From the NCBI RefSeq assembly GCF_022701215.1, contig NZ_CP089976.1, positions 1,800,001 through 1,832,000 on the forward strand: 32,000 nt of DNA, read 5' to 3'. This DNA comes from Moraxella nasovis. Lineage in GTDB: Bacteria > Pseudomonadota > Gammaproteobacteria > Pseudomonadales > Moraxellaceae. Of the stretch, positions 1 to 32,000 are shown piece by piece; the first letter of the stretch is position 1, and each line of letters starts with the position of its first letter. A program made the position numbers and the translations under genes. A model generated the notes under the pieces. That model was not told the origin of the DNA. It saw nothing but the letters and a program-made list of their open reading frames with translations, and made no database searches.

Positions 1-2
1 AT

Positions 3-545
3 GAAAGTAGCATTTATGAAAATGTTCCTGCGACTGGTAAAGAATCAAGCAGCAAGTTTGGCGTAAAACTACCACCATCTTATAACCTAGATTTTCAAAC
101 AGGGGTAAATCCAACCACGCTACTTAGTGCAAAAGTACGCTATGTACCGTGGAGTGATTTTGAGATTCGTCCACCAGCTTATGGGGCGGTAACTGAGCGT
201 GTGGCAGGTAAGCCATTACCTATTGTCAGCTACGCTAAAGATCAATGGTCAGTTGATGTATCTTTGGGTAAAAGATTGGCACCAAAATTGGCGGTATCAG
301 CAGGCATAGGCTATGACAGCGGTGCAGGTAAGATGGCAACGACACTAGGGCCGATTAACGGATATTATAGTGCTTCGCTTGGGGCAAAATATGACGTGAC
401 CAAAAACTGGTCGGTGTCTGTGGGCGGTAAATACTTGAAATTTGGCGATGCGACAGCAACACTGCCAACGGGTCAAGTCGCTGGTCACTTTAAAAATAAT
501 GACGGCTTTGCCGCTGGTCTAAAACTTGCTTACCAAGCAAAATAA
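3..545 (+). CDS. Outer-membrane beta-barrel protein, FadL/OmpP1-like family; C-terminal part only, 5' end outside window
   Basis: Frame 3 is open from the window edge to the TAA at 543-545. It shows an alternating hydrophobic/Gly-rich beta-strand pattern (VRYVPWSDFEIRP, WSVSVGGKYLKF, AAGLKLAYQ) typical of FadL-type barrels. A hairpin terminator follows. Confidence 0.5.
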   Translation, partial: ESSIYENVPATGKESSSKFGVKLPPSYNLDFQTGVNPTTLLSAKVRYVPWSDFEIRPPAYGAVTERVAGKPLPIVSYAKDQWSVDVSLGKRLAPKLAVSAGIGYDSGAGKMATTLGPINGYYSASLGAKYDVTKNWSVSVGGKYLKFGDATATLPTGQVAGHFKNNDGFAAGLKLAYQAK

Positions 546-582
546 ATCTAAGCTGTATTACATAAATTAACCGTTAATTAAA

Positions 583-612
583 AAAGCCAAAGCAGAAGTT
601 TTGGCTTTTTTT
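583..612 (+). terminator. Rho-independent terminator after the OMP gene
   Basis: gccaaa (586-591) pairs with tttggc (600-605) across an 8-nt loop, followed by a T-run at 606-612. Confidence 0.75.
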
Positions 613-904
613 GTTTTTCTTATCAAATTTATCAAGATTACCAAATTTACCAAATTTATTTATTGAGCTACCTAAGCCATTAGATAAGGGTAGGTAATTA
701 TTAAAGTGATTTATTAAGCCTAAGTATTTATGTATAGGCGTGAATTTGACGATTGGGATTGATGGTTTTTTAATGTTTGCTAGCTATCATTAATCATTAG
801 CACCTATTACCACCCACCATTAGCCATCGCAATTTTTGATAAAATCTGTTATGATAAGTTGTTATTTTAATTTTAATATCACTTAAAAACCATTTAGATT
901 GCTT

Positions 905-1603
905 ATGAAAATTCTACCAGAACAGCCGTTTTTAATCGCACCATCTATTTTGTCCGCCAATTTTGCACGCTTGGGCGATGACACGCAGGCGGTACTTGAC
1001 GCAGGGGCAGATGTCGTGCATTTTGATGTCATGGATAATCATTATGTGCCAAATTTGACCTTTGGGGCGATGGTGTGCCGTGCCTTAAAAGATTATGGTA
1101 TCAAAGCCCCCATTGATGTGCATTTGATGGTAAAGCCTGTGGATACAATGATTGAAGCATTTATCAAGGCAGGGGCGGACATCATCACGTTTCACCCAGA
1201 GGCCAGCGAGCATATTGACCGCAGTTTACAGCTCATCAAAGATGCTGGGGTAAAATGCGGATTGGTATTTAATCCTGCCACGCCCCTGCATTATTTGGAT
1301 CATACTATTGATAAGCTAGACCAAATTCTTATTATGAGCGTAAACCCCGGATTTGGCGGTCAAACATTCATTGATGGTACGCTAGATAAGGTGCGTACAG
1401 CTCGGCGTATGATTGATGAGCGGGGTTTGGACATTCGCTTGGAGATTGATGGTGGGGTTAATCCACAAAATATCGGCAGTATTGCAGAAGCTGGCGTGGA
1501 TATGTTTGTGGCAGGTTCGGCGATTTTTAGTCAGCCTGATTATAAGACAGTCATTGATGCCATGCGTAATGAGTTACAAAAAGTCCATGCGGTGTCGGTG
1601 TGA
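905..1603 (+). CDS. rpe: Ribulose-phosphate 3-epimerase
   Basis: Near-colinear with enterobacterial Rpe ([49 protein letters not shown]). The ATG at 905 is preferred over the TTG at 899. Confidence 0.95.
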
Positions 1604-1926
1604 TGCATAACATTTCACCAAAAAACCAAGCCAATACCAAGCTTGTACCGCTTGGGATAACGGTGGGTCTTGCGATATTTGCCTTTGCATTAGCAGTTGC
1701 AGGCTACGGCTTTCGTCTGTTAGCAGGTGATGAGCTTGGTGCTGTTATTCGCCATGCCCTTGTTGTTGTGTCATTTTTTATGATTGTAATCCCTGCTTTG
1801 TTTGTGGGGGGTGCAAAGCTGCTAAACAAGTTTAGTGGGACTCAGATTCAGACGAGAAACGCAGTAACACTTGGCTATCTTATGGCTTGTGTGATGATTT
1901 TAACCATTATGGGGCGATACAGCTGA
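1603..1926 (+). CDS. Small predicted integral membrane protein (about 107 aa, about 3 TM segments), function unknown
   Basis: Its ATG overlaps the rpe stop (TGATG at 1601-1605). It contains long hydrophobic stretches (LGITVGLAIFAFALAVAGY, LVVVSFFMIVIPALFVGG, LGYLMACVMILTIM). Confidence 0.55.
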   Translation: MHNISPKNQANTKLVPLGITVGLAIFAFALAVAGYGFRLLAGDELGAVIRHALVVVSFFMIVIPALFVGGAKLLNKFSGTQIQTRNAVTLGYLMACVMILTIMGRYS

Positions 1927-2240
1927 TGGCGGTTTTAGATATTTTGCCAGATTGCTGGGTGCCAAAAGATGTACCTAAGGGCTTGATTTTATCACTTATC
2001 GCCATAATTATGTTAATAGGGCTATCAAGCTATCGTTATGGCGAGGGTGATGCGTGGCAGGGCGTGTTGCATGTGCTTGAGAACTGGGTGTTTTATCTGA
2101 TTTTAATGCCTAGCTTGACCGCAGTAATCAGTTCGCCGATCAAATATCGAGATGAAAGTTTTGATTTGAAGATGGCTTACTATTTGGGTATGTTTGTGGG
2201 TTTGCTGTTCATGTTAGCCAAGCTAAGATATTGGCGGTGA
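1926..2240 (+). CDS. Small predicted integral membrane protein (about 104 aa, about 3 TM segments), function unknown
   Basis: The ATG at 1926 overlaps the stop of the preceding ORF (TGATG at 1924-1928). Size and hydropathy layout are similar to the preceding ORF. Confidence 0.55.
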   Translation: MAVLDILPDCWVPKDVPKGLILSLIAIIMLIGLSSYRYGEGDAWQGVLHVLENWVFYLILMPSLTAVISSPIKYRDESFDLKMAYYLGMFVGLLFMLAKLRYWR

Positions 2241-2296
2241 TGGAGTGACATGGGTCATTAGCATATCTAAGAATGATCAATAAAAAAGGTAGATGA

Positions 2297-2818
2297 ATGC
2301 AAAATATCAAAAAATTATCCAAGAATTTTAGCAAATTATTAGACCAACAAAACCTAAGTACTAAAGAATTATCAACACTCATTGATGTGCCACAAAGCAC
2401 ACTCACGCGTTTAATCAATGGCACAATCAAAAATCCTAATCAGACAGTTTTAATAAAAATTGCTCAATTTTTTGGGGTGGCTGTTACTGAGCTGACGGGT
2501 GAGCTAAACGCTGATATGACAAGCTCGCAAGCACAAGAATATTTGTCTGATGATGATTTTATGCAGATGAGTGTGCAAGAAGTCATGCTAGAGCTGATCC
2601 AAGATGATGAGGGCAGGTTAGTGCTGCGTGAGTCAAAGAATCATGATGAGGTCTTAGTTTGTATTGATTTTTCAGAAAAAGTTAAATCACTACTGGCAGG
2701 AGATGTGCGTATCATCGGCGAGCATATGATTCAAGCAGCGTTAGCATCAGTTATGCAGCAGCAAATAAACCGCTATCACGCTCACATCCACGATGAAGAG
2801 CCTGAGCGATACAGCTGA
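2297..2818 (+). CDS. XRE-family helix-turn-helix protein with an uncharacterised acidic C-terminal domain
   Basis: The N-terminus LLDQQNLSTKELSTLIDVPQSTLTRLINGTIKNPNQTVLIKIAQFFGVAVTEL fits the HTH_XRE pattern. An AAGGTAG ribosome-binding site lies upstream. I recognise nothing in the C-terminal about 100 aa. Confidence 0.7.
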   Translation: MQNIKKLSKNFSKLLDQQNLSTKELSTLIDVPQSTLTRLINGTIKNPNQTVLIKIAQFFGVAVTELTGELNADMTSSQAQEYLSDDDFMQMSVQEVMLELIQDDEGRLVLRESKNHDEVLVCIDFSEKVKSLLAGDVRIIGEHMIQAALASVMQQQINRYHAHIHDEEPERYS

Positions 2819-2876
2819 TTAAATCGCCAAAATAGTCTAATAAACATAAAAATAATTATCTAATAAACATAAAAAT

Positions 2877-2899
2877 GGGTGCAGTATCGCACCCATTTT
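2877..2899. terminator. Bidirectional hairpin terminator between the convergent XRE gene and putA
   Basis: gggtgc (2877-2882) pairs with gcaccc (2889-2894). It is flanked by an A-run upstream and a T-run downstream. Confidence 0.75.
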
Positions 2900-2916
2900 T
2901 ATTAGCCTAAATATGG

Positions 2917-5900
2917 CTAAGCAGATGCCATCAAGCTTGCATTGCCACCAGCGGCAGTGGTGTTATGACTGCAACTGACTTCGTGGTATAAGCGTGCCAT
3001 ATCTAGTCCTTTTGTTGCATCGATAACTTTACGAATCGCACCATCTAAGTGTGCAAGTCTCACCTTTTCTTCTGACGGTAGAGCATCTAAAGCGATGATA
3101 ATATCATGTTCATCGGCAGCCGTCTGTGATGAGACTTGCAAAACTTTTGGTAAATGCTTTGCCCATGCTGACAAACTATGATCTTCGGTGATATGAACCT
3201 TAATACCATTTGCTGCAAGTACTGCCAATGCTTTAGCTGCACTGACTTGGTCGCCACCATATAGTCTAACTGCTGCTGGCGTGTGCCATATTAAGGTGTT
3301 AGTCTCTCCAGTAGGGCCACTTAGCACCGAGGTGGCTTGATTTAGCGATGTTTGGCGTGCTTGTGTTGCAGCTTCTTGGATCTGGCGTATGTCATTTGCA
3401 CCAATGTTCATCTTATTGGCAGTGGCCAAAACAGATTCTAAAGCATCATCATGAATGTTAGCATCGCTTGCTATCGGTAGATTCCAGTTATCTAGGCGAC
3501 TTAAGCGTTGAAGATAAAAAGGACCGCCTGCTTTAGGGCCTGTGCCACTCATCGCATGACCACCAAATGGCTGTACACCGACCACCGCACCTACGATATT
3601 GCGATTAATGTAGATGTTTCCTGCTTCAATGCGATTACAGATATGCTCAATCGTGCCATCAATACGGCTGTGAATGCCATGCGTTAAGGCATAACCCTTA
3701 GCGTTAATGTGATCAATCAATATATCTAACTCATGTGCCTTAAATCGTACGACATGCAATACAGGGCCAAAGACTTCTTTTTTAAGCTGTGATAAGTCTT
3801 CTAGCTCAAATAAAATAGGTGCAACAAAAGTGCTATCGCTTGCTTGAGATTTTATGGTAATCTCATGATAAGGGGCGATTTGTTTGAGTGCATTGATGTG
3901 ATTAAGTAAGTTTTCTTGGGCTTCTTGATCAATAACAGGACCTACGTCGGTTGAGAGTTTGGCAGGGTTATCCACTACCAGCTCATCCATCGCCCCTTTA
4001 ATCATCTCAATCATATGGTCAGCAACGTCTTCTTGCACGCATAAAATGCGTAATGCTGAGCAGCGTTGTCCAGCAGAGTCAAAGGCTGAGGCAAGCACGT
4101 CGGTACATACTTGTTCGGCTAAGGCGGTACTATCAACGATCATCGCATTCATACCACCTGTTTCGGCGATTAGTACAGGATTATCATTTCGCTGTGCCAG
4201 TAGGGTATTAATGCGTTTGGCGACATCGGTTGAGCCTGTAAATATCACGCCATCGATATTTGTGTTGGAAGTAAGGGCAGAACCAACGTCACCTGCACCC
4301 AGTACCAGCTGAAGTACGTCGGTCGGTACGCCACATTCATGAAGCCAAGATACCGCTATGTGAGCAATGATGCTTGTTTGTTCGGCAGGTTTTGCAACTA
4401 CTGTATTACCTGATGCTAAAGCTGATACCACTTCACCGACGAAAATCGCTAATGGGAAGTTCCAAGGACTAATGGCGACCACCGTCCCAAGTGGGCTTGA
4501 TAGCCGTAAACGCTCAGTTTCATCAGCATAATAACGACAAAAATCCACCGCTTCACGCACTTCACTGATGGCATTTGGCAGTGTTTTACCTGCTTCACGC
4601 ACCGCAATCGCCATAAGTAGTGCCATGCCACGAGGAGATTCCATAAGCTCTGCAAATGCCCGCAAAATAGCCGCACGGTGTTCTGGAGTAGTCTGTTGCC
4701 ACGCTGATTGGGCTTGGATGGCAGTAGCGATTACGCCATCAACTTCGCTAGGCTCAATAAAGGCAACTTTACCTACGATATCGCTGTGATCGGCAGGATT
4801 AATCACCTCATGGCTGTCGGTATGAGCAGCTGGTATGTGCGTGATGGAGGTGATGTCAAATGGAATGTGGCTTGCTGCAGTCATATTCTGCTCAAGCTCA
4901 TAAAGGACGTGTTCGTTTGATAAATCAAAGCCATATGAATTTAGGCGATTATCTGCATAAATGTGGCGTGGCTTTGGTGTCAGTGGATTTGGAGTGATGT
5001 GATTAAGATCAATCTCATCAATGGGTGAAACGGTCAGCTCGTCAATGCTGACATTCTCATCTACAATGCGATTTACAAAAGAAGAGTTTGCCCCATTTTC
5101 TAATAATCGGCGAACCAGATACGCAAGTAAGGTCTTATGCGTTCCGACAGGTGCATAGATACGTACACGACGCCCTAAATTTTTCTCGCCAACAACTTGA
5201 TCATAGAGTGTCTCGCCCATGCCATGCAGACACTGAAATTCATAATCGTAGTCTTTACCCATCTCATAGATGGTGGCTAGGCTTTGGGCGTTATGCGTGG
5301 CAAATTGTGGGAAAATGACATCTTGGGCGGCAAGCAGTTTTTTGGCACATGCCAAATAAGAGATGTCGGTATGTACTTTACGAGTATAGACAGGATAACC
5401 GTCCATGCCATCGACTTGGGCCCATTTAATCTCACTATCCCAATAAGCACCTTTAACAAGGCGAATCATCAGCTTTTGGTTATGTTGGCGTGCCAAATCC
5501 ACCAGATAATCAATCACATAGGGACAGCGTTTTTGGTAGGCTTGAACCACAAAACCAATGCCATGAAACCCTGCTAAGTCAGGATCTGAGACTAAAGCTT
5601 GCATTAAGTCTAAAGACAGCTCCAAGCGGTTTGCTTCTTCAGCGTCAATATTTAGTCCAATGTTATATTCTTTGGCAAGTATAAAAAGAGCTTTTAGACG
5701 TGGCAAAAGCTCAGTCATGACACGTTCGTGCTGTGCTCTAAAATAACGTGGGTGAATGGCAGACAGCTTAACTGAGATGCCATTACTGTCATAGACGTCA
5801 CGATTGCCTGAGTCTTTACCGATGGCATGAATGGCGGTGACATAATCATTGTAATAACGATCGGCATCTTCGCTAGTCATAGCAGCTTCGCCAAGCATAT

Positions 5901-6504
5901 CAAAGCTAAAGCGATAGCCAAGTTTTTCACGCTCTTTACCGTTTTTTAGAGCTTCTTCGATGGTCTGTCCAGTAACGAACTGTTTGCCAAGCATCTTCAT
6001 GGCATAATTAACACCGCCACGGATGAACGGCTCACCGCCTTTTTGGATAACACGAGATAAGGCAGACGATAGACTTTTCTCAGTGGTAGGCTGAGACAGC
6101 TTGCCAGTTAGCAGCAATCCCCAAGCAGCTGCATTTACGAATAATGATGGGCTATGATTTAAGTGGCTTTTCCAGTCGCCACCTGCCATTTTATCCTTAA
6201 TAAGCTTATCGCGTGTGGCATTATCTGGGATACGAAGTAGGGCTTCAGCAAGGCACATTAAAGCAATGCCTTCTTCGCTAGAAAGCGAAAATTCATGCAT
6301 GAGTGCATCGACGCCAGATGACTTGCTGCGATCATTACGCACCTGAGTGATGAGCTCTTTGGCAAGATTTTCAATGGCGGTTTTTTCAGCTGAGCTAAAG
6401 TTTAGCGTGCCTGCTAGGTTTCGGACAGCGACAGCTTCATCTAAGCGATAGGCATCGGTAATGGCAGCACGCAAGGTGCTTTGGGGGTGAGAAAAATTAA
6501 ACAT
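2917..6504 (-). CDS. putA: Bifunctional proline dehydrogenase / L-glutamate-gamma-semialdehyde (P5C) dehydrogenase
   Basis: Has an about 1195-aa PutA architecture. The N-terminal arm/PRODH region includes EFSLSSEEGIALMCLAEALLRIPD. The aldehyde dehydrogenase domain includes ISPWNFPLAIF, ETGGMNAMIVD and GQRCSALR. Start set at the ATG at 6504 (MFNFSHPQ) rather than the longer ORF-track start. Confidence 0.95.
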   Translation of the reverse strand: MFNFSHPQSTLRAAITDAYRLDEAVAVRNLAGTLNFSSAEKTAIENLAKELITQVRNDRSKSSGVDALMHEFSLSSEEGIALMCLAEALLRIPDNATRDKLIKDKMAGGDWKSHLNHSPSLFVNAAAWGLLLTGKLSQPTTEKSLSSALSRVIQKGGEPFIRGGVNYAMKMLGKQFVTGQTIEEALKNGKEREKLGYRFSFDMLGEAAMTSEDADRYYNDYVTAIHAIGKDSGNRDVYDSNGISVKLSAIHPRYFRAQHERVMTELLPRLKALFILAKEYNIGLNIDAEEANRLELSLDLMQALVSDPDLAGFHGIGFVVQAYQKRCPYVIDYLVDLARQHNQKLMIRLVKGAYWDSEIKWAQVDGMDGYPVYTRKVHTDISYLACAKKLLAAQDVIFPQFATHNAQSLATIYEMGKDYDYEFQCLHGMGETLYDQVVGEKNLGRRVRIYAPVGTHKTLLAYLVRRLLENGANSSFVNRIVDENVSIDELTVSPIDEIDLNHITPNPLTPKPRHIYADNRLNSYGFDLSNEHVLYELEQNMTAASHIPFDITSITHIPAAHTDSHEVINPADHSDIVGKVAFIEPSEVDGVIATAIQAQSAWQQTTPEHRAAILRAFAELMESPRGMALLMAIAVREAGKTLPNAISEVREAVDFCRYYADETERLRLSSPLGTVVAISPWNFPLAIFVGEVVSALASGNTVVAKPAEQTSIIAHIAVSWLHECGVPTDVLQLVLGAGDVGSALTSNTNIDGVIFTGSTDVAKRINTLLAQRNDNPVLIAETGGMNAMIVDSTALAEQVCTDVLASAFDSAGQRCSALRILCVQEDVADHMIEMIKGAMDELVVDNPAKLSTDVGPVIDQEAQENLLNHINALKQIAPYHEITIKSQASDSTFVAPILFELEDLSQLKKEVFGPVLHVVRFKAHELDILIDHINAKGYALTHGIHSRIDGTIEHICNRIEAGNIYINRNIVGAVVGVQPFGGHAMSGTGPKAGGPFYLQRLSRLDNWNLPIASDANIHDDALESVLATANKMNIGANDIRQIQEAATQARQTSLNQATSVLSGPTGETNTLIWHTPAAVRLYGGDQVSAAKALAVLAANGIKVHITEDHSLSAWAKHLPKVLQVSSQTAADEHDIIIALDALPSEEKVRLAHLDGAIRKVIDATKGLDMARLYHEVSCSHNTTAAGGNASLMASA

Positions 6505-6644
6505 GGCAATCCTATTTAGACAGTGCGTCAAAATATATGACAACGAAAAATACAACGGATATTATATCACTGTATGAATACAAAACCAATGCGTTCGTGT
6601 CGTAATGTAGCAATAAATACTTAACGAGTATTGGGCAGTCGCCT

Positions 6645-6672
6645 AAAACAAAAGCACGCAAAACGTGCTTTT
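6645..6672 (-). terminator. Hairpin terminator downstream of the L,D-transpeptidase gene
   Basis: agcacg (6653-6658) pairs with cgtgct (6664-6669). On the minus strand it is followed by TTTTGTTTT. Confidence 0.65.
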
Positions 6673-6690
6673 AATCGTAAGACTATGGAT

Positions 6691-7794
6691 TTACTTAATC
6701 TCAACGGTAGCTCCGTTTTTGATATTAGCGTGCACTTCTAAGACGTCCCAGTTGGTTAGGCGAATACAACCAAGCGATTGCTGGCGGCTGATGCCTTCTG
6801 GAATGGGCGAGCCATGAATACCATAGCTTGGCTTATTTAATCCCATCCAAACCACGCCGACAGGGCTATTCGGTCCGGGCGGTAAGATGAAAGTTTTTTT
6901 ATCTTCGCTGTCACGATTAACGGTCGCTTTATATTCTGGCATTTTTACCTTATTAATGACTTTAAACGTACCACTTGGGGTTGCGGTTGCGATACTGCCA
7001 ATGGTTGTAGGATAAGCGGCGACTAATTTTAAGCCATTATAGGCGTATAAAATCTTATCTTCTCTATCGGCAACCACACGAGTAATCGTCTGCTTAAGTG
7101 GTGAGCCTGTGTTAATAACTGTAATGGTTTCGCCTGCCTTAAATTGCTTATTGGCATTGAGTTTTTTAAGGTATTTTACATCCATATGAAAGCGTTCGCC
7201 TAGCATTTCTTGCACGTTTTCATAACTGAGTGCTTTAAGCTTAGACTTAGACTCAGCATCGTTTGGCAATGCCTTATAAGGACCTTTCACATCGTCTGCA
7301 GTTAGTGTATAAGAGACTAATACAGGCTGATCGGCAGGAATTTCTTTGTTTAATTCATGCCATGTGGCGGCATTCATCTTGCCCGTTTCGTCAAGCCCGC
7401 GGATTCGCTGAAAGTTAATCAAAGCTTTTTTGCTGTTCATGCCCCAGCCACCATCAATAGGACCTGGAGAAGCGTGATTCCAGTCAAGTAGTACTTGGAT
7501 TTTAACTGTCATGGCGGTATTGACTTTCATGTCTTTTGACCACTCAGCTTCGTTTACTGCTTGGGCATACTGCGATAGGTTTAAGGTTGAGTAGCGTTTC
7601 CCATCTTTTTCGATGCTGTCAATGGTGGTGTTGTCTGTGATAGCGTTTTCATCAGTAATTTGTACTTCGCCATCTACAATATCGCCATCTGTCATGATGG
7701 CAGCTTGCGTATTGGCATAAGCTGTCACAGATAAGGCGGTAAATAGGGTGATGGCAAGTGATTTTCGTAAGGTTTTTTGGGTAAGATAGTGCAT
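6691..7794 (-). CDS. Secreted L,D-transpeptidase (YkuD domain) with a peptidoglycan-binding domain
   Basis: Has an N-terminal signal-like segment (LAITLFTALSVTAYA) and a PG_binding-like segment (VKIQVLLDWNHASPGPIDGGWGMNSKKALINFQ). The YkuD catalytic region is YGIHGSP...SLGCIRLTNWD. Confidence 0.85.
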   Translation of the reverse strand: MHYLTQKTLRKSLAITLFTALSVTAYANTQAAIMTDGDIVDGEVQITDENAITDNTTIDSIEKDGKRYSTLNLSQYAQAVNEAEWSKDMKVNTAMTVKIQVLLDWNHASPGPIDGGWGMNSKKALINFQRIRGLDETGKMNAATWHELNKEIPADQPVLVSYTLTADDVKGPYKALPNDAESKSKLKALSYENVQEMLGERFHMDVKYLKKLNANKQFKAGETITVINTGSPLKQTITRVVADREDKILYAYNGLKLVAAYPTTIGSIATATPSGTFKVINKVKMPEYKATVNRDSEDKKTFILPPGPNSPVGVVWMGLNKPSYGIHGSPIPEGISRQQSLGCIRLTNWDVLEVHANIKNGATVEIK

Positions 7795-7925
7795 AAATTC
7801 ACCGTAATAACTAAGGATTTACATTCACAACATGGCACAAGTGATATGCTAAGCAGGTTAATAAACGCCTGCTTGCTTTTGTATTATAAGATGGTTCGTG
7901 CAGGCGTTAGTATACATGGCTAAGG

Positions 7926-8843
7926 TTATGATTTGATTTTATCTTTTAATAAAAATTCCATCAAGGCTTTTTGGGCGTGCAGACGATTCTCAGCTTCATC
8001 CCATACTACTGCACGTGGATCATCTAGTAGATCATGACTAATCTCTTCGCCACGATGGGCAGGTAAGCAGTGCATAAACAGCACGTCTTTATTTGCTAAA
8101 TCTAGCAGTTGTGGGGTTACCTGGAAATCTGCAAAGTCTTTTTCACGCTGCTTTTGCTCTTGTTCTTGGCCCATGCTTACCCAGACGTCAGTGACAATCA
8201 AATGGGCGTCTTTTACGGCTTGTTTGGGATTGTCAATGAGTGTTACGCAGTGGCTATATTGCTCAGTAAGACGACTATCAGGCTTATAGCCATCAGGGGC
8301 ACAAACCACCAAATTAAAGCCAAATTGATGGGCGGCAATGATATATGAGTTACACATATTATTGCCATCACCAATCCACACGACGGTCTTGCCTTGGATA
8401 TCACCACGATGCTCAAAGAAAGTCTGCATATCTGCAAGCAGCTGGCATGGGTGGTAGTCGTCTGTTAGAGCATTAATCACAGGCACGTTTGAGTATTTTG
8501 CAAAAGTTTCTACTTTTTGGTGTGCAAAGGTGCGAATCATGACGATGTCTGTCATACTACTGATTACTCTAGCACTGTCTTCAATCGGTTCGCCACGCCC
8601 AAGCTGAGTATCATTTGGCGATAAAAATAACGCCTGACCGCCAAACTGTCCCATGCCAGTTTCAAAGGATACACGGGTACGAGTGCTTGACTTTTCAAAA
8701 ATCATGGCTAAAGTGCGACCCACAAAAGGGCGATAAATCTCGCCACGGTGCTGCATACTCTTAAGCTCAGTGGCACGCTCGATTAGGAATTTTAATTCTT
8801 CTTGACTTAAATCTAATAAGGTTAGGAAATGACGAACACTCAT
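7926..8843 (-). CDS. argF: Ornithine carbamoyltransferase
   Basis: Carries the STRTR carbamoyl-phosphate motif ([10 protein letters not shown]), DDYHPCQ, and [10 protein letters not shown], over about 305 aa. Confidence 0.93.
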
Positions 8844-8967
8844 GGTGATTCCTTTTTTTAAGATAATAAGTTTAAGTATAGCACTTGTTACGGGTGTTGG
8901 CTAGAGCGTATTTTTTAATCCAAACCAACTGTGTTTTCGGTCTAAAATGGCTAAATTTATAAATTTA

Positions 8968-9012
8968 AGGTAAATTGCTTGATAATATTTTATGTCATAA
9001 AGCAATTTACCT
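8968..9012. repeat. Perfect 13-bp inverted repeat (stem-loop) downstream of alr; possible alr terminator or regulatory structure
   Basis: aggtaaattgctt (8968-8980) is the exact reverse complement of aagcaatttacct (9000-9012), with a 19-nt AT-rich loop. Confidence 0.5.
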
Positions 9013-9072
9013 ATTTTGTTGGTGATTTGTCTTATTTTTAGCCATATTTTTAAATTAACGATGCACTTTAGG

Positions 9073-10209
9073 CTATGGTGTTAAGATGCGAGTAGGGCGG
9101 TGTGTGGTTCGGCATAAAACTTCATAACCAATGGTGCCAGCAGATAAAGCGACATCATCAACGCTTGGAAGTTTATCTGATGCGTCACCCCATAGGGTTA
9201 CTTTAGCACCAACATTAATCTCATCTGACAGATCGCTAAGATCGATTGCCATCATATCCATCGCCACACGTCCGATTAAGGCTGTGCGATATTGTTTATT
9301 GCCATGATGAATGACCACTGTAGCATTTGTCACCACTCTAGGATAGCCATCGCCGTAGCCTGCGCTGATAATGCCAATGCGTGAAGGCTTTTGTGCTGTC
9401 CAAATCGCCCCATAGCTGACGCTTTCGCCTATCTGAAGGTGATGGATTGCCATGATGGCAGCCTCAAAAGTCATGACAGTCTTAAGTCCTAATGCTTGGG
9501 CGGTGCTATCGGCTAAGGGGGTTGAGCCGTATAGAGCGATACCAGTACGCACCCAATGATGATGAGCATGTGGAAATCTAAAGATGCCTGCTGAATTACA
9601 TAACGAGCCTTGAATGCTTAAGCAAATTGTTTGTTGTAATTTGGCGAGCATGGTATTAAAGCGAGTAATCTGCTGATCATTCATAATGACATTTTCGTCA
9701 GCACAAGCAAAATGACTGGTTAAAATAAGCTGATAACCCTTATCATGCAGCTGCTGGGCTGCCTTTGGGATATCCGCTGCTTGAAAGCCGAGTCGATTCA
9801 TGCCAGTATTGTATTTTAGCCAGATGGTGCAGGTTGGACTGCCACTTTGTGGTGCAGCGTCTAAGGCAAAATTTAGCTGCGTGGCATTATGCACCACCGC
9901 CATAAAATGATGTGATAGGGCAAGCTGCCATTCAGCTTCACTAAATACGCCTTCTATCAACACGATGGGCTTTATGATGTCGTATCTATCGCAAGCGTCT
10001 TTTAGGGCTAGGGCTTCTGCCATACATGCCACACCAAAGCCATCAGCAGCTGCCAAGCCTTCTATGACATTCATGATGCCATGCCCATAGCCGTCCGCTT
10101 TAACCATAGCTAACACCTTAGGCTTGGCGATGGGGCTAAGATTGGCGTGAATGACGCCCAAGTTATGTGCTAGGGCGTTTTTTGAGATGGTAAACTGAGC
10201 GTATCGCAT
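9073..10209 (-). CDS. alr: Alanine racemase
   Basis: MRYAQFTISKNALAHNLGVI...AMVKADGYGHG carries the PLP-lysine motif and the protein has the conserved C-terminal beta-domain. The ORF-track N-terminal extension overlaps dnaB and was trimmed to the ATG at 10209. Confidence 0.9.
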   Translation of the reverse strand: MRYAQFTISKNALAHNLGVIHANLSPIAKPKVLAMVKADGYGHGIMNVIEGLAAADGFGVACMAEALALKDACDRYDIIKPIVLIEGVFSEAEWQLALSHHFMAVVHNATQLNFALDAAPQSGSPTCTIWLKYNTGMNRLGFQAADIPKAAQQLHDKGYQLILTSHFACADENVIMNDQQITRFNTMLAKLQQTICLSIQGSLCNSAGIFRFPHAHHHWVRTGIALYGSTPLADSTAQALGLKTVMTFEAAIMAIHHLQIGESVSYGAIWTAQKPSRIGIISAGYGDGYPRVVTNATVVIHHGNKQYRTALIGRVAMDMMAIDLSDLSDEINVGAKVTLWGDASDKLPSVDDVALSAGTIGYEVLCRTTHRPTRILTP

Positions 10210-10246
10210 AAGTAGTGCTTTTGTTGGTTGATTTAAAAAAAAGTGA

Positions 10247-11671
10247 TTAATCTTCGTAGTCTTCTGGCAGATCATAGCCTGCAACCAGATTAGAAAAGCG
10301 TGTGTATTCCCCTTCAAACTTAAGGGCGACTTTGCCAATCGGTCCGTTACGCTGTTTACCGATGATGATTTCTGCCACGCCTTTATTGCCTTCTTTATCT
10401 TTATTGTAGACTTCATCACGGTAGATAAACATAATAAGATCAGCGTCTTGCTCGATAGCTCCAGATTCACGCAAATCGCTCATGACAGGGCGTTTATTAG
10501 GGCGGTTTTCTAAGGTTCGGTTTAGCTGTGACAAGGCGACGACAGGGCATTGCATTTCACGAGCTAAAGCCTTAATACTGCGAGAAATTTCACTGATTTC
10601 ACCGACACGATTATTATCCATGCCGGGTACTTTCATGAGTTGTAGATAGTCAATGATAATCATGCCAAGACCATCTGGGTGGTTCTTAGCGATGCGGCGA
10701 CAGGTGGCTCTCACTTCTGATGGTGATAGGTTGTTGCGAGAATCGATATACAGGTTCTTATCTTGTAAGCTGGTAATCGCTGCATTCATTCTGTACCATT
10801 CTTCAGGATCCATTTGCCCTGATCTTAGATGACCTTGGTGGATTGTACCATGGGCAGATAGCAGACGCTCAACGATACCTTCAGCAGGCATCTCCATAGA
10901 AAACATCACAACAGGCTTATTTTCCATCAAGGCACATTCTGCAAGATTCATGGCAAAAGTGGTCTTACCCATAGATGGGCGAGCTGCCACGACAATCATA
11001 TCTCCTTTTTGTAGCCCTTGAGTTTTATTATCAAGCTCGTGAAACCCTGTGCTTAGTCCAAGCATCATACCAGCGTTGTTTTTTCTTTCTTCTAACTGAT
11101 CGCCAATTTTAGAAAAGATGTCAGTAAGGTGCTGTACGCCTTGTTTGTTGTTATTGCCAGCATAGCTTTCATTAATGCTAAAAATATCAGCTTCTACTGC
11201 GTCTAAGATGTCGCTTACGCTTTGTTTTTTGGGGTGGTAGGCAAGATTTAGCATCTTATTAGCAGACTTAATCAGCTGACGATACACGGATAATTCACGC
11301 ACACGCTCAGCATAAGGAACTAGGTTAAATAAGGTGGCAGGGCTTTGGTTGATTTGCATCAAATACTCTTCGCCACCTGCTGCGTTTAGTAGATTTTGGG
11401 TATTTAAGGCGTCATGTACCATAAGTGTATCATAAGGTTGATTCACTCTAGATAAGTGGGCAATCGTGCGAAAAATATGCCGATGTCGCTCACCATAAAA
11501 ATCATCTTCACCCACCAAGTCTTCAACTTGTTCAAAGGCGTCAGGAATGCTCATCAATGAAGCTAGTAAAGCACGTTCAATCTCGATGTTATGGGGCGGC
11601 TGCAGATTAAGCAGATCGGTCTTATTGTCAGAAGAGCTGAGTTCCACATTACTTTTTGGCGAGCTTGACAT
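10247..11671 (-). CDS. dnaB: Replicative DNA helicase
   Basis: Starts PPHNIEIERALLASLM and has Walker A GKTTFAMNLA, Walker B IIIDYLQLM, and the RecA-like C-terminal domain (QRNGPIG). dnaB-alr is the classic neighbourhood. Confidence 0.95.
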   Translation of the reverse strand: MSSSPKSNVELSSSDNKTDLLNLQPPHNIEIERALLASLMSIPDAFEQVEDLVGEDDFYGERHRHIFRTIAHLSRVNQPYDTLMVHDALNTQNLLNAAGGEEYLMQINQSPATLFNLVPYAERVRELSVYRQLIKSANKMLNLAYHPKKQSVSDILDAVEADIFSINESYAGNNNKQGVQHLTDIFSKIGDQLEERKNNAGMMLGLSTGFHELDNKTQGLQKGDMIVVAARPSMGKTTFAMNLAECALMENKPVVMFSMEMPAEGIVERLLSAHGTIHQGHLRSGQMDPEEWYRMNAAITSLQDKNLYIDSRNNLSPSEVRATCRRIAKNHPDGLGMIIIDYLQLMKVPGMDNNRVGEISEISRSIKALAREMQCPVVALSQLNRTLENRPNKRPVMSDLRESGAIEQDADLIMFIYRDEVYNKDKEGNKGVAEIIIGKQRNGPIGKVALKFEGEYTRFSNLVAGYDLPEDYED

Positions 11672-11770
11672 GGTATTTTTCCAATTTTTAAGGCATTTAT
11701 TTAAAAATGATTTGCATAAATTTTAGCATAAAAGCGGTATAATGTACGAATAATTTTCCCAAAATTGGTG

Positions 11771-12820
11771 ATGGATATGACTGCCAAATCTTCTTTAACA
11801 CTGCCCAAGCCTTTACTGATTACCACAGGTGAGCCAGCAGGTATCGGCATGGATATTGTGATTGATGTGCTTGTCCATCATAAGGATACATTGCCTTATC
11901 CTTTATGGATTATAGCGGATGCTTGTGCCTTTGATATGCGTGCAAGAACGCTCTTAGCACTTGCTAAAATTACCGCTTTACCATCTTATCAGATGGTTCA
12001 TATTGATGATAGTGATGGGATTAACCAAGCTTGCTGTGATGTTTTGCTGATAGATGTGCCATGTGCAGATAAGGTTGTAGCAGGCGTGCTAAACCCAAAT
12101 AATGCCAAGATGGTAGAGCGACAGCTATCTTTTGCCCATGCGATGGCAAAAGCGGGTGTTGTGTCAGGTGTTGTGACTTGCCCTATCCAAAAATCAGTTA
12201 TGGTAGATGGCGGTATTAGCTTAGGTGACGGTACGATATTTAGCGGGCATACTGAGTATTTTATGCAAAAGGCAGAGTGTCAAAAAGTGGTCATGATGCT
12301 TGCTAATCACACCATGAGAGTAGCATTGGTCACAACTCACCTACCCTTAAAAGATGTAGCAAGTGCTATTACGCCTGATGAGATACGACAGACAATTCAG
12401 ATTACGCATGATGCATTGACTAAGCAGTTTGGCATAGCCCATCCTAAAATTTTAGTCTGCGGACTAAATCCCCACGCAGGCGAGAGTGGGGCTTTAGGTT
12501 TAGAGGAGATTGAGATTATCAATCCTGTTTTACAAGATTTTATTAATCAAGGGTTTGATGTTTCGCTTGCCTTGCCTGCTGATACGCTTTTTACAAAAAA
12601 GCACATACAAGATGCAGATGTCATCATCGCAATGTATCACGATCAAGGGCTGCCTGTGTTAAAGTCACATGGTTTTGGAGATACCGTAAATATTACGCTT
12701 GGCTTGCCGTATGTGCGTACGTCAGTGGATCATGGGACAGCGTTATCGCTTGCAGGTACAGGCACAGCAGACAGCAGCAGCTTACGATGTGCAATATCGC
12801 TTGCGATAGATATGAGTTAA
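11771..12820 (+). CDS. pdxA: 4-hydroxythreonine-4-phosphate dehydrogenase
   Basis: ITTGEPAGIG, FSGHTEYF, VVMMLA..MRVALVTTHLPL, GLNPHAGE, MYHDQGLPVLK and RTSVDHGTA are all colinear with E. coli PdxA. The start is ambiguous (TTG 11765, GTG 11768, ATG 11771, ATG 11777). Confidence 0.93.
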   Translation: MDMTAKSSLTLPKPLLITTGEPAGIGMDIVIDVLVHHKDTLPYPLWIIADACAFDMRARTLLALAKITALPSYQMVHIDDSDGINQACCDVLLIDVPCADKVVAGVLNPNNAKMVERQLSFAHAMAKAGVVSGVVTCPIQKSVMVDGGISLGDGTIFSGHTEYFMQKAECQKVVMMLANHTMRVALVTTHLPLKDVASAITPDEIRQTIQITHDALTKQFGIAHPKILVCGLNPHAGESGALGLEEIEIINPVLQDFINQGFDVSLALPADTLFTKKHIQDADVIIAMYHDQGLPVLKSHGFGDTVNITLGLPYVRTSVDHGTALSLAGTGTADSSSLRCAISLAIDMS

Positions 12821-13389
12821 TGCTTAAAGCGTACGATACCAAAGTCGCCTATCGCTAAATCCATGCTCTGATCCCAAGGCTTGGTTTTTAGCTTTGGCAC
12901 ACGCTGAAAGTCATAGCAGTAGCCTATTTTTAGCAAGTTTGGCGTGCGTGCCAATGTTCTATCATAAAACCCGCCGCCCATGCCAAGTCGGTTACCTGTA
13001 TCATCTAATGCAACCAAAGGGCAAAAGACAGCATCCAGCTGATTGGCGGTGATGGTATGTGTTGCTATCGGCTCTTTCATGCCAAAAGCGTGACGTTTTA
13101 GCGGAGTGTTACGCATGTTAAATTGGCAACGGCTAAATCGTAAGGCTCGCCCTTTTTTAGTGATGGGTAAATAGGGTAAAAATCCATATCGCCGACAAAA
13201 TTCTAACAAAACATCGGTCGGCAACTCGCCAAAAGCATCAAGATACAGACCTATCTTAGCGTGTTTTGGTAATAAGGGTAGTAGTTTTTTTAGGTGCAGA
13301 TGGGTTAAAAAGCCAGCATAAGACCGTGCTTTTGGGTGAAGTTTTCTGCGAGCTTGACAAATTTGTTTGCGTAAAGTGTGGTTATCCAT
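12817..13389 (-). CDS. 5-formyltetrahydrofolate cyclo-ligase (MTHFS family)
   Basis: About 190 aa with the family's conserved C-terminal GMGGGFYDR motif and a typical N-terminal LRKQ...R segment. Confidence 0.8.
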   Translation of the reverse strand: MDNHTLRKQICQARRKLHPKARSYAGFLTHLHLKKLLPLLPKHAKIGLYLDAFGELPTDVLLEFCRRYGFLPYLPITKKGRALRFSRCQFNMRNTPLKRHAFGMKEPIATHTITANQLDAVFCPLVALDDTGNRLGMGGGFYDRTLARTPNLLKIGYCYDFQRVPKLKTKPWDQSMDLAIGDFGIVRFKH

Positions 13390-13502
13390 AGATTATCTTC
13401 TTAAAATTTAAGTCATTGTAACCAAATCTTGAAATAAAGCCAATATTTAGCGATAATGCACCGTTATTTATTAAAAATTCCCCAAAAAAGTCTGGTATTC
13501 CT

Positions 13503-15269
13503 ATGACAGATAGCCGCCACCTAAGCCCCAAAACCAAGACCAAAAAAAGACAAAAGTCCAAAGAAGATATTTTGGCAAATCAGTTTTTAGGGCAGGCGTT
13601 TTACCCTTTTAATTGTGTCATGAAGCGAGTGTGGCTGCTTGATGTGTTAAGTATCATGGCATTAGTAGTGATGGCGTATGTCTTGGCGGGGATTTTTAAT
13701 GACTGGATTGGTGTACTTACCCATGATGATAATCAGCCATTAGCGATGCCTTTGGCGATGGCTGTGCTTATTGTATTTGGTTGTATGATAGGGCGTTCTT
13801 TGATTGCGTTTTGGCGTGATAAATGGCTGGCAGATGTCGGTCTTATGGTCGCTAAAACCACCAAAAAACAGCTAATTTACAAGCTGTCAGAGCTTGGCTT
13901 GGCTCGCCGTGATTTTGGTTCAGATGGCGTATTAGCCAGTAAAGTGATGGATGAGCCAGAGCATTTAGCAGGATTTGCTCGCTTTGAAGCCCAAAAAAAG
14001 ACGGCAATCATGACACCCATTATCTTAGCTGCTATTGTGGCGTATTATAATTGGGCGGCGGCGTTTATCTTACTTGCTAGTGCACCGCTCATACCGATTT
14101 GCATGGCGGTGATCGGGATTGCTACCGCACGCAAAAGCCGTGAGCAGATGGATGCGATGGCACAGCTTGGCGGGCGATTTTTAGACTGGATTCGTGGGGC
14201 AAATACATTATCTCGACTAGGAGCGACGCAGATTGCCATTTATGATATGAAAAGTGCGTCAGAAAGTTACCGCAAGCGGACAATGAGTGTGCTTAAGATA
14301 GCTTTTTTAAACAGTGCTGCTCTTGAGCTGATTTCTGCTTTATCCATTGCATTTGTGGCGATTTATCTAGGGCTTAGCTTGACAGATTTATTGCCGTCAT
14401 TTTTATCATTTTTACCGACTCCAAGTCTGTGGTCGGTGTTATTTATTATGCTACTTGTGCCAGAATTTTATTCGCCACTTAGACGGCTTGGGGCAGATTA
14501 TCATGTAAAATCCCAAGCTTTAGCGTGTGCTAAAGCAGCAGCACCGATTTTGGCAGCCCAAGCTAACATTGGCAAAAGTGATATGGTGCTATCTTATCCA
14601 CCGACTTTTCGCTTAGAAAGCCTTAAGGTGCTAGGCGATGATGGACGTGTTCGACTAGCACCGACTACATTAGAATTTTTATCCGCCCAAAGCACTGCCA
14701 TCATGGGTGAAAGCGGTATGGGTAAGTCTACCATTTTACAGGCTTTGCTGGGTTTTGGTAAGTTTCAAGGTAAAATTATCATTGATGATGGTGTGGTGTG
14801 GGCAGATTATTCACAGATAAATTTGGCAAAATTACGCCAATCATTTGGTTATTTATCCCAAAACGTGTCGCTATTGCCGATTAGTATTGCAGATAATTTA
14901 CGCTTAGCCAACCCAAATGCAACTGATGAGATGCTCATGCGTGTCTTGGCAGATGTGCAGATGCAAGATGTCGTAAATCAGTTGCCACAAGGCATTGATA
15001 CAGTGCTGTTTGAAAGGGGTGGTGGTCTGTCAGGGGGTCAGGCACATCGGCTTGGGATTGCTCAGTTAATTTTACAAGATGCCAAAGTTTGGCTGCTTGA
15101 TGAGCCGACCGAGCATTTAGATTTTGATACTGCCACACAGATTAGAACACTTTTGCATGAACTTGGACAGGGTAAAACGGTGATTTGGGTAACACATCAT
15201 ACCGAAGATCTTGACAGATTTAACCAAATTTATCATTTAAGTGCAAAGCCTAGTGAGATAACAGCATGA
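13503..15269 (+). CDS. cydD: Thiol reductant (cysteine/glutathione) ABC exporter, CydD subunit
   Basis: Fused TMD-NBD colinear with E. coli CydD (WAAAFILLASAPLIPI, RKRTMSVLKIAFLNSA, PEFYSPLRRLG). Walker A is GESGMGKST, the signature is LSGGQAHR, and Walker B is LLDEPT. Confidence 0.88.
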   Translation: MTDSRHLSPKTKTKKRQKSKEDILANQFLGQAFYPFNCVMKRVWLLDVLSIMALVVMAYVLAGIFNDWIGVLTHDDNQPLAMPLAMAVLIVFGCMIGRSLIAFWRDKWLADVGLMVAKTTKKQLIYKLSELGLARRDFGSDGVLASKVMDEPEHLAGFARFEAQKKTAIMTPIILAAIVAYYNWAAAFILLASAPLIPICMAVIGIATARKSREQMDAMAQLGGRFLDWIRGANTLSRLGATQIAIYDMKSASESYRKRTMSVLKIAFLNSAALELISALSIAFVAIYLGLSLTDLLPSFLSFLPTPSLWSVLFIMLLVPEFYSPLRRLGADYHVKSQALACAKAAAPILAAQANIGKSDMVLSYPPTFRLESLKVLGDDGRVRLAPTTLEFLSAQSTAIMGESGMGKSTILQALLGFGKFQGKIIIDDGVVWADYSQINLAKLRQSFGYLSQNVSLLPISIADNLRLANPNATDEMLMRVLADVQMQDVVNQLPQGIDTVLFERGGGLSGGQAHRLGIAQLILQDAKVWLLDEPTEHLDFDTATQIRTLLHELGQGKTVIWVTHHTEDLDRFNQIYHLSAKPSEITA

Positions 15270-16936
15270 GACAGCAAATGCCTCCAACCAAGTTCAAACT
15301 CTCAAGCCTAATCTTGGGTCAAAAAACCCTATGGCTTGTCTCATGGCTTTTTGGGATAGCGGCTGCTCTATCAGCAATCGGTCTTATGATGGCAGCTGGC
15401 TCATTTGCGGCTATGACTGCAACTGTCGGCGTGATGGCAGTAGGGCTTTTACCGTCGGCACTCATTCGTATTTTTGCTGTTGGGCGAACGCTGTTTCGCT
15501 ATGCTGAGCTGATGGTGTCGCATCAAGCGATTTTTCGCTTGCTTAAGGATTTGAGAGTTCAGTTCTTCTCAAGCTGGGTAAGACTGCCCACTAGCGAACG
15601 CCTAAAAGATAGCAACAGTGCCCAAAAAATGCACAAGCTTGTCAAAGACATCGACGTGCTAAATGAGTTCGTTTTGCGATTGGCGTCGCCTTTTATCGTG
15701 GCAGGCGTGGCAGTTTTTGCTTTAATGGTGTTTGGCTTAGTGTATGTCCCACAAATTTTTTGGGCATTATCCATACTTATTTTACCATTTATCATTGCTA
15801 TTATCGCCTTAAAGCAAGGCAAGGCATTGGCAAGAGCTCAAAGTGAACTTGCCACTCACAAAAAAAGCGTCCTACTTAATGCTTTACCTGCCTTAACTCA
15901 GCTTTTAACATGGGGTGCGTGGGATAATCAAGCAAAACAGCTTTTTAATCTTGAAGATGATTATGATAAAACGATTAAAAAAGCTGATAAATTAAGACGA
16001 TATGCACAGCTTAAAACCCAAATTGTGCTAGCGGTAGCAGTTGCTATCACGCTGATGATAGTTGGGCTATCTATCAAGCAGTGGCAGGGGGTTACTGATG
16101 GCTTGCTAGGCACAAAAGCGGTATTTGCTTTGGCGGTGGTATTTGCTTTGATGGGTCTAGGCGAGATATTGATGGGGCTTGTGAGTGAGCCTTTGGCATT
16201 TGGGCGAGCGATAATCGCCAAAAACCGCCTAAACGCACTCATTGATACCGACAATCATACGACAAGTAAAATTCATCTAACTGATGTACATCGCTTGGTT
16301 TTAGATGATTTGTCTGTAAAAATGCCTAAGGGTTTAACGCCTACTCGCCCAATTTGTGCGACACTTAGCACCGATAAGCCGACATTAATCGTAGGGGCAT
16401 CAGGAGCTGGGAAATCAACTTTACTTGCGACATTAGCAGGCGAGATTTTGCCTTATGATGGCGTGATTACGGTCTGCTATAAAGAAGGGCAAATAAATCT
16501 TTGGGAATGTGATTTTGGGCAGTCGCTTGGATTTTTAGGTCAGCAAGTTGATATTTTTGACCAGACTTTAGCGGATAACCTAAGATTAGGCAAGCCTTCT
16601 GCTAGTGATGAAGAGCTTTGGCAAGTGCTGCAAAAAGTCGGTCTATCCACTTGGGCAAGCAACCAGCCAAAGGGGCTTGATACCCCGCTTGGTGAATATG
16701 GCATGGCGGTGTCTGGCGGTCAAGCTCGCCGTATCGCTTTGGCAAGATTATTACTCACCCCAAAGGCAATGCTACTATTAGATGAGCCATTTGCAGGGCT
16801 TGATGCTGCTACAAGGCAAACTGTATGGACAGCCTTAACCACGCTACAAAACAGCGGAGATATTGGCGTATTGGCGATTTGCACACACCAAGTATGGCAT
16901 GATATTGGTGATGTGGATATGATTTATGTGCAATAA
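15266..16936 (+). CDS. cydC: Thiol reductant ABC exporter, CydC subunit
   Basis: Has a 4-nt ATGA overlap with cydD. Fused TMD-NBD with Walker A GASGAGKST, signature VSGGQARR, and Walker B LLLDEP. Confidence 0.85.
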   Translation: MRQQMPPTKFKLSSLILGQKTLWLVSWLFGIAAALSAIGLMMAAGSFAAMTATVGVMAVGLLPSALIRIFAVGRTLFRYAELMVSHQAIFRLLKDLRVQFFSSWVRLPTSERLKDSNSAQKMHKLVKDIDVLNEFVLRLASPFIVAGVAVFALMVFGLVYVPQIFWALSILILPFIIAIIALKQGKALARAQSELATHKKSVLLNALPALTQLLTWGAWDNQAKQLFNLEDDYDKTIKKADKLRRYAQLKTQIVLAVAVAITLMIVGLSIKQWQGVTDGLLGTKAVFALAVVFALMGLGEILMGLVSEPLAFGRAIIAKNRLNALIDTDNHTTSKIHLTDVHRLVLDDLSVKMPKGLTPTRPICATLSTDKPTLIVGASGAGKSTLLATLAGEILPYDGVITVCYKEGQINLWECDFGQSLGFLGQQVDIFDQTLADNLRLGKPSASDEELWQVLQKVGLSTWASNQPKGLDTPLGEYGMAVSGGQARRIALARLLLTPKAMLLLDEPFAGLDAATRQTVWTALTTLQNSGDIGVLAICTHQVWHDIGDVDMIYVQ

Positions 16937-16962
16937 AAAGAGCGTTAAATACGCTCTTTTTT
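16935..16962. terminator. Bidirectional hairpin terminator between cydC and the convergent hypothetical gene
   Basis: aaaagagcg and cgctctttt form a stem around a 7-nt loop, with A-run and T-run flanks. Confidence 0.75.
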
Positions 16963-16973
16963 ATGCGATTAGA

Positions 16974-17792
16974 TTAGATAGGTTCTGTTTTTGGGGCTTT
17001 TGGTTGCTCTGTTTTTGGTTTGTCTTCTTCGGTGATGATGTTGGCATTAGCATCGCCAAAACTTAAAACTTCACCAAAGTTTATTTGAATTTTTAAAATA
17101 AGCTGGTTTTCTTTGGTAGTGGCAGTATTTATTTGAGCCTTTTTGATATTATTGGTAAGCACTTTGACATTTTTTAGCCAACGTCCAATCTCAAGATAAA
17201 TAACATCGCCTTTGTGTTCAGTAAAAGGCACGCCTTTAATCTTTACTTGGCTTAAGATAAAAGGAAGCGGGTCTTTTCTAAGGATAGTGCGATACGCCCC
17301 TAGGGCAAACTTAGCGGCAGGTGCTTGCCACCATGTGCGTGAATGCAGCTCAATCACATCTGTGTTACTAATCTGTCTAAGCACAAGTCTTTGGGTGTAG
17401 CGATCAAGCTGAATTTGCACTAACTCAAAATTACTTGCCACACTTGCAAAAATCCCTGCAACATCGACCGTGGTGGATAGTCTTAGCCAGTCATCATGTA
17501 GTTCAAGCTTTAAATCTAGGAGCATACCTACATTATCTACAACAAACTGCTTAAGAGCGTCATTGACCTGCTCTTCGCTTAGTGTGATATAAATCTCATC
17601 AAGAAAGTTATCAGCAGCTGTAGCATAGCTATGCTTAATACTGCCAAGCGTCTGCTGCCAGCTAACAAATAAATCTTCAATGAAATTATCACTGTTAAAG
17701 CTACTGATGTCAGAGATTTTCTGCATTAGAGTAGGCTTGCTGTTATCAAGTGTGGCGTCAGTCTGAACGTGGGTGGTCTTAATGTCAGTCAT
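16974..17792 (-). CDS. Hypothetical protein (about 272 aa), no domain recognised; Lys/Pro/Glu-rich C-terminal tail
   Basis: Long uninterrupted ORF, with the ATG at 17792 (MTDIKTT) preferred over the GTG at 17819. It ends ...EEDKPKTEQPKAPKTEPI. No motif I can assign. Confidence 0.6.
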   Translation of the reverse strand: MTDIKTTHVQTDATLDNSKPTLMQKISDISSFNSDNFIEDLFVSWQQTLGSIKHSYATAADNFLDEIYITLSEEQVNDALKQFVVDNVGMLLDLKLELHDDWLRLSTTVDVAGIFASVASNFELVQIQLDRYTQRLVLRQISNTDVIELHSRTWWQAPAAKFALGAYRTILRKDPLPFILSQVKIKGVPFTEHKGDVIYLEIGRWLKNVKVLTNNIKKAQINTATTKENQLILKIQINFGEVLSFGDANANIITEEDKPKTEQPKAPKTEPI

Positions 17793-17924
17793 GGTAAAAT
17801 CTAAAGTTGCTAAATCCACCCCATTGTAACAAATTTATTTAAAATGTGGCAAATTTTAGTGTTATTTTTGTGATGTTTTTGCGTTGTTTATAACATAAGC
17901 GGCAATTTACAGTATAATATAGGC

Positions 17925-18168
17925 GTGATGGGTGTTTTTAGCCTATTCGTACTACTAGCGTTGCGGGTATACTTTGATGACAAGGTAGCGTTTGAAAAAT
18001 TTAAGAAAAACCCATAACCAGTTTTCCATTGATGGCGGTGGCTATCTGACCTACCTTGCTTTAAGCTGTGTGAACTTACAGCTCATATAGGGGCAATATC
18101 CAAAGGCGGAGTTTAAAAGCACGAGGGAGTATTGATAGATGTAAATAAACCGCTGTATGGCGGTTTTT
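17925..18168 (+). ncRNA. Candidate small transcript of about 240 nt (sRNA, or mRNA for a 29-aa hydrophobic peptide) bounded by a consensus -10 box and an intrinsic terminator
   Basis: A TATAAT box lies at 17913-17918. Internal stems are caaggtag/ctaccttg (about 17981-17988 and 18050-18057) and agctgt/acagct (about 18064-18086). The terminator is ccgc/gcgg (18150-18163) plus T5 (18164-18168). No ORF of 60 aa or more is present. The only plausible small ORF is ATG 17928 to TAA 18017 (MGVFSLFVLLALRVYFDDKVAFEKFKKNP). The RNA family is not recognised. Confidence 0.35.
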
Positions 18169-18331
18169 GATTTGTGAAATAAAATTACAATAATACATAG
18201 CGTCGGTAAAGCCCTAGTGTATTATATGCATCTGCAGATATTGTTACTTTATATCATTTTTTAACTACTATAAACACTCATTACAGAGTTATGAACTCTC
18301 ATAAACCCTAGCAAACATGATTTTTGTGGCT

Positions 18332-18685
18332 TTATAATGATGAAATCAAGTCAGCAATTTTGCTTTGATCGGCTCTGCTATGCTTAATCTTTAAAACATA
18401 AACACATTCGCCCAAAATCTCAAAATAAACAATCACAGGCGGTTTCGGTACAAACAGCTTACGAATTTCACACCCTTTTGTGTAAAAATTCACCGACTTA
18501 CAGCGTCTCGGCATAGTTTTAAGTGTATTGGTTGCAACTTCGATACGCTCCAAAACCATCATCACAACATCGATGTTTTTGGTGGTCTTTGCATAGAATG
18601 AAGCAATGTTATTCAAATCATCTTGTGCGGACTGCTCGTAAATAACACTGTATTTGCGTTCAAAATGCTCTATATGTTCGCTCAT
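18332..18685 (-). CDS. ParE/RelE-superfamily type II toxin
   Basis: 117 aa. The pattern A..DL..I..Y....... then RKLFV...PVIVYFEI..ECVYVLKIKHSRAD matches the ParE/RelE fold signature. It lies 20 nt downstream of an RHH gene. Confidence 0.75.
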   Translation of the reverse strand: MSEHIEHFERKYSVIYEQSAQDDLNNIASFYAKTTKNIDVVMMVLERIEVATNTLKTMPRRCKSVNFYTKGCEIRKLFVPKPPVIVYFEILGECVYVLKIKHSRADQSKIADLISSL

Positions 18686-18705
18686 GATGTGTTCTGTTGC
18701 CGACC

Positions 18706-18990
18706 CTACCTAGCTAAAAACATTTTTGCATACTCTAGGGCATTTTTATGAGCTTCTGACGCACTTATGCCACTTGAACCATTTTCATGTAAATTGTCGC
18801 TAGCTTGCATGATGTCTTTTTCAAGCATTTTTTGGTAATGAAGCTGTTCTTTTACAGCTCTATCGAGCATTTGTACCGCCATATAGTGAATACTGCGGTT
18901 TTCTTTTTCTGCAAGCTCCTGTAATGCCTGCTTGGTTTCCACATCAATTCTAAGGGAAATGGCGGATTTGCCAGTGGTTGCAGTTTGCAT
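18706..18990 (-). CDS. Ribbon-helix-helix (CopG/ParD-like) antitoxin
   Basis: ISLRIDVETKQALQELAEKENRSIHYMAVQMLDRAV is a classic RHH beta-alpha-alpha pattern. The ATG at 18990 is preceded by AGGA at about -9. The ORF-track start at 19041 is probably too long. Confidence 0.75.
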   Translation of the reverse strand: MQTATTGKSAISLRIDVETKQALQELAEKENRSIHYMAVQMLDRAVKEQLHYQKMLEKDIMQASDNLHENGSSGISASEAHKNALEYAKMFLAR

Positions 18991-19021
18991 GATTATCCTA
19001 AAATTAAACCCTTTTGTCTGA

Positions 19022-19057
19022 TGTATCACATTGTAATACAAATGACGACAGAAGTAA
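19022..19057 (-). promoter_or_regulatory. Putative promoter and operator of the RHH/ParE operon
   Basis: On the minus strand, TTACTT (19052-19057) is followed by a 16-nt spacer and then TACAAT (19030-19035). An imperfect 19-bp palindrome TGTATTACAATGTGATACA (19022-19040) overlaps the -10, as expected for RHH autoregulation. Confidence 0.4.
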
Positions 19058-19150
19058 ATTACACACCAAAATCATAATTATCTTAGGTTCTTTTGTGTTA
19101 TCTCTTTTGTTGAAATTTTGCAATAGTTTTAAAACAGCCACAAAAGCCAA

Positions 19151-19380
19151 ATGGAGCTGTATTTAAATTATTTGGCAAAATATGAGCAAGAGACAGACGA
19201 AAATTCACCGATTGGCATTATTTTTGTACATCCAAAAAGAGCGAACAAATTGAGCTTGTGGGGCTAGAAAACAGCGACATTTATATTGCTGAATATATGA
19301 CTGTATTACCACCCAAAGAGTTATTAGAACAAAAATTACATTTGGCGGTAAAGCGGGCAAGGTTAAGGTTTGATGGGTGA
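19151..19380 (+). pseudogene. Truncated, frameshifted remnant of a YhcG/DUF1016-type PDDEXK nuclease gene (C-terminal part only)
   Basis: One frame reads MELYLNYLAKYEQETDENSPIGIIF. After a frame change around the A-run near 19233-19240 it continues KKSEQIELVGLENSDIYIAEYMTVLPPKELLEQKLHLAVKRARLRFDG*. Together these match the conserved C-terminus of DUF1016 proteins (..YLNY....ENPPIGIIL....). The N-terminal about 250 aa of a full-length gene are absent. Confidence 0.6.
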
Positions 19381-19383
19381 TTT

Positions 19384-19417
19384 AAAAAAAAGCCAAGAAT
19401 TAAATCTTGGCTTTTTA
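19384..19417. terminator. Bidirectional hairpin terminator ending the HAD-PRTase-DprA-like operon
   Basis: agccaaga (19391-19398) pairs with tcttggct (19405-19412). It is flanked by A8 on one side and T5 on the other. Confidence 0.8.
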
Positions 19418-19418
19418 T

Positions 19419-20396
19419 TTAGAGTAACCCACCTTGTACTGCTGGTGTAGTATATTTCAACGATTGATTATTCTTTTTAATGGCTTGCAATAGCTCATTA
19501 ATGTCCTGTCTCATATTATTTGGTTGAATAACAATTGGTTTGGGTTGCTCTTGGATAATTTGTCGATTTAAGTCATATTTTGGATTGCTTCGGTGAATAT
19601 TATCGTAAATTACCGCTTGCAAAAGCCCATATTTTTTGGCTTTCTCTAATGCGTGCCGAGCACCACTATCATTACCCTGATCATTTTGGGCATAGCTTGC
19701 AGATAATAAAACACAATCGCTATACAATGCTTGCAATCTGTCTCTTTCGATATAACGAGAGATAATTTTGCGTTGGTCCGTCGGTGTTGTTAAATATTCT
19801 GTAACTAGCAATCCACCATTTTCAACAATCTCTTCTGCTAATTGTTTGTTAGCGGCAGGTTGAATATTATTTAATGGACTGGGTAAAATTGCAAGCGTTA
19901 AACCACCTGATTGCAATGTCTGCCTATGGGCAATTTCATCGCAGCCTTTTGCTAAGCCACTCACAATAACTACATTTTGCTTTACCAATTCATCGACAAT
20001 TGCCCTTTCATCTTGCTCGGTAACATCATCAGGATTAAGCAAACCAATCACCGCAATATTGGTATTATTTTTGGATAAAAGTGATAAATCACCTTTATAA
20101 AATAATGCGATAGGCTTATCTCCATCAGTCACTTTACCACGATATACAGGAAATTTACTGTCGTGCAATGCTACCAAACCATCACAACTTTCACCCAACG
20201 CCAAAATTTTTTGTTCAATAAAATCTCGTTTTTGTTTAAAATCTTCTTCTGTTGCCGTTGGATATTTTACAGCAATTTTCTCTACTATGCTTTCTAGGCA
20301 GTCTGTTGCTAAAATATTTTTATGAACCCACGCTTTGCCGATACCTCTGTACAATAAGGTGGTCAGAATATTTAATGCATTATCTGTGTATTTCAT
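19419..20396 (-). CDS. DprA/Smf-like (SLOG-superfamily Rossmann) protein; putative antitoxin/sensor component (ShosA-like)
   Basis: The core aligns by eye to the DprA Rossmann domain: LFYKGDLSLL, IAVIG, VIVSGLAKGCDEIAH (compare SGlA.GID..AH), GGLTLAILPSPLNNIQPAANKQLAEEIVENGGLLVTEY, RYIERDRLQALYSDCVLLSAS and DSGARHALEKAKKYG. The N-terminus has a GIG helix-hairpin-helix-like motif (LLYRGIGKAW). It sits 9 nt after the PRTase stop. Confidence 0.75.
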   Translation of the reverse strand: MKYTDNALNILTTLLYRGIGKAWVHKNILATDCLESIVEKIAVKYPTATEEDFKQKRDFIEQKILALGESCDGLVALHDSKFPVYRGKVTDGDKPIALFYKGDLSLLSKNNTNIAVIGLLNPDDVTEQDERAIVDELVKQNVVIVSGLAKGCDEIAHRQTLQSGGLTLAILPSPLNNIQPAANKQLAEEIVENGGLLVTEYLTTPTDQRKIISRYIERDRLQALYSDCVLLSASYAQNDQGNDSGARHALEKAKKYGLLQAVIYDNIHRSNPKYDLNRQIIQEQPKPIVIQPNNMRQDINELLQAIKKNNQSLKYTTPAVQGGLL

Positions 20397-20405
20397 TATG
20401 TTGCC

Positions 20406-21086
20406 TTAGATAAATTCGATTGTGCTTCTTTTTGTAAATTGGAAATGTCTCGACTTTAAAACCGTTCTTGCAATAGCAAATAGCGTAACACTTTTTGCTC
20501 CGCAATCCAACAATGCCTGTAAGACATCTTCATCAATATTGATACTTTTTGTATAAATATCATCAATCAATAAAATATGCTTACCTGCAATTTCTGGCGA
20601 TAATTGACAAGTGTCTTTAGTGATGCCAACATAAGGCATATCGCCATCATTTTCTATACTTAAACATCTCCCATTAAGATGGGTTGTTCTGGTGTTTCTC
20701 GTTCTGATGATAAAGTCAATACCATCACCAAATAAATTTTGATTAAGTTTATCTGATCCTACAATAGCTTGAAATAATATTCTAAAAATCAATTGATATT
20801 CAGAATAAGTCTCTAATGCTTTTGCTCTAGGTACAACACAAATATATAATTTATCACTTAAATCTAGTTGCTGATAAATATAATTTAACTCATCAATAAG
20901 ATTGTACTTTAACGCTTTCACAGCACTCATTAACTCATTCTTGGGAGTTTTATTAAAGGTGTTTTTTAACGTATTAAGATAATCTGGATTATTGGGTTGT
21001 TGATAGCCCACATAATCCGTACGATAAAAACCTTGTACATTCTGATGTAAAAAATCATTACGTTCAACAATAAATTTATGCAGCAT
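20406..21086 (-). CDS. ComF-type phosphoribosyltransferase-domain protein; putative toxin/effector (ShosT-like)
   Basis: Has a PRTase acidic motif HILLIDDIYT followed by GAKSVTLFAIART. ComF-like upstream elements are ICVVPRAKA and IIRTRNTRTTHL. The ATG at 21086 has GGAG 9 nt upstream, which gives an 11-nt overlap with the HAD gene. Longer ORF-track starts are less likely. Confidence 0.7.
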   Translation of the reverse strand: MLHKFIVERNDFLHQNVQGFYRTDYVGYQQPNNPDYLNTLKNTFNKTPKNELMSAVKALKYNLIDELNYIYQQLDLSDKLYICVVPRAKALETYSEYQLIFRILFQAIVGSDKLNQNLFGDGIDFIIRTRNTRTTHLNGRCLSIENDGDMPYVGITKDTCQLSPEIAGKHILLIDDIYTKSINIDEDVLQALLDCGAKSVTLFAIARTVLKSRHFQFTKRSTIEFI

Positions 21087-21660
21087 AAAAATAATCTCCA
21101 TCTGTATAAACAATCTGATGTGCTAAAACCCCTGCCTTAAGAGCATTTTCAATTTCTGTTTTACAATTTTCAAAAACAAAAACTTGGTTAGCACTTAATG
21201 CTAATAAATCCAAAGCATAAGCATATTTATTTTGGGGGTGGCAGATAATTCCTTTAAATAAATACTGTAGCTGATGATATTGCAGCGTTTGCTTTATACG
21301 CTGTTCATCGCCTGAACTTACCAAATAAAAATGATAGTTTTTATAAAACTTCTCTATAAATTTCAACAAATTATCATTTACTTTTGTTTTTGATAAAAAC
21401 ATCGGATATATCTGCCTCTTACGCTTTACCACCCAATCTATTTGCTCATTGGACAAACCAAATTCCTTTAATATTATCTTTGTTAATCTCTTGCTATAAT
21501 GTAGATTTTTTGCATTAAAATTAGACAACTCTCTCAGGGCATTTAAATACGACTGCGTATTAGCAATATCGGTATCAACCAATGTTCCATCTAAATCAAT
21601 AAATATTACACTGTTAGAGTTGATTTTTTTACCAAAATCGTCTAGCATAAGTTGTTTCAT
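21076..21660 (-). CDS. HAD-superfamily (subfamily IA-like, capped) phosphatase
   Basis: Motif I is FIDLDGTLVDT (DxDGT nucleophile), motif II is YLVSSG, a conserved Lys candidate is NKY, and motif IV-like is VFVFENCKTEIENALKAG. A helical cap insert lies between motifs I and II. Confidence 0.75.
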   Translation of the reverse strand: MKQLMLDDFGKKINSNSVIFIDLDGTLVDTDIANTQSYLNALRELSNFNAKNLHYSKRLTKIILKEFGLSNEQIDWVVKRKRQIYPMFLSKTKVNDNLLKFIEKFYKNYHFYLVSSGDEQRIKQTLQYHQLQYLFKGIICHPQNKYAYALDLLALSANQVFVFENCKTEIENALKAGVLAHQIVYTDGDYFYAA

Positions 21661-21671
21661 AATGGTTAATT

Positions 21672-21699
21672 ATTGTATAAATTTCTGTACCGCAATCAA
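21672..21699 (-). promoter_or_regulatory. Putative sigma70 promoter of the HAD-PRTase-DprA-like operon
   Basis: On the minus strand, TTGATT (21694-21699) is followed by a 16-nt spacer and then TACAAT (21672-21677). The -10 ends only 11 nt before the HAD ATG. That implies a very short or leaderless 5' UTR, and no SD is visible. Confidence 0.4.
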
Positions 21700-21758
21700 C
21701 CAACAACTCCGACTTTTCACACCCACTTTTTCATCATCTCGCCCACAAAAGGGGCTTT

Positions 21759-22103
21759 ATGAACATCACAAAAACCTTGTCAATCTTAGAAAAGAAAACC
21801 GTCTGACCCAAGGGCAAATGGCAGAAAAATTATAAATGCCCAAAAATGGTTATATAAAGCTCGAGCGTGGTGAAAATAGAATTACCATTGAGCATTTATT
21901 TAAAATCGCCCAAGAGTTTAATATTGATGTTAGTGAGTTATTAAAAGAACATAAAGATATTATTTTTTTTATTGGGCGATAATAATACAAATTACGCCAA
22001 CCGTTACTATGGTGAGACAACCGCACAAATAGAAAAACTAGAACTCATCATCGCCCAAAAAGACAAAGAAATCGCATCATTAAGACAGCTGCTTGATAAA
22101 TAA
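21759..22103 (+). pseudogene. Disrupted XRE-family HTH regulator gene, divergent from the three-gene operon
   Basis: An ATG at 21759 opens a frame that stops after 15 codons. The HTH (HKNLVNLRKENRLTQGQMAEKL*MPKNGYIKLERGENRITIEHLFKIAQEFNIDVSELL) lies in a different frame and contains an in-frame TAA at 21833-21835. The coiled-coil tail (LGDNNTNYANRYYGETTAQIEKLELIIAQKDKEIASLRQLLDK*) returns to the ATG frame after a T8 run at 21963-21970. Confidence 0.6.
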
Positions 22104-22193
22104 TGAGTGAGTATTCATTCATTTTCTAAGCCAAACCAATTTTTACTAAGCATTGCAGTTTGGTTATTTGATTTGTTATTATGCTAAAAGCCA

Positions 22194-22220
22194 AAACCAC
22201 GCCTAGACGTGGTTTTTATT
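22194..22220. terminator. Hairpin terminator at the islet/dpp boundary
   Basis: aaaccacg (22194-22201) pairs with cgtggttt (22208-22215), followed by a T-run. It is well placed to end the plus-strand XRE remnant. A second small hairpin agtcaa/ttgact (22264-22281) sits immediately after the dppF stop. Confidence 0.65.
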
Positions 22221-22288
22221 ATTCTAAATTAAGGTAAATCAGTAAGATTAGTTAAAAATTTCTAGTCAAGTTGTTTTGACTATGACCT

Positions 22289-23254
22289 TTAAATCTCTTC
22301 AATGCGGATACATGCTACTTTACGTCCTTGCCACTCACGAAGTGGCGGCTCTATCATCGCACATTCTGCACTGGCGTGCGGACAGCGTTGGTGTAAGGCA
22401 CAGCCTGTTGGCGGATTGAGCGGACTTGGTAGCTCCCCTGTGAGTTTAAGCTTTTCTTTTTTGACGGTAAGACTTGGCGCTGCCGACAGCAATGCTTTCG
22501 TGTAAGGGTGCATGGGACTGGAAAACACATCATCAGTCTTACCATGTTCTACCACCTTGCCAAGATACATGACGACAATCTCATCGGCAACGTGCTCAAC
22601 GACTGATAAGTTATGTGAGATGAACACATAAGCGGTGTGATATTCGTCTTGTAAATCCATAAAAAGATTAAGCACTTGGGCTTGGATAGATACATCAAGG
22701 GCAGAAGTCGGTTCATCTGCCACGACAATTTTAGGGTTTAGCATCATCGCACGGGCTAGAGCGATACGCTGACGCTGACCACCTGAGAACATATGCGGAT
22801 AGCGACTGGCGTGTTCTGGACGCAGACCCACCGTTTTCATCATGGTAACAGCTCGCTCGGTACGCTCAGCCTTATTAAAGCGATTATGAATGATGAGCGG
22901 CTCGATAAGCTGATAGGCGATGGTTTGGCGTGGATTAAGACTGGCATAGGGGTTTTGGAACACCATTTGAATTTCGGTGCGTTTTTGCTTTAGCTCTTTG
23001 TTGCTTAATTTGGCGGTATTGGTGCCGTTAATGATAAGCTCGCCTGAGGTTGGCGATTCAATCAAAGTCAGCTGACGAGCAAGCGTGGATTTACCACAGC
23101 CAGATTCCCCCACCACAGCAATGGTTTTACCTGCTGATAAGTCAAAAGATACGCCATTTAATGCCTTAACAACTTGCTTAGGTTTGCCAAGTCCGCCTGC
23201 TACATCATAATGGCGAGTTAGGTTGTTGGCGATAAGCACTTTTTGGTCATTCAT
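22289..23254 (-). CDS. dppF: Dipeptide ABC transporter ATP-binding protein DppF
   Basis: Walker [10 protein letters not shown], signature FSGGQRQR, Walker [11 protein letters not shown], and the oligopeptide-type C-terminal domain. It is the last gene of the dppABCDF order. Confidence 0.9.
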
Positions 23255-24240
23255 ACGCTTACTCCTTTTAAATCAGCAAGGTTGTTGCTAATACAACGTA
23301 CTTTCCCATAAGCTGTATCTAGCATGGCAGGTGGGATATGGCACGCTTCACGTACATAGGGGCAGCGTGGCGACAATAAACAACCGACTGGTCGGTCGTA
23401 TTGACTAGGGACAACTCCTGCCAGTGATTGTAGACGGCTTTTGCCACGTGAAAATTCTGGCACAGCTTGTAATAAGGCTTCGGTATAAGGGTGGGCAGGA
23501 TTCTCAAAAATCGCTGGCACACGACTGGTTTCCACCACTTGACCTGCATACATCACCGCCACATGATGAGCATTTTCGGCAACCAGACCTAAATCATGCG
23601 TGATAAGAATCATTGCCATCTGCCGCTCGCTTTGTAAACGGTGTAATAGTTCCATGATTTGAGCTTGCACGGTGACATCAAGAGCGGTGGTCGGCTCATC
23701 AGCGATAAGCAGTTTAGGCTCACAAGCAAGTGCCATCGCAATCATCACACGCTGACTCATACCCCCTGATAGCTGATGTGGATATGCCTTTAATCGTCCC
23801 TTAGCATCAGGTATCTCTACCATCTCAAGTAGCTCTATCGCTCTTTGGCGAGCCTTAGCTCCTTTTAAGCCTAGGTGGGCAGATAGCACTTCGGTGATTT
23901 GCATTTCGATGGTAAAGCTTGGATTTAGGCTGGTCATCGCATCTTGGAAAATCATCGAGATATCTTTGCCGATGATTTGGCGTTTTTGGCGTGCATTCAT
24001 GCTTAAAAGGTCTTTACCGTCAAATTGCATACGATTGGCGTGGATATTTGCCGTATTTGGCAAAAGTCCCATCAGTGCCATCATAGAGACCGACTTGCCA
24101 GAGCCTGACTCGCCCACCACTGCCAGCACTTCACCTGCTGACACAGATAGCGAGACCGAATCTACCGCACGAAAGGCACGAACCCCTTGCCCGAATACCA
24201 CTTGTAATTGTTCAATATCTAATAAAGGCTGTTTCATCAT
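23251..24240 (-). CDS. dppD: Dipeptide ABC transporter ATP-binding protein DppD
   Basis: Walker A GESGSGKS, signature LSGGMSQR, Walker [11 protein letters not shown]. It has a 4-nt overlap with both dppC and dppF. Confidence 0.9.
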
Positions 24241-25130
24241 GATACCTGCTTGAGTTTGGGGTCAAGGGCATCACGAAGCCCATCGCCAGTTAGGTTCACC
24301 GATAAAGCGGCAGTAAAAATTGCAAGACCTGGAAAAATAGCCATCCAGACATTGCTTTGAATGTATTGGCGAGCATTACCCAGCATCGCCCCCCATTCTG
24401 CCAAAGGTGGTTGTACGCCAAAGCCAAGAAAGCCAATCGCCCCTGCTTCTAAGATGGCAGACGAGAAAATCATCGTGGCTTGGACAATCAAAGGCCCCAT
24501 ACAGTTTGGTAATACCGTAATCAGCATCAGTCGTGGCAGACTTGCTCCCATCACACGAGCTGCTGACACATAATCACGCTGCAATTCCACTAAGGCGGTG
24601 GCTCTGGTGATACGAATAAACGGCGGCATACATACCAAGGCAATGGTAATAATCGTATTTATCATCGACGGACCAAGAATGGCAGCAATGATAATGGCAA
24701 GTAGCAGGCCTGGATATGACATGACAATGTCGTTGATAAGCATGATGACTTTGCCAAGCACTTTTGGCCAAAAGGCAGCAATCAAGCCTAACGTTACCCC
24801 AATTATCATCGCAATAATGGTGGCAGTCAAGCCAATCATAAGTGAGTAGCGAGCACCATATAATAAGCGTGAGAGCGTGTCTCGTCCTGCATCGTCTGTG
24901 CCAAAGATAAATTCACTTGTGCCACCAAAGAGCATGGGCGGCAACTGTTCTTTTCCAGTATGTAAGATATTGGGGTCATAAGGGGCGATAACTGGGGCAA
25001 ATACCGCACCTAGCACCATCAAAATAAGTACGATTAGCCCTATGACTGCACCTTTATTCTTAAAAAAGGTGGCGACAAATTGTTGCCATTCGCTGGGCGG
25101 TTTTGGGGCAGTTGTGATTGTCGTGGACAT
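24237..25130 (-). CDS. dppC: Dipeptide ABC transporter permease DppC
   Basis: BPD-type permease with the EAA-loop region ([12 protein letters not shown]) and the N-terminal DppC-like segment [18 protein letters not shown]. Confidence 0.9.
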
Positions 25131-25153
25131 AGCATTTTCCTTATATTATCGCA

Positions 25154-26170
25154 TCAGGCGGCATGACGAATGCGTGGATTAATCAAGCCGTAAGTAATAT
25201 CAACCAAAAGGCTAATAAACATAAGCATGGTTGCCACAAGCAAAATGCCGTTTTGGACAATCGGATAATCTCGACTAAAAAAGCCATCTAACAGCCATGT
25301 ACCTACACCTGGCCAGCTAAAAATCGTCTCAGTTAAAATCGCCCCTGCCATCAGCTGTGCCATTTGTAAACCAATCACTGTAATCACTGTAATCATGGTA
25401 TTACGCAAAACGTGTACTAAGATAATGCGAGTAGGCGACAGACCTTTTGCCTTAGCAGTACGAATATAGTCTTCGCCTAATACTTCAAGCATAGCAGAGC
25501 GTGTCATACGAGCAATCATCGCCATTGGAATAGTGGATAAGGCGATGGACGGTAAGATAAAATGCTTGACCACATCCCAAAATGCAGCTAAGTTGCCAGA
25601 CAGTGCTGAGCCAAGTAGCCATGAGCCATATTTAGGTTCAATATCAATAAACTCAATAATATTAATCACCCCAGAGACGGGTAATAGACCCAAATAATGA
25701 GCAAAAATCCCTGTCAAAATCGGACCGAGCAAATAAATTGGCATAGAATAGCCTGCCAACGCTCCACTCATTAAGGCATAATCAAGCCAAGTGCCACGTT
25801 TTAAAGCAGCAGCAATGCCAAGCGACACCCCAACAATCGAAGCGATAATCATCGCACAAATAGCAAGCTCAAGTGTCGGCACAAAATGATGAAAAAAATC
25901 TTGTAATACAGGGGTACGGGTACGAAAGGTTTCGCCAAAATCCCCACTTAAAATTCTAACCAAATAATCCCAATATTGCACGATGATGGGCTTATCTAAC
26001 CCCAGACGTGTCAGCATTTCTGCACGCAAGGCAGGGTCAACGGTGCGTTCGCCCATCATGACTTGTACCACATCTCCTGGCACTAGACGAATAAGTGTAA
26101 AAGTAGAGATGGTAAGCCCAATATAAATGGGAATCATAAGCAAAATACGGCGTAAGATAAAAGCAAACAT
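25154..26170 (-). CDS. dppB: Dipeptide ABC transporter permease DppB
   Basis: Colinear with E. coli DppB (ILRR...IPGD, MTRSAMLEVLGEDYIRTAKAKGL, AGAILTETIFSWPG, NPRIRH). Confidence 0.92.
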   Translation of the reverse strand: MFAFILRRILLMIPIYIGLTISTFTLIRLVPGDVVQVMMGERTVDPALRAEMLTRLGLDKPIIVQYWDYLVRILSGDFGETFRTRTPVLQDFFHHFVPTLELAICAMIIASIVGVSLGIAAALKRGTWLDYALMSGALAGYSMPIYLLGPILTGIFAHYLGLLPVSGVINIIEFIDIEPKYGSWLLGSALSGNLAAFWDVVKHFILPSIALSTIPMAMIARMTRSAMLEVLGEDYIRTAKAKGLSPTRIILVHVLRNTMITVITVIGLQMAQLMAGAILTETIFSWPGVGTWLLDGFFSRDYPIVQNGILLVATMLMFISLLVDITYGLINPRIRHAA

Positions 26171-26359
26171 ACTTATTTTTTTCCGTGTTTAGGGAGGGGC
26201 GGTGTGGTAGGTTGGTTTAAGATGCAGTGTAAGTGTGTTTGGCTTGATGATAAATCAAATAATGGTTAAACATGGATAGACTTATGCGACAAGCTGGCGT
26301 TTAGTTGTCTTAATTATTATTCAAGTTTAAAATGACCGCTGTATCATGCCATTGCCTAA

Positions 26360-26402
26360 AAACACAAAAAACCGTTTGCCTGCAAACCATACAGACAAAC
26401 GG
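26360..26402 (-). terminator. Intra-operon hairpin (attenuator/partial terminator) between dppA and dppB
   Basis: On the minus strand, ccgtttg...caaacgg (26372-26378 and 26396-26402) is followed by TTTTTTGTGTTTTT. It lies in a 244-bp dppA-dppB spacer. Confidence 0.55.
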
Positions 26403-26414
26403 CAAAGCATCTTA

Positions 26415-28055
26415 TTATTCCACGCTAACACCTTCAAAACGTGTGTTACCAAGTGGCTCAAGCACAAAGCCTTTAACGTTCTTAGCAAGCAGTACATCAG
26501 TTACTGAGTGTGCCAAGTAGATTTGTGGCACGTCTTTAGCGATGATACGCTGTGCTTCGATGTATTTTTTGCTACGTTCATCTTGGTCTGTGATGCTACG
26601 AGCATCTACTACTAGGCTGTCAAATGCTTTATTGCAATAACGAGCGTAGTTACTGCCACCTACGCCATTACAGCTTAATAGGTTGCCTAGCCAGTTATCA
26701 GGGTCACCATTATCACCTGTCCAGCCGATTAGAACAGCATCAGGCTCACCGCTTTTGGCACGTTGTAGGTACTCGCCCCACTCATAAGTTACCAATTTTG
26801 CTTTAATACCTGCTTTTGCCCAATCTGCTTGAATCATCTCAGCCATAAGCTTGGCATTTGGGTTGTATGGTCGTTGTACAGGCATGTACCACAAATCTAT
26901 TTCTAGATCTGTTGCTCCTGCTTCGGCAAGTAGGGCTTTGGCTTTTTCGGTGTTAAACTCAGACGGCTTAAGTTCGGTATCCACACCCCATTGGCTAGGT
27001 GGTAGTAGACCTGCTGCACGAGTACCTGCACCTGCATAAACTGCTTGAATGATGGCATCTTTATCAATCGCTAAATCTAGGGCTTGACGAACACGAGCAT
27101 CAGCAAGTTTTGGTTTTTCTACGTTAAGAGCCATGTAACCTGTATTATAGCCTTCACGAGATTCGACATTAATTTTACCAGACTTTTTAGCTGCTTCAAT
27201 CTCAGCCACTTTATTGTAACGAGAGACGCTACATTCGCCTGCTTCCATTTTTTGGGCACGTACACCTGAGTCTTTGGTTATGGCGAAAATCAAGTTATCT
27301 AAATGAACGATGTCTTTATTCCAGTAATCTGGGTGCTTGACATAGCGGATTTGTTGGTCTTTTTGGTAAGATTTTAAAATAAAAGGACCTGTACCGACAG
27401 GCTCAGTGTTTAGATTGGCAGCTTTACCGTCAGCTGCTAGCTTGTCTGCGTATTCTGCTGAATGAATATAAGCGAACGGCATGGCAAGGTTGGATAAGAA
27501 AGTCGCATTCACGTCATTTAGCACGACTTTAACGGTGTGATCATCCACCTTTTCTACCGACTTAATCAGCTCAGGCAGTGCCATATCACTAGCGTATGGG
27601 AATTCTGCAGGATAAGCCTTATTAAATGGTAAATCTTTATCAGTTAGGCGTTTTAGGGTGAATACCACATCATCGGCATTAAAATCACGGCTTGGCGTGA
27701 AGTAGTCGGTGGTGTGGAACTTCACGCCAGGGCGTAAATGAAAAGTATAGGTTAGCCCATCTTCTGAGATATCCCATTTTTCTGCCAAAGAAGGCTCAAG
27801 CTCAGTAGTGCCGATTTTAAACTCAACAAGACCGTTAAATAAGGTATGTGCAGATGCATCAAATGATGTGCCATCGGTGAACTGGGCATGATCAAAGCCA
27901 CCAGGACTACCTTCTGAGCAGTAAACTAAGGTTTTAGAACCATTGGCACTACCGCTGTCAGTTGTGGTCTTATCACCGCCACCGCAGGCAGTTAGTCCGA
28001 CAGCACCAGCGACAATAGTGGCTAATGTAGTCAGCTTAAAAAAAGGCGTTTTCAT
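26415..28055 (-). CDS. dppA: Dipeptide-binding periplasmic protein DppA, predicted lipoprotein
   Basis: Strongly colinear with E. coli DppA (KTLVYCSEGSP.GF, LVEFKIGTTE, PVQRPYNPNA..MAEMIQADWAK.G..AK.VTYEWGEYL.RAK, GWTGDNGDPDN). The ATG at 28055 has AAGGAA upstream. The N-terminus has lipobox LTAC. Confidence 0.93.
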   Translation of the reverse strand: MKTPFFKLTTLATIVAGAVGLTACGGGDKTTTDSGSANGSKTLVYCSEGSPGGFDHAQFTDGTSFDASAHTLFNGLVEFKIGTTELEPSLAEKWDISEDGLTYTFHLRPGVKFHTTDYFTPSRDFNADDVVFTLKRLTDKDLPFNKAYPAEFPYASDMALPELIKSVEKVDDHTVKVVLNDVNATFLSNLAMPFAYIHSAEYADKLAADGKAANLNTEPVGTGPFILKSYQKDQQIRYVKHPDYWNKDIVHLDNLIFAITKDSGVRAQKMEAGECSVSRYNKVAEIEAAKKSGKINVESREGYNTGYMALNVEKPKLADARVRQALDLAIDKDAIIQAVYAGAGTRAAGLLPPSQWGVDTELKPSEFNTEKAKALLAEAGATDLEIDLWYMPVQRPYNPNAKLMAEMIQADWAKAGIKAKLVTYEWGEYLQRAKSGEPDAVLIGWTGDNGDPDNWLGNLLSCNGVGGSNYARYCNKAFDSLVVDARSITDQDERSKKYIEAQRIIAKDVPQIYLAHSVTDVLLAKNVKGFVLEPLGNTRFEGVSVE

Positions 28056-28385
28056 AAACACTTCCTTAATGTTTTATGGGGAGGGGGATGCTAAATTAAT
28101 CATTCAACAAGCGTGTAGTATAGCCATAAAATAAACATTCTGCAATAGCAAGTAGGCTATTGTTTGTTTGCATTTTAAATGAAATTTTCATTCCAACCAT
28201 CAGCGTGTTTGTCGTGCTTATTCTTAGATAAAAAAATCTACATAACAAATCTACTCATGGCATAAGATGAATCAAAAATAGTTATTGCCAAAAATATTTA
28301 GTTGTTATTTTTACCAAAAGTGTTCAAACTTTAGATATTAGAAGGTTAGCTTCGTCAATGAGTGTCGTTTATTGGTATGGCATTT

Positions 28386-28976
28386 TTATTTATTTTTTAG
28401 CCAGCTGGCATCTTCTTCACTTAGACGCCATCGCCCCTTTTTCTTGGAAGTCGTGCGACTACTAAAAATAGTATTGCCTAGTAGTTTTGACATCGAGTGG
28501 CTAGAATGAGCATGACAAATGGCACATGCCAAGCCATCAGCGGCATCGGCTTGGGGTACGACCGATAGGGATAAAATGCGGCACACCATAGCCGAAACTT
28601 GCTCTTTATCGGCTGCACCATAGCCACAGACGGCTTGTTTGATTTGGCGAGCAGTATATTCAGATACAGTAAGATTAAGTGCAGTCAGTGCAGCGATGGC
28701 AGCACCACGAGCTTGACCAAGCTTTAGGGCAGAGTCTGGATTGCTTGCCATAAAGACTTGTTCCACAGCAGCATACATTGTAGTTTGTGTGTACTTTTGG
28801 TGATGGGCGACGATACGAGATACGCCGCCAAAAATCTGGGCGATGCGTGTCGGCATATCGCTACTGTCGGTACGGATTGTGCCTGCATCGATAAAAGTGA
28901 GTTTGTCGGCGTGTGTGCTGATGATGCCATAGCCTGTCATGCGAGAACCGGGGTCAATGCCAATAATGAGCGTCAT
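28386..28976 (-). CDS. ruvC: Crossover junction endodeoxyribonuclease RuvC
   Basis: IIGIDPGSRMTGYGII, AVEQVFMA.NPDSALKLGQARGAAI and PQADAADGLA match RuvC catalytic and structural motifs. It has a basic C-terminal extension of about 20 aa relative to E. coli. Confidence 0.9.
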   Translation of the reverse strand: MTLIIGIDPGSRMTGYGIISTHADKLTFIDAGTIRTDSSDMPTRIAQIFGGVSRIVAHHQKYTQTTMYAAVEQVFMASNPDSALKLGQARGAAIAALTALNLTVSEYTARQIKQAVCGYGAADKEQVSAMVCRILSLSVVPQADAADGLACAICHAHSSHSMSKLLGNTIFSSRTTSKKKGRWRLSEEDASWLKNK

Positions 28977-29104
28977 AATGGTTGGGTAACTGCCTGAAGT
29001 TTGTTATAATGGGGTTTATTCATTTCAATAATTATGAAAACCGATTGAAAATGGGTGATTACGCCCAAATTATAGCACGGTTGATTTATTAAAAAGGAAA
29101 AAAT

Positions 29105-29695
29105 ATGGGTGCAGTTGTTGGCATTGCTTTAGTGTGGTTTATCATTGAGATGCTATTGTGGTATTTAGTAGCTCAGTTTATTAGTGGATGGTGGGTGTTT
29201 TTTTGGTTTATCATCGCAGCGGTGATTGGTATTTCGCTCATTAAAAAAGCGGCTGGTACCTTAAACCCAATGGCACAGCAAATGAAAAATGGCGTTATCC
29301 CTAACCCTGCTAATCAGCCACCAGAATCTACCATCGCTAAATCAGTGGCATCAGGCATTGCAGGCTTACTGTTTTTATTGCCGGGTCTATTGACAGATTT
29401 GGGTGCGGTGCTGATTATGTTGCCATTTGTTCAGCGTAAACTGACTGCTGCTGCTAAGAATTACGCTTTAAAAAACCAAGATAAGATGATGGCGATGATG
29501 GCAAAGCAAATGGGCGGTAATGGCATGGGTGGTATGAGTGGCAATCCGTTCGGCGGTAATCCATTTGGTCAAGCCAATCCATTTGGCGGCAATCCATTTG
29601 GTGGTGGTAAGTTTGGTAATTCAACGGTTGTTGATGGCGAAGCTAAAACTGTCAAGACAGACGTTAAGCGCATCAAGTCAGCAAATGACGAATGA
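29105..29695 (+). CDS. fxsA: FxsA-family inner-membrane protein with a C-terminal Gly/Asn/Pro/Phe repeat tail
   Basis: The N-terminal TM hairpin, then GLLFLLPGLLTDLGAVLIMLPFVQRKL, match the FxsA (UPF0716) signature. The tail is GNPFGGNPFGQANPFGGNPFGGGKFG. Confidence 0.75.
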   Translation: MGAVVGIALVWFIIEMLLWYLVAQFISGWWVFFWFIIAAVIGISLIKKAAGTLNPMAQQMKNGVIPNPANQPPESTIAKSVASGIAGLLFLLPGLLTDLGAVLIMLPFVQRKLTAAAKNYALKNQDKMMAMMAKQMGGNGMGGMSGNPFGGNPFGQANPFGGNPFGGGKFGNSTVVDGEAKTVKTDVKRIKSANDE

Positions 29696-29712
29696 CGAAT
29701 AATCTTAAGCCT

Positions 29713-29746
29713 AAAAAAAGTCAATATTTTGATATTGACTTTTTTT
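29713..29746. terminator. Bidirectional hairpin terminator between fxsA and the convergent LysR gene
   Basis: agtcaatat (29719-29727) pairs with atattgact (29732-29740), with A7 and T7 flanks. Confidence 0.8.
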
Positions 29747-29781
29747 GTTGGGTGAAAACTATCAACACATCAAAGATTATC

Positions 29782-30720
29782 TTAGCGAAATTGGTTTTGA
29801 CACAGTTTGATAAACTCTTGACCAAACTGGCGAATCTCACTATCATCACGCACAGCAATCCAGCTGGTGAAGCGACCAAAGTGCAACACTGGAATAGCGA
29901 CCAAATCAGGATAGTGCGAAGGTTCATACGCCATCTCAGCGATGATACCCACACCAAGCCCAGTAGATACATAGGTGCTGATGACATCAGCGTCAAGTGC
30001 TGACAGCACGATGTCAGGCGATAACCCTGCTTTTGCAAAAGTCTTATCAATTGCTCCACGTCCAGTAAAGCCACCGTGATAGGTAATGATAGGGTAGCTT
30101 GCCAAGTTTGGTAGGTCCACACCATCTGTCACGCCTGCAAACTTGGCAAGCTCATGATTTTTTGGCACGACAACAACGTGCGACCAGTCATAATAACGAT
30201 GGCAACGAAGCACGCTGTTATTAAGTAGGCTTTCGGTGGCAATACCAACATCTGCTTGTCCACGGATTACCATGTGGGCGATGGTCTCAGGATCAGCTTG
30301 TTGTAGAACAAGATTCACCTTAGGGAACTTATCACGAAACTGCTTGACGATTTTTGGTAGAACATAGCGAGCTTGGGTGTGTGTTGTTGCGACGATGAGC
30401 GTGCCTTCTTCGGCGTTATTAAAATCAAGGCTAAGATTCTCAATGGTGCGAATCTCAGCAAAAATCGCTTCAATGTGCGGCAAAAGCTGCTTGCCAATCG
30501 GTGTTAAGCCTGTCAAACGCTTGCCTTGGCGGGTGAATACATCAGCTTTTAGTTGACTTTCAAGGGCGGCAATCTGCTTGGATAGGCTAGATTGACTCGT
30601 GTGAAGCAGGTCGGCAGCTTGGCTAAGATTATAGCTGTTTACGACCGTATGCCAGACGGTTTCAAGCTGCTTTAACTGAATTTGTAAATGTCTTTGGTTA
30701 ATAACAACATCAATTGCCAT
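29782..30720 (-). CDS. cysB: LysR-family transcriptional regulator, CysB-like
   Basis: The HTH is NLSQAADLLHTSQSSLSKQIAALESQL. GTLIVATTHTQARYVLPKIVKQFRDKFPKVNLVLQQADPETIA..V..GQADVGIATE is closely colinear with E. coli CysB/Cbl. I cannot separate CysB from Cbl. Confidence 0.8.
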   Translation of the reverse strand: MAIDVVINQRHLQIQLKQLETVWHTVVNSYNLSQAADLLHTSQSSLSKQIAALESQLKADVFTRQGKRLTGLTPIGKQLLPHIEAIFAEIRTIENLSLDFNNAEEGTLIVATTHTQARYVLPKIVKQFRDKFPKVNLVLQQADPETIAHMVIRGQADVGIATESLLNNSVLRCHRYYDWSHVVVVPKNHELAKFAGVTDGVDLPNLASYPIITYHGGFTGRGAIDKTFAKAGLSPDIVLSALDADVISTYVSTGLGVGIIAEMAYEPSHYPDLVAIPVLHFGRFTSWIAVRDDSEIRQFGQEFIKLCQNQFR

Positions 30721-30842
30721 AAAATGCCTAGGTGGTAAAATTTACATTATCCAAAAAATATCATCATAAATCAAGCAAATAAATTGCAACAAATTTAAGT
30801 ATCGTCTAATATGTGCATATTTTAATCATTGTGTGAAATCAG

Positions 30843-32000
30843 ATGAAAAACTTTATCTCTAGCCAAGCTAAGCCTACGGGCTTGACTGCCTTTAAGGTAG
30901 CTTATTTAAACCGTGAAGCGTTATCGCTCTTATTTTTAGGCTTTAGTGCAGGCGTGCCGATATTACTAATTTTTAGCAGCCTTGGGCTTTGGCTAAGAGA
31001 AGCTGGCGTAGATAAGAGTACGGTTACAATGTTTAGCTGGGCGGCTCTTGGGTATTCATTTAAGTTTATTTGGTCACCACTTGTGGATATGTTGCGATTG
31101 CCCATGCTGTCAAGCTGGCTTGGACATCGGCGATCATGGCTATTAATCACGCAGATTTTTATCATTTTGGCGATTGTGCTGATGGCGATGACCGACCCAA
31201 CGGGGATAAATCTAAGCGTGATGGCAGCAGGGGCAGTATTGCTTGGATTTTCGGCAGCCACCCAAGATATTGTCATTGATGCTTATCGAATCGAATCGGC
31301 TCCTAGCGAAATGCAGACCGCTTTATCAGCAAGCTATGTGGCAGGCTATCGTATCGGTATGATCGTCTCTGGGGCAGGGGCGTTATATTTGGCGGACTTT
31401 TTTGGCTCAAGCAGTGAAGTTTATAATTATCTAGCATGGCAAAAAACTTATCTGATTATGGGGCTTGTTATGGGGCTTGCTATCTTGACGACACTGACCA
31501 TACGAGAGCCTTATGCTGTCTTTGAAGGCAAAAAGCAGACGCTTAATGAAAGGATTGTGGGCATCTATATCGGACTACTTTGTGTGCCTGCCTTAGTGGT
31601 TGGCATACCATTTTTGGTGTTGAAAATTGCAACATCTTTAGCGGGTGGCGAGATTGCATTACCGAGCGTTATTGCCACGGCTTTGATTTATTATTTTGGT
31701 GCATTATTGGCAATTTTACCCATCTTAATTGGATTTTTAATGATAAATCAAGCTAAGTTTCATCAAGTTTTACCAATAGCTTTAGAGCAAAAGCAATACC
31801 GATTTAGCAAAGCCGATTATGTGCGACTGGTAGCCGTTTTTGCATTGTCTGTCATTGGTTTTATTGTTAGTTATCGTATGATTGGTAGCGTTTTGCCGAG
31901 TGTTGAAGATGTGGCTGTGAGTTTTTTGTTGGGCTGTGTGCAGTTTATTGGCAGCATCTTGGTGATGGCAGGCTTAGGAACAATACTTGTAAAAATGGGT
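30843..32000 (+). CDS. ampG: AmpG-family muropeptide (anhydromuropeptide) MFS permease; 3' end outside window
   Basis: The frame is open from the ATG at 30843 to the window end, so it is absent from the ORF track for lack of a stop. LFLGFSAGVPILLIFSSLGLWLREAGVDKSTVTMFSWAALGYSFKFIWSPLVD matches the AmpG N-terminal signature (FKFLWSPLMD). It is multi-TM throughout. Confidence 0.8.
   Translation, partial: MKNFISSQAKPTGLTAFKVAYLNREALSLLFLGFSAGVPILLIFSSLGLWLREAGVDKSTVTMFSWAALGYSFKFIWSPLVDMLRLPMLSSWLGHRRSWLLITQIFIILAIVLMAMTDPTGINLSVMAAGAVLLGFSAATQDIVIDAYRIESAPSEMQTALSASYVAGYRIGMIVSGAGALYLADFFGSSSEVYNYLAWQKTYLIMGLVMGLAILTTLTIREPYAVFEGKKQTLNERIVGIYIGLLCVPALVVGIPFLVLKIATSLAGGEIALPSVIATALIYYFGALLAILPILIGFLMINQAKFHQVLPIALEQKQYRFSKADYVRLVAVFALSVIGFIVSYRMIGSVLPSVEDVAVSFLLGCVQFIGSILVMAGLGTILVKMG

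Follow-up and report, generated by a model that had tools for sequence, protein, structure and literature searches.

A ShosTA-family locus of Moraxella nasovis that probably encodes its toxin as two polypeptides

A 32,000-nucleotide stretch of Moraxella nasovis DNA (the window) carries on its minus strand a HAD-type phosphohydrolase gene, a phosphoribosyltransferase (PRTase) gene and a DprA-like gene. The first-pass annotation assigned the PRTase and the DprA-like protein to the ShosTA family, described the HAD gene as an extra enzymatic gene and proposed a distinct three-component system. Does the HAD protein add an enzyme to ShosTA, or is it a part of ShosTA that is separately encoded here? 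Our analysis favors the second answer: the locus probably belongs to the ShosTA family, with its ShosT toxin divided between two polypeptides.

The three ORFs are intact and tightly packed at the positions where they were originally annotated (Table 1). The PRTase ORF in full spans 20406..21113, and the ATG at 21086 was taken as its start because it agrees with the consensus of the family and yields a product identical to the 226-aa NCBI protein P0001 (100% identity and coverage). The NCBI version of the HAD protein has 190 aa and starts at the second Met. The HAD and PRTase genes overlap by 11 nt, in different frames, from the PRTase ATG (21084-21086) to the HAD stop codon (21076-21078), and the gap between the PRTase stop codon and the DprA-like ATG is exactly 9 nt long (20397-20405). 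Both junctions, as well as the GGAG within the HAD gene, had been described in these terms and were read directly in the sequence. The HAD and PRTase genes are separate here and translationally coupled, and the PRTase and DprA-like genes are adjacent, co-oriented and served by one common terminator. The predicted structure of the terminator has 16 pairs in all, and the terminator overlaps the DprA-like stop codon. Its RNA fold (-16.4 kcal/mol, z = -6.07) was matched in stability by 0 of 200 shuffles, as befits the strong terminator proposed at this site, and it could act in both directions. The ORFs, junctions and terminator thus agree with the claim of an intact three-gene operon. The promoter-like element reported upstream fared less well: its location upstream of the HAD gene, the basis of its candidacy, is plausible, but it is a 9/12 match to the consensus of a kind no more frequent in the region than in shuffled sequence (18 found, 19 expected).

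Table 1. Features of the M. nasovis locus, in positions of the window
Feature	Position	Strand	Details
Intrinsic terminator	19383..19421	-	12-bp core stem, 3' arm into U-rich tract
ShosA-type DprA-like gene	19419..20396	-	325 aa
ShosT-type phosphoribosyltransferase gene	20406..21086	-	226 aa
HAD-IA-type (C1-capped) phosphohydrolase gene	21076..21660	-	194 aa
GGAG Shine-Dalgarno for PRTase	21096..21099	-	Inside HAD gene, 9 nt upstream of ATG 21086
Sigma-70-like promoter candidate	21672..21699	-	TTGATT-16-TACAAT, upstream of HAD gene
Divergent XRE/HTH_3 regulator, pseudogene	21759..22103	+	Reconstructed protein vs HTH_3, E = 5.7e-11

The surroundings of the operon also agree with their initial description as an AT-rich islet beside a toxin-antitoxin pair and a nuclease remnant. 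GC content is 0.29-0.40 over ~17000-22250 compared with 0.45-0.48 in the flanks, a ParE/RHH toxin-antitoxin pair occupies 18332-19041, and the frameshifted C-terminal remnant of a YhcG-type PDDEXK nuclease lies at ~19150-19380. A search of the islet boundaries found no tRNA, no integrase and no convincing flanking direct repeats. Three lesions disrupt the divergent XRE pseudogene: the reading frame shifts in the A5 run that follows codon 5, an in-frame TAA stands at 21833-21835, and the frame shifts again near 21975. Its reconstructed protein matches the products of intact divergent XRE genes from related loci, where they sit immediately upstream of the HAD gene (L005, E = 2e-42; L006, L007 and L001). 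In the Moraxella-type clade a divergent XRE repressor normally goes with the cassette; in M. nasovis it is represented by the pseudogene.

The DprA-like protein matched the PADLOC ShosA model (PDLC03961) with E = 2.3e-45 and Pfam DNA_processg_A with E = 3.1e-35. In a phmmer search of PDB sequences it retrieved 9vzo at E = 4.2e-18, an entry deposited as ‘DprA-like antitoxin protein ShosA’, along with 8zva at E = 6.6e-18, and we predict that it is the antitoxin. The PRTase matched the PADLOC ShosT model (PDLC03962) with E = 9.3e-9 and Pfam weakly (E = 0.03). Its AF2 model (pLDDT 88.4) has the PRTase fold, and the best PDB matches of this model in Foldseek were the ShosT structures 8zvd/8zvc/8zvb (E = 1.6e-4, probability 1.00), at an identity of only 14% and a TM of 0.48, followed by HGXPRT (3ozf), ComF (7p0h) and further HGPRTs. 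It was this structure comparison that linked the PRTase to ShosT; phmmer and hmmsearch of PDB sequences with the single PRTase sequence, a 35-sequence profile or the fused protein of locus L009 did not reach ShosT. The PRPP-binding loop, ILLIDDIYT, contains D175 and D176, both invariant among 35 PRTase homologues, and hhalign placed this DD loop onto residues 304-367 of E. coli ShosT, which include D331/D332. In E. coli ShosT, D331A/D332A abolishes toxicity and R56A, in the N-terminal domain, reduces it marginally (PMC11961720; PMC12961424). We predict that the PRTase acts as the toxic effector. Among solved structures, ShosT (8ZVD) is thus nearest to the PRTase and ShosA (9VZO) to the DprA-like protein, and together with the PADLOC models they uphold the placement of this pair in the ShosTA family.

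Could the pair instead be ComFC and DprA, competence proteins encoded in an operon for DNA uptake, in a Moraxella capable of natural transformation? DprA and ComFC cooperate in transformation, and they likewise pair a PRTase-fold protein with the Rossmann-fold protein DprA. ComF (7p0h) ranks in the top five when the PRTase model is compared with known structures, and the NCBIfam comF, GntX and dprA models match weakly. However, these matches fall far under the cutoffs: the DprA-like protein scores 113.2 bits against the equivalog cutoff of 191.15 for NCBIfam dprA (TIGR00732) and 96.5 against 495 for PRK10736, and the comF (TIGR00201) match reaches 17.8 of the 233.55 bits required. Better matches come from the PADLOC ShosA/ShosT models and from the solved structures of these two proteins, and the genes are HAD-associated and belong to a low-GC islet that also contains a toxin-antitoxin pair and gene remnants. 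In addition, the cassette is patchy across phyla, with one archaeal MAG included. The competence reading, which misses the DprA and ComF equivalog/subfamily cutoffs, was therefore rejected as very improbable.

The HAD protein matched Pfam HAD_2 (E = 1.6e-10, 41.9 bits versus a gathering score of 23.8), and in its AF2 model (pLDDT 94.6) a helical insert at residues 31-105, between motifs I and II, caps the Rossmannoid core. FIDLDGT (motif I), S115 (motif II) and K145 (motif III) are those of HAD subfamily IA (C1 cap), and motif IV is a variant, FEN..E (E164). Among 43 HAD homologues, D22, D24 and T26 of motif I are invariant, as are R58 and K81, and K145 and E164 are near-invariant. The top Foldseek matches of the model in the PDB were HAD-IA phosphatases (down to E = 8e-11), and the best 50 of 286 significant matches were all canonical capped HADs; the nearest structures include phosphatases of sugar phosphates, nucleotides and phosphoglycolate and also the pyrophosphatase (PPase) BT2127. 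Profile and structure searches (Pfam, PADLOC, AF2/Foldseek) thus support the HAD, PRTase and DprA assignments with which the analysis began.

ShosT as published already contains such a module: its N-terminal hydrolase domain has a HAD fold and pyrophosphatase activity and is fused to the PRTase (PMC11961720; PMC12961424). In the E. coli protein, the hydrolase/PPase domain spans residues 1-164 and the PRTase residues 165-424 (PMC11961720; PMC12961424). The earlier inference that the HAD gene adds an enzyme and makes the locus a distinct three-component system is therefore not supported; the locus has the same domain set in three polypeptides versus the prototype's two. Where a two-gene ShosTA has a single-polypeptide ShosT, the M. 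nasovis locus supplies the HAD-fold hydrolase from an upstream gene, with HAD (194 aa) and PRTase (226 aa) as separate products. The HAD protein is the separately encoded counterpart of the ShosT N-terminal hydrolase/PPase domain. This link was made by profile-profile comparison through the ShosT of a Pseudomonas filamentous (Pf) phage: hhalign aligned the HAD family with the N-terminal domain of Pf-phage ShosT at a probability of 94.8% (E = 4.8e-8) and with that of E. coli-type ShosT at 57.6% (E = 1e-4), and in the latter alignment motifs II-IV are in register. Searches of PDB sequences with the HAD sequence or a 43-sequence profile never reached ShosT, and no match emerged when the HAD profile was aligned by hhalign with E. 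coli ShosT as a single sequence. PADLOC 2.0.0 returned no match for the HAD protein and contains no model for the HAD gene. The open-access literature searched held no description of a separately encoded HAD with PRTase/DprA, which is not proof of absence; to this extent, the statement that the three-gene form had not been described holds.

The lack of a PADLOC match would also be expected if the HAD were an unrelated housekeeping phosphatase beside a two-gene ShosTA pair. Consistent with such a chance neighbor, the HAD is absent from nine related PRTase-DprA loci whose PRTase is intact and whose upstream sequence is long enough to judge. These nine belong to a set of 80 GTDB representative genomes from many phyla, of which 63 have the same HAD family with this PRTase: directly upstream in 53, fused in 4 and after DprA in 6. 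A DprA-like gene comes after the PRTase at 79 of the 80 loci, and the metagenome loci L001-L003 and L005 have the same HAD-PRTase-DprA triad. Moreover, in-frame fusions with the same HAD family occur in 20 of the best 150 representatives of the PRTase family. Mantel correlations of pairwise identities were 0.71-0.84, values reached in 0 of 2000 permutations; by this measure, the three proteins co-evolve. These frequencies come from scanning the ORFs beside PRTase homologues. A word-indexed search with the single HAD protein, which had suggested rarity, returned three proteins, and both non-self ones sit in triads. Conserved adjacency and fusion across phyla, co-evolution with both partners (r = 0.71 and 0.84) and a stop/start overlap with the PRTase Shine-Dalgarno inside the HAD gene all argue against a housekeeping neighbor. 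The synteny and fusion data refute it, leaving it a vanishingly small probability, and show the HAD to be a syntenically conserved partner of PRTase/DprA-like pairs. The split form appears to be the commonest arrangement in a widespread PRTase clade.

How might a ShosT made in two parts work? From the literature, we infer toxicity, a PPase role, an antitoxin mechanism and anti-phage function for this locus, which would make it, like ShosTA, a type IV toxin-antitoxin or abortive-infection system directed against phage. By analogy with E. coli ShosT, the PRTase would bind PRPP and pass its phosphoribosyl group to an acceptor, and this transfer would disturb purine/nucleotide metabolism and DNA replication. 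The HAD would most likely remove a phosphorylated reaction product, for which PPi is the published candidate, and removal of PPi would drive the transfer toward completion and so increase toxicity. The DprA-like protein, as ShosA, would neutralize the damage indirectly via ssDNA binding and RecA-dependent recombination/repair, and this protection would fail once phage infection depletes or diverts ShosA. Only for E. coli systems is it known that ShosA neutralizes ShosT without binding it directly and that the module protects against phage.

There is a second possibility for the HAD. The module could be the same ShosTA-like one while the HAD is a true small-molecule phosphatase that acts on an NMP-like product or PRPP, not PPi, with a toxic or antiviral output chemically unlike that of E. 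coli ShosT. This idea, put forward in the first-pass annotation, fits a HAD that keeps D22, D24, T26, K145 and E164 together with a full C1 cap and its invariant R58 and K81, and it fits an E. coli N-terminal domain that lacks the nucleophile and in which R56A barely affects toxicity. Sugar-phosphate, nucleotide and phosphoglycolate phosphatases are among the nearest HAD structures as well as BT2127, and ShosT bound no purine tested (PMC11961720). However, BT2127, the HAD-superfamily PPase to which the ShosT hydrolase domain has been likened (PMC11961720), is itself a C1-capped HAD that hydrolyzes PPi, so the cap and DxD are no argument against a PPase role. Moreover, no activity other than PPi hydrolysis has been reported from experiments on any ShosT hydrolase domain (PMC11961720), and the substrate specificity of a HAD is not readable from its sequence. 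On the literature as it stands, action on the NMP product or on PRPP would be less parsimonious than PPi hydrolysis, and we regard the phosphatase alternative as unlikely. Its extension to the whole split clade, in which a catalytic capped HAD acts on the PRTase product or PRPP, not PPi, and the E. coli prototype is a degenerate derivative, also seems doubtful. If it were true, a nucleoside-like compound lacking its phosphate would be the toxic or antiviral molecule, and E. coli ShosT, its HAD nucleophile lost, would derive from a two-enzyme pathway.

Two points qualify the reading of the HAD as the ShosT hydrolase. The capped, DxDxT-bearing HAD and the E. coli N-terminal domain may not share the same chemistry, or HADs may have been recruited independently; and the hydrolase would be dispensable for the core PRTase-DprA pair, since nine related loci do without it. 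The invariant DxDxT here, set against nucleophile loss in E. coli ShosT, suggests that hydrolase chemistry carries more weight in the split clade than the prototype implies. If, as is probable, the ‘extra’ phosphatase belongs to the known ShosT toxin, the locus defines no new three-component defence system. Because the split form is undescribed in the literature searched and PADLOC 2.0.0 has no HAD model, annotation pipelines will recognize only two of the genes as ShosTA and label the remaining one a generic ‘HAD hydrolase’. The split form would also be a natural separation-of-function system, in which hydrolase and PRTase can be separately expressed, mutated and assayed.

E. coli ShosTA, or ‘DprA-PRTase’ (Kimelman 2012; Millman 2022), is known from a P2-like prophage hotspot (Rousset 2022; PMC9122126), and its structures are 8ZVB-D, 8ZVA and 9VZO (PMC11961720, PMC12961424). 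E. coli ShosTA and the M. nasovis locus both combine a DprA-like protein with a hydrolase of the HAD fold and a non-canonical PRTase whose PRPP loop carries the DD motif, and the PADLOC ShosT and ShosA models match both. The ShosT of P2_4C9 (L086) matches PADLOC PDLC03012 with E = 3e-294 and has weak Pfam Hydrolase/HAD_2 matches at residues 30-133. The two systems differ in that M. nasovis has genes of 194 + 226 aa where E. coli has a single 424-aa ShosT, and in that the toxin precedes the antitoxin in M. nasovis whereas P2 has DprA first. PRTase identity is very low, at about 14% on a structure basis. In contrast to the M. nasovis HAD with its DxDxT and full C1 cap, the N-terminal domain of E. 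coli ShosT is short and cap-less, with a degenerate motif I (FSIAD) that has lost the Asp nucleophile. PsyrTA / RqlHI also pairs a DprA-like antitoxin with a toxin containing a PRTase domain, but in PsyrT the PRTase is part of a large protein with a RecQ-like helicase, and its model has 689 positions. The M. nasovis PRTase matches only the last 48 positions of this model (640-687, E = 0.0023), the DprA-like protein matches PsyrA (E = 1.8e-16) much more weakly than ShosA, and, with no helicase domain and a C-terminal match only, we rejected membership in PsyrTA / RqlHI.

Closer in organization is the ShosTA of the Pseudomonas filamentous phage PfAC02a (OR790968; PMC11878078), which shares with M. 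nasovis the order ShosT to ShosA and an HTH repressor gene upstream. Pf-phage ShosT was deposited as a ‘HAD family hydrolase/phosphoribosyltransferase’ (HAD_2 E = 3.9e-23), and its N-terminal HAD has, like the M. nasovis HAD family, an intact motif (DLDNT). Unlike in M. nasovis, its HAD and PRTase form one 478-aa protein with C-terminal zinc ribbons, and the HAD has a short insert only instead of a full cap. The fusions within the same PRTase clade (for example L009, L033, L053, L083; P0236, P0244, P0250) join the same HAD and PRTase families and match the HAD-family HMM over its full length (E = 1e-32 to 1e-52), and at the four genome loci (L009, L033, L053 and L083) the DprA-like gene comes next. 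They differ from the M. nasovis genes in making one polypeptide of ~390-425 aa, and are practically without annotation, the odd protein being named by one source.

Three minus-strand ORFs, for a HAD hydrolase, a PRTase and a DprA-like protein, fill positions 19419-21660 in an ORF search of the window. The first-pass annotation described them as one packed unit, and the sequence bears this out: the last 11 nt of the HAD gene, stop codon included, overlap the start of the PRTase gene, a GGAG inside the HAD gene is placed 9 nt 5' of the PRTase ATG, and a 9-nt gap precedes the DprA-like ATG. The ATG at 21086 is the biologically sensible PRTase start because the family N-terminus (M-x-x-F-x-I) and the length of the NCBI protein (226 aa) both agree with it. 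Two window proteins have counterparts of 100% identity among the NCBI proteins of Moraxella nasovis (P0001 and P0121). The strong terminator reported downstream was recovered as a hairpin and U-tract straight after the last stop codon (-16.4 kcal/mol, z = -6.07 against shuffles). The promoter reported upstream exists as a 9/12 match but is unproven, since such matches are no commoner here than in shuffled sequence.

Features of the operon and its low-GC surroundings (window positions)
Feature	Position	Strand	Description
281-aa ORF, low-GC islet edge	16974-17819	-	no family match
ParE-family toxin (117 aa) and upstream RHH/CopG-type antitoxin (111 aa)	18332-19041	-	ParE Pfam E = 2.4e-6
YhcG-type PDDEXK nuclease, frameshifted C-terminal remnant	~19150-19380	+	Pfam YhcG_C E = 1.6e-5, joined fragments
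DprA-like gene	19419-20396	-	ORF, 325 aa
PRTase gene	ORF 20406-21113, start ATG at 21086	-	226 aa
HAD gene	21076-21660	-	ORF, 194 aa
XRE/HTH_3 regulator pseudogene	21759-22103	+	two frameshifts and an in-frame TAA

Profile and structure searches supported all three protein assignments. The HAD protein matches Pfam HAD_2 above the gathering score (E = 1.6e-10), and its AF2 model (pLDDT 94.6), in which motifs I and II flank a helical cap, retrieves HAD-IA phosphatases. The DprA-like protein matches Pfam DNA_processg_A (E = 3.1e-35) and PADLOC ShosA (E = 2.3e-45), scores well under the NCBIfam DprA equivalog cutoff, and has the ShosA structures 9vzo and 8zva as its nearest PDB sequences. Pfam scarcely detects the PRTase (E = 0.03); PADLOC identifies it as ShosT (E = 9.3e-9), and the top PDB matches of its AF2 model (pLDDT 88.4) are the ShosT structures 8zvd, 8zvc and 8zvb, ahead of ComF and HGPRTs. 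D175 and D176 of its PRPP loop are invariant across the family and line up with the DD segment holding D331/D332 in E. coli ShosT, where mutating both residues abolishes toxicity (PMC11961720). The PRTase and DprA-like genes are thus a ShosTA-type pair, as had been proposed.

The HAD gene is a real partner of this pair. Searching a 5.8-billion-protein collection with the HAD protein, we found that its nearest relatives (L001/L002 and L003) are likewise triad members, and a further locus reached through the closest PRTase homologue (L005) also carries the triad. One genome per GTDB species was scanned with the PRTase profile, which gave 80 loci spanning Bacteroidota, several proteobacterial classes, Firmicutes, Patescibacteria, Chloroflexota, Planctomycetota, Spirochaetota, Campylobacterota and one Methanosarcinales MAG. 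The DprA-like gene lies 3' of the PRTase in 79 of them. The syntenic conservation of the HAD gene was evident: the same HAD family is encoded directly upstream of the PRTase on the same strand at 53 loci (ORF scan), is fused to it in frame at four (L009, L033, L053 and L083; 401-423 aa) and lies 3' of the DprA-like gene at six, all Firmicutes. In this last subclade (L027, L050, L061, L064, L066 and L072) the order is PRTase, DprA-like, HAD, and the HAD protein is shorter (~173 aa). Most proteins returned by a HAD-profile search are likewise of a short type, roughly 170 aa. Among the 17 loci lacking a HAD gene, six are cut off less than 700 bp 5' of the PRTase, which is itself truncated at two others; the other nine are truly without it, the HAD family HMM being negative there too, so the hydrolase is dispensable for the core PRTase-DprA pair. 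Pairwise identities across 61 loci are correlated between HAD and PRTase (0.71), PRTase and DprA (0.72) and HAD and DprA (0.84), values reached in 0 of 2000 permutations, and the HAD protein evolves fastest of the three (mean identity 35% vs 49% and 53%).

When 1.84 billion cluster representatives were searched exhaustively by HMMER with the PRTase profile, 469 family members emerged. Among the best 150 of these, 20 are HAD-PRTase fusions with the same HAD family at full length (E = 1e-32 to 1e-52) and three are PRTase-DprA fusions. Pfam found HAD_2 (E <= 0.001) on six of ten N-terminally extended PRTase proteins; the family HMM scores P0242, negative at that threshold, as a HAD-PRTase fusion, neither method shows HAD on P0231 or P0310, and P0322 has other domains. 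P0322 (622 aa) combines a cold-shock domain and Sel1 repeats with a C-terminal PRTase domain. This domain is also C-terminal in ORFs of ~1220-1250 aa in Christensenellales and Evtepia MAGs (L050:1684-5349 and L066:2866-6621), which may be ORF run-ons. In-frame PRTase-DprA fusions of ~540 aa (L015:2484-4115, L058:5998-7638, P0240, P0297 and P0330) come from a Leptospira MAG, a WOR-3 MAG and metagenomes, and a separate HAD gene still precedes the fusion in both genome loci. A fusion of toxin and antitoxin sits oddly with models that have the toxin freed by an unstable antitoxin.

The first-pass annotation took the HAD protein for an added enzymatic layer. This view fails, because ShosT already contains a hydrolase domain and HAD-PRTase fusions occur in the same family. 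E. coli ShosT (424 aa) has two domains, a Rossmann-type hydrolase (1-164) with pyrophosphatase activity in vitro and a PRTase (165-424) (PMC11961720; PMC12961424), and the former has been likened to BT2127, a HAD-superfamily PPase (PMC11961720). This two-domain protein, recovered from phage P2_4C9 (L086:1199-2473; PADLOC PDLC03012, E = 3e-294), gives weak Pfam Hydrolase/HAD_2 matches at residues 30-133, and the ShosT of Pseudomonas phage PfAC02a, deposited as 'HAD family hydrolase/phosphoribosyltransferase (ShosT)', matches HAD_2 at E = 3.9e-23. In PfAC02a the fused ShosTA adjoins Kiwa (KwaA/KwaB) in a small defence cluster of a filamentous phage (L087:3842-5247). In profile alignments, the window HAD family reached 94.8% probability against the N-terminal domain of Pf ShosT and 57.6% (E = 1e-4) against the E. 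coli-type N-terminal-domain profile, with motifs II, III and IV in register in the latter. The summed length of HAD (194) and PRTase (226) is 420 aa, vs 424 aa for E. coli ShosT. Given the two-domain prototype, these alignments and the in-family HAD-PRTase fusions, the simplest reading is that the locus encodes a ShosT toxin in two translationally coupled genes.

By analogy, the PRTase would bind PRPP and pass phosphoribosyl to an acceptor; E. coli ShosT bound no purine tested (PMC11961720). The HAD protein would hydrolyse a phosphorylated product, for which PPi is the published candidate, and so could pull the PRTase reaction forward and raise toxicity. The resulting nucleotide imbalance would damage replication; ShosA, by binding ssDNA and by RecA-dependent recombination, would counter the damage until lost or diverted on infection (PMC11961720; PMC12961424). 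That the HAD protein instead dephosphorylates the nucleotide product of the PRTase, or PRPP, we consider improbable.

The operon lies, as had been noted, in an AT-rich islet with a toxin-antitoxin pair and a nuclease remnant (GC 0.29-0.40 vs 0.45-0.48 outside), with ABC-transporter genes on both sides. The ParE/RHH pair has no PADLOC match, and Pfam and PADLOC searches with the 281-aa ORF found none. The YhcG-type remnant and the DprA-like gene end at the same terminator, which is putatively bidirectional. Moraxella-type loci (L005, L006, L007 and L001) carry an intact divergent XRE/HTH_3 gene directly upstream of HAD, the product of which is probably a repressor of the cassette. In the window, the reading frame of its orthologue shifts within an A5 run that follows codon 5 and again near 21975, and an in-frame TAA interrupts it at 21833-21835. 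The probable repressor is therefore inactive, whereas all three effector genes are intact. Its loss might derepress the toxin-antitoxin operon.

All published ShosTA descriptions surveyed are of two genes, in agreement with the first-pass annotation; the open-access literature searched yielded no mention of a separately encoded HAD protein with a PRTase/DprA pair, and no model of PADLOC 2.0.0 detects these HAD proteins. The split arrangement is therefore a variant of a known system that has gone undescribed and is trivial in evolutionary terms, a matter of gene fission/fusion. Far from being a rarity, it appears to be the usual form in its clade. The locus is of use for annotation and offers a natural separation-of-function system for ShosT chemistry.

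Compared with the E. coli prototype, the window has three genes instead of two, and its toxin comes first, whereas DprA does in P2 ShosTA. The split HAD protein has an invariant DxDxT nucleophile motif, the motif III Lys, an acidic motif IV and a full C1 cap, in which R58 and K81 are invariant. In contrast, the N-terminal domain of E. coli ShosT is short, and its motif I (FSIAD) is without the Asp nucleophile. E. coli-type domains (L086:1199-1700 and L088-L100) have lost this residue (FSIAD/FSLRD) and retain motif II TN, motif III K92 and D121; Pf-phage ShosT (L087:1408-1890), unlike these, keeps DLDNT. The missing nucleophile fits what is reported of E. coli ShosT: its PPase activity does not require Mg, and R56A has a marginal effect (PMC11961720). 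Judging from these motifs, the intact, capped HAD of the split clade may be more important than the hydrolase of the prototype, or may differ from it in substrate.
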